Sequence record: MW598459
Reading direction: 5' to 3' (one strand)
DNA from: Escherichia phage vB_EcoM_RZ
DNA length: 64,000 nt
The translations under genes were made by a program, and so were the position numbers. Of the stretch, positions 1-64,000 are shown piece after piece. Below the pieces are notes generated by a model that was not told the DNA's origin, ran no database searches, and saw only the letters and a program-made list of their open reading frames with translations. How positions within the stretch are numbered: position 1 is the first letter of the stretch; each line of letters starts with the position of its first letter.

Positions 1-919
1 CATCCGGCACAAACCCTTGCTTCAGTTTGTATTCATTCAATAATGCACGGAAGGTATCCGCATGAGCGCCACCGGTTGGATATTGTTTTATCTTCAGAGT
101 CCCAAGAGTCCCGGAAGCACGCCATTTTTCCATCTTAGCTTTATATTCCGCCCATGATATATGACCTTCATCAATATCATCCAGAGACACATCCAACAAG
201 TTGGCATCAATACGTTTGGCACATACTTCTTCAGCCATTTCCATGCTTATATAAAGCACGTTATGACCAGTCTGAAGATAGTCAGCGGCTAATGAACAAA
301 GTCCAAGGGATTTGCCGACGTTTGTCCCAGCCAGTAAAACGTTCTCTGTACCGTACTCAACCCCACCCTTTGTGATTTTATTCAGGATGTTAATACGGAA
401 CGGAACCTTCTTCGATTTGTTCAGATAAGTCTGGAATCGAGCTTCGTAATCGTTTAACCAGTCATGGCCCAGAGCGGAGTCAAAACAGATAGACAATGCA
501 TCGCGCATGATGTCGGGGATAGCACCAATATCCGGGATTCGTTTATCACGTTTATCTTTCGGAAGTTCGGCATTACTCTGGATTTCGATAATCCTGGATG
601 TGGCATTGAACATCGCAGACTTCTGTACATACTTCTCGGTTTCTTTAACCAACCATTCCTGGTCTTCTGGAGTATCGGCCAGGACTCCTAAGAGTTTCTT
701 TGTGCCTTCATATTCGACTTCAGAAAGGTCAGAACTATCGAGCGCGATATCAAGTGCAGTCTTAGTTGGTACCGCTTGATATTCTTTTACGTGTTCGTTA
801 ATCGTATTAAAAAGGGTCTTTGCAGGACCCTTTTCAAAATATGTGTTATTCAGATATGGCCAGACTTTAACAAAATATTCCTTGTTAAAGAGTAGCTGGG
901 ATAAAATAGTTTCTACCAC
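1..919 (-). CDS. 41: Replicative DNA helicase gp41, N-terminal ~306 codons; C-terminus lies beyond window edge
   Basis: Minus-strand frame reads MVETILSQLLFNKEYFVKVWPY... with P-loop GTNVGKS, matching T4 gp41 from memory; probable GTG start at 917-919 overlapping gene 40 stop; not in ORF track because truncated. Confidence 0.85.
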   Translation of the reverse strand, partial: MVETILSQLLFNKEYFVKVWPYLNNTYFEKGPAKTLFNTINEHVKEYQAVPTKTALDIALDSSDLSEVEYEGTKKLLGVLADTPEDQEWLVKETEKYVQKSAMFNATSRIIEIQSNAELPKDKRDKRIPDIGAIPDIMRDALSICFDSALGHDWLNDYEARFQTYLNKSKKVPFRINILNKITKGGVEYGTENVLLAGTNVGKSLGLCSLAADYLQTGHNVLYISMEMAEEVCAKRIDANLLDVSLDDIDEGHISWAEYKAKMEKWRASGTLGTLKIKQYPTGGAHADTFRALLNEYKLKQGFVPD

Positions 920-1257
920 TTCCACCACCTCTTTTTCATTTTAATCTTATCAATTTCATCTTGTATTTGCATTGTAACACACTTTTCTACATGCACTGCA
1001 AGCTCCGCTTTGCGGTCTTCGGAAGGGGTGCCGAAATCAACTGAAACTTTTCCAGATGGTTCAATTTTAATTCCGGTTACGTACACAATGTGACTGGACC
1101 CATCAGGGAGTGATAACAGAATTTCCTGTCGCACGGTTCCCATGGATTGCCGGATAATCTCCAAACTTTTTTCGTAGTAAGGTACAGAAGGAGCCTTAGC
1201 TCCCTCCGCATCTTTCTCGAAATTATCTAAATCAGATAAATCGATATCATTCATCAA
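913..1257 (-). CDS. 40: Head vertex assembly chaperone gp40-like (114 aa)
   Basis: Track ORF; position between uvsX and 41 as in T4; size matches gp40; assignment by synteny only. Confidence 0.55.
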   Translation of the reverse strand: MMNDIDLSDLDNFEKDAEGAKAPSVPYYEKSLEIIRQSMGTVRQEILLSLPDGSSHIVYVTGIKIEPSGKVSVDFGTPSEDRKAELAVHVEKCVTMQIQDEIDKIKMKKRWWKW

Positions 1258-2425
1258 GGTCTTCCATCATATCTAAATCGTTTTCAATATCTGCAGCAGA
1301 CGGTTTTGTCTTACCTTCCGGAGCAGTGTATTTTTCAACCTTGGAGGCAATAAGCGCGTCAACTTCGGCATCAACAACAGCATTGCTATCGATTGCACCC
1401 AGTTGGTAATGGCGTTTGATTGCATCACGGAAAGGTTCGTGTTTGAACAGTGGGCCCCAGAATTCGGTGCAGTTAGTATCTTTTGCGCGCCATGATTTTT
1501 CTTCGCGGACCATTTCACCGGTCTCAACATCAAGATATTCACGGTTATACCAACCAACTTTTGGTTTCACCACAAATCCGATTTCCATTGCCATATCAAG
1601 CAGGCCAGAATACGGGTCAATACCGCCATCGAATTTTACATCAATGAAGAATTTACTTTTCTCTTTGACCATACGAGATTTTTCGGCGTTCAGAACAAAT
1701 TGGAAGCCTTCAAGTTCTTTACCAGTTTCTTTAATCTGGCGTTTGCCGATAATGAATACGGTGTCCGCGGAATACATAACACCTGTACCGCCGGTCATAA
1801 CGGTTTTACTGTACATCTCAATCGTCTCGATTGTATGGTTAACCGCGACACAAGGAATATCCTTGATGCTAAAATATGGAGTAACAATACGGAACAGAGA
1901 TTTCAGGGATTTAGCACGAGTCATATCGCCAACAACTTTTTCGTTCATCGCATCTTCTGTTTCTTTTTTCGACGCCATGTTACCGATTGAGTCAATAAAG
2001 ATAATGACTTTTTCACCACGCTCAATTGCTTCAAGCTGGTTAACCATATCAACTTTCAATTGTTCAACCGACTGGATTGGTGTATGGATAACACGCTCCG
2101 GGTCAACTTTCATTGCACGAAGATAGGCTTCTGTGATACCAAATTCTGAATCATAGAACAAACAGATTGCATCGGGGTATTTGTTCATATATGCAGAGAC
2201 CATCGTTAAACCCATATTGGATTTAAAGTGTTTTGACGGACCAGCAAAAATAGTCAAACCTGACTGCATACCACCATCTAGTGCACCGCTGATTGCAATG
2301 TTCAGCATTGGGATTTTTGTACGAACTACATCTTTATCATTAAAGAACTTGGACTTGGTAAGAGTCGCAGTCATTTTGGATGTAGAAGCTTTAATCAAAC
2401 GGGATTTCAAATCTGCAATAGACAT
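1247..2425 (-). CDS. uvsX: UvsX RecA-like recombinase (392 aa)
   Basis: Track ORF; near-colinear match to T4 UvsX recalled from memory (MS..DLKSRLIKASTSK, GPSKHFKS P-loop, C-terminal acidic tail). Confidence 0.95.
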   Translation of the reverse strand: MSIADLKSRLIKASTSKMTATLTKSKFFNDKDVVRTKIPMLNIAISGALDGGMQSGLTIFAGPSKHFKSNMGLTMVSAYMNKYPDAICLFYDSEFGITEAYLRAMKVDPERVIHTPIQSVEQLKVDMVNQLEAIERGEKVIIFIDSIGNMASKKETEDAMNEKVVGDMTRAKSLKSLFRIVTPYFSIKDIPCVAVNHTIETIEMYSKTVMTGGTGVMYSADTVFIIGKRQIKETGKELEGFQFVLNAEKSRMVKEKSKFFIDVKFDGGIDPYSGLLDMAMEIGFVVKPKVGWYNREYLDVETGEMVREEKSWRAKDTNCTEFWGPLFKHEPFRDAIKRHYQLGAIDSNAVVDAEVDALIASKVEKYTAPEGKTKPSAADIENDLDMMEDLDE

Positions 2426-2504
2426 TCATTTTTTCCATAGGCACCATTATATTTTTCTCACAGGTTTAAGATAGGATAATTATATCACTGTATTTTTAGA
2501 GCAA

Positions 2505-2633
2505 TTAACGATTGAAACCACGATTAATTGCACGTTCAACAATCTTCCGGGTCTGACGTTTGTCCCACCAGTACATAAAACCAATACCAAATGCAGACAA
2601 CATCCACAGACTAATCAATAGCACACCAATCAT
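2505..2633 (-). CDS. Small hydrophobic protein (42 aa), hypothetical
   Basis: Hand-translated ATG..TAA ORF MIGVLLISLWMLSAFGIGFMYWW...; below track size cutoff; one predicted TM helix. Confidence 0.3.
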   Translation of the reverse strand: MIGVLLISLWMLSAFGIGFMYWWDKRQTRKIVERAINRGFNR

Positions 2634-2660
2634 AATATTTTTCCCGCAGTTCAGAGTAAT

Positions 2661-2768
2661 TTAGTAAACGTTTCCACGTTTCCAGTTTTCTTCAGCCAAA
2701 TGCTTATTACGCTTTTCTAATAGCAGCAAACCAATTACTGTTCCAACAATCAGAAGTAATAATAACAT
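2661..2768 (-). CDS. Small hydrophobic protein (35 aa), hypothetical
   Basis: Hand-translated ORF MLLLLLIVGTVIGLLLLEKR...; ATG overlaps stop of upstream lipoprotein gene (TGATG). Confidence 0.3.
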   Translation of the reverse strand: MLLLLLIVGTVIGLLLLEKRNKHLAEENWKRGNVY

Positions 2769-3271
2769 CAGTTAATACCTTGGCGTGCTTTCTCTTTAGC
2801 TACACATTTATTAATATAGCTCAGACGGTTTTGAGCAGAACGCTGATACATATCGCGGTACTCATTAGCTTTTGGAGAACCCGTCTCTGCTGCCTGATAA
2901 GCTTCCGCGCGCATAATGTTTATCTGCATATTGATGTATGACATGCAGACCTGTGAAATCTGGTTAACAGTGTCAAGGTCATTTTGTCGCTTGGTTTCTG
3001 CTTCCAGTTTGGCAATGATTTCGTCATGCTTCGCAGCTTGTTCGCGTTTGTACTCAATTTCACGTTGAGCATATTTCGCGCAGTTGTTTCCACATTGATT
3101 GTTGTCGCGTTTGTAGATAAGTCCAGTACCACCTTTGAAATCAAAGGAACCATTATGCACCTGACGGTCTGCAGCAATTCGCGCTTTACCAATCTCATTG
3201 GCATTAACAACATCACCCTGGTAAGCACAACCAGATAGCAGCATAACAGCTGCGATAGCTAACTTTTTCAT
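2768..3271 (-). CDS. Putative lipoprotein (signal peptide with lipobox LLSGC), hypothetical
   Basis: Track ORF 2768..3298; internal ATG at 3271 gives MKKLAIAAVMLLSGC with GAGGA RBS upstream; Gln/Ala-rich coiled region. Confidence 0.5.
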   Translation of the reverse strand: MKKLAIAAVMLLSGCAYQGDVVNANEIGKARIAADRQVHNGSFDFKGGTGLIYKRDNNQCGNNCAKYAQREIEYKREQAAKHDEIIAKLEAETKRQNDLDTVNQISQVCMSYINMQINIMRAEAYQAAETGSPKANEYRDMYQRSAQNRLSYINKCVAKEKARQGIN

Positions 3272-3281
3272 TGTATTTTCC

Positions 3282-3425
3282 TCAATTAAAACATTCATAG
3301 CGGGCTTGGAGTCCCAAAAATACCCAACCCAAAATTAAAGTTGGAATCATATGCGGAGTCATTATTGCCCAATAGATTGACATACTAAAAAATGCAATCA
3401 GTACAATAATTGTAATTATCTTCAT
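3282..3425 (-). CDS. Small membrane protein (47 aa), hypothetical
   Basis: Hand-translated ORF MKIITIIVLIAFFSMSIYWAIMTPHMIPTLILGWVFLGLQ...; ATG overlaps stop of imm-like gene. Confidence 0.3.
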   Translation of the reverse strand: MKIITIIVLIAFFSMSIYWAIMTPHMIPTLILGWVFLGLQARYECFN

Positions 3426-3664
3426 TTGGTTTCCTTGATGATAATTACTTGTGCGTTTGATTTACGCTCAGCAACGAGTGCCCAGATAAATGCAATAAAC
3501 CATCCGACCATTGTCCAACCTAACAGGAGGTTAACAAAGAAGATTCCGCAATTACTTTTGGTTCCTCGCAGTAGCGCGATAATCCATGGCAGAAAATATG
3601 CCAGTGCAGCCAGGAAGAAAGAACCAGCACCAAGAACAACAGTACCTGCAATTAATGTTTCCAT
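3422..3664 (-). CDS. imm: Imm-like superinfection immunity membrane protein (80 aa, two TM helices)
   Basis: Track ORF immediately downstream of gene 43 as imm is in T4; size and two-TM topology fit; sequence identity not verified. Confidence 0.45.
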   Translation of the reverse strand: METLIAGTVVLGAGSFFLAALAYFLPWIIALLRGTKSNCGIFFVNLLLGWTMVGWFIAFIWALVAERKSNAQVIIIKETK

Positions 3665-3704
3665 TTTAATATCCTTAATTTAATCATCAGTAGTTGATGG
3701 AGTA

Positions 3705-3734
3705 ATCATACGGCAATCCTTTGCCGTTGTAAAC
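3705..3734 (-). promoter_or_regulatory. Early sigma70-type promoter (-35 GTTTAC, 18 bp spacer, -10 TATGAT) with hairpin CGGCAA/TTGCCG in the spacer
   Basis: Read on minus strand directly between gene 43 stop and imm-like start; followed by conserved leader ..CCATCAACTACTGATGA. Confidence 0.5.
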
Positions 3735-3736
3735 AC

Positions 3737-6451
3737 TTAAAAATCAAACATATCAAAAAGAGATGCTTTTTTCTCGTAATCAACCTTAGCTGCTTCAGAG
3801 AACCCTGTTAATGGTTTGACAAAAGTCTTCTGGAACAGTGTGTTGTAGTCCATCCACTGCAAGACTTGGTCACGAATTTCAATCGGGAGTTCAATCCCTG
3901 ATGGCCATGCAATCACGGTTTCGCCAAACGGGTTACCAACTTTAAGAGGAAGCACATACACCTTTTCCCCTTCCATGATTTGTGGAACAGTCTTCAGACC
4001 TTTAGTTGCACGCATATATGCAAGCACACCTTTGATATGAGCCGGGCACTTAAATCCAGGGAAACCGCCTTCATTATATTTCTGGATGTTGTTAACCGAT
4101 GATACACCTGCGATGGTCATGTAGTTAAGCTCATTAAATTCCTTATTGAATTCCTTGAAGTATGTCTGCAGAGATTCTTCACCTTCTTGCAACATGCGGC
4201 GGATACATTCTTTCAGAGCTTTCTGACATGCCTTTGGAGTGCTCGACTTTTGAGTTTCCAGACCCATGATTTTCAGTTTCGGAACAGCATATCGTGTGCC
4301 TTCCATATCGTACACGTTCAACGCATAACGCTTCTTCGCCGTCCAGAACCCACCAACACCTTTAGAACCCAGCGGAGGACATGCAATCGCTTCACGGTCC
4401 ATAAACATAAGGTGCTGTTTGTTGTTCATGTATTCAGCCAGCTCACGGAAAGCTTTATCGATTGCCGGTTCCAGACGGTCTTTCGCGAACTTGTCCATGA
4501 AGTCAACCAGGTGGTTTGTATCACGGAATTTAGATTCACCACCAACCTTTTTAATCAGGTTATCGCACTGGATATAAATGGAGTCAGTGTCACCATAGAA
4601 TACGTAGGTTTCGCCGTTTGTCCCACAGACACTATCGAAGTATTCGTTAACTTTACGCTCAATCCACTGCAATGCAAGTTGTCCGAAAGATGTAATCGCG
4701 GTTGCATTTCGCAGGTCAAAGTAACGGAACCAGATATTACCCAGAGCGCCATAACAACTGTTGATAAGCAGTTTACGGTTAATCTGTGCGGTCATGCCTG
4801 CAACTTCTTCCATTTGTGCTTTGTACAACATACCATTCAGAACTGTTTGATTCAGTCCATGCAAGGTTGTTTTCATATTGTCATCAAAGTCATGACGATA
4901 ATCAACTTCAGGCTCGGTTGTACCAGTTCCTGGATTACGCAGAGCTTCCTTAATCAGTTCACCATTACGTTGAGCCGCAAGCATATAGCCTTTGTGTTCT
5001 TTACGCTGATTAAACACCTTGGTGACTTCTGTTGGAATAATACCTGCAACATCTTTAAAATACATCATACCATTTGGGGCACAACTAAATGTATCAGATG
5101 GACGGTCAGCAGTTCCTGCGATGTATTCATACATCTGGGCTGGAGCAAATGAACCGGCAATCGTTTCGGGACTGATGTTAATCTGTCGGATGATGCTCGG
5201 ATACAGAGATGTTAAGTCACAGCTCATTACATATTTGTATGCGTTCGGAATAGGTTCCTTAACAAATGCACCGGGGAACGATTGACGAACATGCGATTTG
5301 GTTTCCGGAATGACTTTGTTTTGAGTCTTCAGGCTGTTAAAGATAATCGCATCCCAAGTTTTGATTGGGCTGAATACAGACTGAATCTGCATCTTTGCAT
5401 AATAACCCATTGACTGACTCAGGTTAATAAACTGCCGCTTACGGTCAATCTGCACAACACGATAAACGTCGATGATGTTATAAGAAATATACCGTTGGTG
5501 ATTTGATTCACGCAGTTTAGAAATTGGGCCATCATATGGGAGTTTACCAACACCCAGTTCAGATTCCGCAACATAATCCAACGAATAAGACGGTTGATTT
5601 GTGAAGCTGAACTTTTTATACAGGTCCAGATAATCCAGAACAGAGATACCCAGAATCTGAATGATTTCTTGTTCTTCACCGAAACCGTTGTTAATGACCT
5701 TAACTTTTGTACGACGATGCGGACTCAGACGTTTTGCCGTAGCTTCACCAAATACATTTTTAAGACGGTTGTAGATATATGGAATATCAAACTTCTCGAT
5801 GTTCCAACCAGTTAACATAACCGGAGTTTTCTCGTTCCAGAATACCAAATACTGCTGGAGCATTTCTTCTTCTGAATCGAAAGCCATATAAACAATTTTT
5901 TCCAGGATTTCTTCAGGGACTTCATCGCCGCCATCTTCTTGCAGCTTAGCAGCAATATCAATAGACCATTGCTCCACAGTGGCGTATGGTGAGCTCAAAA
6001 GGTCAAAGACATAGAATTTATCGTCTACCGAATCATAGTGCGTCAGGGCATCAATAGGGTGACGTGCTTCAGACGGCTCAGGGAACCCATCGGGAGATGT
6101 CACCTCGATATCGAAGTTAGCAACACGGATTTTACTTGAATCATATTTGATTTCGTGTGGGTAACGGTCGGACAAGTATGCAAGTTTAAAGTCATCCATA
6201 CCCATAGCTTCGAGACCCATGTCATTCATTCGCTTCATCCACTGGGATGCATCACGCATGGAATCGAATTCTTTTTTCACACAACCTTTATTATAGATGT
6301 CTGTATACTTTGCAGCCTGGTCTTCACGGGCGTGCATAAACAAGCATGGAGCATAAGGGATTTCACGAACACGTTCATGACCGTTCTTGTCAATGTATCG
6401 TTCGAGCAGATTGTCACCGATTTGTTCGATAGTTAAATAAAATTCTTGCAT
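3737..6451 (-). CDS. 43: DNA polymerase gp43 (family B, 904 aa)
   Basis: Track ORF; FDIE exonuclease motif, DxxSLYPS, KxxxNSxYG and YGDTDS polymerase motifs; close to T-even/RB69 gp43 from memory. Confidence 0.97.
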   Translation of the reverse strand: MQEFYLTIEQIGDNLLERYIDKNGHERVREIPYAPCLFMHAREDQAAKYTDIYNKGCVKKEFDSMRDASQWMKRMNDMGLEAMGMDDFKLAYLSDRYPHEIKYDSSKIRVANFDIEVTSPDGFPEPSEARHPIDALTHYDSVDDKFYVFDLLSSPYATVEQWSIDIAAKLQEDGGDEVPEEILEKIVYMAFDSEEEMLQQYLVFWNEKTPVMLTGWNIEKFDIPYIYNRLKNVFGEATAKRLSPHRRTKVKVINNGFGEEQEIIQILGISVLDYLDLYKKFSFTNQPSYSLDYVAESELGVGKLPYDGPISKLRESNHQRYISYNIIDVYRVVQIDRKRQFINLSQSMGYYAKMQIQSVFSPIKTWDAIIFNSLKTQNKVIPETKSHVRQSFPGAFVKEPIPNAYKYVMSCDLTSLYPSIIRQINISPETIAGSFAPAQMYEYIAGTADRPSDTFSCAPNGMMYFKDVAGIIPTEVTKVFNQRKEHKGYMLAAQRNGELIKEALRNPGTGTTEPEVDYRHDFDDNMKTTLHGLNQTVLNGMLYKAQMEEVAGMTAQINRKLLINSCYGALGNIWFRYFDLRNATAITSFGQLALQWIERKVNEYFDSVCGTNGETYVFYGDTDSIYIQCDNLIKKVGGESKFRDTNHLVDFMDKFAKDRLEPAIDKAFRELAEYMNNKQHLMFMDREAIACPPLGSKGVGGFWTAKKRYALNVYDMEGTRYAVPKLKIMGLETQKSSTPKACQKALKECIRRMLQEGEESLQTYFKEFNKEFNELNYMTIAGVSSVNNIQKYNEGGFPGFKCPAHIKGVLAYMRATKGLKTVPQIMEGEKVYVLPLKVGNPFGETVIAWPSGIELPIEIRDQVLQWMDYNTLFQKTFVKPLTGFSEAAKVDYEKKASLFDMFDF

Positions 6452-6536
6452 TTGGTTTCCTTTATAGTCGAGTGATTGACTTTTGTTTTATGACTTGACG
6501 CTATTATACTACAAAAGGGACCGAAGTCCCTTTGCT

Positions 6537-6764
6537 TTAAATTTCTATTGTACGACGTTCGATAGTCGGATTACCATTTTCATCTTTAGTTCTAACCATA
6601 GCCTGGAAGACTCTCTGCCCAGGATGTAATAATTTATTGAGTTCCTTTTGAAATTCTATTTGAAGTTCTTTGGAAAGGTCAAAAATAGTTTGAGTTGGGG
6701 AAAGTCCATATATTTCTTTAAGGCGTTCACATGTTTCAATTTCATGCTTCATATCAATTACCAA
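6537..6764 (-). CDS. Hypothetical protein (75 aa)
   Basis: Track ORF co-directional, downstream of regA. Confidence 0.4.
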   Translation of the reverse strand: MVIDMKHEIETCERLKEIYGLSPTQTIFDLSKELQIEFQKELNKLLHPGQRVFQAMVRTKDENGNPTIERRTIEI

Positions 6765-7122
6765 TTGTGTATTTGGCTACAAGCTTCCAGTCGTCTTTTT
6801 GTTTGAAGGAGATAACACGGAAGTTGTTTGTTACTGCGAACAATTCATTATGCTCTTCTTCTTTGATAGCGATTAAGCCCCAGTCTTCAAGCAGTTGGGC
6901 AATGGAATCACGGCGCTGATAGTCTTCGCCGTCAATATCCACCTGACGACCATCCATGCGCAGCATTTCTTTGAAGTGAACAATATAATAACGACCTTGC
7001 TTCTGGAGGATGTGACAGCTCTGGTACAGCACACGGTCTTTATTATTTGCGATGCCCATACGGGTCAGAGTTTCTTTAACTTTCAGGAAGTCTTCAGGTT
7101 GCTTTAATGTAATTTCAATCAT
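6754..7122 (-). CDS. regA: Translational repressor RegA (122 aa)
   Basis: Track ORF; MIEITLK.PEDFLKVKETLTRMGIANNKD matches T4 RegA from memory; same length. Confidence 0.9.
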   Translation of the reverse strand: MIEITLKQPEDFLKVKETLTRMGIANNKDRVLYQSCHILQKQGRYYIVHFKEMLRMDGRQVDIDGEDYQRRDSIAQLLEDWGLIAIKEEEHNELFAVTNNFRVISFKQKDDWKLVAKYTIGN

Positions 7123-7123
7123 T

Positions 7124-7702
7124 TTACCATTCCAATATTTGTTTTTTAATTTCTTTTTGTTCTTTCACATTACTGGTAACGGTCTTTAAGAATTCATCCG
7201 TTACCAGACCTTTTGTCTTTTTCAAAACATCTTTAAGACTACCTTTGACTTTCAATGTTTCCATATACATCAAAGCATCATCTGCATTAATTGTATAATA
7301 TTTCATTAAAAGCTTTAACACAAGCTGGACGTTGACCGCATCCGGCTCAGCCTTTGCCCATTTGCCATAACGCTTGCCTTGTGGAACTGCATGCAGCAAA
7401 TAATTATAATGCTGTTGGTCTGTTAACCCGGAACCGATTAAGTTCATCACATTCACCTGCATAATGCAATCGACATGTTGGCTCAATGCGTTTTCCAACC
7501 AGAATTTATTGTAGTTTTCTGATTGAATCAGGTTCCGTGGTTTTTTGCTAACGGTTATGTCGTTAAGAATCGCGAACAATTCATTTTCTGCTTTCTCTTT
7601 GTATGAATCGGACAATTCCTGAATTTTGTTAAAGTCGCGTGATTTCCACGCAACCTCATGTTCGTTTAATTGAACGTCATCATCAAAGAGACTTACAGCC
7701 AT
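7124..7702 (-). CDS. 62: Clamp loader small subunit gp62 (192 aa)
   Basis: Track ORF between regA and gene 44, as in T4; size fits. Confidence 0.75.
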   Translation of the reverse strand: MAVSLFDDDVQLNEHEVAWKSRDFNKIQELSDSYKEKAENELFAILNDITVSKKPRNLIQSENYNKFWLENALSQHVDCIMQVNVMNLIGSGLTDQQHYNYLLHAVPQGKRYGKWAKAEPDAVNVQLVLKLLMKYYTINADDALMYMETLKVKGSLKDVLKKTKGLVTDEFLKTVTSNVKEQKEIKKQILEW

Positions 7703-8652
7703 TTCATTTCCCCAGCCAGTTGAGCAAACAGATAAGTCAAGTGAACTTCAGTATTGGCTGCAATGCCATGGTACTGATTATTCTCACCCACAATCTCATA
7801 CATACGGATGATGCTTGCACCAGTCAGTTTGCCATACATTTCATCAGCCAGCTTTGCAATGAAGCTTGAATAATCATTTGCATGCTTAGGAGCCAGCCCA
7901 CGGAGAACTTTAAAGTTACGGTCCTTAAGGGCATCAATCACATCATCAATTGGTGTGCGATTGTTTGTCACGATGCTCAGAATACCGGAATCGATAACAC
8001 CTTTTGCAGAGTAACGGTCAAGCTCATTAATTGTCTTACGCAGGTCCGGGAAGTTATGCTTAACCAGAGCAGCAACAACTTTCAGGTCTTCGATTTCAAC
8101 GCCTTCGTTTTTACATATCGCGACTGCACGATGAATCATCTCTTTCATCATAGTAGTCTGGTCAGCTGGAGTTGCTTCACCAAACTTAATTACGCGGCAA
8201 CGAGACTGCAACGGAGTGATGATACCATCGATATTGTTCGCGGTCATAATGATTGAACAGTTGCTCGAATAAGCTTCCATAAAGCTACGAAGGTGTCGTT
8301 GTGATTCAGCCAGACCCGCACGGTCAAACTCATCGATAACGATTACCTTACGGCGTCCTTCGATTGATTTAGATGATGCAAAGCGAGTCAATTCATTACG
8401 CACAAAGTCAATTCGACAATCGGAGCCGTTAACAAACAGCATATCAGAATTCGTATCCGCACACATAGCTTTTGCAACTGTTGTCTTACCAGTACCAGGG
8501 GAAGAACTGACCAGAATCAAGTTAGGAATCAAACCTTTTTTAACAATCGCCTCTAATGTTTCTTTATCATGAGCCGGAAGAATACACTCTGATAATGTAC
8601 CTGGACGGTATTTTTGTTCCCACATGAATTCTTTGTCATTAACCGTTAACAT
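7693..8652 (-). CDS. 44: Clamp loader ATPase subunit gp44 (319 aa)
   Basis: Track ORF; AAA+ Walker A SSSPGTGKTT and Walker B VIVIDEFD; synteny. Confidence 0.9.
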   Translation of the reverse strand: MLTVNDKEFMWEQKYRPGTLSECILPAHDKETLEAIVKKGLIPNLILVSSSPGTGKTTVAKAMCADTNSDMLFVNGSDCRIDFVRNELTRFASSKSIEGRRKVIVIDEFDRAGLAESQRHLRSFMEAYSSNCSIIMTANNIDGIITPLQSRCRVIKFGEATPADQTTMMKEMIHRAVAICKNEGVEIEDLKVVAALVKHNFPDLRKTINELDRYSAKGVIDSGILSIVTNNRTPIDDVIDALKDRNFKVLRGLAPKHANDYSSFIAKLADEMYGKLTGASIIRMYEIVGENNQYHGIAANTEVHLTYLFAQLAGEMKWL

Positions 8653-8708
8653 ATATTTTCCTCATATTAGTTTCTACTTTGTACTCCATGGGGCCGAAGC
8701 CCCATTTA

Positions 8709-9404
8709 TTAATCTTGGAATTCGTGGCTAGAGCCTTGTTCCATTGCAATCACATAGCTTGCTTGTGTGCCTTCAAACTTCGTAGCAAATTTATCATCTT
8801 TTGCCCAAAGCATAACACGATAATCAGCCGGAATCATTTTCATGTTCAGTTTGTTAATGATAAATTTAAACGCTGCATCACCTTCGTAATCGCCACACAC
8901 CAGGGAATACAATGGACGCGCTAACTCTTTATCTTCGAGCTGATTATAACCATGGATAACAATCTTACCGTCTTTGTTGGTGATTGCAAAAGTATCCAGA
9001 GACAAACCACCAGCCACACGCAGAAGCTGTTGCAGGTCACTACCTTTCAGGTCGAAAATAACCTTAGCTACCGGGAAAGGAATCTTCTTAGCAGGGAACA
9101 CGATAGTGCTCGGGTCTGCAGCAGGCCAGTGAATCGTTGAACGTTGGTCTTTGATAATGATGTTTGATGCATCTTCAGCCAGAGATACTTCAGCTTGGTC
9201 AGTTACCAGGCCCAGGATACTTAAGAAGCCGTTTAGGTCATAAATTGCAGCTTCAAAGTCGATTGTATCATTGATTTCGGCTTCGCCATATGACGCTCCA
9301 GTTACGGAACGAGTCAGGATGGTATTACCTGGCTTAAGCATAATGCCAGAGTAAATGGAAGTGAAGTTTTTCAGAACTGCGATAGTGTCTTTAGAGAATT
9401 TCAT
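8709..9404 (-). CDS. 45: Sliding clamp gp45 (231 aa)
   Basis: Track ORF; matches T4 gp45 from memory (MK.SKDT...LKNF..I.SGIMLK, WPAADPST). Confidence 0.9.
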   Translation of the reverse strand: MKFSKDTIAVLKNFTSIYSGIMLKPGNTILTRSVTGASYGEAEINDTIDFEAAIYDLNGFLSILGLVTDQAEVSLAEDASNIIIKDQRSTIHWPAADPSTIVFPAKKIPFPVAKVIFDLKGSDLQQLLRVAGGLSLDTFAITNKDGKIVIHGYNQLEDKELARPLYSLVCGDYEGDAAFKFIINKLNMKMIPADYRVMLWAKDDKFATKFEGTQASYVIAMEQGSSHEFQD

Positions 9405-9431
9405 TTAATTACCTTTTATTCAAATCAAAAA

Positions 9432-9863
9432 TTAAGCAACAACTGCCATTTGTTTGCGGATAGCTTCCGGAAGAGATTCAATATACTCTGGAAGTTGTGC
9501 AGCAATAATAGAACCAGCTTGCACCAGATGGTCATCAGAGTTAACACAATAATCATCTTCAAGACGTTCGGAACCGTCACGGTCGATAACCAGTTTAGCA
9601 CCAGCAGCCAGTGAATCGTTGTAGTGATTACGCATCAGTTCAATCCACTTATCAGATACATCAGTATCAATCACACCGTATAGCATGAATTTAATTTCTT
9701 GCGGCAGAGACTGCAGACGGGTAGCAGATGCTTCATCGCATGCCAGGACCCAGGATTTACGAACACGGTTTTGGTTATGCGGGTTAGCGTCAGTGCGGAT
9801 GGTTTTAACTTGGATATCTTTAGCAGTTACGTTGTTCATAATATTCTCTCTATTCATTATCAA
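9432..9863 (-). CDS. rpbA: RNA polymerase-binding protein RpbA-like
   Basis: Track ORF in the T4 rpbA position between 45 and 46; assignment by synteny; start may be an internal Met. Confidence 0.5.
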   Translation of the reverse strand: MIMNRENIMNNVTAKDIQVKTIRTDANPHNQNRVRKSWVLACDEASATRLQSLPQEIKFMLYGVIDTDVSDKWIELMRNHYNDSLAAGAKLVIDRDGSERLEDDYCVNSDDHLVQAGSIIAAQLPEYIESLPEAIRKQMAVVA

Positions 9864-10055
9864 TTAATCAAAGTATTCATATGCGAACCAGGCATTGTGT
9901 CTGTTCGCGATTATTTTAACATATTCTTCACCGAAAGCGTTTTGCAAGTCACGTTCAGTGACAAGGTGTTCATCTTTCGAAAAGGTATTAACTAACACAT
10001 ACCGTTTAATTTCAGGGACAGCCAATAAATGCTGCCCGGTTAAGAAGTCAGCCAT
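9864..10055 (-). CDS. Hypothetical protein (63 aa, 45.2-like position)
   Basis: Track ORF co-directional between rpbA and 46. Confidence 0.4.
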   Translation of the reverse strand: MADFLTGQHLLAVPEIKRYVLVNTFSKDEHLVTERDLQNAFGEEYVKIIANRHNAWFAYEYFD

Positions 10056-10090
10056 AATAGCCTCTATTATAACATCCTTGTTTTAAAACA

Positions 10091-11773
10091 TTATTCCATA
10101 ACAGTGAATCGACCAACTTTTTTCATCTGGAGATGTTGTCCGTATGCTTCCGGGTCATGGTCTCGGTGACTGATGATAAAGATGTTGGTGTCTTCCAATT
10201 TGTTCAGGATGGTAGCAATTGCTTTAACACCCTCTACGTCAGTGGCCGAGTCAAAAACTTCATCCAGAATCAATGTGTTAATATTAACACCAGATACTTT
10301 CGCAGCAATATCGCGCCATGTAAACAGCAATGCAATATCTATACGAGCTTTTTCGCCCTGGCTAAATGATGCATAACTAAAGTCTTCACGACCACGAGAT
10401 TTAATCGTTTCGTTGAACTCTTCATCTAACGTAAAGCTATAATCAGCTTCCATAACTTTAAGATAAGCGTTTATCTGCTTATTAAAGATAGGAATATATT
10501 TCTTAATAATCGCGCCCTTAATACCAGAATCTTTCAACATATCCGTTAAGATACCACGTTGATATTTTTCCATCACAAGGTCGGATTTTTGTTTGACTAT
10601 TTTATCAAGCTGGTCTTGAAGCATTTTAATGTCTGCTGCATGGTCAATAAATTCCGACTTAGCTTGCTCGATTAATGCTTTAACCTTTTTAGCTTTTTCG
10701 ACAGTCTGGACTAAGGTTTGTTTCTTAGTTTGAATGTCTTGAGCTATTGTACGCTGGTTTTGTCTTGCCTTGGTATACGCATCAAATTGCTCTTGAACAG
10801 CATTCTGGCGAGCTTTATGCTTATCAGCTGATGCATTACATTCTTCAATCTTTGACTCAATCCTGGCGACAATAGGGTCTCCTGGATGCAACTGACTGGC
10901 ACAAGTCTGACAACAACCGCCCTTCTCGTACAGACCAACAACCTTTCGGTAATCGTCAATCTTCGATTTAATCAGGAATGATTCCTGCTTTAACTTTGTG
11001 AGTTCGTGCTCGGGGTCTTCTCCCAAAATTATCTCGGTCAGTCTTGTTGTTGCTTCTTCGATAGTTGTCTTGATTCCACGTGCTTCTGTAGCAAGTTCAT
11101 CATACATCGTTTGCAGCCGCAACAGATTATCACCTGACAATTTTCTTTGACGGTCTTCGTTGTCCTGATAGATTTTAATCTGTTGAACGATACCGTCATG
11201 CTGTACATCCATAACCTGGATTTGGCTATTGACTTCGCGGATAAGAGATTTGTTCAGCTTATCCATATCGGCCAGTACAGAAACCTCTAAAAGGTCTTCG
11301 ACAAGCTTTCTTCTGGCAGGAGTGGATAGGCCCATAAAAGGGGTATATCCAGCTGTGCCGAGTACGACAATTTGTTTGAAACTGGCGTATGACATTCCGA
11401 TAAGCTGTTCAAATTCCGCTTGGAAGTCTTTACTGCTGGCAGATTCATCAAGACGTTTACCGCCACAAGAGATTTCAAAAACATTGGGTTTTTGCCCGCG
11501 TTTGATATAGTATTCTTTTCCATCATATTCCATCCACAATTCAACGAGCATATCTTTTTTGTTGCTCGAGTTAATCAACTGGCCTTTCTTTACATCACGG
11601 AAAGGCTTACCGAACATAGCAAAGGTAACCGCTTCAAGGAACGTAGATTTACCCGCGCCATTCTTGCCGGTGACCAGAGTTTTCTGGACTTTATCCAGTT
11701 CAACAGTAATCGGTTGAGCACCAACCGACATAATATTTTTATAGATAACTTTCTTAAGCTTAAAAGTCTTCAC
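10091..11773 (-). CDS. 46: Recombination nuclease subunit gp46 (SbcC/Rad50-like ATPase, 560 aa)
   Basis: Track ORF; N-terminal Walker A GKNGAGKST, long coiled coil with CxxC zinc hook (GGCCQTC), C-terminal Walker B LILDEVFD. Confidence 0.9.
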   Translation of the reverse strand: MKTFKLKKVIYKNIMSVGAQPITVELDKVQKTLVTGKNGAGKSTFLEAVTFAMFGKPFRDVKKGQLINSSNKKDMLVELWMEYDGKEYYIKRGQKPNVFEISCGGKRLDESASSKDFQAEFEQLIGMSYASFKQIVVLGTAGYTPFMGLSTPARRKLVEDLLEVSVLADMDKLNKSLIREVNSQIQVMDVQHDGIVQQIKIYQDNEDRQRKLSGDNLLRLQTMYDELATEARGIKTTIEEATTRLTEIILGEDPEHELTKLKQESFLIKSKIDDYRKVVGLYEKGGCCQTCASQLHPGDPIVARIESKIEECNASADKHKARQNAVQEQFDAYTKARQNQRTIAQDIQTKKQTLVQTVEKAKKVKALIEQAKSEFIDHAADIKMLQDQLDKIVKQKSDLVMEKYQRGILTDMLKDSGIKGAIIKKYIPIFNKQINAYLKVMEADYSFTLDEEFNETIKSRGREDFSYASFSQGEKARIDIALLFTWRDIAAKVSGVNINTLILDEVFDSATDVEGVKAIATILNKLEDTNIFIISHRDHDPEAYGQHLQMKKVGRFTVME

Positions 11774-11988
11774 AAAAGATTCCTTTTAATGTATCTTTTA
11801 GACCATTCTATCATATCATCATAATCTAAAAAGCATTCATCAAATTCAGCCATGCAAACCACTCCCTGCGCCGTTTTTGATGTGATATAAATTATTCCGA
11901 CATATCTAGAATTTTCTTCGGTATAATCAATATTTGCTACAAATTCATCATCAAGATTAAATTCAAAAGTCTTCATCATAATAAGCAT
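11770..11988 (-). CDS. Hypothetical protein (72 aa)
   Basis: Track ORF overlapping gene 46 start by 4 nt. Confidence 0.4.
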   Translation of the reverse strand: MLIMMKTFEFNLDDEFVANIDYTEENSRYVGIIYITSKTAQGVVCMAEFDECFLDYDDMIEWSKRYIKRNLL

Positions 11989-12226
11989 CCTTGATGCATG
12001 ATTCAGCCATATGAATTAATGTCTCTGGAGTATCATCTTCCATTACATTAAAGCTAAATTCTACGGCCCAATCGGTGACTACATAGACTTTGATAAGTTG
12101 ACCGGTTTCCCGGTCGGTGATAGCTTCAAACCAATACTTAATAGTATTCGGTTGATTATCGTCGTCAACCACATCACATTCGCGGATATGCTCAAGCCCC
12201 GCTTCATTAAAATCGTAAAGTCTCAC
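11963..12226 (-). CDS. Hypothetical acidic protein (87 aa)
   Basis: Track ORF co-directional between 47 and 46. Confidence 0.4.
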   Translation of the reverse strand: MRLYDFNEAGLEHIRECDVVDDDNQPNTIKYWFEAITDRETGQLIKVYVVTDWAVEFSFNVMEDDTPETLIHMAESCIKDAYYDEDF

Positions 12227-13242
12227 GGTTGCACCTCAAGATATAATTTGTTGGCCAATGCTTTGAGAGCTTTTGATTCTTTCTCATTGGCATCAGGTAA
12301 TGCATCGATATATTCTGCCATCATATCAGTTAAGCGTTTTATGTCTAACTCTTCTTCGGAGTCAGTCGTATCAACACTATTGTCAACCTTATTGACCACA
12401 CGCAAATCATGCACGCGCTTTTCTAATTCAGATTCAAACTTGGTCAGGTCTTTATCGACTTTTTCTACAATAACACGGACTGATAAGTCTTTAAAGTCGT
12501 CGTAGTTAATAGTTTCGTTTGGATAGAAAATCTTCCGATGCCAGGTGGTTTCATTCGGAATAAATTTCATCTCTTCGGTTTCGGTGTCAAATTCCCAAAA
12601 CCCACGAGGGTCATTCTCATCACCTGCTGTTAATGTCCATGGTGTCCCTATGTACTTAACGTTTGCAGCTTCTGAAATGGTATGGAAGTGTCCAGACCAA
12701 ACTTGCTTGTACTTCTTAAGGAAATCAGGCTCAAGCCCGTGGGATTTCAATCCTTTATAGAAATAAAACCCGGACAATTCCCAGTGACCAATGCAATATT
12801 CAGCACCAGAAGTTTTGATGTGTTGATGAATGTCAGTCGCGTTCTCGTCACACATCCATGGAATCATATCAATCTGACAGCCGTCAAAATCAACAGTCGT
12901 TGGCTTGTCGTAGATTTTAACATGGTCATACTTATTCAGGAGTTCGGTGATAGCATTAGGATGAATCTTATTCTTCAGATTCATGTCATGGTTCCCGACT
13001 ATCGTGTGCATAGTAATTCCTGCTTCACGAAGGAGTTCCATAATCTCGCGACTGAATTCCATCGTCTTATGCGTTACGGCCTTACGGACGTCAAAGATAT
13101 CACCATATTGAATCCAGACTTTAATTCCATTCGCCTTAGAATATGCAATCGCCTGTAAAATACCATCACGTTGAATGTTTTGAGCCCATGGGTCGTCAGC
13201 TTTGACACCTAAGTGCCAATCACCTAAATTTAAAATTTTCAT
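12223..13242 (-). CDS. 47: Recombination nuclease subunit gp47 (SbcD/Mre11-like phosphoesterase)
   Basis: Track ORF 12223..13269; ATG at 13242 gives MKILNLGDWHLG calcineurin-like motif I, later GNHD; T4 gp47 synteny. Confidence 0.9.
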   Translation of the reverse strand: MKILNLGDWHLGVKADDPWAQNIQRDGILQAIAYSKANGIKVWIQYGDIFDVRKAVTHKTMEFSREIMELLREAGITMHTIVGNHDMNLKNKIHPNAITELLNKYDHVKIYDKPTTVDFDGCQIDMIPWMCDENATDIHQHIKTSGAEYCIGHWELSGFYFYKGLKSHGLEPDFLKKYKQVWSGHFHTISEAANVKYIGTPWTLTAGDENDPRGFWEFDTETEEMKFIPNETTWHRKIFYPNETINYDDFKDLSVRVIVEKVDKDLTKFESELEKRVHDLRVVNKVDNSVDTTDSEEELDIKRLTDMMAEYIDALPDANEKESKALKALANKLYLEVQP

Positions 13243-13382
13243 AAGCCAAGCGCCATTATCGCAATGCAAAATAAAATTATTGAAATGAACCCGTCAGGAG
13301 TAGAAAAGAATCCTATCCAACAAGCTCGTGTGAATGTGTAGAATGCCATGAATAACACGACATATCCTAAAAATAATTCCAT
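13239..13382 (-). CDS. Small membrane protein (47 aa), hypothetical
   Basis: Hand-translated ORF MELFLGYVVLFMAFYTFTRACWIGFF...; stop overlaps gene 47 ATG. Confidence 0.3.
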   Translation of the reverse strand: MELFLGYVVLFMAFYTFTRACWIGFFSTPDGFISIILFCIAIMALGL

Positions 13383-13426
13383 ATACTCTCCTCAGTTGGT
13401 TCATTTTATCATCCCGAATATAAAGC

Positions 13427-13449
13427 AAAAAAGGAAGCACTAGGCTTCC
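13427..13449 (-). terminator. Intrinsic terminator hairpin (GGAAGC-ACTAG-GCTTCC) followed by U-run on minus strand
   Basis: Inverted repeat with A6 on plus strand (T-run on the transcribed minus strand). Confidence 0.45.
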
Positions 13450-13694
13450 TTTCCAATTAATACACCATACAGAGGTTCGCGATTAGACTTGAACTTGATT
13501 TTCTTATGGGTAATAGTACCTTCATTTTCTGCTTTAATACGAGCGGCTTCAAATTGAAGTATCATCTCATTTTTGTCAGATTTAATCTTATCAAAATCCG
13601 TCGAATTCGTCATTCATATAGCCTCTTAAACTTTTTCGTATTCGTCATTCATAAGTTTAAAAATCCGGGTGTTCGTCTTCAAAGCAACCGATAT

Positions 13695-13895
13695 TCATCG
13701 CTGCCACCACTTCTTAAGTTGATGTGAATCCACCCAAACCTTGGCCACGGGCTCAATCTGAAAAATACCATCAGAATACTGCCCAACCATTTTATATTCG
13801 GTTTCGGTCTGCTTGATACAGATATTACCGTATGAGCGAAGTCTGAAAGCGGCTCCAACAAGAAGCCGTTTAAAAGGTTTATTTACTAATGCCAT
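13695..13895 (-). CDS. Hypothetical protein (66 aa)
   Basis: Track ORF. Confidence 0.3.
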   Translation of the reverse strand: MALVNKPFKRLLVGAAFRLRSYGNICIKQTETEYKMVGQYSDGIFQIEPVAKVWVDSHQLKKWWQR

Positions 13896-14190
13896 TTACG
13901 ATTTCCCAAATTTGTTTGCGAGTAGTTTCCCACATCAACTTAATCAGGTCTTCCGTAACTGGTTGGCGGTAAATTCCACGCAGTTTAACTAAAGCATATT
14001 TGTATGCTTCAAAATTGTTTTCCAGCACCGCCCCTTGAGCATGCTTATTCAGTCGTGCAATTTCACGAGCATTCTTTTTCAGAATCTTTGCTGCTTGACT
14101 CTGTGCTTCGAGTGCGTTCGCTTCTTCGAGACGTTCCTGTGCTTCTTCAATCTGCTTATCGGTCAGTTGAGAAATATCTGGAGCTTGCAT
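13879..14190 (-). CDS. Hypothetical protein (103 aa)
   Basis: Track ORF co-directional upstream of the former. Confidence 0.45.
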   Translation of the reverse strand: MQAPDISQLTDKQIEEAQERLEEANALEAQSQAAKILKKNAREIARLNKHAQGAVLENNFEAYKYALVKLRGIYRQPVTEDLIKLMWETTRKQIWEIVNGISK

Positions 14191-14191
14191 A

Positions 14192-14443
14192 TTAATCCTT
14201 GGGAGTTAACTCAATTGTAAAATATAGATTAGCATTATCCACATGATAACGGTAATCAACGTTATTATCCGGCGAAGTAAATTCCAAATTCCGGACGTTT
14301 AAAGGGTCGATATCAATTGGAAGACCTTTTATGTCTCGCAGATAAAGTTTAATGAAATATGGGAGCGCAGTAAAGTCTTCCTCGATTTTATCTAAAAAAT
14401 CGGTAATATCAAATTGATGTTCCATATAAAAAATCCAAATCAC
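14192..14443 (-). CDS. Hypothetical protein (83 aa)
   Basis: Track ORF directly downstream of gene 55. Confidence 0.4.
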
Positions 14444-14966
14444 CTTCTTTATCTTTGGCGCTCTTATCAGACCCTGGCGCTTTAACTAAAGAGGATTCGT
14501 ACTGTGTCATTTTGTCATAGATGTCCTGGATAAATGTTTCATCAGCCAGAGCCACCATATCGTCGTCACGTGAATCATACACGTTATGAACGAAGTAGCT
14601 ATATTTCTTTGCCATTTCTTTACGTTCTTTTTTGATACGCTGAACGAAAGCATTGAAGCAAGCCATTGTTATGTAAGCATGTGGATTATCGTATTTTGTT
14701 TCGTCGAAGTTATGAAGACCTTTTATTGCGGCCTCAATTCCATCCGCTATCATTTCTTGCTTCCAGGATTGGGTATATCCGGAGAAGTTGAAACGTTTGC
14801 TAAGACCTTCGGCTATAAGCATAATTGCCAGGCCAATAACATCGTTCTGGCGAATAATTTTGTTCGGGTCGGTGTTCGCATTCAGCTTCTGTTTCCACTC
14901 CGAAATAGCTTTCAAAAGCTCTTTATTATTTACATAGTTATTCTTGGTTAATTTAATTTCGTTCAT
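14409..14966 (-). CDS. 55: Late transcription sigma factor gp55 (185 aa)
   Basis: Track ORF; matches T4 gp55 from memory ([42 protein letters not shown]). Confidence 0.9.
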
Positions 14967-15014
14967 ATCGCCTCACTTAGTATATGAATATTATATCATC
15001 CTTTATACAAAGCA

Positions 15015-15281
15015 TTAGCGAAGTAAACAGTAAGCCTGGAAGACCTTCTCCATAATTGCCTTAAATTCATGGATGTCAATATAAGGGATAACCTCGGCAT
15101 CACTAATGAATTCCATCAAACGGTCATGCTCGTTGTGGTATTGTCCTTCATTCAGCATACTGATATGGGACTCCCAAGAGCCGTACCCTTCTGCGTGCGG
15201 GAAGAATGTTATTTTCATAAATTCATCCACCCAAAACGTTCCCAGGTCCTGGACGGATATCATTGTATGATTGATGTGCAT
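15015..15281 (-). CDS. Hypothetical protein (88 aa)
   Basis: Track ORF in 55.x-like array. Confidence 0.4.
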   Translation of the reverse strand: MHINHTMISVQDLGTFWVDEFMKITFFPHAEGYGSWESHISMLNEGQYHNEHDRLMEFISDAEVIPYIDIHEFKAIMEKVFQAYCLLR

Positions 15282-15547
15282 CAGTACACCATCTGAGCAG
15301 CTTCTAAAACATCGTCAAGCTTATCAAACTGGTCAACATAATCAATCCCACCTACTTCATCTTTGGCATACAACCAATACTGATGGAATTCATATTCAAT
15401 AATAAAGTGGTCACCTTCAATCTGGAGAACACCAACATCATTAAATTGAACTGCATAACCCGCCAGACGTACATCATTCAGGAGTTCTTCTTTCATAGTA
15501 ATCATTTCCAGGTTTTTATCGTAATTAGAGAGTTTTATTTTAATCAT
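15281..15547 (-). CDS. Hypothetical acidic protein (88 aa)
   Basis: Track ORF. Confidence 0.4.
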   Translation of the reverse strand: MIKIKLSNYDKNLEMITMKEELLNDVRLAGYAVQFNDVGVLQIEGDHFIIEYEFHQYWLYAKDEVGGIDYVDQFDKLDDVLEAAQMVY

Positions 15548-15788
15548 TTAAGTAGTCCAGGAATTCGTCTAATGTCATGCCTTCCGCCCAAGCTATTTTA
15601 GGGTCAGGCATTTTCATATAAGTGGTCTTAGAGCTTATAGGAAGTATCCTGAAATCATAATGACTTCCACGTAGCCTCTTAGCCTCTTTTATAATAGTTT
15701 CACTATTAACCATCATAGATGTACGTTGGAAACCAGATAAAGCTTTAAGGACGATTATGGCTGATACACCTTCTGGTAAATTATTCAT
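15540..15788 (-). CDS. Hypothetical protein (82 aa)
   Basis: Track ORF. Confidence 0.4.
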   Translation of the reverse strand: MNNLPEGVSAIIVLKALSGFQRTSMMVNSETIIKEAKRLRGSHYDFRILPISSKTTYMKMPDPKIAWAEGMTLDEFLDYLND

Positions 15789-16111
15789 TTCGCACCCTTA
15801 ACAATTTTCAGGTCAACAAAACCTTTCTTGCGCTGGGACTTCATACGCTTGATAGCTTTATCAGAAACTTCTTTGTTTTCGCGCAGAAGCGGCAGACCAA
15901 ACGCTACTACATCAAATTCGTTCAGGATATACTGGACAAGGCTTTCACGAATACGCGCTTTACCCATTGTCTGACCTTCTGCAATAATCAACTTCTGTAC
16001 ATCGCCTTCCCACTGGTCCAGAATCTCAGGGGTAACGAAACCAGATTTCATCAGAGTGTTAACTTTAGCAAATGCGAAATTAGCGATGGTGTTAGTGATA
16101 GATGCAGTCAT
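15785..16111 (-). CDS. Hypothetical protein (108 aa)
   Basis: Track ORF. Confidence 0.45.
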   Translation of the reverse strand: MTASITNTIANFAFAKVNTLMKSGFVTPEILDQWEGDVQKLIIAEGQTMGKARIRESLVQYILNEFDVVAFGLPLLRENKEVSDKAIKRMKSQRKKGFVDLKIVKGAK

Positions 16112-16183
16112 GATATATTCCTCAGTCTCATTAAATTAAAATTTTATTATCCTAGGGTCATTATACCATGACCCCGTTGGTTT

Positions 16184-16381
16184 TTACTGCGCTTTAGCGC
16201 CTTTCCAACCTTCATACATCATTGCGGCGGAAATTAATATTGCTCCTGCACATTTTGAATAATAGAGATTCCAAAACCAGTTTAGAAAAACTTCATCATC
16301 AATACCTTGAGCTATCATATTTTCAAAGAACTGACGACGAGATTCAGCAATTCGCTGTGATAATTTAGATTCAGGATTCAT
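16184..16381 (-). CDS. Hypothetical protein (65 aa)
   Basis: Track ORF. Confidence 0.35.
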   Translation of the reverse strand: MNPESKLSQRIAESRRQFFENMIAQGIDDEVFLNWFWNLYYSKCAGAILISAAMMYEGWKGAKAQ

Positions 16382-16606
16382 TTAAATTTTCCAGTTACCG
16401 TTTTCATCAATAAATTTAATCCAGTCATTTACTGACCACTTAGTTGTATCGCCTTTTGGAGCAGAATTTAAAGCGTATAATCCTTGTTTAAAAAGCATTC
16501 GTTTGATATTCATGTTTTCCTCAGCTGTAACGATAGCACTCGTTTGATTTACGTTTTGCAACAAGATGAGAAGTATTATAATCCAAATCATCCTCAACGT
16601 ATACAT
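16382..16606 (-). CDS. Hypothetical protein with hydrophobic N-terminus; start uncertain (internal Met at 16591 or 16513 possible)
   Basis: Track ORF; overlaps upstream ORF so true start is probably internal. Confidence 0.35.
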   Translation of the reverse strand: MYTLRMIWIIILLILLQNVNQTSAIVTAEENMNIKRMLFKQGLYALNSAPKGDTTKWSVNDWIKFIDENGNWKI

Positions 16607-16814
16607 CTTTTTTCAACTGACGAACTTCTTTACGAAGCTGGCGATTCATTTCATTCTTAACTTCAGAATCAACACCACGCATACGCTTCCATTTGTCTGA
16701 ACGGAAGATATTTTCTTCAACTTGTTCCTGACTTACACCATCAGGTGCCTGACGGCGTCCTGAATAATAAAAATCTTTTACAGACAATTCTTTGCGACGA
16801 ATAGTTTTACCCAT
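16521..16814 (-). CDS. Hypothetical basic protein (97 aa)
   Basis: Track ORF. Confidence 0.4.
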   Translation of the reverse strand: MGKTIRRKELSVKDFYYSGRRQAPDGVSQEQVEENIFRSDKWKRMRGVDSEVKNEMNRQLRKEVRQLKKDVYVEDDLDYNTSHLVAKRKSNECYRYS

Positions 16815-16816
16815 AG

Positions 16817-17071
16817 TTACCTCAGCAGTTTGTATCCAATAAGATTTTTAATGTACTGGATATCTTTGACATCCAAATCCAACTTAAGGTCTTTCAGACG
16901 GTCACCCAGGGTCAAAAAGGTTACATGTTTCCAATTCTTCACTGGGCAACAATAAGTCTTAGGACCATTTGCAATTTCAATATTCTTATCAGTGACGGTG
17001 ATAAAAATCAGGCGCTCATCATCAAGATTAAGGGTGGCGACATTTTTCATTGAATGTAATTTCAGGCTCAT
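16817..17071 (-). CDS. Hypothetical protein (84 aa)
   Basis: Track ORF. Confidence 0.4.
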   Translation of the reverse strand: MSLKLHSMKNVATLNLDDERLIFITVTDKNIEIANGPKTYCCPVKNWKHVTFLTLGDRLKDLKLDLDVKDIQYIKNLIGYKLLR

Positions 17072-17244
17072 AATTTAATTTCCTTAGCTACTGAACAAAA
17101 TACACCACGGTCACAAATCATTTTAATATTAAGGTCAATTATGGTATACCACACATCCAGACTAGATATTTCAGTTACTAGAACAGCTTTGCCGTTGATT
17201 GAATAATACTGGTTGACTTTAATTTCTTTATCTTGGATAGTCAT
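17068..17244 (-). CDS. Small hypothetical protein (58 aa)
   Basis: Hand-translated ORF MTIQDKEIKVNQYYSINGK... served by the early promoter at 17276-17305; stop overlaps next ATG. Confidence 0.35.
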   Translation of the reverse strand: MTIQDKEIKVNQYYSINGKAVLVTEISSLDVWYTIIDLNIKMICDRGVFCSVAKEIKL

Positions 17245-17275
17245 TATGTTTTCCTCATCATTAGTTGATGGGATA

Positions 17276-17305
17276 ATGATACACCGTTCAAAGGGGCTTG
17301 TACAC
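17276..17305 (-). promoter_or_regulatory. Early promoter (-35 GTGTAC, 18 bp, -10 TATCAT) embedded in hairpin AAGGGG/CCCCTT that also terminates nrdH
   Basis: Read on minus strand; conserved leader CCCATCAACTAATGAGGA follows. Confidence 0.5.
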
Positions 17306-17310
17306 CCCTT

Positions 17311-17628
17311 TTAATCTTCAATTAAGTCCTGGTCATATCCCAGGGATATCAGTTTTGTTTTAAAGGCAGGAATATTTGTCATTTTTTCATCATTGACAAA
17401 AATCACTGGGTAACGAATGTTAAGGGTAGGATATCCAGCACGCTTAGCCAAAGACACGATTAATGGCCTGTCATAAGCGATTTCAGAGCCTTGTTTGTTA
17501 AGGACTGAATAGAATGTATAAGGAAGGTTTAAGGAGCCCAGAAGGCTCCTGACGTGCATACAACCAGGGCATCGACCGACTTCTTCGGGGATACCATAGA
17601 TTTCAATCTTAGTCGAGTTTTGGCCCAC
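17311..17628 (-). CDS. nrdH: Glutaredoxin-like protein NrdH (105 aa, CPGC redox motif)
   Basis: Track ORF; CxxC active-site motif; position next to nrdG/nrdD as in T4. Confidence 0.6.
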   Translation of the reverse strand: MGQNSTKIEIYGIPEEVGRCPGCMHVRSLLGSLNLPYTFYSVLNKQGSEIAYDRPLIVSLAKRAGYPTLNIRYPVIFVNDEKMTNIPAFKTKLISLGYDQDLIED

Positions 17629-17908
17629 AGGAAATCACTCCTTGGTAGTTCCAGGTTTTAATAACTTCTTCATCGCTGGTGGTTGCATACGGGACATAAA
17701 CCTGAATAAGGAAACCTGTGTCATCGAAAGAGAAATAAACCGTCGGTTTGATTCCATGAATCTCAGATAGAGCATAGATATCTTTAAGGTCTTCTTCTTT
17801 ATCAGCAAAGAATTTCGGGTCCAGGTCACAGTCGTGGAAGTACCATTCATCACCGAACTTGTCCCACGCGGTCCAATTAGTAGCTACATATTCTTCAAAA
17901 CGTTTCAT
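17609..17908 (-). CDS. Hypothetical protein (99 aa)
   Basis: Track ORF. Confidence 0.4.
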   Translation of the reverse strand: MKRFEEYVATNWTAWDKFGDEWYFHDCDLDPKFFADKEEDLKDIYALSEIHGIKPTVYFSFDDTGFLIQVYVPYATTSDEEVIKTWNYQGVISCGPKLD

Positions 17909-18144
17909 TCTTTCACCTTCATCATTTTAGCAATAACACTATGCACAGCCTGGATTCGTTTGTCGAACTCAGACCCTTCGAGGCCCTTTTCAGTACTCAG
18001 GGCGCCAATCATCACAAACAGCAATCCAAATGGGATAACCAGGATTAAAAGGCACACAATAAACAGGACAAATGTAATATTGGCCAGGATATCAGAAACA
18101 GCATTACGAAATTTATTCATATTTACCCTTAATTGATTAACCAA
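17905..18144 (-). CDS. Hypothetical membrane protein (79 aa)
   Basis: Track ORF; one long hydrophobic segment. Confidence 0.4.
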   Translation of the reverse strand: MVNQLRVNMNKFRNAVSDILANITFVLFIVCLLILVIPFGLLFVMIGALSTEKGLEGSEFDKRIQAVHSVIAKMMKVKE

Positions 18145-18234
18145 GCATTGATAAGCACTAAACTATACTGCGAATAAAATTCTGGACCAAAATGAAAAAT
18201 CATATCATTTATAGTATCCATAATATAATTAAAT

Positions 18235-18705
18235 TTAATCATGTTTCCACACCCCATCGGTATTTGACCAAAGTCGCTGATTATCTGACCCTCGCCACAG
18301 TTTTTTGGTCGGAAGATTTTTCTCATACTTCCCATCAATAATAATATCAACATATTTAAGCATTTCTAGTTGTTTAATATCTTCAAACTTATATCCTGTC
18401 CACATCCAAATGCTTTTATTTGGATAAAGATTTTTAACAGTTTGAACCACAGAGTGAATAACATCTCGGTTATCAGGATAGAGAGGGTCTCCTCCGGTTA
18501 TAGTTAATCCTTCTATATAATCATTATTCAAACATTCAATTAATTGTTCTAGTGTTTCACCAGTGAATGGAATGCCATTTCTAGCATTCCATGTTGATTT
18601 ATTATAACACCCTTCACATTTATGCAAACAACCTGTGACGAAAAGAACGACCCTGCATCCAGGGCCATTCACAAAATCGCAAGGATAAAATCTATCATAA
18701 TTCAT
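18235..18705 (-). CDS. nrdG: Anaerobic ribonucleotide reductase activating protein NrdG (radical SAM)
   Basis: Track ORF; CxxxCxxC cluster CLHKCEGC; downstream of nrdD. Confidence 0.9.
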   Translation of the reverse strand: MNYDRFYPCDFVNGPGCRVVLFVTGCLHKCEGCYNKSTWNARNGIPFTGETLEQLIECLNNDYIEGLTITGGDPLYPDNRDVIHSVVQTVKNLYPNKSIWMWTGYKFEDIKQLEMLKYVDIIIDGKYEKNLPTKKLWRGSDNQRLWSNTDGVWKHD

Positions 18706-20519
18706 TGGTGTTTAACCCTATGCATGATTTCTTTATTTTTGCCGAGATTAAATCCGCGTTCGTTCGGATTTCCCAAATAACCACAAGTTCTTCTTATTGT
18801 GTTCATCTTTTTAGGGTCAGTTTCTCCACAAATAGAACAAACAAATCCGTTTTCAGTAGGAGTCATTTCATGAGTACTTCCACACGTAAAACATTTATCT
18901 ACTGGCATATTAACACCAAAATAATCTAAATGTTGTGCGGCATAATCCCATACAGCCTCAAGACCTTTTAAGTTATTTTTCATATCAGGAAGTTCAACAT
19001 AAGAAATGTGACCACCTGTCGCAATGAAATGATATGGGGCTTCGCGAGAAATCTTTTCAAACGGAGTGATATTTTCTTCTACTGAAACGTGGAAACTGTT
19101 AGTGTACCAGCCTTTATCAGTAACATCCTTTACACTTCCATATTTTTCAGTATCAAGTTTACAAAAGCGATAACAAAGGTTTTCAGCAGGTGTAGAATAC
19201 AAACTAAAAGCAAAACCGGTTCTTTCAGTCCACTGCTTAAGACGAGCATTCATTTTAGTTAAAATTTCTTGCCCAATATCACGACCGGCAAGAATATTCA
19301 ATTCGTGAATACCAATGTATCCCAAAGACACTGAACTTCTACCGTTTTTAAATAACTCAATTATGTCGTCATCAGGTTTAAGACGAACCCCGAATGCACC
19401 TTCTTGGTAAAGAATAGGAGCAACAGTCGCTTTAACTCCTTTTAAAGAACTAATTCTACACATCAATGCTTCAAAGCATAAATCCATTCGCTCATTGAAC
19501 AATTCGATAAATTTCTGTTCATTGAACTGTGTTCCAATATAAGAATCTAACGCAATGCGAGGAAGATTCAGTGTTACAACACCAAGATTATTACGCCCAT
19601 CAAGAATTTCATTACCAGTCGAATCTTTCCATACGCTCAAGAAACTACGACAACCCATTGGAGAAACAGGAATAGATGAACCGGTGATAGCTTTGTTATT
19701 CTTAACTGAAATAATATCAGGATACATCCTTTTGCTTGCACACTCTAGAGCAAGCTGCTTAATATCATAGTTCGGGTCGTCTTTATAAAGATTAACACCT
19801 TCTTCAACGAACATAACAAGTTTAGGGAAAATAGGAGTTATCCCATCGCGACCAAGACCTTTGATACGATTTTTCAGAATTGCTTTCTGAATCATTCGTT
19901 CAGTCCAGTCAGTTCCCGTGCCAAACGTAATTGTCACAAAAGGCGTTTGCCCATTTGAACTAAAGAGCGTATTTACTTCATATTCATAAGCTTGGAATGC
20001 ATCATATACGTCTTTTTCTGTTTTAGATTGAGCATAATTCAATGCATCAGTGATTTGCCATTTTTCTGCATCTTCAATATGTTTTGCGTATGTACGTTTA
20101 ACATAAGGAGAAAATACTTTGTCTACATTAGCAAAAGTCGTTCCACCATATTGGTGAGAAGCAACCTGTGCAGTAATTTGTGCCATAATTGCAGTAGCAA
20201 CACCAATTGATTTAGGAGTTTCAATCTGCGCATTACCGAGCTTAAACCCGTTCTCAAGCATTCCTTTTAAATCTACTAAACAGCAATTAGTAAATGGAAG
20301 AGCGGGGGAATAATCAATATCATGGAAATGAATAATTCCACTTTCATGTGCTTTCATAATAAAAGACGCGACCATATTTTTGGCAATGTGTTTAGATACA
20401 ATACCAGCCATAAGGTCCCGTTGAGTTGGAAAAACACGAGAATCTTTATTAGCATTCTCGTTTAAAAGGTCTTTATTAGTTTTATGAATCAATCCTTCAA
20501 TTTCGTTTTCAATTGTCAT
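18702..20519 (-). CDS. nrdD: Anaerobic ribonucleoside-triphosphate reductase NrdD (605 aa), uninterrupted
   Basis: Track ORF; C-terminal zinc ribbon CFTCG...CSICG and glycyl-radical motif RTCGYLG; same length as T4 NrdD. Confidence 0.9.
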   Translation of the reverse strand: MTIENEIEGLIHKTNKDLLNENANKDSRVFPTQRDLMAGIVSKHIAKNMVASFIMKAHESGIIHFHDIDYSPALPFTNCCLVDLKGMLENGFKLGNAQIETPKSIGVATAIMAQITAQVASHQYGGTTFANVDKVFSPYVKRTYAKHIEDAEKWQITDALNYAQSKTEKDVYDAFQAYEYEVNTLFSSNGQTPFVTITFGTGTDWTERMIQKAILKNRIKGLGRDGITPIFPKLVMFVEEGVNLYKDDPNYDIKQLALECASKRMYPDIISVKNNKAITGSSIPVSPMGCRSFLSVWKDSTGNEILDGRNNLGVVTLNLPRIALDSYIGTQFNEQKFIELFNERMDLCFEALMCRISSLKGVKATVAPILYQEGAFGVRLKPDDDIIELFKNGRSSVSLGYIGIHELNILAGRDIGQEILTKMNARLKQWTERTGFAFSLYSTPAENLCYRFCKLDTEKYGSVKDVTDKGWYTNSFHVSVEENITPFEKISREAPYHFIATGGHISYVELPDMKNNLKGLEAVWDYAAQHLDYFGVNMPVDKCFTCGSTHEMTPTENGFVCSICGETDPKKMNTIRRTCGYLGNPNERGFNLGKNKEIMHRVKHQ

Positions 20520-20989
20520 TTTAAACTCTTTCTAAGCTGCTTCTTAAATGAAGCCATTAATTGTGTTTTGGTGTCAGATTCATTATAAGTCATACCATTC
20601 AAAAGCATTTCCCGAATCATTTCTTCTTTCCCCAGACGACCGAACTCTTTGGCTTTGTCTGCCACAAAATTAGGGTGAATATTGTTTTCGGTATAATCAG
20701 ATTTCAGATAGACAAGCAAACTCTCTAACCATTCCAGGTAGTCAACATCGCGACTTTTCAGACCCGAACGGCTGAACTTATGCTTCATTTGTCCTTCTGT
20801 CCCATTGCACAGATTGCATAGTAACCCGCGAACCTTACCAGCTTTTGGCCCGTTCAATTCGTGGTCATGGTCAAGATGGTTGGCCTGAACATCAGAGTCC
20901 AAATCACGGTGGCAAATTGGACACTTACCAGCTTGTGCATCATAAAGTTTTTGTTTTTCTTCTTTGTATAATTTGCCAGTCAACAACAT
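20516..20989 (-). CDS. 49: Endonuclease VII gp49 (Holliday junction resolvase, 157 aa)
   Basis: Track ORF; near-identical to T4 gp49 from memory (MLLTGKLYKEEKQK, HLDHDHELNGPKAGKVRGLLCNLCN). Confidence 0.92.
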   Translation of the reverse strand: MLLTGKLYKEEKQKLYDAQAGKCPICHRDLDSDVQANHLDHDHELNGPKAGKVRGLLCNLCNGTEGQMKHKFSRSGLKSRDVDYLEWLESLLVYLKSDYTENNIHPNFVADKAKEFGRLGKEEMIREMLLNGMTYNESDTKTQLMASFKKQLRKSLK

Positions 20990-21024
20990 AATAAACCCTT
21001 ACCATTATTAGATAAGGGTATTTA

Positions 21025-21201
21025 TTAAATATTATAGAACGAACGGTGCAACCGTTTAAATTGACGAATCATCTTTTTGGTAGGACGAGTATACAATCCT
21101 ACACAGGTGGCCATAAACTGGTCAGTAGGACTTCCTTTGATAAGAAGTTTCCAGACCTTGCCACCATTTAACTTTTCGGTATAGACTAATTTAGTTTTCA
21201 T
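21025..21201 (-). CDS. Small basic hypothetical protein (58 aa)
   Basis: Hand-translated ATG..TAA ORF; ATG overlaps stop of the next small ORF. Confidence 0.3.
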   Translation of the reverse strand: MKTKLVYTEKLNGGKVWKLLIKGSPTDQFMATCVGLYTRPTKKMIRQFKRLHRSFYNI

Positions 21202-21374
21202 CAGAATGCCTTATCAGCAAAACGAAGTTGAGCTTCGAGCCAATGTATATAATCAGCCGCAGCTTTAATCAAGTCAGATTCTTCATCGGGTAACTTACGA
21301 GAATCTGACAATTCGTAAAGCGAATGTTCAATCAGACGGCCTTTGTGACGGCCAACTTCAATTTTGGTACTCAT
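21201..21374 (-). CDS. Small hypothetical protein (57 aa)
   Basis: Hand-translated ORF MSTKIEVGRHKGRLIEHSLYEL... Confidence 0.3.
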   Translation of the reverse strand: MSTKIEVGRHKGRLIEHSLYELSDSRKLPDEESDLIKAAADYIHWLEAQLRFADKAF

Positions 21375-21490
21375 ATCCAAACTCCATATCGATTAAATCA
21401 TTGTTTGAAGGTTCATTATAATCTATTTCGGAATCGTTGTAAACAGGTTCCTCTGGCTCGACAGTTTCCCATCGAGCGGTATACCATGGC

Positions 21491-21799
21491 TTAACGGTCA
21501 CACCAATAACAACTTACTTCAAAATCAGGCTCGCCGTCGTCCCAGTACCAAGGACCAACCGGATGCCAATCGCCATGCTTATCTTCTTCATATTCTATAG
21601 ATTCAAGCCCAACGTATTGCCATTGGACTTCATAAGCAGTGCCACCAATTACAACAGTGTTCTCACCATACGGGTTAGCCACAGCAAAGTCAATACCTTC
21701 TTCCTTTGCCAGGGCGACCATGTATTCGTAGAGTTTATATTCCAGGTCGTCTTCGTTGCCATCGCCCAGATAAATTGTTTGTCCGTCTAATTCACTCAT
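21491..21799 (-). CDS. Hypothetical acidic Trp-rich protein (102 aa)
   Basis: Track ORF. Confidence 0.4.
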   Translation of the reverse strand: MSELDGQTIYLGDGNEDDLEYKLYEYMVALAKEEGIDFAVANPYGENTVVIGGTAYEVQWQYVGLESIEYEEDKHGDWHPVGPWYWDDGEPDFEVSCYWCDR

Positions 21800-21821
21800 A
21801 ATTCCACCATAAATTTGTCAA

Positions 21822-21989
21822 TCATTTAAAGTTCCAGAATGAAGCACCAACCAGAAATAAAGGCCAACAAATCATAGACGTCAGCCACCAACAAAAGTCA
21901 CCTGCACCGAAATCATCTAATTTAGCTAGGGTCTTAGCATAACCAATACCGATGATAAGATACAAAATACCCAACAATAATTCAATCAT
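21822..21989 (-). CDS. Small membrane protein (55 aa), hypothetical
   Basis: Hand-translated ORF MIELLLGILYLIIGIGYAK...; ATG overlaps nrdC stop. Confidence 0.3.
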   Translation of the reverse strand: MIELLLGILYLIIGIGYAKTLAKLDDFGAGDFCWWLTSMICWPLFLVGASFWNFK

Positions 21990-22249
21990 TTAAAATATTC
22001 TCGCAGTTCAGTGAATCCGCCAATATGACTTCCGTCAGGAGCAAATACTTGCGGCATGGTCAAACCAATTTGAGATTCGCGACCAAGTGCAGCCAGGAGT
22101 TGGGCAATCTTCTCATCATCAAACACACCTTTTTCTGGCATAACGTTGATGAACTCGTAAGGTTGTTTTTTAACATCCAAAAAACGTTTTGCATTATCGC
22201 AGAATACACAGCGATGAATAGATGAATCATAACCATATACTTTAAACAT
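21986..22249 (-). CDS. nrdC: Thioredoxin/glutaredoxin NrdC (87 aa)
   Basis: Track ORF; matches T4 NrdC from memory (MFKVYGYDS.IH.CV.CDNAKR, GLTMPQVFAPDGSHIGGF). Confidence 0.88.
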   Translation of the reverse strand: MFKVYGYDSSIHRCVFCDNAKRFLDVKKQPYEFINVMPEKGVFDDEKIAQLLAALGRESQIGLTMPQVFAPDGSHIGGFTELREYFK

Positions 22250-22250
22250 A

Positions 22251-22508
22251 TTATTCCTTAATTCCTAATACTTGTTTGAAGGTCTCAGTATAATCGGGGT
22301 ATTGACCGGTTTGTTCTTTATGTTTGACCATAATACCATAAACTTCTGAACGCATATTATTATATGAACGAGTTAAAGCAGATTTCAATACTGAATAACT
22401 ATCCGGAAGTTTACCGTGTTCTTTATAATAGGCCAGAGTTAATTCACGGACCGCCTTATCAGCAGTCTCAAGATATTCTTTACGCTTTGCCATTTTCGTC
22501 TCGCTCAA
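22251..22508 (-). CDS. Hypothetical protein (85 aa)
   Basis: Track ORF. Confidence 0.4.
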
Positions 22509-22812
22509 ATTTGTGTTTACAATGTCTGCATTTGTAACGAAGAGTACTAGTCTGCCAATGGACTAACTGGACCTGTTCAGTTCCGCATTCTGGACAGTTT
22601 GGAACACGCTTAGAAGCACGTTCCCGACGGCGAACCATAGTCATTACCATATCCCAATCAGTAACCTGACTATAATCGCCACAGCCATGAATCTTTCCCA
22701 ACTGCACAAGGTCAGCATCAATAAATTTTAAAAGACCTTTATTAACCCCCGCAGCGGGGGTCCATTCTGGAAATGCAGTTTCTGCAATATCTTCAGCTAA
22801 ACGTTGTTTCAT
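22480..22812 (-). CDS. Hypothetical zinc-ribbon protein (110 aa)
   Basis: Track ORF; CPECG...C.HCKHKF Cys pairs. Confidence 0.4.
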
Positions 22813-23840
22813 TTCAGCAGCTCCAGAGCCTGTTCCAGTTTATCCAGACGATTAGTTGATTCTTCCCAAAGTCGCTTGGCTTTGGTATAGTCTTCAGTTG
22901 CCTTTTTATTAATAGCAAGAGCTTCATTATACGCTGTTTCCAGGGCAACAATTTCAGGCGCTTTTTGTTTCACTGGCTCATTATTCAGATTATCAATCAG
23001 GTCTTCAAGGGTGGTAACTTCATGCGGAGCATTCATAATTTCCTCACTTTTCTTTTTATAAATTTCTGCATCAGTTGGTTGTTTTGCGCATTTAACTTCA
23101 CGCAATGTCACCACAATTTTCCAACCTTTCCAACCATGAGTACTGGTGATAGGGTCTACTTTAATTTTTTCAACAGTACGCATATAATTAAGGGCACACT
23201 GCATCTGTGAAGTAAGCGTGCTCGCGACATCAAGATACTTTTTGACATTTTCTGGAGTAGCTACCGGCGTAAAGAATTCATACTTAACTGTAATAATTAC
23301 CTGGTTTTCACCAGACTCTTTAACATTTATCATGTGCTCAGCCAAATGGGAAATAGTGCGATAATCGCTACCCATCAATTTTGTCGCTGATTTGATGATA
23401 GACATTTTGTTATCTCTGAATTCACGAGCCCAGCAATTTGCGAATTCAGAAACAGTATAGCCTTGTTTATCAAGGTAGTATTTTTCAACATCACCAAACC
23501 AATGATATCCAATTGTACCTTTACCATGTCTGGATTCAACGCCAAACTTATTAAGAAGGTCTTTATTAACCAGGTATGCCAGGACTCGGGAACCTTTAAA
23601 AGTTTTCTTGATATCATCTTTACCTGCACGACTCGCAATAGTCGCGATGTCTTTTTCAAAGCGACCAGATGCAACAATAGTCGAATCAATCTGATTTAAC
23701 CAGGAATTGATAATCGAAAGGATAGCCGATTCACCTGTTAATGGTTTTACTTTTGCATCGATAGTGGTGTTAAAGGCCCGGATATATTCGTTACGTGTCA
23801 TAGTGTTCTCCTCATAAAGTAGGAATTCATTATACTCCAT
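22809..23840 (-). CDS. Hypothetical protein (343 aa) with C-terminal coiled coil
   Basis: Track ORF. Confidence 0.5.
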   Translation of the reverse strand: MEYNEFLLYEENTMTRNEYIRAFNTTIDAKVKPLTGESAILSIINSWLNQIDSTIVASGRFEKDIATIASRAGKDDIKKTFKGSRVLAYLVNKDLLNKFGVESRHGKGTIGYHWFGDVEKYYLDKQGYTVSEFANCWAREFRDNKMSIIKSATKLMGSDYRTISHLAEHMINVKESGENQVIITVKYEFFTPVATPENVKKYLDVASTLTSQMQCALNYMRTVEKIKVDPITSTHGWKGWKIVVTLREVKCAKQPTDAEIYKKKSEEIMNAPHEVTTLEDLIDNLNNEPVKQKAPEIVALETAYNEALAINKKATEDYTKAKRLWEESTNRLDKLEQALELLK

Positions 23841-23859
23841 CCATCCCTGGAAGTAAACA

Positions 23860-24795
23860 TTATTTTAATGCTTTGATTGCCGCTTGCAATTTATTGCGTT
23901 GTTTTTCCATATTCTTGATGCGATTCAGAACATCCTGGATACCCTTTTTCTCATCTTCAATCAGACCATTTAAGCGGTTAACTGATTCCCGGATAGCATC
24001 AGCATGATAGCTCTCAATAGGCTTCATTGGTGGGTTAAAGATTTCAAGAGAGCTGTTTGGCTGGATTTTCCATTGATACATATTTTTAACTTCCAGTGGT
24101 GAAATTTTAGTCTGGTCGTAAGATTTAAACTGACCTGCAAATGCTGGGCCATATGATGCGGTAGGGATACGTTCCATTTCTGGTTCCTTTTTATCTTCTG
24201 GTTCATTTTTCTCTTGATAAGGAGCATAAGATAAAAGATATTCTTTAGTCAATTTAATATCAATGGCTATAGTTTTGAGGAATTTTTCCGTTTGGTGGAT
24301 ATAATTTGTATCTTCATCAAACGTGTACGATTCAACAGCATGGCGCATATAAAACAGCGCAATACCCATAACCTCTTTAAAGTTATGACAAAGAGCAACA
24401 TCGCCCTTGGTAGTTGGTTTGAACTTAATCTGTACACCATCATTCTTAATATTGATAATCAAGTTGTCAGAGTTAAAATTATAGTTCTTGATGTTAACCG
24501 GAGCTTTGCGAATACGAAATCCGCCGGCCAGAATTTCCTTGATACTCTTACGAACCGTGGCACCAAACAAAAACGCTGGGCGACGGCAGTAATCATTCAG
24601 AGAGTTAATTCTTACAATACGTTGACCATACCCCTGGGTAGCAGAACCTGATTTGATTTTGCCAAAGTTAACCAAAGAATTCATTGCGATAAGACGAGTC
24701 ACACGACCGTCATGTGGTTCATAACTACTAGCGTATTCTTTACGTGTTTTAATTTTCATATCATAGTCCAAATAATTTTTCATAGAATTTAGCAA
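23860..24795 (-). CDS. Hypothetical protein (311 aa) with C-terminal coiled coil
   Basis: Track ORF. Confidence 0.5.
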   Translation of the reverse strand: MLNSMKNYLDYDMKIKTRKEYASSYEPHDGRVTRLIAMNSLVNFGKIKSGSATQGYGQRIVRINSLNDYCRRPAFLFGATVRKSIKEILAGGFRIRKAPVNIKNYNFNSDNLIINIKNDGVQIKFKPTTKGDVALCHNFKEVMGIALFYMRHAVESYTFDEDTNYIHQTEKFLKTIAIDIKLTKEYLLSYAPYQEKNEPEDKKEPEMERIPTASYGPAFAGQFKSYDQTKISPLEVKNMYQWKIQPNSSLEIFNPPMKPIESYHADAIRESVNRLNGLIEDEKKGIQDVLNRIKNMEKQRNKLQAAIKALK

Positions 24796-24976
24796 TAGGC
24801 CAACACACCATCATAATTGCCAAAACAAACCAAAGCAGAGGCCATACTAGTGTAATGAATACTGCATCATAGCTTGATTCAATTTCGATTGGATTCCAAT
24901 CACCCGATTTATGAATGATAATGGTCGTCATGAATCCTAGCACAAAGTAAAGGAGAATAAAACCTACAATTTCCAT
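24761..24976 (-). CDS. Hypothetical membrane protein (71 aa, two TM)
   Basis: Track ORF. Confidence 0.4.
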   Translation of the reverse strand: MEIVGFILLYFVLGFMTTIIIHKSGDWNPIEIESSYDAVFITLVWPLLWFVLAIMMVCWPIAKFYEKLFGL

Positions 24977-25060
24977 ATTAACCTACAATATTTGAGAATA
25001 TCAGCCACAGAATACCTGTGGCAACGATTGCATAACCAAGAACAGCAAGCCATTCCATAA

Positions 25061-25909
25061 TTAATCCTTAAGCAATTCAATAACGTTCATCAGTTTCTGA
25101 CGTTCGGCTTTCGCTGCGCTATTCAGTCCTGACAGACGGAAAATTTCATCATCTTGCTGCTGGATGGTGATGTTAAGCTCTTCAATCTGTTTAGTGAAAA
25201 GCTCAATTTGCTCTGAATATTTTTCATTGCTTCGCACTGGAACAGGTTCCATTTTAGGAGCTTGTTCAATGGGGCTCTCGACTTCAACTTGGTCTTTAAT
25301 TTGACATAGTTTAATACGCTGGACGCCTCCAGTTTTAACATCATAAAAGGTAAGAATGCCGTGACATTCCAGTACAGACAATGCCAAACGAAGATGGAAT
25401 TTCCAATTATCATATTGACATCCACTAAAAGAAGAAATACTGTATTCACCTTCTTTTTGACCTTTAATAACATTAAATAGTTTATAATCTAAAGAATTAT
25501 TGGTTTTAAAGGTCATTTGTTTATCTTGACCGCTTGCTAAACGAGCGCCTAATGCCAATAAACGGCGCTGGTTTTTCCAAAGGTCTTTAACCACTTCATC
25601 AAACGTCATGGTGCTAATCGCACGACCATAAAGGTCATAGCCTTTATTATAATTTTTAAGTAGAATTTTGGCATTAGCACGAGACAACATACCTGAACGA
25701 TGAAGAGATTTCATGACTCGGTCTTCTAATGTAAGAAGACCAGTGGTCTTTTCAAAGATTTTAGTGAATTCAGCGGAATTAGTACAAACATTGAACTTAT
25801 TCCACATCATATATAAAACATTTAAAACCACATCTTTAGTGCTTGGAATACTGTTAAATTTAACAACTTTTTTAACTTCAGAACGAATTTCATTAATTGC
25901 TTGTGACAT
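25061..25909 (-). CDS. Hypothetical protein (282 aa) with C-terminal coiled coil
   Basis: Track ORF. Confidence 0.5.
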   Translation of the reverse strand: MSQAINEIRSEVKKVVKFNSIPSTKDVVLNVLYMMWNKFNVCTNSAEFTKIFEKTTGLLTLEDRVMKSLHRSGMLSRANAKILLKNYNKGYDLYGRAISTMTFDEVVKDLWKNQRRLLALGARLASGQDKQMTFKTNNSLDYKLFNVIKGQKEGEYSISSFSGCQYDNWKFHLRLALSVLECHGILTFYDVKTGGVQRIKLCQIKDQVEVESPIEQAPKMEPVPVRSNEKYSEQIELFTKQIEELNITIQQQDDEIFRLSGLNSAAKAERQKLMNVIELLKD

Positions 25910-25972
25910 AATAATTTCCTCAATAGATTAATCAAAGGTCAGAACCATTATACCATCCTTGGTATAAAGCGT

Positions 25973-26497
25973 TTATGCGAGAACCGTCTTTAAACGCTCT
26001 TCAAACTTCTGAAGGAGTACCTGGCGCTCTGCTCTTTGTTTGGTATAGGTTTCAATACGCTCTGAAGTGAGATTGTATTGTTCATTAACTGATTCCCGCA
26101 TGAATTCAGGAATCTCTTTACATGCTTTGATTTCATTGAACTTATCAAGCACCGCTTGTTGTTCAGCAATCAGACCATCATAATATTGGATATCTGATTT
26201 GATGTTTTGTACATCAGATTCAGTAGGCATATTTTTCTTTGCTCTTGTCGCCTGATACTCAGCATTAGTCTCTCTTGACCAGAACAAGGAGCGGTTTTTA
26301 TTGGTGTTTTTATACACATCAACAATACCAACTGAATCAACAGTCACAATCCAGTTCCAGGTGTTTTTATAAGTTTGACCACCTGATACTGTAATCTCAC
26401 CAGCACAAGCAACATCATTAAAGAACTTGCTTTGTGCTTCTGATTTAAAATTACCATTATTGTAATTAATCAGATTAAAGATTGATTTGGCTTCCAT
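25973..26497 (-). CDS. Hypothetical protein (174 aa)
   Basis: Track ORF with early promoter upstream. Confidence 0.5.
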   Translation of the reverse strand: MEAKSIFNLINYNNGNFKSEAQSKFFNDVACAGEITVSGGQTYKNTWNWIVTVDSVGIVDVYKNTNKNRSLFWSRETNAEYQATRAKKNMPTESDVQNIKSDIQYYDGLIAEQQAVLDKFNEIKACKEIPEFMRESVNEQYNLTSERIETYTKQRAERQVLLQKFEERLKTVLA

Positions 26498-26533
26498 TTT
26501 ATTCTCCAGTATTTGGTAACTCAGTATGGGAAC

Positions 26534-26563
26534 ATTATACGTCTATCCCCATACCATGTACAC
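26534..26563 (-). promoter_or_regulatory. Early promoter (-35 GTGTAC, 18 bp, -10 TATAAT)
   Basis: Read on minus strand upstream of ORF 25973..26497; leader of the GTAACTCAGTATGG class. Confidence 0.5.
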
Positions 26564-26565
26564 AT

Positions 26566-26868
26566 TTAATTAAAAGTTCTTTCAGTATTTTCACCACTGA
26601 ACCAGACGCTCTTAACGGCTTGCTGGGCGCGATGGAGCTGCTCTGCCATATAAACACCAAGGGCCTCAGCTTTACGTGCCCTGTGAGCTTCTGCGGCGAC
26701 TATTTGCAACTTATCCATCATGATAAGAGCTTTACATTTCTCCTTCAGAGCATATCGCTTCTTCTCTTCTGGGGTTTTGACCATTCCTCTTAACTTGTGC
26801 ATTTTCAACTTAAAATGGTCAGCAGATTTCAGACATGCCTCAATCATGTCAAGTTCATACTTTTTCAT
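26566..26868 (-). CDS. Hypothetical protein (100 aa)
   Basis: Track ORF. Confidence 0.45.
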   Translation of the reverse strand: MKKYELDMIEACLKSADHFKLKMHKLRGMVKTPEEKKRYALKEKCKALIMMDKLQIVAAEAHRARKAEALGVYMAEQLHRAQQAVKSVWFSGENTERTFN

Positions 26869-26874
26869 AATTCC

Positions 26875-27081
26875 TCACTTGCGACGACGTTTTGGTAATG
26901 GTTTAGGGAAGAACATTGCTTTACCTGCAGGGGTCAAAGTCACACGCAAAGCATTACCAATACCAAGGGATGCTTTAACCAGACCTTTGGCTTTTAACTC
27001 ACCAAATGCTTGACGTTGTTCAGGGTCACGAGTGTTAACCATCAGACCTTTTTCACCAGCAGCTTTGATTAATTCTAACAT
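26875..27081 (-). CDS. Hypothetical basic protein (68 aa)
   Basis: Track ORF. Confidence 0.4.
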   Translation of the reverse strand: MLELIKAAGEKGLMVNTRDPEQRQAFGELKAKGLVKASLGIGNALRVTLTPAGKAMFFPKPLPKRRRK

Positions 27082-27122
27082 TTTATTCTCCGTTTGTTTA
27101 TTTGGTAACTCAGTATGGAATC

Positions 27123-27152
27123 ATTATGCATCATGACCATCTGGTTGTACAC
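27123..27152 (-). promoter_or_regulatory. Early promoter (-35 GTGTAC, 18 bp, -10 CATAAT)
   Basis: Read on minus strand upstream of ORF 26875..27081. Confidence 0.5.
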
Positions 27153-27198
27153 ATATACTAAATAAAAATACTTAATAAAACCATAAAGGAGAAAGTTT

Positions 27199-27945
27199 AT
27201 GATTTTATCCGGAAGAACTGTTGATGAACTCAATGAAAAAGTCCAGGCTGCCTTGGCTGATAATTGGTATTTGTTTGGTTCTACTATGGTGTTGCCGAAT
27301 ACCCCTACAGATAGCAAAGAGCGTTTTTTCCAAACTATGTCCAGCTCGGAAACTCAGATACCGGGTCCGCTTGGTCCCAAAGGAGAACCGGGTGTACCCG
27401 GACCAAAAGGAGACCCAGGTGGGGATGGAAAATCTTCTTATCAGATATGGCTTGACTTGGGAAATACAGGAACTGTTGATGATTTTTTAACTGATACAGC
27501 AGGAAAGAGGGAAAAATCCGAGGTGTTTTGGAGTGGTATAAACGTTCTATTAACTAATGGTACGACTTCAAACATAATTAGTGTTTTAAAGGGGATTCCA
27601 CCGACTGCAGGGACTCTATCTCCGTTTTTTAGAACCACTGATGATAAGTTGTGGCCATATAACCAAGACAGAAGCCTAATGTTTAAACTCAACCTTATTG
27701 GTAATTTTGCAGGAGCCTCGCAAGCTCGAAGTATAACATTAAATTTCGTTGGAACCAACGGAAACACTTATATACAGAATCGTCCGGAAAATGCTACAGA
27801 TATTTTGTCTTTTACAACGTTCTTTAGCATTGATAAAGATGGGGCAATGGCAACCAATGGTACAGCTATAACTGTTATGCCAAATGGCGGCAACTTTACA
27901 ATAACCTCCGCATTGTTAGTAGCCGAACAAACAGTGACTTCATAA
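27199..27945 (+). CDS. Collagen-like repeat protein (248 aa), hypothetical; only plus-strand gene in a minus-strand region
   Basis: Track ORF; AAGGAG RBS 7 nt upstream of ATG; seven Gly-X-Y triplets; Asn/Thr/Gly-rich C-terminal half. Confidence 0.6.
   Translation: MILSGRTVDELNEKVQAALADNWYLFGSTMVLPNTPTDSKERFFQTMSSSETQIPGPLGPKGEPGVPGPKGDPGGDGKSSYQIWLDLGNTGTVDDFLTDTAGKREKSEVFWSGINVLLTNGTTSNIISVLKGIPPTAGTLSPFFRTTDDKLWPYNQDRSLMFKLNLIGNFAGASQARSITLNFVGTNGNTYIQNRPENATDILSFTTFFSIDKDGAMATNGTAITVMPNGGNFTITSALLVAEQTVTS
27364..27429 (+). repeat. Gly-X-Y collagen-like triplet run (GPLGPKGEPGVPGPKGDPGGDG)
   Basis: Seen directly in the translation of ORF 27199..27945. Confidence 0.8.
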
Positions 27946-27967
27946 ACAAAAAAGGGCCATCCGGCCC
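27946..27967. terminator. Hairpin GGGCC-ATCC-GGCCC flanked by A-run; strong intrinsic terminator for minus-strand transcripts, possibly bidirectional
   Basis: Perfect 5-bp GC stem; T6 follows on minus strand; sits between convergent genes. Confidence 0.55.
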
Positions 27968-28163
27968 TTAGATTGCACTCCAAAAATTATGGAATCTTAT
28001 AGTATTGATAGCCCAGTTAACAAACCTGCGAGTTTGTTTGGGAGTTGGTTTACATATGTACTTATTGTTGATTCGTCTGCCAGTTTCCCGACAGACTGCT
28101 TCGAGATACCAGCGCCGACCTTTATTAGGTCTTCCGTATGATAAGAAGACCTTCATTTCTTCA

Positions 28164-29174
28164 TTAACGATAATAGGAATTGTGGTTGTCAAGGTATACC
28201 TCTTCAACAAACTTGTCCCAGAACTTCATGTCTACCTTATCAGGCATACCATTCTTAGCAGCCTGGATGGCCAGAACTTCAACTAAATCGACAGTATCTT
28301 CAAGAAGTTCTTGAACTTCTTTAAATGGTAATTCACCAGCTTTAATCAGCTTAATGATAGAGGCTTCACGCAATGGGAATACCAAGTCACCTGTTTGGTA
28401 GATTTCCATCAATTGATACCCTGCACGATAAGCATGGCTCAGTGCTTTCCAATCAATACCTTCGTTAGCTTCTGCTTTACGAGCACGTTCACCATATTCG
28501 GCGTCGAGTTTATTCAGAGATTGCTTGAGCTCGATTAATGACAGAGTAGTTTGGTACTTACGTCCGAGAACAGTATAGAACGTTTGTGGACCTGTTTTCT
28601 CATGGTTATGGAATACCCATTCACAGAACTCGTTTTCAGGGAGTCTGTGTTTGATATCTTCTACCTTAGTACGACGAAGTCTATCAGGGATTCCTTCTTG
28701 ATAATCGACCCACTGTTCAGGAATCTGGTTAACAATTGCCAGTACACCACGCAGTGCAGCCAATCGAGAACCTTTAACACCATATTTGGAAGCTTGCTTA
28801 CGGACGTACCCCAAATAGGCTTTCATGTTAGTTGTATAGAACCGCGAACGGTTGTCTTGAATAAACTTCCATACATCTGGTAAATCGGATTTGACAACCA
28901 GGTTAGCCGGGGTGTGAATCATGTCCAGAGCAACGGTTTCGCCTTCGGCTGCCAGTTTAAAGAAATATTTCAGGCTATAAAGTTCATGGTCAATATCGTC
29001 TTTTGTATTTTTGGTAGCCGTGTTATTCGTGTTCAGGTTTGTATGGTTCATCGCGGTTCCGAGCAGGATATCTCGCGGATGAGGAACAAAGATTTCTTTA
29101 AAATCAACATCAGATTCCGGAGTGCTTGTTCCATAAAGATGGCTACCGAAGTAGCCTTTCATAACTGTTCTCAT
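28164..29174 (-). CDS. Pol-beta superfamily nucleotidyltransferase-like protein, hypothetical function
   Basis: Track ORF 28164..29204; ATG at 29174 gives MRTVMKGYFGSHLYGTSTPESDVDF (GS-x9-SDVDF nucleotidyltransferase motif); family not established. Confidence 0.55.
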   Translation of the reverse strand: MRTVMKGYFGSHLYGTSTPESDVDFKEIFVPHPRDILLGTAMNHTNLNTNNTATKNTKDDIDHELYSLKYFFKLAAEGETVALDMIHTPANLVVKSDLPDVWKFIQDNRSRFYTTNMKAYLGYVRKQASKYGVKGSRLAALRGVLAIVNQIPEQWVDYQEGIPDRLRRTKVEDIKHRLPENEFCEWVFHNHEKTGPQTFYTVLGRKYQTTLSLIELKQSLNKLDAEYGERARKAEANEGIDWKALSHAYRAGYQLMEIYQTGDLVFPLREASIIKLIKAGELPFKEVQELLEDTVDLVEVLAIQAAKNGMPDKVDMKFWDKFVEEVYLDNHNSYYR

Positions 29175-29623
29175 TTTTTGTCCTCGAAGTGGATTACAGG
29201 ACACATCTTAGATTTACGAGCTTTAATGTATTGAATAACGATGTTTTCTTTAGTTTCCTTTCCTTCACGTTTGGCTAGAATACGTTGCCATTCCTTTTCT
29301 TCTTTACGTAAATCATACCATGCGTGCAAATTCATCGCACCTAATGCCAAACCAATGGATAGCGCAATAATAAGAGCTATTGCAATCAACCCTAAAACAA
29401 ACCCTAGACTCAACAGAACAGGAGTACTTAATACAAAGAAATGCTCTAATACACCAGCTCCTGCAACAGTTAATCCAAAAAGCGTACTACCTGCAACAAC
29501 AGCACAAGCAAAACAAGCCCAAACCATTTTCCAGAAGTAAGCACACAAAGAGTGTGGTCGAGAATGACGGTCATAAAAACGGTCGTGTAATTTAACGTGC
29601 CAAGAGTTTGCATTGATAATCAT
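29171..29623 (-). CDS. Hypothetical membrane protein (150 aa, about three TM helices, basic C-terminal tail)
   Basis: Track ORF; stop overlaps the nucleotidyltransferase ATG. Confidence 0.5.
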   Translation of the reverse strand: MIINANSWHVKLHDRFYDRHSRPHSLCAYFWKMVWACFACAVVAGSTLFGLTVAGAGVLEHFFVLSTPVLLSLGFVLGLIAIALIIALSIGLALGAMNLHAWYDLRKEEKEWQRILAKREGKETKENIVIQYIKARKSKMCPVIHFEDKK

Positions 29624-29633
29624 AATATTTTCC

Positions 29634-30194
29634 TTAAGAGTTCATAGTTGGGATAACAGAGTTCAGATAAGAGACTAAAACTTTTAGCTCGTCCTTAGTA
29701 AATACCACTTCATTAAAACCATCGTGTACTTGGGTAATACATAGTTGGTCACGACCATCATGCTGAACAACAGTCAGTTCAGTATTATAATTCAATTCCT
29801 CTTCGTCACCGTCAAAGGTTTCACTAGAGCGAATCACTGCATCTTGACCTGGGACTTTCCATTCAACTTCTGGCTTACATTCTTCCTGGAACAGTTTGAA
29901 AATACAATCAAAGAATTTATCAGAATCGCTAATGCTCAGACATTTTTCATCTGTTTCAATATTAAACCCACCATCGTGCTTATAAATGCGAGCACATACA
30001 TCATCGTTAATATCAAATACACCACTAAAACTACCACTAAGATATTCGTCTTTATCCAAAACCTTTAAATCATAAAGTGGTTTAATATCTTGGATAGTCA
30101 GTACGATTTTATCGTCTTCTTGACAAAGCTCAATTGCATTATTAACTACTTCAGCGGTCAGTTCGCCAAACAATTCAGTTGTTTCAATAATCAT
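29634..30194 (-). CDS. Highly acidic hypothetical protein (186 aa)
   Basis: Track ORF; very high Asp/Glu content. Confidence 0.5.
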   Translation of the reverse strand: MIIETTELFGELTAEVVNNAIELCQEDDKIVLTIQDIKPLYDLKVLDKDEYLSGSFSGVFDINDDVCARIYKHDGGFNIETDEKCLSISDSDKFFDCIFKLFQEECKPEVEWKVPGQDAVIRSSETFDGDEEELNYNTELTVVQHDGRDQLCITQVHDGFNEVVFTKDELKVLVSYLNSVIPTMNS

Positions 30195-30204
30195 TTTCTG
30201 TTCC

Positions 30205-30489
30205 TCAACGGTTATGTTTTAAAATACTATAAAGTGCTTCTACTTGGCTTGCATCCAGGTAAATAACATCATCATCTTGCTCAATGGAAATCCCACCGGT
30301 ATTACCTTTAACAAAATTACATTCGCATACTTCAACTGGGCGGTATACGTCACCAACTGGATGCTCAGGCTCCAGAACAATCACACCATTTTCAGAATTG
30401 CCGCTTGGGTCATATAACATTACATTTTCCTCACTAACCACGAAAAGAATAAACCGATTAAAATAGGACCTATAATCATTGTTGACCAA
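30205..30489 (-). CDS. Hypothetical protein (94 aa)
   Basis: Track ORF. Confidence 0.4.
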   Translation of the reverse strand: MVNNDYRSYFNRFILFVVSEENVMLYDPSGNSENGVIVLEPEHPVGDVYRPVEVCECNFVKGNTGGISIEQDDDVIYLDASQVEALYSILKHNR

Positions 30490-30511
30490 GCCCAGGGTTC
30501 TAAGTAATAAA

Positions 30512-30769
30512 TCATCTCATGCTCCTGTGCCAACAATTTCTTGGTTCACGTTTAAAAATTTCATCATGCATTGATTGACAACCAACACAATATATCACAC
30601 CTTTAATCGCTTGTCTCCGCGCTTCAGGAATTTTTTCGTCGCAGTCAAAACAGAATTCAGCAGACTCCCTTTCAACTGCAACCTGTGCTCTCGCATGGGT
30701 GATAGCGGCCTGTACAACCGCTTCCATCTCTAACTGTTCAGCACCATCTTTTGCAAATCCAACAGCCAT
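30512..30769 (-). CDS. TraR/DksA-family C4 zinc-finger protein (85 aa)
   Basis: Track ORF; CFDCDEKIPEARRQAIKGVIYCVGCQ four-Cys finger typical of TraR/DksA C-terminus. Confidence 0.5.
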   Translation of the reverse strand: MAVGFAKDGAEQLEMEAVVQAAITHARAQVAVERESAEFCFDCDEKIPEARRQAIKGVIYCVGCQSMHDEIFKREPRNCWHRSMR

Positions 30770-30951
30770 TATTCTTTCAACCCATTCAGATAAGCAATTA
30801 ATTCTTCTTTAGAACTATTCAAATCACGCTTACACTGTTCTATTCCAGAATATGAATAACCTTCACAATATTCAACAGCCAGGTCATTGGATGCATTTTC
30901 AATGTGCCAAGCGAGTTTGATAATTTTCTCAATCTGTTCAGTAGTTAACAT
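30769..30951 (-). CDS. Hypothetical protein (60 aa)
   Basis: Track ORF. Confidence 0.35.
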   Translation of the reverse strand: MLTTEQIEKIIKLAWHIENASNDLAVEYCEGYSYSGIEQCKRDLNSSKEELIAYLNGLKE

Positions 30952-31208
30952 TATGCAGTCCTGTAATCAATAATTTCGTCAAGGAACATATCCAATGCTT
31001 CCAGAGCATTGCCAACTTTTGCTTCTAATTCTTTACCGCCAGATACAGATGGGGCTGCCCAAGCATAAGCTGCCATTTCATCATCTGCTTCACGAATTGC
31101 TGCAACTAATGCAGAGATTCTCTTTGCTTGTTCTAAAGTAATCATTATTCCACCACATATGATAATGAGAAAATTGCTGATGAAAGATGAGTAGCATCTT
31201 CTTCGCAC
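30951..31208 (-). CDS. Hypothetical protein (85 aa)
   Basis: Track ORF; start may be an internal Met. Confidence 0.35.
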   Translation of the reverse strand: MRRRCYSSFISNFLIIICGGIMITLEQAKRISALVAAIREADDEMAAYAWAAPSVSGGKELEAKVGNALEALDMFLDEIIDYRTA

Positions 31209-31348
31209 AGTTCAAATGGAGCTTTCTGCAAGAGTTCAACCACTTCTTCATCAGTGGCACTGTCCATAAAGATTGCATAATCATTAAGATAGATAACAAC
31301 CTCATCACCAGTATTAACTGCATCAATCTTGATATTTTTAATTCTCAT
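31145..31348 (-). CDS. Hypothetical acidic protein (67 aa)
   Basis: Track ORF directly served by the early promoter at 31377-31406. Confidence 0.4.
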   Translation of the reverse strand: MRIKNIKIDAVNTGDEVVIYLNDYAIFMDSATDEEVVELLQKAPFELCEEDATHLSSAIFSLSYVVE

Positions 31349-31376
31349 TGTATTCTCCTCAGTAGTTGATGGGATA

Positions 31377-31406
31377 ATAGTACACCCTTTTTATAAGGAT
31401 GTAAAC
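31377..31406 (-). promoter_or_regulatory. Early promoter (-35 GTTTAC, 18 bp, -10 TACTAT)
   Basis: Read on minus strand; conserved leader CCCATCAACTACTGAGGAGAATA precedes ATG at 31348. Confidence 0.5.
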
Positions 31407-31416
31407 CCCCTAAATG

Positions 31417-31446
31417 AAAAAAGGTCCACCCGAAGGCAGACCTTTT
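31417..31446 (-). terminator. Intrinsic terminator hairpin with U-run on minus strand
   Basis: Inverted repeat AAAAGGTC...GACCTTTT just downstream of the stop of ORF 31450..31833. Confidence 0.45.
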
Positions 31447-31449
31447 GAA

Positions 31450-31833
31450 TTACTCTAGTGTTAACAGATACTTAGTCTGAAAGAAAACTCCAACGATATC
31501 GTCCAGAGTCGATTGAATAGCCTTAGGTACAACTTTATAGACTCTTTCCGAGCTTTTAATCATTTCATCTAAAAACAAAATTGTATCTTTCGGCAAGTCC
31601 GAGGCGGACGGTAATGCAGCTTTGTATTGTTTCCCGCTGTAACCTAACCATTGCTCACTGAACTGGTCGAGTGGACCTTGGATTTCTGTGAAGTAGAAAT
31701 CATAAGCTTTATGGCGGGCGTAACTTTTGGTTTCAAGATGGGCGGATTTAAAATAAGCCAAAGAGACTAACAACCACCCAATATATGAATCCACCTCAGA
31801 CCCACGACCCGTTACGAAATCATCAAATTTCAT
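31450..31833 (-). CDS. Hypothetical protein (127 aa)
   Basis: Track ORF. Confidence 0.45.
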   Translation of the reverse strand: MKFDDFVTGRGSEVDSYIGWLLVSLAYFKSAHLETKSYARHKAYDFYFTEIQGPLDQFSEQWLGYSGKQYKAALPSASDLPKDTILFLDEMIKSSERVYKVVPKAIQSTLDDIVGVFFQTKYLLTLE

Positions 31834-32164
31834 CTTCCAATTTTACCTTCATTAATTTAGCGTATTCGACTGCAGCAGCACGGCCATCAATTTGACATGT
31901 GATTTCATTTACACATTGACTCTTATTGTTCCATTCAGTTTTAATAAAAGCCCAAAATTGTTCGGACTGCTCGACGCTGGGTTCTTTGAATTGCGAATAG
32001 ATTTGCATCGCACTATCTGCATACTGGGTAAATTTACCATCTGTAGCAGAGGACATATTTGGGCCTAAACAGCCCATTAGTAATAGACTTAGAGAAAGTC
32101 CTCGAATAAGGTCCATAAAGGACTCCTTATTGTTGGTCATGATTACGCTTTGCAGCCTTAACAT
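31823..32164 (-). CDS. Putative secreted protein or lipoprotein (LLLMGC lipobox-like), hypothetical
   Basis: Track ORF; start uncertain. Confidence 0.4.
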   Translation of the reverse strand: MLRLQSVIMTNNKESFMDLIRGLSLSLLLMGCLGPNMSSATDGKFTQYADSAMQIYSQFKEPSVEQSEQFWAFIKTEWNNKSQCVNEITCQIDGRAAAVEYAKLMKVKLEDEI

Positions 32165-32190
32165 AGCGGAATACTAGTTAGTAACTGTAT

Positions 32191-32466
32191 TTATAATCTT
32201 TTAAATTTGAAACAATACATTGCAAATAAATCAGAAAAATGTCTATCAACCCATATTCTTTGCACTGGACTAGTAACAGTCAACATATAATGTGATTTTT
32301 GTAAATTTATTCCATTTTTATTCGGGCATTCTTTATTAACAGAATGGTACGTGCTTGCTACTATTTCAATTTCCCTTTCATATCTCTCGCTATCTGTTTG
32401 TGTGGGGATAAATGCAATCCCAGCAATAACAAAAATAGAGATATACGTCCAAACCTTGTATATCAT
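32191..32466 (-). CDS. Hypothetical membrane protein (91 aa)
   Basis: Track ORF; hydrophobic N-terminus. Confidence 0.4.
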   Translation of the reverse strand: MIYKVWTYISIFVIAGIAFIPTQTDSERYEREIEIVASTYHSVNKECPNKNGINLQKSHYMLTVTSPVQRIWVDRHFSDLFAMYCFKFKRL

Positions 32467-32473
32467 GCGAACC

Positions 32474-33046
32474 TCAGCTTGTTAATTCGAGCCAATGTTT
32501 CCTGCATAAAGATACGTACGATTCATTCCCACCGACTAACACTTGCTCGCCGTCCTTTACAGCAGCACCGTCGATTACTCGCGCGGTCATGGTTGCTTTC
32601 CGGCCGCAATGACAGACGCCCTTTAATTCAACCAGTTTATCCGAAATAGCCAGAAGTCTGGCTGAACCGGGAAATAATTGACCCCGAAAATCTGTTCTTA
32701 ACCCGTAACACATAACGGGGATATTGTAATTATCAACCACTTGAGCTAACTGGTCAATTTGCTCTGGTAACAAAAATTGAGCTTCATCGACCAGGACACA
32801 ATGGATATCCTTTTGAGACTCGGCCCATTTATAGAATTCAAACAGGTTCATGTCGGCCGTTACCAGGTTTGCTTCCTGGCTAATACCAATACGTGATTTG
32901 ATTTCAGATTCCGAGTCCCGATTATCAATAACAGGTTTTAGCAAAAGCACACTCATTCCACGCTCTTTATAGGAATAAGCTGCAGTCAGCAATGAAGCTG
33001 TTTTGCCTGCATTCATTGCTGCGTAATGATAAATTAAACTCGCCAT
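32474..33046 (-). CDS. tk: Thymidine kinase (190 aa)
   Basis: Track ORF; P-loop AAMNAGKTASLL, VDEAQF, C-terminal zinc ribbon CHCG...C; T4 tk-like. Confidence 0.9.
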   Translation of the reverse strand: MASLIYHYAAMNAGKTASLLTAAYSYKERGMSVLLLKPVIDNRDSESEIKSRIGISQEANLVTADMNLFEFYKWAESQKDIHCVLVDEAQFLLPEQIDQLAQVVDNYNIPVMCYGLRTDFRGQLFPGSARLLAISDKLVELKGVCHCGRKATMTARVIDGAAVKDGEQVLVGGNESYVSLCRKHWLELTS

Positions 33047-33055
33047 ATCACCTTC

Positions 33056-33241
33056 TTAAAGCGTATTCACATAAGCTATTAATTCGTTTTCTTTCGCATC
33101 AAATCGATTAGCAAATTCTTCCTGATGTTCGGCATCTATCGGACCATATTCATCATAAAAGGCGTTTGCTTCCGTATGCTCATCCAAAAGCTCATGGATA
33201 AGCTCAAATAATCTACTTTTCTGACTAATGCTTAAACTCAT
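33056..33241 (-). CDS. Hypothetical acidic protein (61 aa)
   Basis: Track ORF. Confidence 0.4.
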   Translation of the reverse strand: MSLSISQKSRLFELIHELLDEHTEANAFYDEYGPIDAEHQEEFANRFDAKENELIAYVNTL

Positions 33242-33444
33242 TTCGGTTCACCATATCGCACAAATTTAGGATGTTCGCAATAACCAGAATGAAAACCTTC
33301 ACCCTTATGATTAGAACATCCTTTATTAGAACAGTACCACCAGTAATCATATTCGCAATTCATTTCATCATTGCATAAAGCTGCGATTACTGGCCATTCA
33401 CATTTTTCACATTTGGCCGTTTTAAGAATTCGGGCTTGGCTCAT
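33238..33444 (-). CDS. Hypothetical Cys-rich protein (68 aa)
   Basis: Track ORF; multiple CxxC/CxxxC pairs. Confidence 0.4.
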   Translation of the reverse strand: MSQARILKTAKCEKCEWPVIAALCNDEMNCEYDYWWYCSNKGCSNHKGEGFHSGYCEHPKFVRYGEPK

Positions 33445-33895
33445 AATCCACCACTATTAAATCAATATCAGGAGTAAACATGTCGATTAATTTAGAAACC
33501 TTATCCCAATCGCCGCCAGCAATACCACAACCAATACGAGGAATATAAATTACCGGTTTAAACAAAAGGGTTTCTGCCTGTAGATTTAATTCTATCATAC
33601 AATTTACTAAAGCGCCATAATCAAGATTAGGGCCCGGTTCATATTGGGTGTACAAATTATAGCACATACCAAACCCAGTAGGTTTATGTTTAAAAACAAT
33701 AGACATATCGCCGAGTTTTTCTCTGGAACCATATTCAGTAGTGGTTTTATCTATTTCTAAAACTTTTGGATAGGCCTTCGCCAACTGTCCAGCTACGCCA
33801 GAACCCATTGTGTGAAAGCAGTTGCAACCATGTGCAATAATATTGCCTTGAAGAAAGAGGGCGACGATATCGCCCTTAATATACTGGGTAATCAT
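33422..33895 (-). CDS. Macro-domain-like protein (157 aa), putative ADP-ribose binding/hydrolysing
   Basis: Track ORF; GDIVALFLQGNIIAHGCNCFHTMGSGVAGQL resembles the macro-domain N-terminal ADP-ribose binding motif; motif-level only. Confidence 0.5.
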   Translation of the reverse strand: MITQYIKGDIVALFLQGNIIAHGCNCFHTMGSGVAGQLAKAYPKVLEIDKTTTEYGSREKLGDMSIVFKHKPTGFGMCYNLYTQYEPGPNLDYGALVNCMIELNLQAETLLFKPVIYIPRIGCGIAGGDWDKVSKLIDMFTPDIDLIVVDYEPSPNS

Positions 33896-34251
33896 TTAGA
33901 GTTCAACCCTCTATTATATGAATCCACTAACCTGTCAACCATACTGGTGCAGGCCGCCTTATATTTTGCACTTGAAAGAATGCAATCCATTTCAAATAAT
34001 TTCTTTTCATATTTGTTGGATAATACATTCTTTTTCAAAAGTGTATGTTCAACATCATTTTGGCCATCTTTATATGCCGCGGTGAGCTTGGCGCTGAACT
34101 GGATTACACAATCCACATTGCTTGGTGCGCAATAATCTTTAGCCGTCCTCGTTGCATATTCTATGATGCTGTTGTTGTCATCGCTCTGTACTGAAGCTAT
34201 TCCTCCCATGCTGAATACTAACCCTATGGCTAAAGTGATAACTCTTACCAT
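33892..34251 (-). CDS. Secreted hypothetical protein (119 aa, signal peptide)
   Basis: Track ORF; hydrophobic N-terminus with cleavage-like site ASVQS. Confidence 0.45.
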   Translation of the reverse strand: MVRVITLAIGLVFSMGGIASVQSDDNNSIIEYATRTAKDYCAPSNVDCVIQFSAKLTAAYKDGQNDVEHTLLKKNVLSNKYEKKLFEMDCILSSAKYKAACTSMVDRLVDSYNRGLNSK

Positions 34252-34253
34252 TT

Positions 34254-34796
34254 TTAATCCACCGTTTTTAATAGGCCTCGTGATTTTAAGTAGTTAGCTT
34301 TTTCTAGGACCTGTGAAGCATACGTATTACCAGCTTTCACATTCCATCCTGCGTTATATGATGATAGTGTTTTCCTTATATCCCCCTTATGAATATTCAA
34401 CCAGTATGAAAGCTCAATGTAAGCCCAGCGTGCACTGTTCTCTCTCTTGCTTATCATCTTGATTATTTCTTTATCTGTCATTGTCCACCCAACCTGTTTC
34501 ACGCGTTCGCGCACGGTTGGAAGATAATTTTGGAATATACCATATGCATGATGCTTATCTTTATTTAATCCAGTATTAATCCCAGCAGAACTCTCCTGCC
34601 AGGTTAAACCAGCCATGATATATCCCAAACCATTATGTTGGTGCGGATTTTCTTTGTACTTACCATTTTTCTGGAACTGTTCTCCAAACGCATAAGCATA
34701 TTGGAGGTTTTCCATTTGTTCATTACTGAAAGTAGGCTCTACGCTATGGGCAGACATACTAACTGTCAATAGTAAGGTGGCGATTACTTTTTTCAT
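34254..34796 (-). CDS. Secreted lytic-transglycosylase-like protein (180 aa)
   Basis: Track ORF; signal peptide MKKVIATLLLTVSMSAHS; GLTWQESS catalytic-Glu-like motif and YGIFQ as in SLT domains; tentative. Confidence 0.45.
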   Translation of the reverse strand: MKKVIATLLLTVSMSAHSVEPTFSNEQMENLQYAYAFGEQFQKNGKYKENPHQHNGLGYIMAGLTWQESSAGINTGLNKDKHHAYGIFQNYLPTVRERVKQVGWTMTDKEIIKMISKRENSARWAYIELSYWLNIHKGDIRKTLSSYNAGWNVKAGNTYASQVLEKANYLKSRGLLKTVD

Positions 34797-34806
34797 GAAT
34801 TCCCCA

Positions 34807-35265
34807 TTAGATATAAATCACTTTTGTGCTAATTTTTCCTTCCAGACGATTAGAGTTAACAAACGCCATACGACAACACATGGTCGGAGACTTCCCAGGA
34901 ATAGCGGGGTTAACTGTCATTCCTAACCACAGGTTCTTGTCCGTGATTTCCAGACGAAGTGGACGGTAGTTCACATTCGGGTCAATTTGTGCTTCAACTT
35001 CCGGGAGTGGTTTCATCTCCAAGAATTCAACGATTTCTTTTACATGTGGTGTGATTTTTCCAAACAAGTCAAAAACATATTGTTCATCAATTTCACGTTG
35101 GATTGCACGGTCCAACAGGTGTGGACTGTACTTAATGAAGAATGCCTCAAGGCCTGCTTCTTTACAAGCCTTGTTGATAGCATTATTAATTTTGAGGAAC
35201 TCCGTTTCAAAAATGCGACGAAGTTTATTGCGGCGAATGTAAACACTTGAATCGATAGTAGTCAT
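34807..35265 (-). CDS. regB: RegB site-specific endoribonuclease (152 aa)
   Basis: Track ORF 34807..35322; ATG at 35265 downstream of early promoter gives MTTIDSSVYIRRNKLRR..., matching T4 RegB from memory. Confidence 0.85.
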   Translation of the reverse strand: MTTIDSSVYIRRNKLRRIFETEFLKINNAINKACKEAGLEAFFIKYSPHLLDRAIQREIDEQYVFDLFGKITPHVKEIVEFLEMKPLPEVEAQIDPNVNYRPLRLEITDKNLWLGMTVNPAIPGKSPTMCCRMAFVNSNRLEGKISTKVIYI

Positions 35266-35292
35266 GATTATCTCCTTTTGTTTGATGGGATA

Positions 35293-35321
35293 ATCATAAC
35301 TCATTTCAATCTGCTTGTACA

Positions 35322-35322
<1 letters not shown>
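35293..35322 (-). promoter_or_regulatory. Early promoter (-35 GTGTAC, 18 bp, -10 TATGAT)
   Basis: Read on minus strand upstream of regB; leader TATCCCATCAAACAAAAGGAGATAATC. Confidence 0.55.
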
Positions 35323-35901
<579 letters not shown>

Positions 35902-35905
<4 letters not shown>

Positions 35906-36120
35906 TTCACTTCCTCATCAGATGCAGTATCATATTCTACCAAACGAAGGCCATCATATCCGCCACGAACAGAGATATACGTACTCGGATAAACAATTTC
36001 TTTACCATTCCATTGGCCACCGTCCCAACATTCCATAAAGCCTTGTTCGCCCTGTTCATGGAACCAGTCAACAAACAGCTTCAGAGCTTCTTCAGAACCT
36101 TCAATTGTCAATTTAGACAT
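35902..36120 (-). CDS. Hypothetical protein (72 aa)
   Basis: Track ORF. Confidence 0.4.
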
Positions 36121-36409
36121 ATTTTTTCCAATCAGAAATCATATGAATCTCTTGGTCATAAGTCAAGAGACTACGAGTAATAATACCCTTACAAGGCCCA
36201 GAGATGAACTCGAGAGTAAAGTAAGGAACCTGTTTCATTAATCGGATACTTGGAGCATGACATCTAAAACGAGAGCCCTTAAAGGGCCCCGACATGAATA
36301 CATATTCTAATGGATAGAAATAAGCATATTCAAAATTTGTAGTAAGGTCCTCTCTTCGGACCTTACGTGAGAAATAGCAGAACTCAAAAAGTTCTTCATC
36401 AGTCATCAT
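36113..36409 (-). CDS. Hypothetical protein (98 aa)
   Basis: Track ORF. Confidence 0.4.
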   Translation of the reverse strand: MMTDEELFEFCYFSRKVRREDLTTNFEYAYFYPLEYVFMSGPFKGSRFRCHAPSIRLMKQVPYFTLEFISGPCKGIITRSLLTYDQEIHMISDWKKYV

Positions 36410-36933
36410 TGCATTCCTATCACAAAGAACAGTGGCAGAGGTTTAGAACCTTGGCACATAAATTTATTCATCATTGTCTGATAAGCTTCATAGAACTTAT
36501 CCATCGCTGGTAGGCGAATAGGCTCTTCAATAATAATCAATAATCGGGTAACAGACAGTCCACGATATTTGTGAAAATGATCTTCATCTAAAAATGAACG
36601 AACAGTATCATATACAACAAAACCAGGTCGTTCAACATTAAGATGTGGCTGTGCTTTAGAAACCCGCTTTATTATATCACAGATTTCTCGTGAGCGATGC
36701 GAAGAACTCGACATAACAATTACATCATTACCCTTAGAAACCCAATCCGCAGCAAATTGTGCAATGGCACTTGTTTTACCTGTTTGCCTTCCGCCGTCAA
36801 GTCTAAGAGTACCAAACTCTTGCATTCTTGAAGCGGGTTCATACCAGGTGTATTGGTCTGAATCTAAGCGTTCAATGGCGCGTTCAGCGAAGGCGTGCAT
36901 TAAGGTTAGATAAATGGGAGTTAAAAATTTCAT
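36406..36933 (-). CDS. Small P-loop NTPase-like protein (175 aa)
   Basis: Track ORF; Walker A GGRQTGKTSA and Walker B-like LLIIIEEP. Confidence 0.5.
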   Translation of the reverse strand: MKFLTPIYLTLMHAFAERAIERLDSDQYTWYEPASRMQEFGTLRLDGGRQTGKTSAIAQFAADWVSKGNDVIVMSSSSHRSREICDIIKRVSKAQPHLNVERPGFVVYDTVRSFLDEDHFHKYRGLSVTRLLIIIEEPIRLPAMDKFYEAYQTMMNKFMCQGSKPLPLFFVIGMQ

Positions 36934-37093
36934 AGTTGCCTCTTAGTTGTGGGGCCGTTCCTTGGCACATAATTCATCCGTGTATCCGTATGTAAACCCT
37001 TTACCGCACTTGGGCTCGACCTTATTACAGGTAGGGAAAGGTCCATCACTCAGAGGACGCAACGTTCATGAGGAGAGGGTCGGCTTGCCTTTA

Positions 37094-37393
37094 TTAGAAA
37101 GAACCAGAGCCTTTAATTGTGTTCTGGCGACCTTTATTTTCTAATTCAGAATGGTCGATTTCGTATGCTTGTGCTACACCAAAGGCCTTTTTAACTTTAG
37201 CTAAAGAACCTTTAGATGTAACAATATTAAAAGTATTACCTTTGGTAAAATCAACCAAATCAACTTGTACACCCTGTTTACCGAGGCTTGCGACAATAGC
37301 ATCAACATATTGTTGGTCTAAAGTACCTTGGACTCCAATTTGGAATGCTTTAGGGGCTTTGGCTTCTGTGATAAATTCTTGATAAGTTTTCAT
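37094..37393 (-). CDS. Internal protein (IPII/IPIII-like) with capsid targeting sequence
   Basis: Track ORF 37094..37432; ATG at 37393 gives MKTYQEFITEA, the T4 internal-protein leader; located beside denV as ipII is in T4. Confidence 0.7.
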   Translation of the reverse strand: MKTYQEFITEAKAPKAFQIGVQGTLDQQYVDAIVASLGKQGVQVDLVDFTKGNTFNIVTSKGSLAKVKKAFGVAQAYEIDHSELENKGRQNTIKGSGSF

Positions 37394-37441
37394 TTTATAT
37401 TCCATTGTTTGGCTGATAAAATCATTATACAACCTTTTTAG

Positions 37442-37858
37442 TTAAGCGTACACAGCTTTCCCATAGTATTTGTACCAAGCAGGCTTTTGAGAAATTTTCT
37501 CATTCAGTCTGGCTTGACTGATTTCAATTGACCAGATTGATGGTTGATAATCATTCTTCCATTCATCAGGAATATCAGTTAAATCTTGGGTAGAAATATC
37601 TTTTATGTTAAACCCTCGCTTTAAACATTCCGCAATAAGTTCTTGATGCCGGTTTTTAAGGAACAAAAGCTTATCATAAAAGAAGATGACATGACCAGTC
37701 CCTAAAAGGAAAGATGATGGGATTTTAAAGTCAGAAACCTTTTTACCATTTTGTACATGCTTACGAACAGCACCAAACACGCGAGGAAGTTCACGATATT
37801 CAGCCATAAGATGTTGGTCAGCGAGTTCAGATACCAGGGTTAAATTAATGCGAGTCAT
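37442..37858 (-). CDS. denV: Endonuclease V DenV (pyrimidine dimer DNA glycosylase, 138 aa)
   Basis: Track ORF; [35 protein letters not shown] matches T4 DenV from memory. Confidence 0.95.
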
Positions 37859-37884
37859 GTTTGTTCTCCGTAGTTGATAGGGTC

Positions 37885-37914
37885 ATTATAACCCTATCAT
37901 TTGGAGATGTACAC
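37885..37914 (-). promoter_or_regulatory. Early promoter (-35 GTGTAC, 18 bp, -10 TATAAT inside hairpin GATAGGGT/ACCCTATC)
   Basis: Read on minus strand between e stop and denV start. Confidence 0.55.
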
Positions 37915-38402
37915 TAATATGCGTCAAAAGTTCCGGTGCGGAAAGTTTCAATAACTCGTTTAGCTCGGTTCGGAGTCTGGACTTTATACCATCTTGAGTC
38001 TGCCAGTTCCTTGGCAGCCGCTTCCCATGATTTAGCCTTCAGCAATCGCATACCCTTAGGAAAACCAGCAACACCAGCAACACCCATCTGGAATACCATA
38101 TTAATGAGTGCACAACGACGAACTTCATCAAGTACATCATAAACAGGTTTTAAGACAGGATGCCTCAAGATTCCGGCTTTAGCTTTTTCGACCGAACGGT
38201 TAAACAATGTTTCAGCTTCGTGCTGGGTTATGCGACCATTACAGACGCGACCCATGAGCTTGTCGAGCTCGGCACGAGCAACATCTTTAGATGGGTTCTT
38301 AGTTATCAGTTGCCCGATGCCAATGGTCCAATAGCCTTCAGTATCTTTATACAAATCCAACTTACAACCTTCATCTATACGTAACATTTCGAATATATTC
38401 AT
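37914..38402 (-). CDS. e: Lysozyme e (endolysin, 162 aa)
   Basis: Track ORF; [25 protein letters not shown] matches T4 lysozyme from memory. Confidence 0.95.
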
Positions 38403-38428
38403 AATACCCCCTTATATAGGGGTATTTA

Positions 38429-38893
38429 TTATCCGAAAATTTGAGTCATTACCTTGTACATCGATTTGCCCATCACATACTGCCATTGACTCGGTTTAAT
38501 CAGAGCAAATGCATCGAACTCTGGAACCGAACTACCATCCGGGAAGGTATGATAGGCAGAGCATTTACTATGTCTGAACTGCTCATGCTCGACCGGAACC
38601 GTGTACAAAAACAGGTGAAGATTTTTGTTATCTGAATAACGGAATTCACCTAAGTCTTTTAAGAATGCTGGGTCGTATTGGGTAAACCCGGTTTCTTCTT
38701 CGGTTTCACGGATAGCCGCTTCAATCGGGGATTCACCAGCTTCAACATGACCCTTAGGGATGTCCCATTTGTGTGCAGGCATACCTGGTTTACGAGAACC
38801 AGTCACACGACCCATGAATAACTCTTTATCTTCAGTCATGAAAATAATGCCAGCAGATAATTCTTTCACCTTGTTTTTCTTACTCATCGTCAC
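38429..38893 (-). CDS. nudE: Nudix hydrolase NudE (e.1-like)
   Basis: Track ORF; Nudix box GHVEAGESPIEAAIRETEEETG; position next to e. Confidence 0.8.
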   Translation of the reverse strand: MTMSKKNKVKELSAGIIFMTEDKELFMGRVTGSRKPGMPAHKWDIPKGHVEAGESPIEAAIRETEEETGFTQYDPAFLKDLGEFRYSDNKNLHLFLYTVPVEHEQFRHSKCSAYHTFPDGSSVPEFDAFALIKPSQWQYVMGKSMYKVMTQIFG

Positions 38894-39116
38894 GTTTCCA
38901 TGATTGGTTAAAAATATCGCTCATTAAAAATTCAAGTCTATTTTCCAATGAAGGGCTTTCACTACTAGAAACTTGAACCATGTAGTCAGCAATAGGTCGG
39001 AACATATCCAAGTCAGTTTCTAAATCATCTTTGATTTTCTCTTCTGATGTACCTGTATCATAGGAATACAGATAAGAATCGCATGACTCAGATTTAATAT
39101 AAATTGCAATACTCAT
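38880..39116 (-). CDS. Hypothetical acidic protein (78 aa)
   Basis: Track ORF. Confidence 0.4.
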   Translation of the reverse strand: MSIAIYIKSESCDSYLYSYDTGTSEEKIKDDLETDLDMFRPIADYMVQVSSSESPSLENRLEFLMSDIFNQSWKRDDE

Positions 39117-39700
39117 TTACGACATTCCTCAATAAAGGAGTTCAATGTATTTTTCTTAGTGATATCGTCATATACCTTTTTAACTTTAGAAATACGAAAA
39201 GGTACTTCAATAACCATAGTCCATAAAAATGATGCAATAAGCCCAGCGAGAGCAGTAGAAAAGCACGCACCCATTACAGCTACGGGTGCTTCATTTTTGC
39301 CTGTCAAGAAAAACCACAGGAATGGTAAAAATAAGATTCCAGCCCAGGCATAAAACCTGGAACAAATTAACTTATCAAATTCATCACTCCAGGTACGAAA
39401 TCCATATTTCTTGCTATAAGAAATTAATGGGTCGGGTGTCTGTTCTTTGAGCGGTTCTGGTTGATGCCCATTAATGATGTATCCCATTTTATATTCCTTA
39501 ATTAAAAGCTCTTTCACATGACGATTGCATCGCGACCAATCAACGTTTTCCACCTTGATTCCTTCATCACCATCATCAAGGTTCGCCCAATATTTTTTGG
39601 TAATCATAAATTCGTCTCTTGATACAATTATACCTGTATTTTCTGCCCGGCGGATGAAGTTTACATCAACACCCATGCAGCCAGTTTCATAAAGGGCCAT
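39113..39700 (-). CDS. Hypothetical membrane protein (195 aa) with C-terminal FIEEC motif
   Basis: Track ORF; C-terminal TM pair then ..NSFIEECRK. Confidence 0.45.
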   Translation of the reverse strand: MALYETGCMGVDVNFIRRAENTGIIVSRDEFMITKKYWANLDDGDEGIKVENVDWSRCNRHVKELLIKEYKMGYIINGHQPEPLKEQTPDPLISYSKKYGFRTWSDEFDKLICSRFYAWAGILFLPFLWFFLTGKNEAPVAVMGACFSTALAGLIASFLWTMVIEVPFRISKVKKVYDDITKKNTLNSFIEECRK

Positions 39701-40386
39701 TACCAGCCCTCCATAGGGAATTCCAGATATACTTGAGCATTAACGCGGATTTCATTTGTAATCTTTTTAACACGGTCGGTATTACGAGACACACGACCAA
39801 ACCAGCGCCAACCGTTACTTACTGCGCGAGAACCCGTATGCCATGTCTGCCAATCAAACTGGAGCAACGTGCGGTCAGGAGCATCCCACTTGGTTAATTC
39901 ATTGGACTCAATTTTTTCCAGAACTTCTTTATGCCACTGGCGATAGATAAGTTCGCCTTCAGGAATCTGACTAAATTGCGCAGTTCCGGTTGCAAAATAA
40001 GTAGGACACACATCAGCGTTAACAAGACCAAGAATATGTTCAGAATGGTAACGAGGATTGTCATAATCAGGTTGCCCTGCAGTAATAAAGTGTTGACCAA
40101 CCGGAATATCCGGGCGTGGTACATCGTCATGGTGATAACCTGGGATAGCAGGATACCAACCAGGCATCAGCATATGAACCCGAGAATCAAATACAACCTG
40201 GTCGGTGTTCCAATCATCCGGCAGACTCATAATAAAGCTACGAGTAATAGGACCGCCATTGTCAAAAGCGAAAGCCAATGAGCTGTTGAAGAACATAGTT
40301 TCGTTTTTGATTTTATCATTAGAAATTTTACCAGCGAAACTGCCTACTGCATGAGCTTGAGAATTAAAAGTTTTTGGACCGTTCAT
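39700..40386 (-). CDS. Hypothetical protein (228 aa)
   Basis: Track ORF. Confidence 0.5.
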   Translation of the reverse strand: MNGPKTFNSQAHAVGSFAGKISNDKIKNETMFFNSSLAFAFDNGGPITRSFIMSLPDDWNTDQVVFDSRVHMLMPGWYPAIPGYHHDDVPRPDIPVGQHFITAGQPDYDNPRYHSEHILGLVNADVCPTYFATGTAQFSQIPEGELIYRQWHKEVLEKIESNELTKWDAPDRTLLQFDWQTWHTGSRAVSNGWRWFGRVSRNTDRVKKITNEIRVNAQVYLEFPMEGW

Positions 40387-40445
40387 AATATTTTCCTCAT
40401 TGATTGTGGGACCATTGTGTCATAGCCCCACTTGGATGTACACAA

Positions 40446-41405
40446 TTATTTTTCGAAAGGGCGAATTAAATGCTGGTTAGCTTTGAAACGTTTAACATAG
40501 TCTTCGTGACCCAGGGTGTTGTACATATTAACCACTTCCTGATAATGTTCCCAGGCATACTCACGGAACCATCCAGAAGTAATGGAGGTACAGACTTTTT
40601 CCAGCGCAATATGGAAGCTCACGGATGGAGAGATATTGAACTCATTGGGAACCTGCGAACGCTCCAGAGCGAGTACACATGCTTCTTCATAAACCCCTGC
40701 CAGTTTAATAATCTCAGGGAGTGCTTCAAATTTTTCACGCGAGGTCATAACTTCTGAATCATCCTTCATATAGAACTTATATGCAGGTTTATCAGCAAGC
40801 GCCACGGCCTCGTGGATGGAGTCATGGTCAAGGGTATAGATTGTATCATTAAAGAAAGTTTTCTTGCCCACGTCTAGTTTAGGGTGACTATATGACAATG
40901 TTTCTGCCTGGCGCTGCAGCATGATTTTATGCAGTTCGTCATTAAGAACAACACCCTTATTGCGAAGGTAATTAATATGACTCATTGTCTTCAGGAAGAA
41001 TGGATTGTTCTTCAGGTAACGATGAGACAGTTTAATTGCCAGACAAATATCAGGAGTCGCCCAATAGAAACCTGTAAGACGGTCTTTCTTAATATGATTT
41101 TCAGCGTATTTCAAGAGACGATAACTTGAGGTGAAATCTTCATCTTGAAGCTCACCAGTAATTTCTCGTACGTTAGTCAGGGCACGGACAATATAAGCTT
41201 CAAAATAGGTTTCTTTGCCATTGTACATACATTTAAAAGCTTGGACATCAGGGTTATCCACAGGAACATGAGCACCGAACATACGTGCTTTAAAGTGGTT
41301 CCAGGAGCCCTGGTCAGCGATAAAGTCCCAATCAGAGTTTTCAATTTTCTGACTTTCAATCAGACCAGCGTTATGTAATGCACGAGAACCAATAACTAAC
41401 ATCAT
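40446..41405 (-). CDS. Hypothetical protein (319 aa) with N-terminal GS...SDWDF nucleotidyltransferase-like motif
   Basis: Track ORF; MMLVIGSRALHNAGLIESQKIENSDWDF; early promoter upstream. Confidence 0.5.
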   Translation of the reverse strand: MMLVIGSRALHNAGLIESQKIENSDWDFIADQGSWNHFKARMFGAHVPVDNPDVQAFKCMYNGKETYFEAYIVRALTNVREITGELQDEDFTSSYRLLKYAENHIKKDRLTGFYWATPDICLAIKLSHRYLKNNPFFLKTMSHINYLRNKGVVLNDELHKIMLQRQAETLSYSHPKLDVGKKTFFNDTIYTLDHDSIHEAVALADKPAYKFYMKDDSEVMTSREKFEALPEIIKLAGVYEEACVLALERSQVPNEFNISPSVSFHIALEKVCTSITSGWFREYAWEHYQEVVNMYNTLGHEDYVKRFKANQHLIRPFEK

Positions 41406-41433
41406 AATATTTTCCTCATTAGTTGACGAGATA

Positions 41434-41463
41434 ATGATACTACGTTTCTTTAGACTTGTATAC
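41434..41463 (-). promoter_or_regulatory. Early promoter (-35 GTATAC, 18 bp, -10 TATCAT)
   Basis: Read on minus strand upstream of ORF 40446..41405. Confidence 0.5.
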
Positions 41464-41506
41464 TAAATCTTGTACATAATTTTCTTATCACATCCTTGTG
41501 ATTAAA

Positions 41507-41734
41507 TTATTTTCCTAACGAAATACGAGTAGGTTTTTTGCCAAAATATTCTTCATAAGAACCATCTAAACGACCCGCTTTAGACCGACAGTATGAATCG
41601 TACTTTTTGTAATAAGTCATCTCAGTATTATAACGCGGGTGTCTATCAGCCATAATAATACTTAATGGCCAACCTTTGGCATAATCGCGAAGACCATTTA
41701 TTTTACTAATGTATCTTTTCTTTAATTTTAGCAT
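41507..41734 (-). CDS. Hypothetical basic protein (75 aa)
   Basis: Track ORF. Confidence 0.4.
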   Translation of the reverse strand: MLKLKKRYISKINGLRDYAKGWPLSIIMADRHPRYNTEMTYYKKYDSYCRSKAGRLDGSYEEYFGKKPTRISLGK

Positions 41735-41952
41735 GAGCTCGGGTACCAGATTTTACCGTCGGCGCGGGCAACGAAGGTACGACCAGCTTCTTCGCCGTAA
41801 CAAGAGCTATTCAGCCAATCTTCAAGACGAACTTCACCGTCATAATCATCTAGCTCAACACCAAAATCCTGAGCAGAAGCCATATCTTTTACTTTCTTAT
41901 ACAGGGCAGCCAGTTCAAGAGCAGCTTTTTCTAATTCGTTAATATCAGTCAT
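41728..41952 (-). CDS. Small acidic protein, paralog family member (C-terminus ..WYPSSC)
   Basis: Track ORF; C-terminal motif related to the three upstream paralogs. Confidence 0.45.
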   Translation of the reverse strand: MTDINELEKAALELAALYKKVKDMASAQDFGVELDDYDGEVRLEDWLNSSCYGEEAGRTFVARADGKIWYPSSC

Positions 41953-41961
41953 TTTTATTCC

Positions 41962-42174
41962 TTAGCATTCGTAAGAGGAGGACACCCAAGAGGTACCACT
42001 AATTGTAATACAACCATTATAAAGCGTAATATGTCGTTCTAGGTCACGAACACCATCAATGTAGATATCAGCTTCTTCGCGTTCTTCTTTACAAATCTGG
42101 ATAACGTTTTCAATAGCTGCCGCGGCAGTACGGATTGCACAATCTAATTCACGAGACATATAATTCCTTAACAT
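41962..42174 (-). CDS. Small protein, paralog family member (C-terminus ..SWVSSSYEC)
   Basis: Track ORF. Confidence 0.45.
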   Translation of the reverse strand: MLRNYMSRELDCAIRTAAAAIENVIQICKEEREEADIYIDGVRDLERHITLYNGCITISGTSWVSSSYEC

Positions 42175-42449
42175 TCAGAAGAGGAGGACACCCAACCGCC
42201 ATTTTCCAGGTCAGTTGTATAGTCATGAGTGTTAACAATAGCCCATTCAGGATGGCCATATTCTTCCCAATGGGCAAGGTCAGCTTTCAAGGCACCAGGA
42301 GAATAATAGTCACCGCCCATACCGCGAGCAGGGTATATATTAAAATGAGTCTCATATTTGTTTGCAATTTCCTCGGCACGCCGAATAGCTTTATGGATGT
42401 CATTTACTGCGTTAGCCAGTTCTTTATTTTTACGGTAATCATTCATCAT
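42168..42449 (-). CDS. Small protein, paralog family member (C-terminus ..GWVSSSSEC)
   Basis: Track ORF. Confidence 0.45.
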   Translation of the reverse strand: MMNDYRKNKELANAVNDIHKAIRRAEEIANKYETHFNIYPARGMGGDYYSPGALKADLAHWEEYGHPEWAIVNTHDYTTDLENGGWVSSSSEC

Positions 42450-42458
42450 AACGTTTCC

Positions 42459-42749
42459 TTAGCACATTGCCGAAGAGGAGACCCAAGCACCAACTGTAAC
42501 GACACCGTTTTCAACTTCACCGCCGTTGTTTTCAATTTCATCTTTAAACCACTGGGAGCATTCATAACCGACAGGATAATATGTACGGCCTGAACCATAA
42601 TCACCGGTACCGAATTGGATACCATATTCATCTGCGATTTCTTCGCAGTGTTTTTCAATTTCAGAGGTCTTATTTAGAAGAGAATAGATGGCTTTTTCTG
42701 CAGATTTCTCATCATAATACTTGGGGATAGCAATTTCAATTTTATTCAT
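42459..42749 (-). CDS. Small protein, paralog family member (C-terminus ..AWVSSSAMC)
   Basis: Track ORF. Confidence 0.45.
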   Translation of the reverse strand: MNKIEIAIPKYYDEKSAEKAIYSLLNKTSEIEKHCEEIADEYGIQFGTGDYGSGRTYYPVGYECSQWFKDEIENNGGEVENGVVTVGAWVSSSAMC

Positions 42750-43099
42750 GATTTACATTCCTTAATAAAGGTTTCAAGGTCATTACGTTTTGTTTTGTCT
42801 AGGAACTTATTATACTCAGCCATTGCCGAAGCATATCTCTTACGGCTAGGAGCATTCACTGCATTTGTGTGACAGATATCATAAACAACCGGGATAAAAT
42901 AAGCCACAACAGCCGGAGCAATTATCATAAAGAAGCCCATCTCAATAGGCATGACTCCCTCGATTGCAGCCATAACCGTGGTCATTACCAGACCAACCAA
43001 ACCACCGAGCATACCGGTGACAATTCCCAATAATAAATTGCCGCCAATATCATATTCAGCCAATTGATAAACATGTGATGCAAGACTAGGCCGTTCCAT
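42746..43099 (-). CDS. Hypothetical membrane protein with C-terminal FIKEC motif
   Basis: Track ORF 42746..43192 trimmed to internal ATG at 43099 adjacent to the upstream stop; several TM helices. Confidence 0.4.
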   Translation of the reverse strand: MERPSLASHVYQLAEYDIGGNLLLGIVTGMLGGLVGLVMTTVMAAIEGVMPIEMGFFMIIAPAVVAYFIPVVYDICHTNAVNAPSRKRYASAMAEYNKFLDKTKRNDLETFIKECKS

Positions 43100-43445
43100 T
43101 ACGAACCTCCTTAATAAATTCTTCGGCACATTTAATTTTGTGCTCTTCTTGTAGGGAAACACATTTTTGTTCCCACTCTTTAACTCGTCCACGATATCCT
43201 TTATTCATATGATTTTGATGCCATACATTTATCAAAATCATACTCAGGACTGTAATAAAAGGAGCTGCGATTATTAGCGCCCAGGCAACTCCAACACTAA
43301 TGATATCCATATCCCCACAAACCACCATCATTATAACCCCAACAATGCACATGGACAAAGCTCCAAATGGAGGCATAAGGTCTTTATCAATCTTGTCTGC
43401 GTATACAAATTTTTCTGGTTTACTTGGCAGATATAACGTTCGCAT
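43086..43445 (-). CDS. Hypothetical membrane protein with C-terminal EEFIKEV motif
   Basis: Track ORF 43086..43481 trimmed to internal ATG at 43445. Confidence 0.4.
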   Translation of the reverse strand: MRTLYLPSKPEKFVYADKIDKDLMPPFGALSMCIVGVIMMVVCGDMDIISVGVAWALIIAAPFITVLSMILINVWHQNHMNKGYRGRVKEWEQKCVSLQEEHKIKCAEEFIKEVRNGTA

Positions 43446-43992
43446 TTTGAACCCCTTTAGCATATTCACGACATTCAGCAATAAAACGATTAAGCTTACG
43501 TTTCCGTTTACGACCCTCTAATGTATACTCAGCCGCCAAATCAAGAAGCTCATCTTTATCATAATTTTTAATATCAGTATAAGTTGGGCGGCGGTCAACC
43601 ATTCCAAAGTGGTCACCATTTTCCAACATCAAATAACACACCAAATGGTCATCATCGTCCGCATTAATAAGCTGCTTATAATCACTTGGTTCATTTAACG
43701 CATACACAGAATAACTCAGCCCAGCGAATTCCACTCGTTGAATACCCAGATTTACGTCAATAATTTCCAAGGCATCTGCAAAAGAAAGGTCTTCAGCTAA
43801 AGCAAAAATAAAAGGCAATTTGGTAGTATCGCCGCGACTTGTTGTTCTTCTTAAGAAATCATTGGAATAGCCCAAGTCGCGGCGGATTCTATAAAGAACT
43901 GTGTTAGTTTCAGTGGCAAGACCACTACCGCCAAACCATTCCACATTTGATAAAAGATTATCATATAAAGTCATAATTTTCTCCTCTCCCAA
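43420..43992 (-). CDS. Hypothetical protein (190 aa) with basic stretch RKRKRK and FIAEC motif
   Basis: Track ORF. Confidence 0.45.
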   Translation of the reverse strand: MGEEKIMTLYDNLLSNVEWFGGSGLATETNTVLYRIRRDLGYSNDFLRRTTSRGDTTKLPFIFALAEDLSFADALEIIDVNLGIQRVEFAGLSYSVYALNEPSDYKQLINADDDDHLVCYLMLENGDHFGMVDRRPTYTDIKNYDKDELLDLAAEYTLEGRKRKRKLNRFIAECREYAKGVQNANVISAK

Positions 43993-44016
43993 TTAGGGGG
44001 CTTTACCCCCTTTATC

Positions 44017-44610
44017 TTACTTAAGTGAATTAATGTATTCTTCAATGTCAGCGGACGTGGTATCCACACCAACCTGTGGGCCTTTGAAGGTTTCAACACG
44101 CATCAGAGTGTCTTCAATATCAATCTTAGTCAATGCAGCGATTTCAACAACATCATCTGCAGTCGCAATACCCAGGGCAGATACCTTACGGGTTTCGCGG
44201 ATGTATTCCAGTTTAACAGCTAGTTCCTGACGAGAATCATCCAACTCTTTAACTTTCAATTTAATTTCATTACGCATTTCAACATAATCATCTGCCTTCT
44301 TACGAAGTTGTTTAGCAGTACGACGATACAGGAGACCCAGTTTAGCATGGACCTGGACATCCGCACCATCAGCAATCAGTTTGCGGATTTCACGCTCTTT
44401 TGAAGCGGCGAGTTGGTCTTTTTCATTCGCTAACTCACGGATGCGTTTTTCTTCATTAACCGACTTAACGTGGGCGGTCTGGAGCTCAGTAATCTTGTCA
44501 ATCAGGGTAGACGCTGCTTGAGTATATTGGTCTTCAATAGACAGATTTTTTGTCATTGCAGTACCCAGTTTGGAGCGGATGAATTCAACAAGTTTCTTTA
44601 AAGTATTCAT
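44017..44610 (-). CDS. Coiled-coil protein (197 aa), possibly PspA/IM30-like
   Basis: Track ORF; heptad-rich throughout; family assignment tentative. Confidence 0.45.
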
Positions 44611-44676
44611 GGTATTTCCTTCAGTTGGTTAATATTTTATTATCCAATGTTTTATTGTGTAACTCAGTATGGAATC

Positions 44677-44706
44677 ATTATGCCTTAAAGCAGGGGGCTT
44701 GTATAC
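44677..44706 (-). promoter_or_regulatory. Early promoter (-35 GTATAC, 18 bp, -10 CATAAT) adjacent to GGGGG/CCCCC hairpin
   Basis: Read on minus strand upstream of ORF 44017..44610. Confidence 0.5.
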
Positions 44707-44718
44707 CCCCTTTTTTAA

Positions 44719-45162
44719 TTAAATTTCAAATTCTTTGCGGAAGTTGGAAGCATAAGACTGAACTGACGCTTTGTTGAATCCAAACTCACGCACAATCATA
44801 TCAATAACAGCTCTGCGAGCAGCACCATTAGACATATTAACAGTTTTGAACATATCATAGCATAAATCTTTGTTGCTCATACCGGAGCGTTTAGGTGCCT
44901 TACGCTCAGCTTTTGGTTCAGCTTTAGGAGTAGGTTTAACTTCTGGGTTAACCTGTCCATCATTCAGACCTTTAAAAATTTTACCTGCCAGAGTTGCCAG
45001 TTTAGCAGCTTCGCCACGAGTGATACCAAATACTGCCGGGTTAAATGAAATACCTTCAGCTGTCAGACGTTTGAAGAACATACGTGCTGCGGATTGTGCT
45101 TCAGCTTCAGAAGAGTTGTTTAATGCCAGTTTAACATACTTAACCAGTTTTGAAGTTTTCAT
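44719..45162 (-). CDS. Hypothetical protein (147 aa), paralog of 45246..45671
   Basis: Track ORF 44719..45213 trimmed to ATG at 45162 (MKTSKLVKY...); shared C-terminal domain ..NGAARRAVID..QSYASNFRK. Confidence 0.5.
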   Translation of the reverse strand: MKTSKLVKYVKLALNNSSEAEAQSAARMFFKRLTAEGISFNPAVFGITRGEAAKLATLAGKIFKGLNDGQVNPEVKPTPKAEPKAERKAPKRSGMSNKDLCYDMFKTVNMSNGAARRAVIDMIVREFGFNKASVQSYASNFRKEFEI

Positions 45163-45204
45163 TTTATTATCCCGTTTGTTTATTTGGTAACTCAGTATGG
45201 GATA

Positions 45205-45234
45205 ATTATACATTATCCCACCTGGAAGTAAAAC
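45205..45234 (-). promoter_or_regulatory. Early promoter (-10 TATAAT inside hairpin TGGGATAAT/ATTATCCCA; weak -35)
   Basis: Read on minus strand upstream of ORF 44719..45162. Confidence 0.4.
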
Positions 45235-45245
45235 ACTTTTCTCAA

Positions 45246-45671
45246 TTATTTTTGAGCTTTGCGGAAGTTGGATGCATATGACTGAACAACAGTCTTTTTG
45301 ATATCATGGGTGGTAACCAGAACATCAATCAGAGCGCGACGAGCTGCATTATCATTCATATCAATTTCTGCAAATGCCTGGAAGCAAATGTCACGAGCGT
45401 TACCAGATTTGGACTGGATTTTTTCTTCTTTAACTTCTTCAATTGGGAATTCAATCATTTCAGCTTGGATTAATTCAATGATAGATTCTTTTGACTGTTT
45501 GGTGTTTACCTTCAGTTCAGAATTAAGGGACTTGGCAATGGCAACAATCTGGGTTGAAGTCAGATGGATAAGTGCATCTTCACGAATGCAGATTTCACAT
45601 ACTTCGTCAGCAACCATTTTGTTAGTGATGCGGGTAACAGAGAATGCAGAGGTCAGGGTCAGAAAGTTCAT
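45246..45671 (-). CDS. Hypothetical protein (141 aa), paralog of 44719..45162
   Basis: Track ORF 45246..45752 trimmed to ATG at 45671 (MNFLTLTSAF...); C-terminus ..NDNAARRALID..QSYASNFRK. Confidence 0.5.
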   Translation of the reverse strand: MNFLTLTSAFSVTRITNKMVADEVCEICIREDALIHLTSTQIVAIAKSLNSELKVNTKQSKESIIELIQAEMIEFPIEEVKEEKIQSKSGNARDICFQAFAEIDMNDNAARRALIDVLVTTHDIKKTVVQSYASNFRKAQK

Positions 45672-45722
45672 TTTATTTCTCCAAAGTTTTGTTTGATTCA
45701 GTGTGTAACTCAGTATGGAATC

Positions 45723-45752
45723 ATTATGCACCCGGTCAATCTGGATGTACAC
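45723..45752 (-). promoter_or_regulatory. Early promoter (-35 GTGTAC, 18 bp, -10 CATAAT)
   Basis: Read on minus strand upstream of ORF 45246..45671. Confidence 0.5.
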
Positions 45753-45790
45753 TACTTTTTGAAGAAAATTTCAAATTTATTCGGGGTATA

Positions 45791-45811
45791 AAAAAGCCCG
45801 CATTGCGGGCT
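45791..45811 (-). terminator. Intrinsic terminator (AGCCCGC-ATT-GCGGGCT plus U-run on minus strand)
   Basis: Perfect 7-bp stem immediately downstream of stop of ORF 45813..46367. Confidence 0.6.
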
Positions 45812-45812
45812 G

Positions 45813-46367
45813 TTAGTTCTTATAAAAGCGGAACGGATTTATATGGAAGGCGAGCATAGCCTTAGGGATGGGTCGGGACAGAAGGCTCTTGAGCTTCCAG
45901 CCACAATAAACACGCAGATAAAAGGTGATTCCACCGACCTTAAGATAAGGAACAGAAGCAAAAACACCCCAGGCATTGTCCGTCCACATAAAGAGCCATC
46001 CGTGATGAGCTTTATCCGGGGAACCAGATTCGACATCAGGATTACCTTTATAATGGAATTCTGAATTGCAATCACGACCGAGCTTGTGGTAAGCAAAATT
46101 GTATGCTTTGTTTCGCCAGAGCCAGGCTACTCGTTGGAAGTAAACACCTAATGGCCATTTTCGGATTTTTGACCAACGTTTGACATGACCCCGGTCACCA
46201 TCAATCGGATTATCATAAGTCATCATCCAATCAAACCCGAACGGAAGTTTACCAGTCTTTTTATTATGGAACGGAACTACAAATGGAGCCAGGATAACGG
46301 CCAGAATCATGGAGATAAAATCCAGCGGAACTAACAGAATCCAACTCAAATATTTTAACAGTTTCAT
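45813..46367 (-). CDS. Hypothetical membrane protein (184 aa)
   Basis: Track ORF 45813..46508 trimmed to ATG at 46367 (MKLLKYLSWILLVPLDFISMILAVILAPFVVPF); upstream part of track ORF overlaps the RNA region. Confidence 0.5.
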   Translation of the reverse strand: MKLLKYLSWILLVPLDFISMILAVILAPFVVPFHNKKTGKLPFGFDWMMTYDNPIDGDRGHVKRWSKIRKWPLGVYFQRVAWLWRNKAYNFAYHKLGRDCNSEFHYKGNPDVESGSPDKAHHGWLFMWTDNAWGVFASVPYLKVGGITFYLRVYCGWKLKSLLSRPIPKAMLAFHINPFRFYKN

Positions 46368-46390
46368 ACGTTTCTCTTTAGTTGATTTAT

Positions 46391-46418
46391 AAAAAAGCCC
46401 CAACCTTTCGGAAGGGGC
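46391..46418 (-). terminator. Hairpin with U-run on minus strand, probable terminator of the tRNA/small-RNA transcript
   Basis: GCCCC...GGGGC inverted repeat preceded by A6 on plus strand. Confidence 0.4.
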
Positions 46419-46458
46419 TATACCTTGTCGGGGTTCCACCTGCAAGGCAAGTGTTTGT

Positions 46459-46550
46459 ACGAAACGCCGGGATTCGAACCCGGTTATTAAGCAGTTGACG
46501 CTACTCAATATTTTTAAAAGGCCATATCTCGACCATATCCGAACGTTCCG
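46459..46550 (-). ncRNA. tRNA-like element (canonical T-arm CCGGG-TTCGAAT-CCCGG plus 7-bp acceptor-like stem) without a recognisable cloverleaf; possible small stable RNA
   Basis: Hand-folded from minus-strand sequence; 92 nt between paired acceptor-like ends; D and anticodon arms not identifiable. Confidence 0.3.
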
Positions 46551-46718
46551 TCAAAAACGCTACTCGGCTTACGGCAAAGATATTTCCTCGAATCGATAAT
46601 TCGGTGCGCCGTTTCTGCTGTGATATAAGGGGACATCAACAAATCGTAAAGATTTATTAATGTCAGTCCTTAAACAGGGAACATCAGTCCGACGACTTAC
46701 CGGTAGCGACCCGGTTTC

Positions 46719-46958
46719 TCATTCAATTGTAATAGCTAATTTGACTTTAACAACCTTATAATTGGAATCAAGGTCATTGAATTCCATAAAATTTGTTGCT
46801 AGTCTGCGAGTCGGGAAACTTAGATATTTATTATGTTCGGGTGGAGCAGTTAATGCAAACCATGGGACTTGTTTATCATTTTCGTCAAACTCATCAAAGC
46901 TATAAACCAGCTCGTTGCTGGTTATATCCATAACTGCATATGATTCACTAATAACCAT
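46719..46958 (-). CDS. Hypothetical acidic protein (79 aa)
   Basis: Track ORF 46719..47003 trimmed to ATG at 46958 with GAGGA RBS; the TTG-initiated extension overlaps tRNA-Arg. Confidence 0.45.
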   Translation of the reverse strand: MVISESYAVMDITSNELVYSFDEFDENDKQVPWFALTAPPEHNKYLSFPTRRLATNFMEFNDLDSNYKVVKVKLAITIE

Positions 46959-46973
46959 AATATCCTCAGTAAT

Positions 46974-47050
46974 TGGTCGGGGTGGTGGGATTCTAACCCA
47001 CAACCTACGGTTTAGAAGACCGTTGCTCTATACAATTGAGCTACACCCCG
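46974..47050 (-). tRNA. tRNA-Arg (anticodon UCU)
   Basis: Hand-folded cloverleaf: acceptor CGGGGTG/CACCCCG, D-arm GCTC..GAGC, anticodon stem ACGGT/ACCGT with loop CUUCUAA, T-arm GTGGG-TTAGAAT-CCCAC, 3' ACCA encoded. Confidence 0.75.
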
Positions 47051-47127
47051 GGTGGCCCCATCCAGATTTGAACTGGTAACCTTTCCCTTATGAGGGGACT
47101 GCTGCTAACCAATTGAGCTACAGGGCC
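47051..47127 (-). tRNA. tRNA with CAU anticodon (Met or Ile2)
   Basis: Hand-folded: acceptor GGCCCTG/TGGGGCC (two GU pairs), anticodon loop CUCAUAA, T-arm CCAG-TTCAAAT-CTGG; abuts tRNA-Arg. Confidence 0.65.
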
Positions 47128-47132
47128 TAAAA

Positions 47133-47399
47133 TTAAATTACAAATCCAGCGGGAGCATTATCATCTTTAATCATATGCTGAATTGTATGATAAGTTAGTT
47201 CTTCTGGTGCAACCAGATAAGCCGCAACGTTAACTAGTGGAATTATTTTTGGTTTAGCGAATGTGCTATCGGCAATTGCCATAAAGGACTCGCCGTCGGT
47301 CTCAACTTCGCCAAATTGACACTCATACGAAATAGAGCAGCGTTTGGTAGTGGTTGTCTTTGTTTTAGGGTCATAAAAAGCTAATTTTAATACTAACAT
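47133..47399 (-). CDS. Hypothetical protein (88 aa)
   Basis: Track ORF directly upstream of tRNAs. Confidence 0.4.
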   Translation of the reverse strand: MLVLKLAFYDPKTKTTTTKRCSISYECQFGEVETDGESFMAIADSTFAKPKIIPLVNVAAYLVAPEELTYHTIQHMIKDDNAPAGFVI

Positions 47400-47536
47400 A
47401 ACACCTCAAGTAAAATTAAGTAAAGTAAGTTTGATTAATAGCACATGCTATTATGAAAGATTCTTTGAGGGAAGAACCTTTGGTAATAGAGGGTACTTAT
47501 TAATAATAACACACAACTCTTAAAGCATATTACTTG

Positions 47537-47917
47537 TTAACCTTCATCAACAATAGTGTGGGTGTTGGCATTAACAATCTGCCACCAGTCAAAACGGTTA
47601 GAACCATAACAAGGCTTATTCTCGTTTTCTTTAATGATAACGCGCAGTTCATCTTCAGTCGCAGCTTTTGCAATTAGGTCTGCATAACCACCCCGGGGAT
47701 AATAGTTATCACCAGCAAAGAGCAAAAAGTTTGTTTTGATATTCTTGAATTCTTCAAGAGTAATAACCGTTCCAGATGGTTGAACAATATCTACGTAACT
47801 ATATCCTAATTTTTGAGCTTCATCTACCGCTTCAAGCAGGGTGTCATGCGCCCACCCAATTTGGCAATCTGGTTTTTCAGATGGATTTGCCTGATAATCC
47901 GCATACACTTTATACAT
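47537..47917 (-). CDS. Hypothetical protein (126 aa)
   Basis: Track ORF 47537..47965 trimmed to ATG at 47917 (MYKVYADYQANPSEKPDCQ...). Confidence 0.45.
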   Translation of the reverse strand: MYKVYADYQANPSEKPDCQIGWAHDTLLEAVDEAQKLGYSYVDIVQPSGTVITLEEFKNIKTNFLLFAGDNYYPRGGYADLIAKAATEDELRVIIKENENKPCYGSNRFDWWQIVNANTHTIVDEG

Positions 47918-47918
47918 T

Positions 47919-48104
47919 TTACTCACCTTTAGAGATTTTATCCATAACGAAAGAGATTGAACCAATTAAAAATGCAACTACTAAAGAGATTATATTCTCA
48001 GAAGTTGAAAGCATATTCAACATAAAGCCAGCAAACATGCTAAAACCAAAAGTGGTAACAGCAACAAGGGCAGTAACATTTCTAATTAATTCGCAACGTT
48101 TCAT
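47919..48104 (-). CDS. Small membrane protein (61 aa)
   Basis: Track ORF trimmed to ATG at 48104 preceded by conserved leader CAACTACTGAGGAGAATAAA. Confidence 0.4.
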   Translation of the reverse strand: MKRCELIRNVTALVAVTTFGFSMFAGFMLNMLSTSENIISLVVAFLIGSISFVMDKISKGE

Positions 48105-48162
48105 TTTATTCTCCTCAGTAGTTGATAGGTCTAGGTTATGATATACTAGACCAGTAACTGTT

Positions 48163-48384
48163 TTATTCAGCACCAACGGCTTTCAAAAGTTTTTTAAGGT
48201 TGACAATACCACGGGCAGAGAAAGTAACCTTACCACCTGTTTCAGATACAGAACCTGTAAGTTTTGCCAATTTATCATTTGGTAACTTTTTAAAATCCTT
48301 CAGTGTACCATCAAAAGTTTTAGATTGAATCGGCAATTCGTCATGCATTTTAGCTTCGTTAATAAATTCTTGATACGTTTTCAT
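48163..48384 (-). CDS. Internal-protein-like (73 aa) with capsid targeting sequence MKTYQEFINEA
   Basis: Track ORF; T4 internal-protein leader; own early promoter. Confidence 0.65.
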   Translation of the reverse strand: MKTYQEFINEAKMHDELPIQSKTFDGTLKDFKKLPNDKLAKLTGSVSETGGKVTFSARGIVNLKKLLKAVGAE

Positions 48385-48412
48385 TTTTTGACCCTCAGTA
48401 GTTGATGGGATA

Positions 48413-48441
48413 ATTATACGCTATCCCATTTAAAAGTACAC
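48413..48441 (-). promoter_or_regulatory. Early promoter (-35 GTGTAC, 17 bp, -10 TATAAT inside hairpin GGGATA/TATCCC)
   Basis: Read on minus strand upstream of ORF 48163..48384. Confidence 0.55.
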
Positions 48442-48696
48442 TTATTTTTTAGGGATACGATAGTAACGCATCTCAACATCTTTCTGCTTGTACCACTTTT
48501 TGATAAGGTCTTCAGAACCGCTAATAGTAACGATGTCATAACGACCATCATGCGATACTTCAGCACTTAACTGCATGAAATTGTCCAGTGAACGACGGAA
48601 TTCCTCATTGGAAAAACTGCCACGCGGCGAACCAACATAAGCAAACTCAACTTTTGCATTTGCAGATTCAGTAATAAATTCTTGATAAGTTTTCAT
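48442..48696 (-). CDS. Internal-protein-like (84 aa) with capsid targeting sequence MKTYQEFITES
   Basis: Track ORF 48442..48726 trimmed to ATG at 48696. Confidence 0.65.
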   Translation of the reverse strand: MKTYQEFITESANAKVEFAYVGSPRGSFSNEEFRRSLDNFMQLSAEVSHDGRYDIVTISGSEDLIKKWYKQKDVEMRYYRIPKK

Positions 48697-48721
48697 ATAG
48701 TCTCCAGTAGTTGATGAGATA

Positions 48722-48751
48722 ATCATACTACAGTTATCCCATCGCGTATAC
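48722..48751 (-). promoter_or_regulatory. Early promoter (-35 GTATAC, 18 bp, -10 TATGAT)
   Basis: Read on minus strand upstream of ORF 48442..48696. Confidence 0.5.
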
Positions 48752-48752
48752 T

Positions 48753-48995
48753 TTATTTTAAGTCTTCCAGACGTTTTTTCATCTTGGTGCCGTTCTTAGC
48801 AATTTCACCCGCGTCTGAACAAAGAGCAAGGAGAGCTTTAACTTTACCCTGGTCGCCTTTAAAAGATGATGCATCTACAGAATCGGCAAGTTCTTTGATA
48901 CGTGCAAACAGGCGCTCTGCTTCAGCAAGGGCTTGACCAAGTTTAACTTCCATACCATGGGAAGATTCTGTTATAAATGTTTGATAAGTTTTCAT
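48753..48995 (-). CDS. Internal-protein-like (80 aa) with capsid targeting sequence MKTYQTFITES
   Basis: Track ORF. Confidence 0.6.
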   Translation of the reverse strand: MKTYQTFITESSHGMEVKLGQALAEAERLFARIKELADSVDASSFKGDQGKVKALLALCSDAGEIAKNGTKMKKRLEDLK

Positions 48996-49003
48996 TTGAA
49001 GCC

Positions 49004-49276
49004 TTATTTAAGATAAATTGCATATTTTTTATAACCAGCTGTCTCATGACGGAGACCCTTGTCATTGGCAAAACGCTCAATGTTATTAATTTGGTTCTGG
49101 TCAAGTTCTGAAATGTCAAACGCGAAAAAGTTGCGTTTGTTACCAATTGTTATATGGTCAGTCAAGTCAATGCTATACAGGTGATTGATATTGTCAATCA
49201 TAGATTTGACTGCTTTACTAATTTTTACTTCTTCATTCAGTTGTGACTCGTTGAAAAATTCATTGAAAGTTTTCAT
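49004..49276 (-). CDS. Internal-protein-like (90 aa) with degenerate targeting sequence MKTFNEFFNES
   Basis: Track ORF. Confidence 0.55.
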   Translation of the reverse strand: MKTFNEFFNESQLNEEVKISKAVKSMIDNINHLYSIDLTDHITIGNKRNFFAFDISELDQNQINNIERFANDKGLRHETAGYKKYAIYLK

Positions 49277-49284
49277 AAGAAACC

Positions 49285-49617
49285 TTATTTATAAAGTTTT
49301 GCCAGTTCTTTACGTCCACGAGCAGACATAATAAATTGTTCATCGCCAATTTTAAAATATGCCATACCACCGTCAACAGCGATACCAATTTCTTTAGTAC
49401 CTTCTTTGCCTTTCCACTTGCCACCAGATTTCAGGACAGCTTCAACTGCAGCTTTGGAATATTTGGACGTTTGAAAACGTTCATTACCAATCTGAAAGAA
49501 AACACCATCTGCATTTTTGGTTAAACCAAATTTCAGAGAGCCTTCACTATCATCAATTGATTTGGTCTCATTGATGGCGGATTCGGCTAAAAACTCGTTG
49601 TAAGTTTTGATGTTCAT
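49285..49617 (-). CDS. Internal-protein-like (110 aa) with targeting sequence MNIKTYNEFLAES
   Basis: Track ORF; own early promoter. Confidence 0.6.
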   Translation of the reverse strand: MNIKTYNEFLAESAINETKSIDDSEGSLKFGLTKNADGVFFQIGNERFQTSKYSKAAVEAVLKSGGKWKGKEGTKEIGIAVDGGMAYFKIGDEQFIMSARGRKELAKLYK

Positions 49618-49648
49618 TTTAACTCCGTTTGTTCGTTGGTGTAGGTGT

Positions 49649-49677
49649 ATAATACTGCACCTACACTCATTTGTACA

Positions 49678-49678
<1 letters not shown>
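49649..49678 (-). promoter_or_regulatory. Early promoter (-35 GTGTAC, 18 bp, -10 TATTAT inside 9-bp hairpin GTGTAGGTG/CACCTACAC)
   Basis: Read on minus strand between 57B stop and ORF 49285..49617. Confidence 0.55.
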
Positions 49679-50368
<690 letters not shown>

Positions 50369-50369
<1 letters not shown>

Positions 50370-51046
50370 TATATTACCTTATTAATTTTATCAAAAAGTT
50401 CTTCGAGTGTGCCATCGTTTTTAATAACAATGTCACTAGCTAGTGGTGGAAGTCCAGCTTCCGTAATGTGTGTATCAGTAGAATGATTTGCTTCATCGCG
50501 TTCTACAAAGATTATTGTAGCACCCATCGCCCGAAGCGAATCAAGTTCGTTCTTTTGGCGAACATCTGGGACAACGTAATATTTATATCCAGAATAGAGG
50601 TTGTCAAGATAGTCGCATGCAAAAGTTTTAATCCAAAACATGCTGTCGAACTCTGTACAAACAATATCAGTTCCAAGGGTCTGCATGAAACGTCTAACTG
50701 TCCAGGGCTCAACATTATTTAGTGTGTGAAATTCAATGATTTTACGAACCATATCTGGATTCGGAAGGTCAAGATTATATTGTTGTTTCAACCATTCAAG
50801 AGCATCAACCAGAAGAATATAAGCTTCGGTGTTGTTCATTATCAAGGTTTTTTCACGGTCATAACCTTGTCCATCAAAATTTTCCAGGGTCAAATTGTGT
50901 GGCAGGTCTTGACGAATCCACGCGTTATAAAGCGCTTCTTTAATCGGACCAGCAAGCTGCCACTTTGTTCCGTTTTGACTAATAACATAATCAGCAGTCG
51001 TATCTTTACCACTGCGTTTTTTACCCACAATCGCAATTAATTTCAT
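50369..51046 (-). CDS. 1: Deoxynucleoside monophosphate kinase gp1 (225 aa)
   Basis: Track ORF; P-loop GKKRSGKDTTAD; T4 gp1-like. Confidence 0.88.
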
Positions 51047-51642
51047 ACGTTTCTCATAGATGGATGCATTGACTTAGACCTGATTTCCTGTTGCATTGCC
51101 GCATTACTATCAATCTGTGGTCTACCTTCTATTATTATACCATCAATTTCTACAGCAAAAGACTTAAAGTTAAAAGTTGCTGTTGCAATGATAGCCGGGT
51201 CAGAATCTTCTTTATATGAATACTGAATCTCTGACAGGTCGGACGGCCATGCTCCATAGTAATGGATTGACATGACAATTTTGTCCTTGTTGTTATCTAA
51301 GATATGAAGCGTGACCGCTTCGGGACGACCCTTCGGATGCCATGCTTTTGATTCGTGTGTGATGTAGTTGTTGAGCGAGAGCATCCATTTATAGATATCA
51401 AGCCATGCTCTTAGGTCTTTGTCACACAGAAAGTTAACAATCAGCGGGTCGAATTCTATTGTACTACCAGGAAGACTGGAGCGATTTATACCTTGTGTTC
51501 CGCCCGGGACATCCGTCACAGGAATGTGAACCCCTGGGAGGGTAACGTCTTGAACGTTTAGTTTAAAGGTCTGTGTGAGGTTTGAATCGCTCACCTCTAA
51601 TATAAAGTTAGTCGTGTTAGTTTGATTATATAAACCTGACAT
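51043..51642 (-). CDS. 3: Tail completion / sheath stabilizer gp3-like
   Basis: Track ORF 51043..51819 trimmed to ATG at 51642 (MSGLYNQTNTT...); position between 1 and 2 as in T4. Confidence 0.6.
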   Translation of the reverse strand: MSGLYNQTNTTNFILEVSDSNLTQTFKLNVQDVTLPGVHIPVTDVPGGTQGINRSSLPGSTIEFDPLIVNFLCDKDLRAWLDIYKWMLSLNNYITHESKAWHPKGRPEAVTLHILDNNKDKIVMSIHYYGAWPSDLSEIQYSYKEDSDPAIIATATFNFKSFAVEIDGIIIEGRPQIDSNAAMQQEIRSKSMHPSMRNV

Positions 51643-51727
51643 AGTGCACCTTGTTTGCTTTAAAACAATCAGTGTTATAATGGTTCTAGACCTTTTGTCC
51701 TTACCAATAACACTGACCGATAATAGA

Positions 51728-52561
51728 TTATGAATTTCTCCATACTTTCTGTGAAGAAAATCTTTTGCCTTTTGAAAAAAACTGCTGAAGGGGGAGTAAT
51801 ACCACATTTGCCCAGTCACTGGGCTTGATTTCAGTAATAGTACCTTTTATATTGCCAGGTATATATGCTTTAATCATCTGGTCAGCCCCTTTAAATCCCT
51901 TCACCTTTGACCAATCAATCTTCAGATGAGTCTTGTTCGTAATCGTAGGAGTATTAGCATATTGCTTAAGAAGTTCCTCAAGGAACTCTTGACGTGCCTT
52001 CGGTGGAATATAGTGCAAGTTCAAACCATACATCAAATTGTGCTTACCTAGCCCAAGATAAATGATTAACGGATATTTGTCCCAGTACGGAAGAGTATCC
52101 TTATGCTTTGCATCATAGATATAAGCATAAATCTTACCCGGTTGAGGTTTAGCCGTTACGTGGCCACGAACTGATTTCTTAATTGTCTCAGCGAACCATC
52201 TGGCAGATTTGGTGTTGCTTGCTGCGCCTTCGTTAGCAATCTTATCTCTTATGCTCTTTCTAAAGCTATTCACCATTATCAGCTGGCGTTCAGCCTTCGT
52301 AAGTTTACCGGCGGGTTTCTTTTTGAGCTTGGATACTTTATAAGCAGTCTGAATTCTCGAATGATATCTTGACATGCTTTTGGTAAAGGTCGAATAGTTG
52401 ATTCCTTTCTCTTCAGCAAACTTCTTCGAGGTCATTCCCTTTTCTTTTGCTGTATAAAATTCAACCCCTATTTCAACCCATTGTTGTTCGGATTTACTGG
52501 GTTTTGGACCTGGTTTATCTACAGATTCATTGATAAATGTAAAAATACTCATCCTTTCCAT
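51728..52561 (-). CDS. 2: DNA end protector gp2-like (277 aa; alternative ATG at 52552)
   Basis: Track ORF; basic protein of T4 gp2 size in syntenic position. Confidence 0.7.
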
Positions 52562-53277
52562 CCTTCTATAAAATTAATCAAATCATTTTTTAAATAGTAT
52601 GGTAAGGTTTCTGTATAGCCATCGACCATAATATCTTTATTCAAATAACCTCTGTCTTTTATATATAATACAGATATTGCGGATTCTAACATTTTGGCTT
52701 GTGCACCCAGTTCAAATTCTCGATAATATAATTTGGAACTAATGCATTTGGAAAAATGATTTTGCTGCCACAATCTAAAATCATGATTGGAAGTTATACC
52801 ATACTTTAAAGCAGTTCCGCCCGGATATTCTATTTTATTAACATAAACAATAGCAGGTTTCTTTGCGTTAAATCCTTTGTGACAACAGTTTGGACATCCT
52901 TTGTTTTTTGTTGTAAAGTTGTTTAGATTTGTAATCCAACTGGTTGAACATGTAGAACACTTTATATAGGCTTTTGATTTTGTAAAAGTTGAATATGTGG
53001 TATCCCATTTATCAAAACTATACAATGGATTCACGGAATTTATTCTTGTGATTGCATCTAATTCAGATATTAATTTGCTTTCACCATAAGAACGTTTTAA
53101 ATTACAATTAGAACACCAACTTTTTGTTTTTAACTTATGCTTTAAAACAGTTGCTTTGTATTTGCATGTTTCTTCACATATAAAGCACTTTACAAATATC
53201 AAAGTTTTTGATTTATTAAAATCGCCTTGTCCCACTATCTCGCCATTTGTGATGTTAAAATCTGAACAATCGTACAT
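52549..53277 (-). CDS. Cys-rich hypothetical protein (242 aa), possible GIY-YIG-like nuclease with N-terminal zinc fingers
   Basis: Track ORF; CxxC pairs CFICEETC...CSNCN and CSTCS...CPNCCH; C-terminal IVYVNKIEY...KYGITSN...R...E; lies between genes 4 and 2. Confidence 0.4.
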
Positions 53278-53729
53278 TATAAACCCTTATATCCCATTTT
53301 TCTAAGCGCATCTTCAGTAATCAATCTAAACTGGATGCCCATTTTATCGGCTACGGCCTGCGCTGCTTTCCACTTATCCTTGTTAACGGCCCAAGTGTAC
53401 ATTTCGTTCATAAACCTCTTCTTACTTGCGGCGGTCGTATTGACTGGTTTTGCCGGCGGCCTTGTTTCCTTTTTGGGTTTGACCTCAAAGAAAAACTGTT
53501 GTCCATTTGAGAATTTCACCCACATATCCATGTAATATCTGCGTTTTTTACCATCCGCATTACTGAAATATGGAATAATTACGGTCTCAGAGCCCCATTG
53601 TATCACATCTGGATGATTATCTAACCAATTAAATACAAATTTTTCCCAATTTGACCTGTATGTGATTTTCTTCCAGTCTCCTTTGTACTTGGCAACGTTT
53701 TTTGGCTGCCACTTCCCGGAGTATGCCAT
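53277..53729 (-). CDS. 4: Head completion protein gp4 (150 aa)
   Basis: Track ORF; MAYSGKW.PKN..KY.GD.KKITYRSNWEKF matches T4 gp4 from memory. Confidence 0.92.
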   Translation of the reverse strand: MAYSGKWQPKNVAKYKGDWKKITYRSNWEKFVFNWLDNHPDVIQWGSETVIIPYFSNADGKKRRYYMDMWVKFSNGQQFFFEVKPKKETRPPAKPVNTTAASKKRFMNEMYTWAVNKDKWKAAQAVADKMGIQFRLITEDALRKMGYKGL

Positions 53730-53757
53730 ATAGCCTCCTAATAAATATTGATATACT

Positions 53758-53765
53758 TATTTATA
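53758..53765 (-). promoter_or_regulatory. Late promoter TATAAATA for gene 4
   Basis: Exact T4 late consensus on minus strand 28 nt upstream of gp4 ATG; part of palindrome AGCCTCC...GGAGGCT shared with gene 53 RBS. Confidence 0.55.
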
Positions 53766-53777
53766 AATGGAGGCTTT

Positions 53778-54380
53778 ATGCTTTTTTCATTTTTTAACCC
53801 AATTGATTATGATGCAAAAACAATCAGAAAAAACTCGGCATCATTAACGAAAGAAGACGTCTTAAGCATCCCAATGACTGACATCTTCAGAAACTATCGT
53901 GCCTATTTTGATAAGGTTGCGGTTAATTATACACCAAAAACATATTACATCGCTGGAGCTCCGAGACCTGAAGAACTTGCATACCAGCTCTATGGAAACA
54001 CGCAACTCTATTGGGTTCTCCTTATGCTTAATAATATCTATGACCCTTATTATGGTTGGATATGTTCACAAGAATCATCGTATCAGGCATCAATTCAACG
54101 CTATTCAAATATAGGTGGTAATCAGGTTCTTTATCATGTAAATGAAGATGGTGAAAAATTCTGGAATCTTGTTTCTTATCCTGATAATCCGTACACCTGG
54201 TATGATAAAGGTGATAAGAATAAATTGTACCCACAATATGAAGGTCCATTGGCTGCAGTAGATATCTATGAAGATGCTATTCGCAAAAATGAATATAAAC
54301 GAGAAATAAAGATAATCGACCCTAATGATATCGAATCATTTATTTCGGCATTAATCCGTGAGATGGAGAAGGCATTATGA
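53778..54380 (+). CDS. 53: Baseplate wedge protein gp53
   Basis: Track ORF 53748..54380 trimmed to ATG at 53778 with GGAGG RBS (MLFSFFNPIDYDAKT...); matches T4 gp53 from memory. Confidence 0.88.
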   Translation: MLFSFFNPIDYDAKTIRKNSASLTKEDVLSIPMTDIFRNYRAYFDKVAVNYTPKTYYIAGAPRPEELAYQLYGNTQLYWVLLMLNNIYDPYYGWICSQESSYQASIQRYSNIGGNQVLYHVNEDGEKFWNLVSYPDNPYTWYDKGDKNKLYPQYEGPLAAVDIYEDAIRKNEYKREIKIIDPNDIESFISALIREMEKAL

Positions 54381-56119
54381 TTAATATGTCAGATAATGTA
54401 AGTTGGTTCGTCGGTGTTGTCGAAGACCGAATGGACCCACTTCAACAAGGCCGAGTCCGTGTCCGTGTATGGGGTATGCATCCATATGAGAAATCGCAAG
54501 GGCCTGTAAAAGGTATCAGAACTGAAGACCTGCCATGGATGTCTGTACTGATGCCAACATCATCTGCATCAGTTTCTGGTATTCAAACTGCAATGACCGG
54601 TATGGTGCCAGGGACTCAAGTATATGGTCACTTTTTAGACAAGTGGAAACTCAACGGGCTTGTTATTGGTACGTATGGTTCAGCCTCAAGACAAAAAGCA
54701 AATCCCAACGAAGGCTTCTCTGACCCCACAGGACAATATCCACTTTATGTAGGTAATGATGCTGCTGCGCTCAACCGTGGCGGTGAGGTTGGTTATGATG
54801 CAACTTCGAACGTAATTCAGGATGCAAACACCGATGTAGGTATTAACCCTGATGGCCTTGATTTGAGTCAAGTTAAGCCAGATGATAATCCTAATTTCAC
54901 AATTGAAAATATGCTTCACCGTGATGAAGGTCTTCGTTTGAAAGTATATTGGGACACCGAAGGTTATCCTACTATAGGTATAGGACACTTAATTGCACCA
55001 CAACCTATTAGAGATATGAATCAGATAAACAAAATATTATCTAATCAAATAGGCCGTGAAGTTAAAGGTAACCCTGGTGCAATATCAATGGACGAGGCTT
55101 CTAAGTTATTCCAGGAAGACCTTAAAAAAGTTCAAAACGATATAGGCCGGCATAGTGTTGTAGGCCCGGTTTACAATAAAGAAAACCGTTCGAGACAAAT
55201 GGCTCTTGAAAACATGGCTTTCCAAATGGGATTGGGTGGGCTTGCTAAATTTAAAACGATGCTCGCTGCAATGTTAGCCGGAGATTATAAGAAAGCATTT
55301 GATGCCGCCCGTGATTCTGTATGGTTTAACCAAACTAAAGGCCGTGCATCAAGGGTATCAATGATTATCCTCACAGGTAATATGGAATCATATGGTATTA
55401 TGGCCCCTAAAGAAAGGTCATTTAAAGGGCGTTCATATAGGATGATTCAAACCTTTGCAGCCCCTGCAAATTCTGACCCAGCCGACCCGTGGACTCCAGA
55501 AGATACGAGGATTTTGTTTAAAGAGCCAGAATCCAGTTACAAGGGCGAATATCCTTATGTGCAGACAATGCAAACTGAAGGCGGGCATGTTCAGGAATTC
55601 GATAACACCCCTGGACAAGAACGTTATCGACTGATTCACCCGACCGGTTCCTATGAGGAAGTTGCACCAGATGGTCGTAAGACTTCGAAGACAGTGGCTG
55701 ATGGATATTATATGACCCAGGGCGATTCGAGTACTTACGTTGGCGGTAATAATAAAGTCAACGTTGGTGGTGATGAAACCTATTATAATATGGCTAACGT
55801 TCGTCGTCAGACCGATGGAAACGAAAGCATTCATATTCGTGGGAATGAAACCAAAACCATTGAAGGTGACGGTACAATTATTGTCAAAGGTAATGTAAGT
55901 ATTCTGGTCGAAGGTAATGCTGAAATAACTGTTAAAGGTGACGCAAAAACTCTTGTCGAAGGTAACCATGATTATACGGTAAATGGTAATGTCAAATGGT
56001 CCGTTAATGGAAACGTTGATATGACCGTGGCTGGCAATTGGTCCGAAACAATGTCAACAATGAGTTCTATTGCATCTGGTCAATATACTATTGATGGTTC
56101 GAGGATTGACATTGGCTAA
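54377..56119 (+). CDS. 5: Baseplate hub / tail lysozyme gp5 (580 aa)
   Basis: Track ORF; OB-fold N-terminus, lysozyme domain YWDTEGYPTIGIGHL, C-terminal beta-helix VxGxxxxx repeats. Confidence 0.95.
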   Translation: MINMSDNVSWFVGVVEDRMDPLQQGRVRVRVWGMHPYEKSQGPVKGIRTEDLPWMSVLMPTSSASVSGIQTAMTGMVPGTQVYGHFLDKWKLNGLVIGTYGSASRQKANPNEGFSDPTGQYPLYVGNDAAALNRGGEVGYDATSNVIQDANTDVGINPDGLDLSQVKPDDNPNFTIENMLHRDEGLRLKVYWDTEGYPTIGIGHLIAPQPIRDMNQINKILSNQIGREVKGNPGAISMDEASKLFQEDLKKVQNDIGRHSVVGPVYNKENRSRQMALENMAFQMGLGGLAKFKTMLAAMLAGDYKKAFDAARDSVWFNQTKGRASRVSMIILTGNMESYGIMAPKERSFKGRSYRMIQTFAAPANSDPADPWTPEDTRILFKEPESSYKGEYPYVQTMQTEGGHVQEFDNTPGQERYRLIHPTGSYEEVAPDGRKTSKTVADGYYMTQGDSSTYVGGNNKVNVGGDETYYNMANVRRQTDGNESIHIRGNETKTIEGDGTIIVKGNVSILVEGNAEITVKGDAKTLVEGNHDYTVNGNVKWSVNGNVDMTVAGNWSETMSTMSSIASGQYTIDGSRIDIG

Positions 56120-56129
56120 TATACTTCCA

Positions 56130-56651
56130 ATGAGCACTGACCTAGGAGACTCCATGGAAGGAGCCTCAATCGATGTTACGTTTACGGCTCAATTAGAAAC
56201 AAACGAAACATTAGTCGAAATAAATATAACTGAATATGAGGCCACCCCTGGCGTTAATGTTGAGGAGAATCATCTTTATGGTGTTTATGAATCCGTGTTC
56301 GGATTCGCAGATGATGCACTTAAATATCGGCTTAATGATGAATTCAAAACTGCCGGTTCATGGGAAGACCTTCCTACCGATAAGAGTACTCAATTGTATC
56401 TCTGGAGGGCTCCAGCGAGCCTCCAGAAGGTCTTTTCATACACGGTAACCCTAACCTATGACTTTCAAGAAGAGAGCTCTGGTGGAGACACAGGGAGCTC
56501 CGGCGGCAGTAATAGCCGTGCAGGTAATGAGACCGACCCACCTCCTGCTCCAGTAAGAAAAACAATGACAAAAGTTTACACAAAAACTATCGTTGGTAAC
56601 TGGTCAAGATGGGCAGATAAACTGCGTTCATACGTATACGCGAGGGATTAA
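56130..56651 (+). CDS. 5.1: gp5.1-like hypothetical protein
   Basis: Track ORF 56070..56651 trimmed to ATG at 56130; position between 5 and 5.4. Confidence 0.5.
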
Positions 56652-56944
56652 TGGCTGGATTAAGTTTTAATCAATGTGTTACAGCAGGCCACGAAGCATG
56701 GCCACCGACTGTAATTAATGCAACTCAAGGTAAAGTATTCACCGGGGGAATTCCGGTGTTAGTTGCCGGAGACCCTATTACCGAGCATACCGAAATTAAA
56801 AAACCATATGAAACTCACGGTGGAGTAACACAACCGCGCACATCAAAAGTATTTGTTACCGGTAAGAAAGCTGTTCAAATGGCAGACCCGATTTCATGTG
56901 GTGATACTGTGGCTCAAGCCTCATCAAAAGTCTTTATAAAATAG
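56651..56944 (+). CDS. 5.4: PAAR-repeat spike tip protein gp5.4 (97 aa)
   Basis: Track ORF; same length and position as T4 gp5.4; Cys/His pattern typical of PAAR proteins. Confidence 0.8.
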
Positions 56945-56952
56945 GAAATAAA

Positions 56953-58899
56953 ATGGCTACTCCTACGAATTACCAATTAACAAGAACCGTTAACGCTATC
57001 CCAAAAGTATTTGTGGGAGCTACGTTTGAAGAAATTAAAAAGAACATCATCGACTGGTTATCAAGCCAGGATGAATTTAAGGATTATGATTTCGTAGGTT
57101 CGCGAATGAATATCCTGATTGATATGCTTGCGTATAATACACTTTATATGCAGCAGTTTGCTAATACAGCAGTTTATGAATCATTTATCGGAACTGCAAA
57201 CTTAAGGTCTTCGGTTGTTCAGGCGGCACAGGATAATGGATATCTTCCATCTTCACGTTCGGCCGCAAAGACTTCGGTTATGTTGACATGTTCTCATGCT
57301 CTACAACCATCGAATATTGAAATCCCACGAGGAACTAAATTCCTGGCCTATGCTCGTGATACATCAGCTGACCCTTATGTTTTTGTTACCACGGAAAACG
57401 TTATCGCGGTTAAAGATATTAACAACCAATACCTTCCGATTGTATCTCTGGCACAGGGTCGTATTATTCGTACGGAACTTTTATATGACCCGAAACAACC
57501 TATTCTTATCCGCGACCCGGATATCGACCGCAAAGAAGTTAAGTTATATGTGAATGGTGTTGAGTGGGATGACTGGACGAACAAATCAATGGTTCATGCT
57601 GGTTCGACTTCCACCATATTTTATATGCGTGAAACAATCGATGGCTATACCGAATTTTTCTTTGGTGAAGGTGAATCCACCAAATCTGTAGCTGGTGGTG
57701 TTATGGAAGCCAACTATATTGGCGGTCTCAAACCTGTGCAAGATTCGACAATTGTTATTGAATATCTTCGTACCTCAGGGGCAGATGCAAACGGTGCTGT
57801 TGATTTCAGTTATGCCGATACTTTGTCCTATATAACAGTGGATAAAATTACTGAAAACTATAATAACGACCCTGATTATGTCGGTGCCGATGGCGGTGGT
57901 GACCCAGAAGATATCGAACGTATCCGTGAACTAGCTGTTGTTAAACGTGAAGCGCAGATGCGTGCTGTCACCGGAACGGATTATGATACCTTCGTATCCG
58001 AAAGATTTGGCTCAATCGTGCAAGCCGTACAGACGTTTACAGACGCTAATAAACCTGGGTATGCGTTTATATCAGTTAAGCCTAAATCGGGCTTGTATCT
58101 CACTGCAGTGCAGCGTGAGGACATCCAGAACTACCTTAGCGAGTTCAACGTATCAACAATTACACCATCGGTAATTTCTCCGGATTATTTGTTCCTTAAA
58201 CATAATATCAAAGTATCTTATGCGCTGAACAAATTACAAGAATCTGAACAATGGTTGCAAGCACAAATCATTAATCAGATTGACCGTTATTATATCGATG
58301 AAGTTGAAATCTTTAACAGAAGTTTTGCTAAGTCAAAAATGCTTACATATGTGGATAATACTGACCATAGTATTCTTGGTTCATCTGCAACCATTTCGAT
58401 GGTGCGTGAAGTCCTGAACTTCTTTAAGACTCCAGAATCCGGCATTAAATACTATAACCAGTATGGCAACCGTTCAGTCGAATCAAGTGAATTTGAATTT
58501 GTTCCGACCACGGGTGAAGCCTATAACGTTCGCATTGTCGCAACTGATAAAGATTCTCGTGGTGACGGTAAAATGGTAATTGGTCCATTCCGTCCAGGCG
58601 ATGTTATTGAAAATGTAAACATCCAGCCTTACCTACTAGATGACTTTAATAAAATGGAAGCTCCGGCTGACCAAACAGTTTATTACGCAATTGGCGAAAT
58701 TGACTATTACTCTGATTATATTTTTTGGGATATCGCTGCGATTGGATTGACCTCCGACCGCTTTGAAGTTCAATCAATCGAACTTTATGCAAGCCCTAAC
58801 CAAGATAATATATACACGCAAGATGGTTCACTGATTGTATTTGAGAATGACCTTCGTCCGCAATATACAAAGATTGACCTTGAACCAATTACACTATAA
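56953..58899 (+). CDS. 6: Baseplate wedge protein gp6 (648 aa)
   Basis: Track ORF; synteny and size. Confidence 0.88.
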   Translation: MATPTNYQLTRTVNAIPKVFVGATFEEIKKNIIDWLSSQDEFKDYDFVGSRMNILIDMLAYNTLYMQQFANTAVYESFIGTANLRSSVVQAAQDNGYLPSSRSAAKTSVMLTCSHALQPSNIEIPRGTKFLAYARDTSADPYVFVTTENVIAVKDINNQYLPIVSLAQGRIIRTELLYDPKQPILIRDPDIDRKEVKLYVNGVEWDDWTNKSMVHAGSTSTIFYMRETIDGYTEFFFGEGESTKSVAGGVMEANYIGGLKPVQDSTIVIEYLRTSGADANGAVDFSYADTLSYITVDKITENYNNDPDYVGADGGGDPEDIERIRELAVVKREAQMRAVTGTDYDTFVSERFGSIVQAVQTFTDANKPGYAFISVKPKSGLYLTAVQREDIQNYLSEFNVSTITPSVISPDYLFLKHNIKVSYALNKLQESEQWLQAQIINQIDRYYIDEVEIFNRSFAKSKMLTYVDNTDHSILGSSATISMVREVLNFFKTPESGIKYYNQYGNRSVESSEFEFVPTTGEAYNVRIVATDKDSRGDGKMVIGPFRPGDVIENVNIQPYLLDDFNKMEAPADQTVYYAIGEIDYYSDYIFWDIAAIGLTSDRFEVQSIELYASPNQDNIYTQDGSLIVFENDLRPQYTKIDLEPITL

Positions 58900-58918
58900 G
58901 CCTCTTCGGAGGCTTTTT
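58899..58918 (+). terminator. Intrinsic terminator (AGCCTC-TTCG-GAGGCT then T5)
   Basis: Perfect stem with UUCG tetraloop and T-run between gp6 and gp7. Confidence 0.6.
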
Positions 58919-58927
58919 AAGGAAACC

Positions 58928-61900
58928 ATGATGAGTGTTAAAGCCCCTTATGTAACCAGCTTACGGATTGATAAACTATCTGCTAACCAGGTTAGCATAA
59001 AATGGGATAATGTTGGCGCCAACTTTTATTATTTTGTTGAGATTGCTCCGACAAAAGAAAATGGTGTTGCTATTCCAGAAGAAAATCTGTTATGGAGGAA
59101 TTTAGGTTATACTCCAGACAATGAATGGTTCGAACAAGATTTTATTCGTCCAGTATCATTTTACAAAATGCGTGTTGCTGTTGCAGCAATGGGTTTTGAA
59201 CAATCTGATTGGGTTTATACCGAAGAATTTGAAACCTTTGCAACTAACGCATACACATTTGAACACATGCGTGAGTTTACATTAACAAATAAATTCATCG
59301 AAGAAAAATTCACAAACAATAATCAGGCTTATATCAACTTTAATAATGATGCAATTATGGCATCGTTGATGTCTGAAGATTTTAGCTTTACTCCTGCCTA
59401 TTCTCATTTGTCTTCAATTTCAAACTATGTATTAAAAGAAGACCAATATCACGAAATTCAGGGTAGTATTCAGCCAGTGTGTAACGATGTTAATCGTACG
59501 ATGATTGCTGAACTCGGTGGTGTACTGTATTTGTTTGAACGATTCCAGACAACGGTCAAAGTCTCCAATGATAAAGGGCAGAACTGGTATTATGTAAAAT
59601 TGTTTAATGACCGTATCGGTAACCCGGTTTCGCGCACAATTTATTATCAATCAGATACGACAACTTACGTACTCGGGTATGACCGAATTTTTTACGGTCG
59701 CAAATCAAGTGATATAAGATGGTCTGCTGATGATGTTCGATTCAGTTCTCAGGATATAACATTTGCAAAAATTGGTTCGGATATCAATCTCGGATTTGAT
59801 ATTGAAATATTTGGCACATACGCAAGACTCCCGGCATACATCTCGACAATTGCCGAAGCAATTACTACCACCGATTCCATGATTTACGTTGCCGGGCGCG
59901 ACCGCGTATACAAGGCTAAATCTTCTGATGCTCCAATTGATAACGACCCTAACTCTCCAACATTCGGTGAAAAATTATTTGAAGCTGGATATAGTACAAT
60001 AAGCGGCAACCCAAAAGCTGTTTGTTACAAGATGGATTCAATTGACGGTGAAGTGTTTGCATTAATCACGGGTGAAGTAAAGGAAGAACGCCAAGACCCG
60101 ACTAAGCCTGAAAACGTTGTCGATTCATTATCAAAGGGCGTTTATAAATTAAATACCGATACCGATACATGGACACGAGTTTTTGGTAATACAGAGGATG
60201 AACGTCGCCGTATTGAACATGGTTACACAAGCATGTCAACTGATGGAATTGAACTTTTTATCAGTTCAAGTAACTTCCGTTATTCCGTTGAGCCAGATAC
60301 CGAACTCCCTGCTAAGTATCCTGAAGAAGTTAACGAAGCAGTCAAATATGTGTATGATGAACAATGGATACATGACAAGCATTATTTGATGATGAGTTTT
60401 AGGTCGAATAAAGATTCAGGTTGGGAAGAGTTTAAACCTGGACGTATGTCATATTACGCTGAACCGTTCTTTAACTGGTCTCGCCGTGATGATACTCGTT
60501 GTTGGATTACCACATCAGACAGAGCTCTGGTTGTATATAATGACATGCTGTATCAAAAGATTATCGATACCTTTGGTGGTTCATCCCCTGAACGTATTGT
60601 GCACGAATACTGGAATAAAGGTCAAGTGAAAGTTACTTCTCCTAACATCGAATTCAATGGCTTTAAAAAATATGCCTCGGGTATTATGTTACATAAAAAT
60701 ACTGGTGAGCTTATTGGTTATTTTGAATTCGACTATCGTATGCGTGATGAAGTTAGATTAATCTGGAAACCGAAAGAAGTTATGTTCACTGCAGAATTAC
60801 AGAACCAGGAACATGATATTCCATGGACCCCGGATAATGATGAACAAGAGAAAGACCCGGACTTGCGTCCTCTTTTAACAAAGATGGTTCCGGATAGTTA
60901 TTTGCTCCAGGATAGCAACTTCGAAAAATTCTGTGAATATTATTTGCAGTTTATCAGTGATGGTTCTGGCACATATTATAACAACCTTTTGAACTTGATT
61001 CGCAACCAATACCCACGCGAGGAAGATGCATGGGAATACCTTTGGAGTGAAATGTACAAAAGAAATATATATTTGTCAAAGACCAAGCGTGACGAAGTAG
61101 TTCGTTTCTTTGAAGCAAGACAGTCTGATTTTTGGGCAACCAAGGGGACTGAAGCATCCTATAAGTTTTTATTCAAATTGTTATATAATGAAGACGTTGA
61201 AATCGATATTGAATCCAAGAACGGAACCGAGTATGACATAATCGTCGAATCTGATAACATCAGCGAAGATATTGTTGGACAAACAATTTACACACCAACT
61301 GGCCGCAGTAACGTTACCTATATGGAGCGTGACTACAAACAGGGTAAATTGAGATGGCGTATCACGATTCATAACTTGCTTGGTCGCTTTATTGTTGGGC
61401 AAGAAATTAAATCCGAAAGGACTTCCTTTGAAGGCATGATTGTTCAGGGTGTTCGCGGAAAAGAATTACTTAGCAACAACATCGATTATATCAACCGAAA
61501 TCGTTCTTACTATGTAATGACCATTAAATCAAGTCTCCCAACATCTCGTTATCGTAATGACGTATTGAGATTTGTTCATCCGGTTGGATTTGGATTCGTT
61601 GGAATTACATTATTGACAATGTTTGTTAATGCTGGTCTGTCATTAAAACACACAGAAACCATTATCAATAAACTGAACAACTATCGTTGGTCGTCGGGTA
61701 TTCCGTCAGAATGGTGTGACCGTATCGCAGTTATTGGAGCCGATGGAAACATTGAGCATAATGCTGTTACAGGCGAAGCAGTATATAATATTGCTCCTAA
61801 CGCAGGTTTACCGTTCCCATTACCAGCAGATTATGACGCCGAAAACGATTTTTCAGATTTTCATGGGACTCTCCCATCTGAACGTCGTAAAAAATACAGT

Positions 61901-62026
61901 CCATTGTTTGACCAGTCCGCCGTGACTTTTGCTAACTGGCGCAATTTGGTTAATCAACGTCTTAAGGATGATATTGGTAATCCACGCGACCCGAAAGACC
62001 CCACACAGGTAAAGGTAAATGAATAA
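58928..62026 (+). CDS. 7: Baseplate wedge protein gp7
   Basis: Track ORF 58835..62026 trimmed to ATG at 58928 (MMSVKAPYVTSL...); size and synteny. Confidence 0.88.
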   Translation: MMSVKAPYVTSLRIDKLSANQVSIKWDNVGANFYYFVEIAPTKENGVAIPEENLLWRNLGYTPDNEWFEQDFIRPVSFYKMRVAVAAMGFEQSDWVYTEEFETFATNAYTFEHMREFTLTNKFIEEKFTNNNQAYINFNNDAIMASLMSEDFSFTPAYSHLSSISNYVLKEDQYHEIQGSIQPVCNDVNRTMIAELGGVLYLFERFQTTVKVSNDKGQNWYYVKLFNDRIGNPVSRTIYYQSDTTTYVLGYDRIFYGRKSSDIRWSADDVRFSSQDITFAKIGSDINLGFDIEIFGTYARLPAYISTIAEAITTTDSMIYVAGRDRVYKAKSSDAPIDNDPNSPTFGEKLFEAGYSTISGNPKAVCYKMDSIDGEVFALITGEVKEERQDPTKPENVVDSLSKGVYKLNTDTDTWTRVFGNTEDERRRIEHGYTSMSTDGIELFISSSNFRYSVEPDTELPAKYPEEVNEAVKYVYDEQWIHDKHYLMMSFRSNKDSGWEEFKPGRMSYYAEPFFNWSRRDDTRCWITTSDRALVVYNDMLYQKIIDTFGGSSPERIVHEYWNKGQVKVTSPNIEFNGFKKYASGIMLHKNTGELIGYFEFDYRMRDEVRLIWKPKEVMFTAELQNQEHDIPWTPDNDEQEKDPDLRPLLTKMVPDSYLLQDSNFEKFCEYYLQFISDGSGTYYNNLLNLIRNQYPREEDAWEYLWSEMYKRNIYLSKTKRDEVVRFFEARQSDFWATKGTEASYKFLFKLLYNEDVEIDIESKNGTEYDIIVESDNISEDIVGQTIYTPTGRSNVTYMERDYKQGKLRWRITIHNLLGRFIVGQEIKSERTSFEGMIVQGVRGKELLSNNIDYINRNRSYYVMTIKSSLPTSRYRNDVLRFVHPVGFGFVGITLLTMFVNAGLSLKHTETIINKLNNYRWSSGIPSEWCDRIAVIGADGNIEHNAVTGEAVYNIAPNAGLPFPLPADYDAENDFSDFHGTLPSERRKKYSPLFDQSAVTFANWRNLVNQRLKDDIGNPRDPKDPTQVKVNE

Positions 62027-63023
62027 TTCATCTGTAGTTTATCGTTCGATAATTACCTCGAAATTTCGAACTGAAAAAATGTATAACTTTTATAAAATGA
62101 TTGGCAACGAGCCCGACCAGAATACGATGTATGTAACATTCGGTCGTGCTGAACCCTGGGCATCAAATGAGAATGACCCGGGGTTCGCCCCGCCTTATCC
62201 GGTTGATACGGCACAAGGTGTTGAAGATACTTGGACAAATATGATGGGTGCAGTCAAAGTTTATAAGTCAATGCTTGATTGTGTTGTCCCACGTAAAGAC
62301 TGGGGCGATATTAGATATCCTAATCCGCTTAACTTCCAGGTAGGGGAAATTGTTGTAGCTAACAGTGCTCCGTATAACCGAACTGATGTTGGTAAAGGTT
62401 GGATGGTTTATCGTTGTGTAGACGTTCCTGATGTTGGGACTTGCTCCATTTATTCTATTATCAATAAAGAAGAGTGTTTAAAACTCGGTGGTAAATGGAC
62501 TGCAGAATATAACTCGACGAGAGCTCCAGCTGGGACTGGCGATACAGAAGGACGAGTCGATATGGGCGATGGTTATCTCTGGGAATATTTGTATGAGATT
62601 CCACCTGATGTATCCATCAACCGTTGTACTAACGAATATATTGTTGTTCCATGGCCTGAAGAAATCGAAGAAGACCCATCACGTTGGGGCTACAAAGACA
62701 ATATCAGCTGGCAACAAGATGATTTCGGTTTAATATACAGAATCAAAGGATATACAATCAGATTTAAAGCATTTATGGATTCCATTTATTTCCCAGAGTT
62801 CAGTCTCCCGGGGAACAAAGGTTTCCGCCAGCTGTCGATTATATCCAACCCACTTGAAGTTAAAGTACATCCTAATGACCCAAATATCAAAGCAATCAAA
62901 GAATACTACGATGCAATTGATTTGGACCGTCATTCCGGGGAAATGATTTATATGGAAAACCGCCCACCGATTATTCGTGCAATGGACCAGACAGAAGAAG
63001 TTAACATTATTTTTGAATTCTAA
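62019..63023 (+). CDS. 8: Baseplate wedge protein gp8 (334 aa)
   Basis: Track ORF; identical length to T4 gp8; synteny. Confidence 0.88.
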   Translation: MNNSSVVYRSIITSKFRTEKMYNFYKMIGNEPDQNTMYVTFGRAEPWASNENDPGFAPPYPVDTAQGVEDTWTNMMGAVKVYKSMLDCVVPRKDWGDIRYPNPLNFQVGEIVVANSAPYNRTDVGKGWMVYRCVDVPDVGTCSIYSIINKEECLKLGGKWTAEYNSTRAPAGTGDTEGRVDMGDGYLWEYLYEIPPDVSINRCTNEYIVVPWPEEIEEDPSRWGYKDNISWQQDDFGLIYRIKGYTIRFKAFMDSIYFPEFSLPGNKGFRQLSIISNPLEVKVHPNDPNIKAIKEYYDAIDLDRHSGEMIYMENRPPIIRAMDQTEEVNIIFEF

Positions 63024-63025
63024 CA

Positions 63026-63048
63026 AGGGACCTTCGGGTCCCTTTTTT
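63026..63048 (+). terminator. Intrinsic terminator (GGGACC-TTCG-GGTCCC then T6)
   Basis: Perfect stem, UUCG loop, T-run directly after gp8 stop. Confidence 0.65.
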
Positions 63049-63052
63049 ATTC

Positions 63053-63060
63053 TATAAATA
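63053..63060 (+). promoter_or_regulatory. Late promoter TATAAATA for gene 9
   Basis: Exact late consensus about 28 nt upstream of gp9 ATG. Confidence 0.6.
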
Positions 63061-63087
63061 TAGCTATATCAATAACGAGGCTTACCT

Positions 63088-63957
63088 ATGATTAATCAAA
63101 CCCCAAAATTATTAGTAGACATCGGCGAGATTGGTAACGCCAGCACCGGTGATATTCTATATGAAGGCGGTCGTAAACTGAACGTGGATTTAGACAGTTT
63201 GTATAATACATTCGGCGACCAGCGTCTGTACTCTGTGAACAATGGAGAAAACTCCCAGGTACTTCATGCTACTGGCTACTATCAAAAAGCCACAAATATC
63301 ATCGAATGGAACTCAACTGTTGCTCTCGGTTCTATGCGGGATGTCAATACTGCCGAAGGCGTTATCACTGCAAGAATTGCAAAAGGTAAAGCAGGCGAAG
63401 GTGTTATCTTTATTAACTCCAATGGTTCATTATCCACCTCGTTGCCTCTGGAAGTTGAACTACAAGGCACAGATTCATTCCTGACTGCTGCAACGAACAA
63501 AATGAAATTTACTCAGCCTTATACAAAAATTACATTGTGGTGTATTGACGATGCTAACGGCGTAGGGACCTGGGACTACAAAATTGAAAGTATGTTTGGC
63601 AACCAATCTGTATTGCTCGACAAAACATACAATATGAGCTCGGTTGTTCGTGATATTCCACTTGCTTTCCGTGCAGATTATAAAACTATCAAATTGATGC
63701 TGACGGCTATTTCAACAGACGAAACTAAATACAAAGCATCAGAAATATTACTTTACATCGACCTTAAGGACCGCAAGGTATATAGCACAGAATACGCTGT
63801 AATCAGACGTGGACAAACCAATGAAGAAGATGAGATATATGCCATCGATTTTAGAATTGATAACCAGGATATCATTCAGGCGGCTATAAGCTCACCCACT
63901 GCCATGAAGCTCGCTATTAAAGTAATTTCCGCCCAAACAATCGGAGTACCGGTATAA
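63088..63957 (+). CDS. 9: Baseplate wedge / long tail fiber socket protein gp9 (289 aa)
   Basis: Track ORF; size and synteny with T4 gp9. Confidence 0.88.
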   Translation: MINQTPKLLVDIGEIGNASTGDILYEGGRKLNVDLDSLYNTFGDQRLYSVNNGENSQVLHATGYYQKATNIIEWNSTVALGSMRDVNTAEGVITARIAKGKAGEGVIFINSNGSLSTSLPLEVELQGTDSFLTAATNKMKFTQPYTKITLWCIDDANGVGTWDYKIESMFGNQSVLLDKTYNMSSVVRDIPLAFRADYKTIKLMLTAISTDETKYKASEILLYIDLKDRKVYSTEYAVIRRGQTNEEDEIYAIDFRIDNQDIIQAAISSPTAMKLAIKVISAQTIGVPV

Positions 63958-64000
63958 TGAAACAGAATTTAAAAATTGGCAATATGGTTGATGATGGTAC
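63957..64000 (+). CDS. 10: Baseplate wedge protein gp10, first 14 codons only (window edge)
   Basis: ATG overlapping gp9 stop (TAATG); MKQNLKIGNMVDDG matches T4 gp10 N-terminus from memory. Confidence 0.7.
   Translation, partial: MKQNLKIGNMVDDG

Follow-up and report, generated by a model that had tools for sequence, protein, structure and literature searches.

The 64,000-nucleotide stretch of the Escherichia phage vB_EcoM_RZ genome analysed here (sequence record MW598459; the window) carries on its minus strand two overlapping genes, the first for a predicted membrane protein and the second for a nucleotidyltransferase. Their features, together with those that delimit the transcription unit, are listed in the direction of reading.

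31419-31446: terminator-like hairpin upstream of the unit, matching the one at its end (sequence)
29631..29635, minus strand: AAGGA Shine-Dalgarno motif of the membrane-protein gene (read directly)
29171..29623, minus strand: membrane protein, 150 aa, phrog_944 (open reading frame; phrog_944 profile match, 1.2e-55)
29531..29623, minus strand: N-terminal motif MxINxNSWHxK ... LCxYFW of the membrane protein, C27 invariant (alignments A1 and A3; also divergent loci)
29183..29233, minus strand: basic C-terminal motif Y[IL]KA[KR]KxKxCPxI of the membrane protein, C141 invariant (alignments A1 and A3; also divergent loci)
29181..29185, minus strand: GAGGA Shine-Dalgarno motif of the enzyme gene, within the last (F-E-D) codons of the membrane-protein gene (read directly)
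29171..29174, minus strand: ATGA overlap of membrane-gene stop and enzyme start (read directly)
28164..29174, minus strand: predicted nucleotidyltransferase, 336 aa, ortholog of T4 NrdC.11, RlaP family (open reading frame from ATG)
29103..29147, minus strand: codons of G10-S11 ... D22-x-D24, the Pol-beta NTP/metal-binding motif (each residue at least 99% conserved)
28989..28991, minus strand: codon of D62, putative third catalytic carboxylate, in predicted strand 61-67 (AlphaFold2)
27968..28156, minus strand: small DUF7279 / phrog_8921 gene just downstream of the enzyme gene, last in the unit (profile matches; start placed by inference at Met19 of an 80-aa open reading frame)
27952..27969, minus strand: terminator-like GC hairpin with T-run, end of the minus-strand unit (sequence)

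As the preliminary description had pointed out, the two genes overlap: the TGA stop codon of the membrane-protein gene (29173..29171) and the ATG of the enzyme gene (29174..29172) share the ATGA tetranucleotide. Both genes would be co-transcribed within a nine-gene early unit and would here be translationally coupled. From its ATG, the enzyme begins MRTVMKGYFGSHLYGTSTPESDVDF. A GTG located ten codons upstream could yield a 346-aa product; the ATG, not this GTG, is the start used by the homologs, including T4 NrdC.11. Since tblastn finds the enzyme gene in 1511 phage records and the membrane-protein gene in 916, both are real genes rather than chance reading frames.

By sequence, the 336-aa gene is identified as the phage's copy of T4 nrdC.11 and its product as a nucleotidyltransferase of the RlaP family with a Pol-beta fold. 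T4 NrdC.11 (NP_049709, 'nucleotidyltransferase'), recognised as a nucleotidyltransferase (COG3541) since 2006, is 80% identical over 336/336 residues without a gap and has the same motifs. The position is also shared: in both phages the gene belongs to the tk-rI-mobD.x-nrdC.x early region, where it is flanked by mobD.1 and by nrdC.9/10-type genes. The enzyme passes the Pfam threshold for RlaP (PF10127; 49.4 bits for a gathering cut-off of 23, E 6.4e-13), with a match limited to the nucleotidyltransferase core (aa 8-135, profile positions 25-143 of 249), and PF10127 is present in 120/120 of its homologs among the matches listed. It also matches the phrog_388 'nucleotidyltransferase' family. The enzyme family comprises 4025 representatives of 50%-identity clusters. 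Sequence and profile searches of a PDB copy that does not hold PfRlaP retrieved no solved relative. The enzyme itself belongs to a known family and is ordinary. It had initially been compared with CD-NTases, minimal-nucleotidyltransferase toxins and AMPylating enzymes; no profile of these families, minimal-nucleotidyltransferase antitoxins included, fits, and RlaP takes their place.

Structure prediction agrees with the Pol-beta fold that had been anticipated. In the AlphaFold2 model (pLDDT 83.5), an N-terminal Pol-beta core spans about aa 1-150, a beta-rich insert about aa 154-208 and a bundle of helices at the C-terminus aa 213-335. This agrees with the described crystal structure of PfRlaP, which has an N-terminal nucleotidyltransferase domain and a C-terminal helical domain. 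The GS...DxD signature noticed at the outset is present: conservation of G10, S11, D22 and D24 reaches at least 99% at each position among 147 representatives that are 33-52% identical to the window protein, and D84 is conserved in the same set. For the third catalytic acid, which had also been asked for, the candidate is position 62, at which the 148 aligned sequences have D (142) or E (6), so that the residue is invariably acidic. By analogy with the Pol-beta pattern, we infer that D62 is the third catalytic carboxylate. Conservation of the catalytic acidic residues in homologs, which had been proposed as a check on the assignment, thus extends to D22, D24 and D62. Kanamycin nucleotidyltransferase-type enzymes (1kny, 3c18) likewise combine a Pol-beta domain with a HEPN-like helical bundle behind it. 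However, they are only 8-10% identical to the window enzyme and have no beta insert; those that have been characterised act on small molecules.

The Pseudomonas enzymes PfRlaP and PaRlaP share the Pol-beta aspartates and the two-domain organisation with the window enzyme, but belong to sequence-similarity cluster 1a, whereas the window enzyme belongs to cluster 5, in which T4 NrdC.11 is named (PMC12776372). Moreover, the window enzyme has an extra beta-rich insert, and its nucleotidyltransferase core alone aligns to the Pfam model. This insert, a property of the NrdC.11 clade, is 100% conserved with respect to T4. Residues 166-247 are identical to those of T4 NrdC.11, while the DNA encoding them is 63-90% identical. 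At this nucleotide identity, recent recombination with T4 over the segment is rejected, and the identity of the protein points to purifying selection. Because the insert is absent from the published description of PfRlaP, substrate choice could differ from that of PfRlaP.

The Pseudomonas RlaPs attach 1-2 NMP to the 3'-OH of RNA. They favour a mimic of a cleaved tRNA and prefer its internal break to the acceptor end, and a tRNA that lacks one nucleotide partly regains its aminoacylation through their action; DNA and protein are not substrates, and E. coli proteins are not labelled (PMC12776372). A role in RNA repair was predicted for phage RlaPs (PMC7824862). The window enzyme, relying on D22, D24 and D62 and on a divalent metal, would use NTPs to add one or a few NMPs to the 3'-OH of a broken RNA. 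The chief substrate would be tRNA whose anticodon loop has been cleaved, with removal of a nucleotide, by a host ribotoxin, and the extended end would then be resealed by the end-healing and sealing enzymes of the phage. The enzyme gene would be a dispensable counter-defence gene. The RlaP family takes its name from the RNA-ligase neighbourhood of some members; the window enzyme lies outside an RtcB/RtcA operon, no ligase adjoins it, and its neighbour is the membrane protein. A weak search of the 64-kb window, with Pakpunavirus ligase and kinase sequences as sole queries, detected neither an RNA ligase nor a polynucleotide kinase. In other phages, ligase genes do lie beside members of the NrdC.11 clade, an ATP-dependent ligase of PF01068 at 5 loci and an RNA ligase of PF09414 at 1 locus.

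The 150-aa gene would encode a separate inner-membrane protein with two helices. Three helices had been proposed; AlphaFold2 (pLDDT 74.9) gives two long ones, 26-62 and 68-119, and hydropathy a single continuous hydrophobic stretch at roughly residues 30-98. The basic tail described earlier is borne out by 14 K/R in residues 98-150. The K/R-rich N- and C-terminal regions suggest that both termini are cytoplasmic, so that the Cys-containing motifs at the two ends probably face the cytoplasm. In alignments A1 and A3, the hallmarks NSWH, LCxYFW and KAKKxKxCP are invariant or nearly so. The C-terminal motif is the most conserved part of the phrog_944 family, whose members are 130-170 aa long. It is the only segment matched by phrog_22816, and also the sole part of the query that matches the 141-aa homolog of Vibrio phage R16F in tblastn. 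No Pfam family scores above threshold, and sub-threshold matches to Oleosin and ABZJ_00895 were dismissed as hydrophobic-segment matches. Foldseek returned no PDB match to the model at E up to 10, and thus neither a hint from the fold nor a membrane channel. The family phrog_944 is almost confined to phages. A scan of 185,579 bacterial species genomes gave 2 matches, both on 21-24 kb MAG contigs that are likely phage DNA and that have no repair genes near the match.

The preliminary description had left the pairing of the enzyme with a membrane protein unexplained. The order membrane gene then enzyme gene is kept in enterobacterial T4-like phages, often with interruptions, and every sampled member of the Tevenvirinae has its RlaP gene downstream of phrog_944 on the same strand. 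The Tequatrovirus vB_EcoM_G50 is among the phages that carry both genes. In IMG/VR, the membrane gene is linked upstream in 42 of the 80 enzyme loci. In the other 38 it was not found within about 4 kb upstream, six short loci among them having been searched merely to the contig end. Between the two genes, 0.4-1.8 kb is inserted in 29 of the 42 linked loci; where the genes abut, 11 of 13 loci show the 4-nt overlap. The small ORFs that separate the genes in phages of Klebsiella and Enterobacter could be assigned to no family, and none is hydrophobic. On Aeromonas Ceceduovirus contigs, the two genes are at least 60 kb apart. T4 differs from the window phage in that a free-standing HNH homing endonuclease gene, mobD, lies upstream of nrdC.11, in the slot of the membrane gene, and no phrog_944 gene is found in the 16-kb nrdD-tk region. 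The pair is interruptible and has been lost from this region of T4; it is thus a conserved synteny and not an obligate two-gene system. As the enzyme does not require the membrane gene at its side, the coupling most plausibly reflects the close packing of conserved neighbours in an operon.

Overall, the best explanation of the locus, which we regard as reasonably probable, would be RNA-end repair by an enzyme of the NrdC.11/RlaP type, encoded next to the membrane protein through such packing. Packing alone leaves unexplained the position of phrog_944 immediately ahead of RNA-repair enzymes in two groups of phages that are not T4-like. This raises the question of whether membrane-organised RNA-end repair makes use of the phrog_944 protein as a facultative cofactor or scaffold, the cytoplasmic N/C-terminal mini-domain and basic KAKKxK tail of the protein recruiting or regulating the RlaP nucleotidyltransferase, Rnl1, PNKP or the RNA substrates. 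In 6 loci of Pakpunavirus (Pseudomonas), the gene for an Rnl1-type RNA ligase (PF09511, 8e-10) lies 11 nt downstream of phrog_944 and is itself followed by one for an AAA_33/zeta-type kinase. In a metagenomic phage (L040), 9 nt separate phrog_944 from a PNKP-type HAD phosphatase (3e-25), itself followed by an AAA_33 kinase fragment. At another locus (L038), phrog_944 precedes a gene whose 343-aa product (phrog_24943) shows a GDIDVLV motif of Pol-beta-like type; a YqeY-like gene is nearby. A relationship of this protein to NrdC.11 was considered and rejected, profile comparison with the NrdC.11 alignment giving no specific relationship; it counts, therefore, merely as another nucleotidyltransferase. 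One gene upstream of phrog_944 at a further locus (L151) is an ATP-dependent DNA ligase. The arrangement in Tevenvirinae points the same way, as do 3 IMG/VR loci in which a NrdC.11-like nucleotidyltransferase gene, with no phrog_944 nearby, is directly followed by a Band_7/SPFH protein gene. An RNA-repair gene is the one that follows phrog_944 in 3 of about 24 independent lineages, for which a rough, post hoc estimate gives p ~0.006 if the background is assumed to be 1.5% or less per gene. However, about 19 of the 23 clusters of the membrane protein outside T4-like phages (40% identity) occur in unrelated contexts, including small unknown ORFs, a lambdoid nin-like region, ribonucleotide reductase, Nampt and a DprA-like gene. 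Moreover, T4 keeps the enzyme although this region has no membrane gene, the two genes can be separated by insertions, and they are unlinked in Ceceduoviruses. A functional tie of phrog_944 to RNA-end repair is thus possible, and the scaffold role can be put forward only tentatively.

Other explanations bear on the reaction itself. The same fold could serve a different acceptor, another 3' end or another molecule, as in restoration of tRNA CCA, tailing of RNA for decay, modification of DNA ends, or transfer to small molecules in the style of kanamycin and lincosamide nucleotidyltransferases. The highly constrained beta insert, which the clade has for its own (aa 166-247 identical to T4), would suit such a divergence, and the PF01068 ligase that adjoins five relatives belongs to a family that includes DNA ligases. 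Nevertheless, the characterised RlaPs do not use DNA or protein and favour an internal tRNA break over the acceptor end (PMC12776372), and a lytic phage has no reason to carry resistance to a small molecule; a different acceptor is unlikely. Still less probable is a signalling or modifying enzyme, whether a cGAS/DncV-like synthase of a second messenger or a decoy, or an MNT-type AMPylator of a host protein. The earlier proposal that the enzyme makes a nucleotide signal or modifies a host protein is at odds with the activity of characterised RlaPs, which extend RNA 3'-OH ends and not proteins or DNA, and which leave E. coli proteins unlabelled (PMC12776372). What speaks for it is the generic GS-x10-DxD motif together with sub-threshold N-terminal matches to MntA and PDC-S09, the MntA profile scoring 15.2 bits for a cut-off of 60 over 18 residues. 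Yet no CD-NTase, SMODS or OAS match was obtained with Pfam, NCBIfam or PADLOC, nothing among the PADLOC defence-system and NCBIfam profiles scored above threshold, and no cGAS-like structure is among the best fold matches. There is also no adjacent HEPN toxin gene, the neighbours being the membrane protein and the DUF7279 gene.

The combination of a nucleotidyltransferase gene with a membrane-protein gene recalls Hailong, made of the nucleotidyltransferase HalB and the membrane channel HalA, and HalB is among the best structural matches of the enzyme. By analogy, an oligonucleotide made by the enzyme could gate, or be sensed by, the membrane protein, the pair serving as an exclusion system carried by the phage, or as a mimic by which the host's HalA is kept silent. 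However, identity to HalB is just 10-13%, with scores typical of any Pol-beta nucleotidyltransferase; no sequence-family relationship is apparent, the enzyme belonging by sequence to RlaP. The pair is phage-encoded here and not obligate, as seen from T4, the insertions and the unlinked genomes. The membrane model has no PDB match at E up to 10, HalA chains being among the targets if deposited. Of the readings considered, this one appears the least probable.

NrdC.11 is one among many conserved T4 genes without a tested function, and its placement in RlaP, together with the mapping of its catalytic residues, makes a prediction about it testable, namely that T4-like phages may put back the nucleotides taken by 'smart' anticodon nucleases, after which Pnkp/Rnl1 would reseal the tRNA. 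For the membrane protein, whose motif set is widespread and sharply delimited, the repeated occurrence of phrog_944 immediately upstream of RNA ligase, PNKP and nucleotidyltransferase genes is a modest lead and provides the first concrete hypothesis. Burroughs and Aravind are said to have predicted, in 2016, SPFH/Band-7 scaffold modules in RNA-repair systems. The trait in common is a membrane-associated, non-enzymatic partner encoded beside RNA-repair enzymes, but phrog_944 lacks an SPFH domain and shows no detectable homology with these scaffolds, and its link to repair genes concerns a minority of lineages. If the hypothesis is wrong, the pair is nothing unusual, two tightly packed early genes. 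If it is right, which we regard as somewhat doubtful, phrog_944 would be a membrane anchor or cofactor of nucleic-acid end-healing and sealing, and some phages would repair tRNA or RNA at the inner membrane. The protein would then be the phage equivalent of the SPFH/Band-7 scaffolds that were predicted for RNA-repair operons of bacteria, and might be directed at ribotoxins that act at the membrane or enter through it.

The preliminary description had placed a nucleotidyltransferase (NTase) gene behind a membrane-protein gene with overlapping start and stop codons. This two-gene arrangement is correct: in an ATGA read at 29171-29174, the ATG of the enzyme is shared with the TGA stop of the membrane gene, and the GAGGA ribosome-binding site for the enzyme lies within the last codons of the membrane gene. 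Terminator-like minus-strand hairpins at 31419-31446 and 27952-27969 enclose nine genes in close succession, the last three of which are the membrane gene, the NTase gene and a small DUF7279 gene. Genes located in this transcription unit are as follows.

30769-30951 and 30951-31208, minus strand: two tandem DUF7438 paralogs, upstream
30512-30769: DksA/TraR zinc-finger gene
30205-30489: DUF7189 gene
29634-30194: y05I-like putative transcription factor gene
29623..29171, minus strand: membrane-protein ORF, 150 aa
29174..28164, minus strand: NTase ORF, 336 aa from the ATG, beginning MRTVMKGYFGSHLYGTSTPESDVDF

Both ORFs are genuine genes rather than chance ORFs: tblastn gave matches in 1511 phage records for the NTase and in 916 for the membrane protein. 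The phage of the window is T4-type, of the Dhakavirus/Gaprivervirus kind; the window shares 96% DNA identity with phage DK-13, and its two proteins match those of vB_EcoM_RZ at 100% identity. The sole sizeable plus-strand gene amid the minus-strand early genes (27199-27945, 248 aa) converges on the 27952-27969 hairpin, roughly at the position of T4 nrdC.10; its product combines a tail-needle-knob domain of the Sf6 type (PF16532, 2.6e-32) with a short G-X-Y stretch resembling collagen.

Sequence comparison identifies the NTase as the ortholog of T4 NrdC.11 (80% identity, full length, gap-free), and the gene has the same position in both phages, within the tk - rI - mobD.x - nrdC.x early region. 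The protein matches phrog_388 and scores 49.4 bits against Pfam RlaP PF10127 (curated threshold 23), a model that aligns with the NTase core only. NrdC.11 has been known as a COG3541 nucleotidyltransferase since 2006 (PMC1524935) and was explicitly assigned to RlaP, sequence-similarity cluster 5, by a 2025 preprint (PMC12776372). RlaP/NrdC.11 is the specific family of the window NTase, which is of a kind already known and annotated; an exhaustive profile search yielded 4025 representatives of 50%-identity clusters. In many GenBank and UniRef records, NrdC.11 orthologs are labelled 'thioredoxin', an annotation error that presumably spread from the name of the gene nrdC.

The Pol-beta assignment made at the outset was right. 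The AlphaFold2 model (pLDDT 83.5) has three parts: a beta/alpha core in which GS and DxD lie, a beta-rich insert (residues 154-208) and a helical C-terminal domain (residues 213-335). In 147 full-length representatives (33-52% identity), conservation is 99% or more at each of G10, S11, D22 and D24, 94% at D60 and 98% at D84. On the next core strand, position 62 is acidic throughout (142 D, 6 E). The third catalytic acid, sought since the preliminary description, is therefore present and conserved in the family; we infer that it is D62. The CD-NTase, MNT and AMPylase families first considered gave way to RlaP: the profiles for CD-NTase, OAS, MNT and defence-system identities all scored below threshold, and membership tests for CD-NTase and MNT/AMPylase were negative. 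Residues 166-247 (window 28434-28679) are 100% identical to T4 NrdC.11 despite a DNA identity of just 63-90%, a sign that purifying selection acts very strongly on the beta-rich insert and on the helices with which the C-terminal domain begins. Since the published description of PfRlaP mentions no comparable insert, the substrate specificity of the NTase may differ from that of PfRlaP.

By analogy, the NTase is most likely a repair enzyme that adds nucleotides to RNA 3' ends, a role proposed from family knowledge of Pseudomonas RlaPs rather than of the NrdC.11 clade. The Pseudomonas enzymes extend RNA 3'-OH ends by one or two NMPs with a preference for Mn2+, favour an internal break in a cleaved-tRNA mimic, act on neither DNA nor protein, and partly restore aminoacylation to a tRNA lacking one anticodon-loop nucleotide (PMC12776372). 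Ribotoxins such as RloC cleave RNA and excise a nucleotide as well; the NTase would undo such damage, ahead of ligation, and phage RlaPs are predicted to play this same role (PMC7824862). Elsewhere, NrdC.11-clade genes adjoin a PF09414 RNA ligase (one locus) or a PF01068 ATP-dependent ligase (five loci), and the T4 nrdC.11-mobD.3 segment is dispensable in the laboratory; both observations fit RNA repair. A weak search of the 64-kb window, using Pakpunavirus ligase and kinase queries only, detected neither RnlA nor Pnk. Less probably, the same Pol-beta fold serves another acceptor.

The membrane protein belongs to phrog_944 and matched no Pfam family in a profile search. Alignments spanning very different phages reveal a sharply delimited family, with an N-terminal MxINxNSWHxK motif, LCxYFW where the first helix starts (C27 invariant), a variable hydrophobic core and a basic C-terminal motif, Y[IL]KA[KR]KxKxCPxI (C141 invariant). 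Instead of the three helices initially described, AlphaFold2 (pLDDT 74.9) gives two long ones (26-62 and 68-119), with short terminal strands at residues 2-4 and 145-147. Because the ends are K/R-rich, both termini are probably cytoplasmic, and together they may form one small domain. From bacteria and archaea the family is almost absent: across 185,579 species genomes, phrog_944-like genes were matched twice, on 21-24 kb contigs of 'Candidatus Saccharibacteria' MAGs (L149 and L150) that look like mis-binned phage DNA.

The pairing was surveyed from the enzyme side in 80 IMG/VR loci, over about 4 kb upstream (less in six short loci). A membrane gene lies upstream on the same strand in 42; the two genes abut or overlap in 13 of these and are separated in 29 by 0.4-1.8 kb of inserted genes, either an HNH homing endonuclease or 1-3 small soluble ORFs. 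The other 38 loci, without a membrane gene within this distance, comprise distant NTases (<60% identity) and one T4-like contig. In T4, mobD occupies the slot upstream of nrdC.11 and no phrog_944 gene was found within a 16-kb region; on contigs of Aeromonas Ceceduovirus, at least 60 kb separates the NTase gene from the membrane gene. The NTase therefore needs no adjacent membrane gene. By itself, adjacency within collinear T4-like genomes is weak evidence of a functional link, and the pairing is a conserved yet dispensable synteny. The generic resemblance of the NTase fold to HalB could suggest a pair akin to the anti-phage system Hailong, an NTase with a membrane effector; however, the NTase belongs to RlaP, the membrane-protein model had zero matches in a PDB structural search, and the pairing is non-obligate.

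The slot directly downstream of the membrane gene (window junction 29171-29174), which in T4-like phages precedes the NTase, is an insertion hot spot, with examples at loci L002, L013 and L008 (4410-5435). It holds the mobD HNH endonuclease in T4 (L002 12430-13209, membrane gene absent), an inserted HNH endonuclease in locus L013 (5420-6223), and 1-3 small ORFs in Klebsiella and Enterobacter phages. The membrane gene of Vibrio phage R16F has an HNH endonuclease behind it, and no NTase turned up in its vicinity.

At 40% identity, the membrane proteins sampled fall into 32 clusters, nine from T4-like phages (counted as one lineage) and 23 from outside. An RlaP gene lies downstream of phrog_944 in every sampled Tevenvirinae. 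In six Pseudomonas Pakpunavirus loci, phrog_944 is followed after 11 nt by an Rnl1-type RNA ligase and an AAA_33/zeta-type kinase, and in one metagenomic phage (L040), after 9 nt, by a PNKP-type phosphatase and a kinase fragment. At locus L038, phrog_944 is accompanied by a Pol-beta-like NTase, with a YqeY-like gene nearby, and at L151 a DNA ligase lies one gene upstream of it. In Pseudomonas phage vB_Pae_Kat (L005 3501-7405), the order is phrog_944, Rnl1-type RNA ligase, AAA_33 kinase, ribose-phosphate pyrophosphokinase, small ORF and nicotinamide phosphoribosyltransferase, so that RNA-repair genes adjoin NAD-salvage genes; at locus L057, a NAPRTase-family gene lies just downstream of the membrane gene. 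Three NrdC.11-like NTases without a nearby phrog_944 have a membrane-associated Band_7/SPFH protein encoded immediately downstream, all on environmental phage contigs (L128 5103-6221, L143 5113-6003 and one more locus of the same cluster). Burroughs and Aravind (2016) reportedly proposed that proteins of this class serve as RNA-repair scaffolds.

An RNA-repair gene is the very next gene in 3 of about 24 lineages (p ~0.006, post hoc, on the assumption that RNA-repair genes make up no more than 1.5% of the genes of a large phage). Against a functional link, the membrane gene has unrelated surroundings in about 19 of the 23 clusters from outside T4-like phages, and a real functional link between phrog_944 and RNA-end repair seems to us possible but rather unlikely. 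A single new lead emerges: phrog_944 recurs directly upstream of RNA end-healing/sealing enzymes in unrelated phages.

Follow-up and report, generated by a model that had tools for sequence, protein, structure and literature searches.

The ORF at 33422-33895 on the minus strand of the 64,000-nucleotide stretch of Escherichia phage vB_EcoM_RZ analyzed here (MW598459; the window) raises the question of what a small protein encoded between thymidine kinase and RegB contributes to the phage. The first-pass annotation had placed this ORF in a tk-regB setting and read it as a macrodomain-like protein, and the setting is as described, with an ATG-initiated ORF of 157 codons and tk and RegB on either side on the minus strand. 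The gene is an already annotated ortholog of T4 tk.4/adfM, and gene, domain and role are already known; the residual interest lies in its Gln-type chemistry and in the apparent independent origin of two phage proteins that share the name AdfM. The genes and sites around the ORF are:

32474-33046, minus strand: thymidine kinase, by a very strong Pfam match.
33238..33444, minus strand: ORF for a small zinc-binding protein at the tk.3 position, downstream of tk.4 (Pfam Phage_zn_bind, 1.4e-29, full length).
33422..33895, minus strand: coding sequence of the tk.4/adfM ortholog, an ATG-initiated ORF of 157 codons for a single-domain macrodomain protein (157 aa, 17.3 kDa, pI 5.05).
33892..33895, minus strand: ATGA overlap of the vs stop codon (TGA) and the tk.4 ATG, read directly from the sequence.
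33892..34251, minus strand: vs (valyl-tRNA synthetase modifier), directly upstream of tk.4 in the same operon (PHROG 1256, 8.5e-33; 45% identity to T4 Vs).
33907..33911, minus strand: GAGGG, 11 nt upstream of the tk.4 ATG, read directly from the sequence; a putative Shine-Dalgarno-like element.
34807-35322, minus strand: RegB, by a very strong Pfam match.

The start codon of tk.4 is credible because the alignments with T4 Tk.4 and BT1257 start from the first residue and because of the ATGA overlap and the upstream GAGGG, both of which recur in T4 (the same 4-nt vs/tk.4 overlap, and GAGGA at the position of GAGGG). The overlap suggests translational coupling of vs and tk.4. At its 3' end tk.4 is overlapped for 23 nt by the start of the zinc-binding ORF at the tk.3 position, which BLASTP did not match to T4 tk.3 at an E threshold of 1e-3; the record of the nearly identical phage P8 carries a shorter annotated ORF at this position. 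T4 tk.1 had no counterpart in the neighbourhood. The regB ORF as called opens with GTG and encodes 171 aa, the Pfam RegB profile begins at its residue 23 and T4 RegB is 153 aa long; translation probably begins at an internal ATG (MTTIDSS…) about 19 codons downstream of the GTG.

A scan for sigma-70 promoters and terminators around tk.4 returned both at the level of shuffled sequence (12 vs 12.2 and 3 vs 2.9, respectively), and no promoter or terminator is claimed. Motifs resembling the MotA box of middle promoters (TGCTT, 12-16 nt, TAnnnT) numbered 33 in the whole window against 17 expected, a count that none of 100 shuffles reached, and 24 of the 33 lay on the minus strand, which is consistent with T4-type middle transcription of the leftward gene block. 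The one nearest to tk.4 is at 36304-36326 (minus); none was found between regB and tk.4, and the promoter of tk.4 itself was not located. A G+C-rich hairpin (AGGGCGAT-ATC-GTCGCCCT; 33858-33876, minus), flagged as terminator-like, spans tk.4 codons 7-13, 20 nt past the start codon, and the same hairpin recurs in T4 tk.4, with a 9-bp stem and identical codons for K-G-D-I-V-A-L. It may reflect mere conservation of these codons, terminator-like sites in the region being at chance level.

The encoded protein is a macrodomain of the ALC1/TARG1-like class, which also holds BT1257, SCO6735, Poa1p and DarG. Residues 22-136 matched positions 2-117 of the 118 positions of Pfam Macro (PF01661) with 34.2 bits against a gathering cut-off of 22 (E 2.8e-8), and the protein ends about five residues past the domain. 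AlphaFold2 gave an unusable model from the single sequence (pLDDT 36.5), and the run used instead was based on an alignment of 72 sequences from which the T4 row had been left out; it reached pLDDT 95.2 and pTM 0.90 and showed the three-layer alpha/beta/alpha macro fold, so that fold prediction bears out the macrodomain call of the first-pass annotation with high confidence. The top Foldseek match of the model was TARG1 (E 1.6e-9, TM 0.73-0.82). Searched against the PDB, the family profile retrieved 15 sequences at E <= 0.001, all of the ALC1/TARG1-like class, with BT1257, TARG1, SCO6735 and Poa1p ranked above both DarG structures. The nearest relatives in sequence and structure are thus members of this class and stand clearly apart from the MacroD, PARG and macroH2A types, and the families first proposed for comparison, MacroD/YmdB and PARG-like proteins, proved not to be the closest. 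Assignment as a MacroD/YmdB O-acetyl-ADP-ribose deacetylase was rejected (12.9 bits on the corresponding NCBIfam model, cut-off 291), as was PARG-like membership, the relatives being ALC1/TARG1-like.

T4 Tk.4 is the sole T4 protein of the region matched by the ORF, with 58% identity over 153 aa, no gaps and E 3e-70. The two proteins are nearly equal in length (157 aa here, 155 aa in T4) and share the slot between the tk.3 position and vs, N25, Q84 and the residues of the Gly-rich loop, while they differ at 42% of residues and in pI (5.05 here, 5.91 in T4). The surrounding genes are collinear with T4 in the order rI.-1, rI, tk, tk.2, tk.4, vs, vs.1, regB, vs.3, vs.4 and vs.5. Identity of the region was 99.4% with Yersinia phage vB_YenM_P8 and 92-98% with many T4-like phages of Escherichia and Shigella, SP18 and VR20 among them; the gene is annotated as tk.4 in SP18 and as 'phosphatase', 'macro domain-containing protein' or 'Poa1p-like' in other records, and Escherichia virus TH54 encodes an identical protein. 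In the vB_YenM_P8 record (PP693301.1) many product names look misassigned, with six 'thioredoxin' genes and names of structural proteins in the early-gene region and vs labelled 'valyl-tRNA synthetase', which makes its annotations unfit for propagation.

Homologs were found by tblastn in 2,759 of 50,697 phage records, spanning Straboviridae, Vequintavirinae, Ounavirinae, Ackermannviridae, Pakpunavirus and actinophages. Together with at least 503 bacterial loci and active-site residues conserved throughout, this conservation rules out a spurious ORF; that the frame is a product of chance or a decayed, inactive macrodomain can be regarded as practically negligible, and the confident structure model and the synteny with a T4 gene of known phenotype argue against it as well. 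Some homologs carry C-terminal extensions of 45-110 residues past the macrodomain, namely those of Mordin (L006:1495-2289, 264 aa), Vi01 (L007:1501-2106, 201 aa) and Acinetobacter phage 133, where the gene is tk.4 (BFVD Q6J2P1, 245 aa).

Three conserved segments account for the active-site comparison:

33791..33832, minus strand: first ADP-ribose-binding loop, codons H22-A35 (HGCNCFHTMGSGVA), with N25 and the G31-x-G33 motif; aligned to SCO6735, BT1257 and TARG1.
33644..33658, minus strand: family signature N80-L-Y-T-Q84, with Q84 at the site of the catalytic Lys84 of TARG1 and Lys80 of DarG, equivalent to Gln85 of SCO6735.
33506..33541, minus strand: Gly-rich phosphate-binding loop, codons P119-W130 (PRIGCGIAGGDW; P119-RIGCGIAGGD-W130); aligned to TARG1 and SCO6735.

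The N-terminal stretch that had first been singled out as resembling an ADP-ribose binding loop corresponds to residues 8-38, and the loop it contains is conserved in homologs: H22, G23, N25 and C26 were kept in 119 of 121 (the other two being gapped), G33 and A35 in all 121. N25 is the counterpart of SCO6735 Asn27, DarG Asn22 and PhiKZ AdfM Asn23, and mutation of the equivalent Asn abolished or reduced activity in SCO6735 (PMC9411070) and in PhiKZ AdfM (PMC13309987). The N-x-Y-T-Q motif (N80, Y82 and Q84) was invariant in 121/121 homologs down to about 40% identity. In profile and multiple alignments Q84 falls in line with TARG1 K84, itself equivalent to DarG Lys80 (PMC9411070), as well as with the Gln that BT1257 and SCO6735 have there; a Gln occupies this position also in the distant phage homologs of rV5-like phages, Mooglevirus, Vi01, Pakpunavirus and Streptomyces phages. 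The Gly-rich loop, whose absence from alignments would have counted against a macrodomain, is conserved likewise, as P119, G122, G124 and W130 were kept in all homologs not gapped at these positions (118-119 of 121) and A126, G127 and G128 occurred in at least 89%. A126 stands in the column of TARG1 Asp125, and G127/G128 correspond to SCO6735 Gly128. In SCO6735 the Q85A and Asn27 mutants are dead and G128E is impaired (PMC9411070).

Similar in active-site make-up are SCO6735 of Streptomyces coelicolor (PDB 5E3B) and BT1257 of Bacteroides (2FG1/2AFC), Gln-type ALC1-like macrodomains with 25-28% identity to the phage protein, with which it shares Gln in place of the catalytic Lys as well as the equivalents of Asn27 and Gly128 (here Q84, N25 and G127/G128). 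It differs from them in the segment from Q84 to Y93, which has 10 residues as in TARG1 and not the 15-16 of SCO6735 and BT1257, and in the absence of Lys34, Lys89 and Lys93 of SCO6735, with Ser32 in place of Lys34 and no Lys in the Q84-to-Y93 segment. The longer mobile loop with Lys89 and Lys93 was called characteristic of the SCO6735/BT1257 subclass by the authors of the SCO6735 study (PMC9411070). Human TARG1/OARD1 belongs to the same macrodomain class and has a similar loop length, but its Lys84/Asp125 dyad is replaced by Gln84/Ala126 here. Yeast Poa1p, also of this class, shares an H-x-C-N-C motif (Poa1p His23) with the phage protein and resembles it in both sequence and structure; Poa1p is a known Appr1p phosphatase, and for the phage protein the relationship is one of similarity only.

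The macrodomain of the DarG2 antitoxin (structures 5M31/5M3E from T. aquaticus, 5M3I from M. tuberculosis and 7OMU of Thermosipho DarTG) differs from the phage protein in several respects: in the latter the catalytic Lys80 is replaced by Gln84, there is no C-terminal DarT-binding domain, and the neighbours are vs and the zinc-binding protein and not darT. Identity as a DarG2 antitoxin proper was rejected on profile scores, since NCBIfam NF048014 gave 31.4 bits against a cut-off of 250 over positions 3-149 of 338 only, and the PADLOC DarG profile gave 31.8 bits over positions 4-146 of 329 only. On the PADLOC and NCBIfam DarG profiles T4 Tk.4 scored 36.0 and 30.3 bits and PhiKZ gp104 132.9 and 137.8 bits, respectively; all three proteins matched the macrodomain half only. 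PhiKZ gp104, also named AdfM (Cell Rep 2026, PMC13309987), is like the protein studied here a stand-alone phage macrodomain, with the active-site Asn and a similar size (162 aa); it counters DarTG2 and removes DarT2-made ADP-ribose from thymidine in vitro (PMC13309987). It belongs to a different lineage, however, with the DarG-type Lys motif FPTKDNW where the present protein has LYTQYEP, and the match between the two was marginal (BLASTP E 0.001; hhalign 96.5% probability, 23% identity). The PhiKZ Lys lies one or two columns off Q84 in the hhalign and MAFFT alignments, within a stretch of low confidence, and its equivalence to the Gln was taken from motif position. Membership in the PhiKZ-type AdfM group, marked by Asn23/Lys78 and strong similarity to DarG, was likewise rejected: the Asn is present, the Lys motif is replaced, and the score of about 32 bits compares with 133-138.

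Reversal of host ADP-ribosylation defences, which the first-pass annotation had offered as a possible role, fits what has been reported for the T4 ortholog, whereas no support emerged for its other suggestion, the processing of NAD-derived immune signals. When a T4 transposon library was grown on a DarTG2-expressing host, tk.4 was the single significant hit, and a clean tk.4 knockout was sensitised to DarTG2, upon which the gene was renamed adfM for anti-DarT factor Macrodomain (bioRxiv 10.1101/2025.11.20.689424, a preprint of November 2025). Among the conditions reported, which included one DarTG2 system, tk.4 was conditionally essential with DarTG2 only; removal of ADP-ribose from DNA by T4 AdfM was inferred by the authors of the preprint, to whom hydrolysis 'seems likely' (bioRxiv 10.1101/2025.11.20.689424). 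T4 lacking adfA and adfN had earlier been found to remain DarTG2-resistant (PMC11825919), and tk.4/adfM fills the gap that this finding predicted. Our literature search retrieved no biochemical study of any Tk.4-type protein, a search on T4 tk.4 returning comparative-genomics papers only. SCO6735 efficiently removes thymidine-linked ADP-ribose, for which its authors propose a water-mediated route that does without the Lys (PMC9411070).

On this evidence we consider it likely that the ortholog of T4 tk.4 (adfM) described here, a stand-alone ALC1/TARG1-like macrodomain, is an anti-DarTG2 counter-defence enzyme, with the DarTG2 phenotype and the hydrolysis being what we infer for this particular protein. 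In the mechanism that we propose, host DarT2 would place ADP-ribose on thymidines of single-stranded phage DNA and so block replication; the macrodomain protein, expressed along with vs and regB in the early/middle leftward transcription unit, would bind the ADP-ribose through its two conserved loops and hydrolyse the ribose-thymine bond, which would free ADP-ribose and restore the DNA. The chemistry would probably follow the Gln-dependent route of SCO6735, with Asn25 positioning Gln84 and Gln84 orienting substrate and water, instead of relying on a Lys as in DarG and TARG1. The textbook mechanism is ruled out by the invariant Gln that stands where DarG and TARG1 have their catalytic Lys. DarTG systems stop phages via ADP-ribosylation of DNA, and the countermeasures of the T4 family are layered, comprising AdfA, AdfN and now AdfM; the presence of an AdfM ortholog leads to a prediction of DarTG2 resistance for this phage, which is relevant for host-range prediction.

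Several observations weigh against a DarTG2-directed enzyme. The T4 evidence comes from a preprint and one DarTG2 system, and the protein is only 58% identical to T4 Tk.4. It has neither the catalytic Lys of DarG and TARG1 nor the Asp of TARG1, it lacks the features with which SCO6735 is thought to hold single-stranded DNA (Lys34, here Ser32, and the longer mobile loop that carries Lys89 and Lys93), and it is acidic (pI 5.05). The same acidity is what a DNA mimic might have, and DarT2 could conceivably be neutralised mainly by binding, through interaction and inhibition as by an antitoxin mimic, and not by hydrolysis of ADP-ribosyl-DNA. In vitro the dead mutants SCO6735 Q85A, DarG K80A and TARG1 K84A retain inhibition of DarT, with the strongest effect for SCO6735 (PMC9411070), and the other phage anti-DarT factors AdfA and AdfB bind the toxin. 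We nevertheless judge this improbable, as the protein is a bare macrodomain that lacks the DarT-binding domain found at the C-terminus of DarG (matches to the DarG profiles are confined to positions 3-149 of 329-338) and as its invariant residues line the ADP-ribose pocket (N25, G33, Q84, G122 and G124), the pattern expected under selection for catalysis.

The likeness to Poa1p gives rise to another account, in which the protein acts on small molecules, as a Poa1p-like ADP-ribose-1''-phosphate phosphatase or an O-acetyl-ADP-ribose deacetylase that clears NAD-derived metabolites, and any effect on DarTG2 is secondary. Weak in vitro Appr1p phosphatase activity is common among macrodomains and is not taken to be their function in the cell. 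In T4 and other phage records the old label 'A1pp phosphatase' is carried over from annotation and goes back to similarity to Poa1p, not to an assay. Since the only T4 tk.4 phenotype that we found is DarTG2-specific (bioRxiv 10.1101/2025.11.20.689424) and the deacetylase model scored far below its cut-off (12.9 bits vs 291), a metabolite-clearing enzyme seems a quite unlikely description of this protein.

Relatives of the anti-DarTG2 enzyme proposed here are widespread outside phages. A scan of bacterial and archaeal genomes returned at least 503 loci with 32-43% identity in many phyla, and the Gln at the Q84 position was present in 76 of the 79 bacterial relatives examined. When Pfam families were tallied for 89 neighbours on the same strand and no more than 200 nt away, with the 25 most frequent families listed, the partners were heterogeneous (rpoC, class-I aminoacyl-tRNA synthetase, semialdehyde dehydrogenase and transporters) and included three NADAR-macrodomain pairs and two NAPRTase/NAMPT neighbours. 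DarT was not among these 25 families, so that at most two of the 89 neighbours could be DarT, which counts against a DarTG2-directed role insofar as it shows no general tie between this family and DarT.

These settings, in which the gene follows rpoC or one for a class-I aminoacyl-tRNA synthetase and DarT is missing, have a housekeeping character that would also suit a protein whose main substrates are ADP-ribosylated proteins or RNA, whether marks left by phage transferases of the Alt/ModA/ModB type or those of other ADP-ribosylating host defences, with DNA as one target. T4-family phages encode ADP-ribosyltransferases, and the T4 Alt and Mod enzymes modify arginine; ALC1/TARG1-like macrodomains are not known to cleave the arginine linkage. 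The close relatives SCO6735 and TARG1 do hydrolyse protein-linked ADP-ribose (PMC9411070), but no phenotype or assay supports protein or RNA as the main substrate, and, of the conditions reported for the T4 screen, DarTG2 alone made tk.4 conditionally essential. We regard this as unlikely in its strict form; a role on proteins or RNA is compatible with one on DNA, and the two could coexist.

The proposed counter-defence enzyme differs in its kin from the PhiKZ protein, as set out above, and the bacterial loci point to a stand-alone eraser family, and not to DarG, as the source from which phages recruited the Tk.4 type. We tentatively propose, as a scenario that is quite possible if somewhat short of probable, that phages acquired anti-DarT2 macrodomains at least twice: the PhiKZ type as a truncated DarG with the catalytic Lys (about 135 bits), and the Tk.4 type from the widespread stand-alone bacterial N-x-Y-T-Q family. 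Members of that family are sometimes paired with NADAR, their commonest neighbours do not include DarT, and catalysis in the Tk.4 type would depend on the Gln, the catalytic Lys being absent. In that case the Tk.4 type would not be a stolen antitoxin but would erase ADP-ribose generally, from nucleic acids and possibly from proteins, with broader substrates than DarG. The two proteins both named 'AdfM' in T4 and PhiKZ belong to different lineages.

Some of the individual neighbourhoods deserve mention. A NADAR gene lies directly upstream of a Tk.4-like macrodomain gene in a Victivallales MAG (L015:3549-4468) and in two Ruegeria genomes (L031:3472-4447 and L032:3463-4459), with a 4 nt overlap in L015, a 20 nt overlap in L031 and a distance of 7 nt in L032; the NADAR calls were made by Pfam for L015 and L031 (1.5e-37 to 1.8e-37) and by BLAST clustering with both for L032. 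The arrangement suggests a contiguous version of T4's AdfN (NADAR) and AdfM (macro) and, with it, a module of two enzymes that would erase G- and T-linked ADP-ribose. Genes for nicotinamide/nicotinate phosphoribosyltransferase adjoin macrodomain homologs in the Pakpunavirus vB_Paer_PsCh, a Pseudomonas phage (L008:1-1980), and in two bacterial MAGs (L030:2453-4477 and L080:2628-4444), an adjacency that links the macrodomain family to NAD salvage in some genomes. In several Hyphomicrobiaceae (L013, L025 and L049) the gene immediately upstream of the macrodomain gene encodes a class-I aminoacyl-tRNA synthetase (Pfam tRNA-synt_1, 1.2e-126), and in T4-like phages tk.4 directly follows vs, the gene of the valyl-tRNA synthetase modifier; a functional link between tk.4 and vs, which this parallel brought to mind, was set aside, as it is a matter of adjacency alone and probably coincidence. 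In the Streptomyces phage Annadreamy (L004:2327-3471) the macrodomain gene gp152, of the SCO6735-like long-loop Gln type, begins at the stop codon of the Sir2-family gene gp151 and has rIIA/rIIB-like genes after it, an instance of a Sir2-macrodomain pairing in a phage.

Follow-up and report, generated by a model that had tools for sequence, protein, structure and literature searches.

What does a lone ATPase-like domain do at the head of an accessory operon in a bacteriophage? The question is raised by a gene in the window analyzed here, a stretch of 64,000 nt from the T4-like coliphage vB_EcoM_RZ (MW598459), whose product had been presented in a preliminary description as a small stand-alone P-loop NTPase of an early accessory operon, with a Walker A motif, a Walker B-like stretch ending in EE, and nothing else recognizable, and as a possible regulator or component of defense or counter-defense. 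The reading frame is real, with an ATG start behind a Shine-Dalgarno sequence (Table 1), and its 175-residue product matches PHROG 1488 ("unknown function") from end to end (E = 3.9e-69, residues 1-175 on profile positions 1-177). A tblastn search with the protein matched 1006 phage records, 995 of them at full length and with a uniform size of about 170 to 190 aa, from several genera (mostly phages of Escherichia, Klebsiella, Shigella, Enterobacter, Yersinia, and Salmonella). Nearly all of these records carry the label "hypothetical protein," as does the protein of Escherichia phage pEC-M719-6WT.2, which is 100% identical to the one studied here. Both Walker motifs lie where they had been proposed when the translation is checked against the DNA, and the description as a small stand-alone P-loop NTPase fits a protein that we find to consist of a single domain with an ASCE fold.

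Table 1. Features of the vs.8 locus of vB_EcoM_RZ, in positions of the window
Feature	Position	Strand	Basis
Vs.8 ortholog CDS, 175 aa, single-domain ASCE P-loop	36406..36933	-	ATG start
Shine-Dalgarno AAGAGG, ATG of vs.8 ortholog 5 nt further on	36939..36944	-	Sequence inspection
Walker A/P-loop D46-GGRQTGKT-S55 (DGGRQTGKTS)	36769..36798	-	Translation, checked against DNA
Walker B L131-LIIIEE-P138 (LLIIIEEP)	36520..36543	-	Translation, checked against DNA
R124-G125, Arg-Gly 12-13 residues N-terminal of catalytic Glu	36559..36564	-	Conservation and gp17 R245-G246 alignment
C terminus P167-LFFVIGM-Q175 and stop: final beta-strand, then G-x-Q	36409..36432	-	Conservation; strand 168-172 in structure model
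Structured RNA-like element, ~148 nt, helices H1, H2, H4, P3, H5, H6 and pseudoknot	36949..37096	-	Alignments, covariance model
Nearly invariant core ACCUGUAAUAAGGUCGAGCCCAAGUGCGGUAA of RNA element	37001..37032	-	Alignments
Hairpin H6 GCC-AAGGAAC-GGC, just upstream of Shine-Dalgarno	36954..36966	-	Stem variants, helix counts
Vs.7 ortholog, coupled to vs.8 via ATGA	36113..36409	-	BLASTP, T4 Vs.7, 48% identity, E = 1e-31
Vs.4/Acb2 ortholog, anti-CBASS cyclic-nucleotide sponge	35627..35905	-	66% identical to T4 Vs.4, E = 4e-39
Vs.3/TadIV-1 ortholog, anti-type IV Thoeris sponge	35322..35669 (maximal ORF)	-	70% identical to T4 Vs.3, E = 5e-48
Internal head protein gene (MKTYQEF... leader), adjoins RNA element upstream	37094..37393	-	PHROG 2667, E = 1.7e-42

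Identity and conservation of the Vs.8 ortholog

The gene is almost certainly the ortholog of T4 vs.8, and its product a single-domain P-loop protein homologous to ATPase subdomain I of gp17, the large terminase of T4. The two Vs.8 proteins are 38% identical over the whole protein and have the Walker A and B motifs, the Arg-Gly pair, and the G-x-Q C terminus in common, and in both phages the gene heads the vs.8-vs.3 string. Since T4 vs.8 has already been described as terminase-ATPase-like, the vB_EcoM_RZ gene is a member of a known and named family, and the earlier statement that nothing else is recognizable does not hold, because the P-loop family can be assigned, with subdomain I of the T4-type large terminase as its nearest neighbor. 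As annotated, T4 Vs.8 has 216 aa, with 41 additional N-terminal residues (MRDSRQPVIRSSPSAV...) and a doubtful start codon; the vB_EcoM_RZ ortholog, taken together with the family alignment, reveals the constrained residues and the real start codon.

The link to the terminase comes from profile comparison: hhalign places the Vs.8 family on the gp17 ATPase with 79% probability and E = 1.6e-5 (Vs.8 residues 47-146 on gp17 residues 160-265), as befits a counterpart of subdomain I. In this alignment R49, K53, and T54 pair with R162, K166, and T167 of gp17, E136-E137 with D255-E256, and R124-G125 with R245-G246, so that the Walker A motif, which has the terminase-type Arg-Gln within its loop, lies on gp17 161-SRQLGKT-167, and the Walker B motif, whose hydrophobic strand leads into [D/E]136 and the catalytic E137, on gp17 251-MIYIDE-256. 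BLASTP of the ortholog against gp17 gave no similarity, the link being detected by profile comparison alone. The structure model is confident and compact, with a single domain and no lid, and the closest solved structures to its ASCE fold are terminase ATPase domains. Pfam PF03237 (Terminase_6N) scores 14.9 bits on the ortholog (E = 0.022), which is below its gathering cutoff of 22, and two family members carry a precomputed PF03237 match. Searches of Pfam, NCBIfam, and PADLOC returned only subthreshold generic P-loop matches (AAA_14, Terminase_6N, and DinG-like), and sequence and profile searches of the PDB returned nothing significant, with one terminase chain at E = 2. Membership in the AAA+ or STAND NTPases was considered and rejected (AAA_14, 16.7 bits against a cutoff of 27; nSTAND_NTPase5, 14.5 against 34; no helical lid in the model). 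Compared with the RecA1 domains of SF1/SF2 helicases (RecD2, Dda, Mfd, and DSH9), Vs.8 has neither a second RecA domain nor motifs Ia to VI, and its P-loop Arg-Gln and the Arg-Gly ahead of Walker B are terminase-like and unlike those helicases.

An exhaustive one-round profile search of 1.84 billion representative proteins recovered 66 relatives, all of 90 to 260 aa and none of them a terminase, so the terminase link cannot be confirmed by plain profile-sequence searching. Foldseek searches of predicted viral structures returned similar proteins of ~140 to 180 aa in many large myoviruses, jumbo phages included, and ranked terminases and encapsidation ATPases after these small look-alikes.

The family differs from gp17 (PDB 2O0H; Pfam Terminase_6N) above all in what it does not contain. 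gp17 has 610 aa against 175 aa, and its ATPase subdomain II, linker, and RNase H-like nuclease domain are all absent from the Vs.8 ortholog, which makes DNA translocation or cutting by Vs.8 on its own impossible. Where gp17 has its coupling motif IIITTTP (residues 282-288, in KIIITTTPNG, followed by ~320 further residues), Vs.8 ends in FFVIGMQ and a stop, a correspondence of positions that follows the order of secondary-structure elements and not a residue-level structural alignment. The adenine-binding Y142-Q143 region of gp17 has no alignable counterpart in Vs.8. The two also differ in timing and place: gp17 is a late gene and Vs.8 an early one, and T4 genes 16 and 17 lie far from vs.8, neither being found within the window.

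Family alignments of 39 and then 57 cluster representatives, reaching down to 37% identity, show the same pattern of constraint. D46, G48, R49, G52, K53, G125, L132, E137, Y148, P167, F170, G173, and Q175 are invariant in both, Q50, R124, P138, and others are shared by at least 90% of members, position 136 carries D or E without exception, and all members end in FFV.G.Q followed by the stop. The resulting signature (DGGRQ[TS]GK, R-G, hhhh[DE]EP, and a C-terminal PLFFV.G.Q-COOH) is complete in the vB_EcoM_RZ protein. The preliminary description had proposed to look for loss of the Walker motifs in homologs; they are conserved in both alignments, so that the proposed refutation fails within the family. 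Loss of the P-loop lysine and the catalytic glutamate is confined to the remotest small relatives (E = 1e-8 to 1e-3), in which G-H replaces the G-K of the P-loop and D-[C/V]-A replaces [D/E]-E. These relatives retain the fold and the P-loop arginine, R49 being the only residue invariant through all relatives.

Because the G-R-Q-x-G-K-T P-loop, the Walker B [D/E]-E, and the Arg-Gly pair are all kept, the ortholog very probably binds ATP-Mg. To judge from the same motifs, it may also hydrolyze ATP, most likely only when oligomerized or bound to a partner. An Arg-Gly ahead of Walker B provides the arginine finger in other terminases, where it acts in trans between subunits, and by analogy R124 is a candidate arginine finger of Vs.8.

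Gene neighborhood and the roles open to Vs.8

BLASTP searches of the neighboring reading frames against T4 proteins returned, in order, tk.2, tk.4, vs, vs.1, regB, vs.3, vs.4, vs.5, vs.7, and vs.8, and beyond vs.8 lie an internal head protein gene, denV, e, and nudE. The vs.8 ortholog is the first cistron of a vs.8-vs.7-vs.5-vs.4(Acb2)-vs.3(TadIV-1)-regB string with overlapping stop and start codons (ATGA at 36406..36409 for vs.8 and vs.7), and its position upstream of vs.7 is conserved inside the T4-type tk-vs-regB-vs.3..vs.8-denV/ip-e block. With respect to T4, vs.6 is absent from vB_EcoM_RZ, and an internal-protein gene occupies the place that denV has in T4, directly upstream of vs.8. The true start of the Vs.3/TadIV-1 ortholog is probably internal to its maximal reading frame. 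This gene order bears out the placement in an early accessory operon, with the timing taken from T4, by analogy with which we infer early expression of the string in vB_EcoM_RZ.

Two products of the string have known functions in T4, where Vs.4 is Acb2, a cGAMP sponge (PMC10449767), and Vs.3 is TadIV-1, an N7-cADPR sponge that acts against the type IV Thoeris signal (PMC13243611); in the TadIV-1 study, vs.3-vs.8 are expressed from "the promoter of vs.8" (PMC13243611). T4 vs.8 itself was found by an AlphaFold 3 screen for ligands of the immune sensor EcAvs2 and is described there as "an uncharacterized ATPase-like protein" homologous to the terminase ATPase (bioRxiv 10.64898/2026.04.30.721860). 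It is predicted to sit in the terminase pocket of EcAvs2 with ATP, it triggers EcAvs2, and coexpression of the two is toxic; the authors of the preprint consider that Avs2 activators such as vs.8 may be anti-defense proteins (bioRxiv 10.64898/2026.04.30.721860). Two non-terminase Avs2 activators, Ksap1 and Ksap2, are likened to vs.8 by the preprint's description, being small, with a central beta-sheet between helices, and fitting the Avs2 terminase pocket, whereas terminase homology and conserved Walker motifs are reported for vs.8 alone (bioRxiv 10.64898/2026.04.30.721860). Activation of EcAvs2 is reported for T4 vs.8 only, and the vB_EcoM_RZ protein is 38% identical to it. The Acb2 and TadIV-1 orthologs and the toxicity of T4 vs.8 with EcAvs2 make the earlier suggestion of a defense or counter-defense component plausible, whereas its other half, a regulator, is not directly supported.

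The best overall explanation, to which we assign a probability of roughly 0.45, is that the terminase-ATPase-like Vs.8 ortholog acts as a look-alike in the conflict with terminase-sensing immunity. More specifically, and more tentatively, Vs.8 could be a counter-defense decoy or inhibitor aimed at terminase-sensing immune receptors. It would then be made early, loaded with ATP and resembling the terminase motor domain, and would engage host factors that recognize this domain, above all terminase-sensing receptors of the Avs/Upx kind, ahead of the real terminase, which appears late in infection. EcAvs2 would represent a host counter-adaptation, a sensor that turned the decoy or inhibitor into a trigger. 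Avs- and Upx-type systems sense tailed phages chiefly by one protein pattern, that of the terminase large subunits. A conserved early copy of the recognized ATPase domain, in one operon with two proven immune-signal sponges, is a natural candidate for a countermeasure to this recognition.

The gene string shared with the Acb2/Vs.4 and TadIV-1/Vs.3 orthologs speaks for a decoy or inhibitor, as do the distant small relatives, whose retention of the fold and the P-loop arginine with loss of the catalytic residues fits binding or mimicry better than an enzymatic role. Against it, the sole functional datum, the toxicity of T4 vs.8 with EcAvs2, shows a trigger, which is harmful to the phage, and the alternative meaning of Vs.8 is that of an Achilles' heel exploited by hosts. 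In addition, the catalytic Glu and the candidate arginine finger are strictly conserved in the core family, a sign that hydrolysis may be important, whereas a passive decoy would need none.

This last pattern is what one would expect of an active NTPase that serves early housekeeping or host takeover apart from immunity, for instance by acting on nucleic acid, nucleotides, or a host complex, and whose recognition by Avs2 is an accident of the shared fold. Across ~60% sequence divergence there is little or no change in the Walker A Lys, the Walker B [DE]-E, and the Arg-Gly, vs.8 is found in about 1000 genomes from several genera, similar small proteins are widespread among large myoviruses, jumbo phages included, and the tk-vs-regB-denV-e region is rich in metabolic and RNA-processing genes. 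Nevertheless, Vs.8 has no second domain with which to bind a substrate, it has neither helicase motifs nor the terminase coupling motif, its distant relatives have lost the catalytic residues, and its adjacent operon partners of known function are immune-evasion sponges, and we regard a housekeeping enzyme as the main rival reading, though a somewhat unlikely one.

Homology to the ATPase core of gp17, Arg-Gly included, would also be compatible with a truncated terminase paralogue that regulates the phage's own packaging by binding gp16, gp17, or the portal and modulating or delaying assembly of the motor, since a lone ATPase domain could in principle enter or cap the terminase ring. We consider this improbable: the early accessory operon that vs.8 belongs to is remote from genes 16 and 17, the T4 vs genes are nonessential, and Vs.8 has neither subdomain II nor the C-terminal domain, the parts by which gp17 binds its partners. 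In the literature searched, no packaging phenotype is reported for vs.8, and the papers that name it concern immunity. Finally, a functionless remnant of a decaying terminase duplication or a miscalled reading frame, as the near-universal "hypothetical protein" label and the doubtful T4 start codon might suggest, is effectively refuted by the conservation pattern (995/1006 records at full length, uniform size, and motif-specific purifying selection), next to which stand the translational coupling to vs.7 and the confident compact fold.

A probable structured RNA element upstream of vs.8

Between the stop codon of the internal-protein gene and a point 15 nt ahead of the vs.8 start lies an element that appears to be a conserved, folded, and previously undescribed RNA (Table 1). 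Across genera its DNA is 66 to 84% identical to that of vB_EcoM_RZ, against 58 to 65% for the adjoining coding sequence, and its core follows the nearly invariant pattern ACCUGUAAUAAGGUC.AGC.C...GCGGUAA. We derived the structure by hand from compensatory changes and then built a covariance model, to which the sequences were realigned. In the first set (41 distinct sequences), 93.4% of cells are paired, compared with a maximum of 46% for slid partners, and in a second set of wider origin (metagenome contigs and divergent copies) 95.0% are paired, with slid partners reaching at most 49% across both sets; as the alignments were fitted to the model, these percentages are inflated, and it is the variety of pair types that is independent of the fitting. 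Both-side changes occur in 13 of the 28 pairs of the first set and in 18 pairs of the second. The covariation score of the first set, among sequences that, like those of the second, are phylogenetically related, is 0.272 against 0.094 after shuffling (reached by 0/500 shuffles), and in the second set none of 500 shuffles reached the observed value for any measure.

The variants of the individual helices illustrate this variety. H1 occurs as AAAGG/CCUUU, GGGAA/UUCCC, AAGC/GCUU, AAAGA/UCUUU, AGCGC/GCGCU, and ACUCC/GGAGU, and the H6 stem as GCCA/UGGC, GGCA/UGCC, CAGCA/UGCUG, and GACA/UGUC. G·U pairs place the structure on the sense strand. In the pseudoknot, whose strands in the vB_EcoM_RZ copy are GCCGA (37080..37084) and ACGGAU (36984..36989), the internal loop of H1 pairs with a segment 8 to 12 nt downstream of H4. 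It occurs with at least 15 different complementary pairs, among them CCG/CGG, CACAC/GUGUG, CGC/GCG, ACCA/UGGU, CUCGA/UCGAG, CCUGA/UCAGG, CCGAA/UUCGG, GACCC/GGGUC, and CCAGC/GCUGG. When pseudoknot partners are swapped between sequences, the pairing energy weakens from -5.80 kcal/mol for cognate partners to -3.89 +/- 0.21 kcal/mol (cognate value reached by 0/5000 permutations). Folding of the single sequence does not favor the comparative structure (minimum free energy, -38.6 kcal/mol; z = -0.49), the nested part of which comes to no more than -10.4 kcal/mol. In a plain MAFFT alignment indels shift the helices out of register, and from it RNAalifold retrieved nothing beyond P3 and a small hairpin in the core, which is why the hand-derived structure and covariance realignment were needed.

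Several other readings of the interval were rejected. A 39-aa reading frame (36930..37049) was rejected as coding sequence, given that its frame is not conserved, 1-nt indels occur, and its changes are compensatory in RNA helices. The N-terminal extension peptide of T4 Vs.8 appears in vB_EcoM_RZ as this separate, out-of-frame reading frame, and for that reason the 41-residue extension is probably not real and would represent translated RNA element. ARAGORN finds no tRNA or tmRNA at the element, and a suspected likeness to Escherichia coli tmRNA is unsupported, since a blastn search with the element found no match in 5,426 E. coli genomes. In Rfam there was no match at E <= 1 in 36300..37500, and for six divergent loci nothing at the position of the element, where only neighboring tRNAs and an intron scored; the core sequence was not found in the literature searched.

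With the covariance model, one copy is found in the window, and in most T4-like loci the element lies before vs.8, whereas in some phages it precedes internal-protein genes and in others it occurs in tandem. H6 stays ahead of vs.8 where the remaining element lies elsewhere, and loci L019-L023 keep only H6 beside vs.8. Divergent copies are carried by viral and metagenomic contigs of uncertain type. Divergent copies also occur directly after the last tRNA of an array and ahead of a terminator (L089), upstream of a tRNA array (L224), and after an endolysin gene and ahead of a terminator (L093). An impression that small-terminase genes follow the element in non-T4 contigs was dropped, as all PHROG matches of the proteins downstream are to families of unknown function. 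The core pattern has 117 matches in bacterial genomes, which by our own estimate is about chance level, and the only full match is a copy on a Pseudomonas megaplasmid (L170).

If confirmed, the motif would add a family of structured RNAs to phages that are among the best studied, placed ahead of an anti-defense operon. The fuller proposal, in which Vs.8 is an early-made, ATP-loaded terminase mimic that occupies or misassembles Avs- or Upx-type receptors ahead of the real terminase and the upstream pseudoknotted RNA constitutes a new class of phage RNA, is considered unlikely. If true, it would make Vs.8 the first phage-encoded "self-decoy" against pattern-recognition immunity, and the RNA (for example a riboswitch, a ribozyme, or a stable decoy RNA) would control or accompany the anti-defense operon and would travel elsewhere with internal-protein genes and tRNA arrays.

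The closest known counterparts of the element are the PeSL cassettes (promoter-early stem-loops) of T4-type phages, which are likewise conserved intergenic modules that lie in plastic regions and move with genes (PMC2839356, PMC4122927). A PeSL, however, is a single short stem-loop with a promoter (PMC2839356, PMC4122927), whereas the element, of ~100 to 150 nt, combines five or six helices with a covarying pseudoknot and an invariant core of 30 nt, and is also found beside tRNA arrays and in non-T4 contigs; it is far more complex than a simple PeSL, to which it conforms poorly. Promoter-like hexamers of the element are not conserved in the T4-type and Salmonella-phage-type (STML-198-type) copies. 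The vB_EcoM_RZ copy has TTTACA-N16-AATTAT, near the PeSL promoter consensus TTTACW-N17-TAYWAT, and the region may therefore also carry a promoter.

A conserved, structured-RNA-like element upstream of vs.8

We observe that the conserved stretch of ~148 nt directly 5' of the window's vs.8 ortholog, which encodes a small P-loop protein resembling terminase ATPases, behaves like a structured RNA. It comprises the helices H1, H2, H4, P3, H5 and H6, together with a covarying pseudoknot and a near-invariant core of 30 nt, and it recurs in T4 and in 40+ further loci, with a nucleotide-level conservation that exceeds that of the vs.8 coding sequence itself. The element gave zero matches in Rfam, and no published description of it was found.

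Within the copies of the window type and the Enterobacter-phage type, the motif AAAGG is present twice, and CCUUU at element positions 56-60 is complementary to either copy, so that two mutually exclusive pairings are possible. The thermodynamic minimum free energy structure pairs the second AAAGG, while comparative analysis supports the first; the two pairings could constitute a conformational switch.

Coordinates of the features discussed (L-numbers, compared phage, metagenomic or plasmid loci; L001, T4 record MT984581.1)
Feature	Location	Strand	Remark
RNA element, ~148 nt	window 36949..37096	minus	directly 5' of vs.8
RNA element in T4	L001:3851-3977		
AAAGG, first copy	window 37088..37092		element positions 5-9
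AAAGG, second copy	window 36998..37002		element positions 95-99
Copies away from vs.8 or tandem	L006:812-960 and 1351-1487; L019-L023 (~1930-2095); L026:2221-2340 and 2356-2481; L073; L244		
Divergent copies	L089:6665-6786; L224:1257-1349; L093:1844-1962; L170:4493-4619		
T4 Vs.8 N-terminal extension	L001:3881-3994		MT984581.1 64778-64892
Out-of-frame ORF	window 36930..37049	minus	39 aa
Internal head protein gene	window 37094..37393		99 aa
Terminator-like hairpin	window 36272..36290	minus	within vs.7 ortholog
tRNA genes Arg-TCT and Met-CAT	window 46974..47127	minus	adjacent

Distribution of the element beyond vs.8

The association of the element is not with vs.8 alone. Some Klebsiella-type phages carry a copy 5' of an internal-protein gene, some phages carry a tandem pair, and where the full element is located elsewhere, only its last hairpin (GCCAAGGAAYGGC) is retained before vs.8. 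Divergent copies were found in viral and metagenomic contigs whose type is uncertain. The first is located directly 3' of the final tRNA in an array of at least 13 tRNAs, with an intrinsic terminator after it; another is 5' of a tRNA array, a third sits between a preceding endolysin gene and a following terminator, and yet another is carried by the Pseudomonas megaplasmid pPLMAXa. The distribution of these divergent copies resembles that of a stable small RNA more than that of a vs.8-specific leader. The window has a tRNA gene pair of its own ~10 kb upstream in transcription order, and no copy of the element was found beside it.

Start codon of T4 Vs.8 and gene neighborhood

The annotated start of T4 Vs.8 (216 aa) is probably placed too far upstream, with the first 38-41 residues being the RNA element in translation. 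In the window, the counterpart of this extension is a separate, out-of-frame ORF, and similar spurious N-terminal extensions occur on several database homologs. The true T4 start is likely the Met of MRTFLTG..., matching MKFLTP... in the window.

Gene order in the window (35900..37900) is unlike that of T4: vs.6 is missing, and a single internal head protein gene separates denV from the element, whereas T4 has ipIII-ipII-denV and then the element. Some 120 nt downstream of the vs.8 end, the vs.7 ortholog's coding sequence contains a hairpin, GGGGCCCTTTAAGGGCTCT, that resembles a terminator and has a T-rich tail after it.

Distant relatives of Vs.8

In the distant small relatives from the profile search (P0080, P0088, P0097 and P0104-P0111; E = 1e-8 to 1e-3), G-H replaces G-K in the P-loop and the catalytic Glu is missing; judged from these sequence features, they are apparently dead ATPases. 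Across the whole Vs.8 superfamily, the sole invariant residue is the P-loop arginine.

Follow-up and report, generated by a model that had tools for sequence, protein, structure and literature searches.

A common C-terminal F-I-x-x-C-R tail on membrane and soluble proteins encoded between e.6 and the lysozyme gene of T4-like phages

Four proteins encoded in a 64,000-nt stretch of the genome of Escherichia phage vB_EcoM_RZ (MW598459; a T4-like Gaprivervirus; "the window" is this whole stretch of DNA) end in the same short tail, FIEECR, FIKECK, FIKEVR or FIAECR, a relationship that had been proposed from the sequence alone and proves real, and stronger than was first stated. Judged by sequence, the genes, here called ORFs A, B, C and D, are homologues of T4 e.2, e.3, e.4 and e.5 (D by its position), which in T4-like phages belong to the accessory genes between e.6 and the lysozyme gene. 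The window ORFs are orthologues or positional equivalents of T4 e.2-e.5 (PHROGs 2203, 2330, 2604 and 8788), which are listed as hypothetical or predicted membrane proteins of the e-segB interval. PHROGs and genome annotations keep these apart as four families without known function or mutual relationship; neither source records the common tail or the paralogy of e.2, e.3 and e.4. The F-I-x-E-C-R motif is described in no database family, nor in the literature searched. The e.2-e.5 homologues have no match in NCBIfam or among curated families, and a Pfam search at E 0.1 or better yields nothing but two chance-level matches (AIRC, 0.047; DUF3487, 0.098). The GenBank labels "holin", "VirB3" and "MotA-ExbB" (phage EAWsc9) are unsupported by any corresponding Pfam or NCBIfam profile match.

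The gene order e.6, e.5, e.4, e.3 ... e.2, nudE, e is common to the window and T4, and the location between e.6 and nudE/e, on the same strand, is kept in the window, SP18, DK-13, RB69, T4 and 34 viral contigs. All four ORFs lie on the minus strand of the window:

39113-39700, minus strand: ORF A, e.2 homologue, 195 aa (phrog_2203, E 3.7e-65)
39299-39355 and 39206-39280: transmembrane (TM) helices of ORF A, by hydropathy (residues ~116-134 and ~141-165)
39119-39136, minus strand: motif FIEECR of ORF A
42746-43099, minus strand: ORF B, e.3 homologue, 117 aa (phrog_2330, E 1.2e-45)
42752-42769, minus strand: motif FIKECK of ORF B
43086-43445, minus strand: ORF C, e.4 homologue, 119 aa (phrog_2604, E 2.2e-45)
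43101-43118, minus strand: motif FIKEVR of ORF C
43420-43974, minus strand: ORF D, at the e.5 position, 184 aa (phrog_8788, E 9.2e-111)
43468-43485, minus strand: motif FIAECR of ORF D
44017-44610, minus strand: e.6 homologue, 197 aa (phrog_1203)

The ATG of ORF D at 43974 is preceded by a Shine-Dalgarno sequence, GGAGAGGAG, at a distance of 6-8 nt, and relatives are annotated with this start; the TTG at 43992, from which the sequence-only reading had begun the gene, is a mechanical ORF start.

The tail motif is defined as hydrophobic-x-x-[FW]-[IV]-x-x-C-[RK] within the last ~30 residues. The e.4 proteins have V, I, S or M where the others have C, and the "F-I-x-x-C-R tail" superfamily proposed and defined here, to which A, B, C and D all belong, allows C or a hydrophobic residue at that position. 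A search of the window's 119 putative genes for F-[IV]-x-E-[CV]-[RK] gives four hits, only in ORFs A-D and only in their tails; 0.011 occurrences are expected from composition-preserving shuffles, and none of 20,000 shuffles reaches four. In the whole T4 genome, read in six frames (153,974 residues), the core motif is found three times, in e.5, in e.3 and in an unannotated C-terminal frame of e.2, whose annotated T4 product is a truncated 102-aa version lacking the tail. The T4 tails read KEFVIDCRKIK (e.3), KFVKESRCKSQS (e.4) and KFVKECREYVK (e.5). The 1,348 ORFs of 39 related loci contain 126 core motifs, every one within the last 28 residues, and none at 117,630 internal positions.

Homology of A, B and C extends beyond the motif, to a two-TM hairpin and the tail that follows it. 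Each has two hydrophobic helices (maximum Kyte-Doolittle 19-mer 1.9-2.4), as had been claimed for three of the four proteins. Hydropathy and charge place the N-terminal domain of ORF A in the cytoplasm, ahead of its two TM helices; its basic tail, 27 aa long, ends NSFIEECRK. In ORF B the helices span residues ~21-45 and ~55-77, and the basic tail, 40 aa long, ends ETFIKECKS; ORF C has helices at ~27-44 and ~49-75 and a 44-aa tail that ends EEFIKEVRNGTA, with Val replacing Cys. The tails of these three proteins hold 8-9 K+R, their inter-helix loops 0-1, and the predicted topology is therefore N-in/C-in, with the tail in the cytoplasm. ORF A has counterparts annotated as e.2 in SP18, VR7 and RB69, ORF B one annotated as e.3 in VR7, and ORF C is 33% identical to T4 and RB69 e.4 (tblastn). 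Comparison of profiles connects e.3 with e.4 (95.5% probability, 119 columns), the e.2 membrane module with other small two-TM families (88-96%), and e.2 with families c78, c124 and c53 (94-96% over 80-110 columns); ORF B also cross-hits phrog_2203 (E 0.002) and ORF C phrog_2330 (E 0.0018). BLASTP aligns 84 residues of B and C, ending at the motif (E 5e-6), and the last 19 residues of B and A (E 2e-4). On these sequence comparisons e.2, e.3 and e.4 are diverged paralogues, a two-helix membrane hairpin with a basic cytoplasmic tail.

ORF D shares the tail alone. It has no hydrophobic segment (maximum Kyte-Doolittle 19-mer 1.27) and is soluble; NRFIAECREYAK lies in a predicted C-terminal helix, residues ~140-183, of a low-confidence model (pLDDT 37). 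Its homologues are all close (27 proteins, at least 69% identity), and profile comparison ties it to other e.5 families weakly, though in colinear order (77% probability, 109 columns). BLASTP aligns 15 tail residues of D with T4 e.5 (E 2e-4) and detects no similarity beyond the tail; e.5 is a fast-evolving soluble protein. The pairwise alignments B-C, B-A and D-T4 e.5 place the motif at equivalent positions. The description of the four as a family of membrane proteins thus holds for A, B and C as true paralogues but is too narrow for D and for the tail: many two-TM families of related phages bear it, but so do several unrelated soluble ones, some 25 BLAST clusters of both kinds in the 39 loci. 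Between superfamilies, 15-21 tail columns align and nothing more (e.2 versus e.3, 83%; e.2 versus D, 70%).

The motif logo is hydrophobic at -3, 0, +1 and +4, the i, i+3, i+4, i+7 spacing of a short amphipathic helix, with acidic residues favoured at -2 and +3. The hydrophobic moment of the tail 11-mers, 0.46-0.65, lies in the 90th-97th percentile within each protein. The helix is preserved by selection at the protein level while its surroundings diverge. The reading that we prefer, and to which we give not quite an even chance, is that it is a portable module for docking or oligomerisation in the cytoplasm, by which several membrane anchors and soluble proteins of the cluster would attach to a single shared partner on the cytoplasmic side of the inner membrane.

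Alternatively, the helix might lie in the plane of the bilayer, as do the amphipathic targeting sequences of MinD and FtsA, which are likewise short, C-terminal, carried on otherwise soluble proteins, and equipped with aromatic and basic residues. The tail would then tether e.5, and the other soluble proteins that have it, to the inner membrane and, in the two-TM proteins, rest on the bilayer surface. The high hydrophobic moment, the alternation of Trp with Phe at position 0, the basic residues that follow the motif and the presence of the tail on soluble proteins encoded beside membrane proteins all speak for such a role. However, the 11-mers have a negative mean hydrophobicity (-0.15 to -0.39), with only about four hydrophobic positions, and the acidic preference at -2/+3 together with a near-invariant Cys and Arg amounts to a specificity that lipid binding would not be expected to require; unlike the MinD and FtsA helices, the tail is also found on proteins that are already integral to the membrane. 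We consider this quite unlikely.

A role for the membrane paralogues in superinfection exclusion or in interference with the host envelope, suggested at the outset and exemplified in T4 by Imm and Sp, is compatible with any of the molecular mechanisms considered here and is itself decidedly unlikely. Imm and Sp are small early membrane or envelope proteins of T4 that the phage can do without in the laboratory; the proteins here are small inner-membrane proteins of a region that, by T4 precedent, is expressed early. They are encoded in a variable accessory region whose copies are often gained and lost, and their T4 counterparts are dispensable: that T4 e.2-e.6 are non-essential in the laboratory is the only functional information located. 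Against such a role, they have no similarity to Imm, Sp or any curated family, no window ORF matches the Pfam superinfection-immunity family, and no phenotype for e.2-e.5 is on record in the literature searched. T4 Imm and Sp also map elsewhere (26.4 kb and 19.8 kb), lack the motif and have no sequence relationship to these proteins.

Were the tail instead a tag read by a host or phage protease or chaperone (FtsH, ClpXP, Lon), it would place a set of early proteins under joint control of abundance. A near-C-terminal, cytoplasmically exposed signal with basic residues after it, common to otherwise unrelated proteins, has the right appearance, but classical C-terminal degrons depend on the terminal residues, whereas anything from 0 to 15 residues separates the motif from the true C-terminus, and ~30 do so in Pseudotevenvirus. 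To our knowledge the tail resembles neither the ssrA tag nor any other C-terminal degron motif, and we hold this explanation to be improbable.

The cysteine fits uneasily with docking: at +4 it accounts for 77% of residues overall, followed by Arg in 88% of cases, and it is invariant in the e.2, e.3 and e.5 families (0.88 in T4-type e.5). A near-invariant Cys is not what simple packing would lead one to expect, and chemistry may be involved instead, with Cys-Arg as a reactive or metal-binding site that the helix merely presents, be it for a metal or disulfide bridge joining the tails of different molecules or for covalent modification. The e.4-like families, however, swap Cys for V, I, M or S and keep F, I/V and R, as fits a hydrophobic packing position; each tail has a single Cys and no CxxC or His partner, and the predicted topology places it in the reducing cytoplasm. 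Such chemistry strikes us as highly unlikely.

The proposal that the motif is an artefact of dual coding, the translation of a conserved initiation cassette (U-rich tract, Shine-Dalgarno sequence, spacer and overlapping ATG) that serves a translationally coupled downstream gene, so that conservation would act on RNA and not on protein, draws on an overlap that is real in the window. There, the codons that specify x-E in ORFs A, B and C (GAGGAA, AAGGAA and AAGGAGGT) also form the next gene's Shine-Dalgarno sequence, 5-9 nt before its ATG (that of the gene downstream of A overlaps the A stop, and C serves ORF B in this way), and T4 e.4 and e.5 show the same arrangement. Yet this overlap of motif and ribosome-binding site is not general: the ORF D motif overlaps no Shine-Dalgarno sequence, that of ORF C (AAAGGGG) lying further downstream, and only 35 of 117 unique DNA instances have one inside the x-E codons, some 32 having it at the R-K codons and the remainder elsewhere or nowhere. 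The F, C and R columns are invariant in the Cys-bearing families e.2, c15 (e.5), c33 (D's own) and c53, the remainder of those proteins averaging 0.37-0.88 (the upper value is that of c33, a shallow, near-identical family); e.3 has either R or K, T4-type e.5 scores 0.88 in all three columns, and the e.4-like families replace C. These conserved residues use all their synonymous codons in the 117 instances (Phe TTT 77, TTC 33; Cys TGT 50, TGC 42; Arg all six, which differ at up to three bases). With Cys and Arg each drawing on every available codon, selection is on the protein, and the codon spectrum largely refutes the dual-coding explanation, which is scarcely credible.

If docking is the function of the tail, the gene next to e.5 specifies the leading candidate for the common partner, although the identification of the e.6 product as that partner is tentative and on present evidence doubtful. 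The conserved e.6 stands directly before every tail protein at the e.5 position. In 36 of the 39 loci the gene directly after e.6 encodes a protein that bears the tail and lacks TM helices; of the remaining three loci, one has a broken frame, one a natural deletion, and one runs into the end of its contig. Loci with downstream sequence have 2-7 tail proteins (3-7 in all but one), situated, except for a few stray frame matches, between e.6 and nudE/e. The e.6-e.5 pair is also kept at a greater distance, in other genera: Aeromonas 44RR, Erwinia FBB1 and Klebsiella Kp_GWPR59, in the last of which e.6 is 32% identical and the neighbourhood different. In an AF2 model of e.6 (mean pLDDT 75), two long helices, residues 25-80 and 86-145, form a hairpin and are preceded by an amphipathic helix at the N-terminus; the model's top nine Foldseek matches in the PDB are all Vipp1, albeit weak (E 4e-3 to 4e-2). 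Neither the window protein nor 38 homologues match Pfam PspA_IM30 or solved PspA/Vipp1 chains at E 1 or better, and a profile search of PDB sequences returns no match.

A predicted helical hairpin encoded beside small membrane proteins with cytoplasmic tails recalls, as a modelled likeness of mechanism only, PspA/Vipp1 and their anchors (PspB/PspC in E. coli, LiaI-LiaH in Bacillus); in sequence, nothing similar to PspA_IM30, PspB, PspC or LiaI was found, and we know of no counterpart of the F-I-x-x-C-R tail in such systems. Carried to its conclusion, the comparison would make the helix the address tag of a phage membrane system in which e.6, a viral member of the PspA/Vipp1/ESCRT-III superfamily, forms polymers that the soluble e.5 and a growing set of two-TM proteins (e.2, e.3, e.4 and others) recruit or organise at the cytoplasmic face of the inner membrane, a scheme that we judge unlikely to be right as a whole. 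Two cases count against the preferred reading, a docking tail with e.6 as its leading partner: VR7 has lost e.5 and e.6, while its intact e.3 and e.2 keep the motif, and in Ackermannviridae phage phiEa2809 an e.6-like gene is followed by that of a one-TM protein without the motif, which occurs C-terminally nowhere in that genome. If the polymer scheme is true, the e.6/tail system would protect or remodel the host membrane, whether while infection proceeds, in lysis inhibition or in answer to defences that attack membranes.

T4 is the best-studied lytic phage, and to our knowledge its genes e.2-e.6 have hitherto been without function, domain assignment or recognized mutual relationship. The window's homologues of e.2, e.3 and e.4 and its e.5-position protein (A, B, C and D, respectively) share a C-terminal motif that is undescribed, strongly selected and locus-specific, and that connects these long-standing T4 ORFans. 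Over 38900-44700 the window shares 97% identity with Escherichia phage DK-13; with Shigella phage SP18 the figure is about 91%. Both phages belong to the genus Gaprivervirus (Tevenvirinae). A-D were identified through annotated relatives and PHROG profiles.

Genes of the e.6 to denV region, in transcription order
44017-44610, minus strand: e.6
43420-43974, minus strand: D, e.5-position protein
43086-43445, minus strand: C, e.4
42746-43099, minus strand: B, e.3
41728-42749, minus strand: four small ORFs (42459-42749, 42168-42449, 41962-42174, 41728-41952) for small soluble proteins of phrog_899
40446-41405, minus strand: DUF7275/DUF7277 protein
39700-40386, minus strand: conserved 228-aa protein (phrog_1843, RB69 ORF132c)
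39113-39700, minus strand: A, e.2
beyond A, minus strand: 78-aa ORF, then nudE, lysozyme e and denV

Several neighbors have features of their own. The phrog_899 ORFs form a second tandem family between e.3 and e.2; their proteins have W-V-S-S-S-x-x-C at the extreme C-terminus (GAWVSSSAMC, GGWVSSSSEC, TSWVSSSYEC, KIWYPSSC), and these endings are found again in related phages. The gene for the 228-aa protein directly precedes an e.2-type gene in many examined loci, its product's C-terminus (..ITNEIRVNAQVYLEFPMEGW) is nearly invariant wherever the protein is present, and its conservation is unusually high for such a variable region. Upstream of e.6, the adjacent minus-strand ORFs 44719-45213 and 45246-45752 have similar C-terminal regions (..RRAVIDMIVREFGFNKASVQSYASNFRKEFEI, ..RRALIDVLVTTHDIKKTVVQSYASNFRKAQK) and look like a further tandem pair of paralogues. 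Two similar GC-rich hairpins (AGGGGGC...loop...CCCCCT) flank e.6, at 43995-44011 in the e.6-D intergenic space and at 44692-44711 just upstream of e.6; a GC-rich hairpin likewise follows e.6 in T4. These may allow e.6 to be expressed differently from the tail genes downstream.

The tails contain NSFIEECRK (A), ETFIKECKS (B), EEFIKEVRNGTA (C) and NRFIAECREYAKGVQNANVISAK (D), from a helix of the form hydrophobic-x-x-[FW]-[IV]-x-x-C-[RK] with the core [FW][IV]xxC[RK]; in C, Val takes the place of Cys. The sequence-only reading had proposed that four ORFs share related tails, and the count bears this out: F-[IV]-x-E-[CV]-[RK] occurs four times among the 119 putative genes of the window, in these four tails and nowhere else; composition-preserving shuffles predict 0.011 occurrences, and four were not reached in any of 20,000. 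In each of A, B and C, two strongly hydrophobic segments are joined by a loop with 0-1 basic residues and followed by a tail with 8-9, from which an N-in/C-in topology is predicted, in agreement with the cytoplasmic tails assigned earlier to the membrane members. A hydropathy scan finds no hydrophobic segment in D. Its likely start is the ATG at 43974, which GGAGAGGAG precedes, and the TTG at 43992 first chosen was set aside for it. Of the duplicated membrane-protein family originally envisaged, paralogy among three members stands; restriction to membrane proteins does not, and because the motif is also found on non-membrane proteins that reading was incomplete.

T4 tails carry the motif in e.3 (KEFVIDCRKIK), e.4 (KFVKESRCKSQS) and e.5 (KFVKECREYVK). 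When the entire T4 genome is scanned in all six frames, the core turns up three times and no more: once in e.5, once in e.3 and once in an unannotated frame corresponding to the C-terminus that e.2 has lost. The search was extended to 39 loci (34 viral contigs surrounding e.6 homologues with 51-98% identity, plus the window, T4, RB69, VR7 and a Klebsiella phage). Their 1,348 ORFs contain 126 core motifs, every one within the last 28 residues, and none at 117,630 internal positions. The shuffles, the T4 scan and this positional test rule out chance as the origin of the motif. Its carriers fall into about 25 BLAST clusters, mostly of two-TM proteins; the soluble carriers include three families that occupy the e.5 position and several families of small proteins. 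The helix is confined to a single locus and links four or more T4 genes, and some 25 families across Straboviridae.

The x-E codons of three window genes (A, B and C) double as the Shine-Dalgarno sequence of the overlapping downstream gene, and an origin of the motif as a by-product of translation signals was therefore examined. Among 117 unique DNA instances, the downstream Shine-Dalgarno sequence lies within the x-E codons in 35 and at the R-K codons in about 32; in the remainder it is elsewhere or absent. The conserved Phe is encoded by TTT (77) and TTC (33), Cys by TGT (50) and TGC (42), and Arg by CGT (32), AGA (31), AGG (19), CGC (12), CGA (8) and CGG (4). Columns F, C and R show no variation in the e.2 family, in an e.5 family (cluster c15), in D's own family (c33) and in a further tail-protein cluster (c53), against mean column conservation of 0.37-0.88 in the rest of these proteins (the 0.88 belonging to c33, whose members are near-identical). 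The three columns stand at 0.88 in T4-type e.5, the last alternates between R and K in the e.3 family, and the C column varies in e.4-like families. The synonymous codons of the conserved residues are used in full, and it is the peptide that is under selection. On the codon spectra and the variable Shine-Dalgarno position, conservation at the nucleotide level, whether as translation-initiation cassette or as recombination linker, is rejected; the motif's second use in ribosome binding is a local economy and not its cause.

Profile-profile comparison finds e.3 and e.4 homologous over their full length (95.5% probability, 119 columns), the e.2 membrane module homologous to several further families of small two-TM proteins (88-96%, 80-110 columns), and the e.5-position families mutually related (Klebsiella type with T4 type, 96%; Klebsiella type with D's family, 77% over 109 columns). 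Between superfamilies, alignment is limited to 15-21 tail columns (e.2-e.3, 83%; e.2-D, 70%). Pairwise BLASTP and PHROG cross-hits are consistent with these relationships, and e.2, e.3 and e.4 are, as judged by sequence comparison, paralogues. Homologue searches found only 27 close relatives of D and 9 of B. With a profile HMM of B and C, an exhaustive search through 1.84 billion representative proteins gave 7 matches, all of the small two-TM-plus-tail type and none beyond it. Pfam and NCBIfam searches of these proteins gave no match, nor did PDB sequence searches with D and e.6; the AF2 model of D, from 18 close homologues, has a pLDDT of 37.

Annotation of the locus is faulty in places. The T4 reference e.2 (102 aa; 67652-67960) is truncated relative to the intact 162-aa e.2 of a close relative (locus L024, 8952-9440). 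T4 has lost 1 nt from an A-run and gained 1 nt at a point 78 nt downstream, so that the C-terminal TM helix and tail (..NNFITECRKLK) lie out of the annotated frame, on the minus strand at NC_000866 67472-67633 (locus L005, 473-634); T4 e.2 is either a genuine pseudogene or the result of an error in old sequencing. In phage EAWsc9 (locus L003, 1714-7297), GenBank labels e.2 'holin', e.3 'MotA-ExbB domain', e.4 'VirB3' and e.5 'ubiquitinyl hydrolase 1', with 'antitoxin' and 'transposase' nearby; none of these labels is backed by a Pfam or NCBIfam match, and several GenBank labels in this locus are spurious.

In a logo built from 121 unique tails, position -3 is L/I/F/V, position 0 is F (94%) or W and +1 is I/V; +2 favors K (42%), +3 E (42%) and +4 C (77%), and +5 is R (88%) or K. 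The motif is followed by 0 to 15 residues. The hydrophobic positions (i, i+3, i+4, i+7) have the spacing of one face of an alpha-helix, and the hydrophobic moments of the motif 11-mers lie at the 90th-97th percentile within each protein. We prefer, still tentatively, to read the tail as a portable docking helix in the cytoplasm, one that would bind the accessory proteins of the locus to one common partner. That it is instead a lipid-binding in-plane helix seems improbable. Superinfection exclusion, suggested by the sequence-only reading, is a possible biological outcome compatible with any mechanism of the tail, and is itself given only a low chance. A tag for proteolysis or regulation is a still slimmer prospect, and chemistry of the conserved Cys, whose +4 position is V, I, M or S in e.4-like families, has just as little to recommend it. 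The literature searched in full text, literal motif strings included, describes neither the motif nor a function for e.2-e.5, and e.2-e.6 are absent from the main text of the T4 functional-genomics papers examined. Supplementary file 7 of a transposon-based T4 essentiality map (bioRxiv 10.1101/2025.11.20.689424) has e.2-e.6 as non-essential, with insertions tolerated at 27/27 (e.2), 37/37 (e.3), 42/43 (e.4), 52/53 (e.5) and 43/43 (e.6) sites.

If the tail is a docking helix, e.6 is the leading candidate for its partner because of conserved synteny, an assignment that is decidedly more doubtful than docking itself. Tail proteins are confined between e.6 and nudE/e, barring a few stray upstream frame matches, and number two to seven per locus with downstream sequence (three to seven except in L023). 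Directly after e.6, 36 of the 39 loci have a gene for a tail-bearing protein with no TM helices; the exceptions are L023, with a broken e.5 frame, VR7, without e.5 and e.6, and L045, whose contig edge lies just inside e.6. The pair of e.6 and tail protein is retained in distant Straboviridae: in 44RR, an Aeromonas phage (Biquartavirus), the protein after e.6 has 262 aa and ends LFVDYCRRTASKK; in Erwinia phage FBB1 the tail is RFINMCREAKNETV, and five membrane proteins have tail variants; in Kp_GWPR59, a Klebsiella phage (Pseudotevenvirus), e.6 is 32% identical and lies next to nrdD, and the protein after it has 316 aa and contains MEKFIHSCKK. Two observations count against the link. A natural deletion in VR7 (locus L011, 4820-5327) has removed e.6, e.5 and the 5' part of e.4, of which 88 aa are left; e.3 and e.2 are kept intact with the motif. 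Nor does the motif follow the e.6-like gene of the Ackermannviridae phage phiEa2809 (HMM E 9e-20): the next gene encodes a one-TM protein without it, and the C-terminal motif is found nowhere in that genome.

e.6 itself is conserved in 1,109 phage records. From a 38-sequence alignment, AF2 models the protein with an amphipathic helix at its N-terminus and a long helical hairpin (mean pLDDT 75; 83-97 in the hairpin core). Vipp1/IM30 takes all nine top places among the Foldseek matches in the PDB (E 4e-3 to 4e-2), and PspA and archaeal CdvB2 rank lower; e.6 has no match to PspA at the sequence level, and the modeled resemblance to Vipp1/PspA is therefore suggestive, not established. Relatives of the e.6 fold occur in Ackermannviridae (phiEa2809, 32283-32915, N-terminus MNIFKRLFRLF).

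A shared helix, a single locus and a conserved anchor with a predicted helical hairpin, e.6, provide a testable handle on T4 ORFans. Should e.6 not be the partner, a curated motif and better annotation (the e.2/e.3/e.4 paralogy, the T4 e.2 truncation, the spurious labels) are still gained. Should it be the partner, and truly PspA/Vipp1-like, the locus would encode a phage membrane-maintenance system, with a bearing on lysis timing, superinfection and anti-defense biology.
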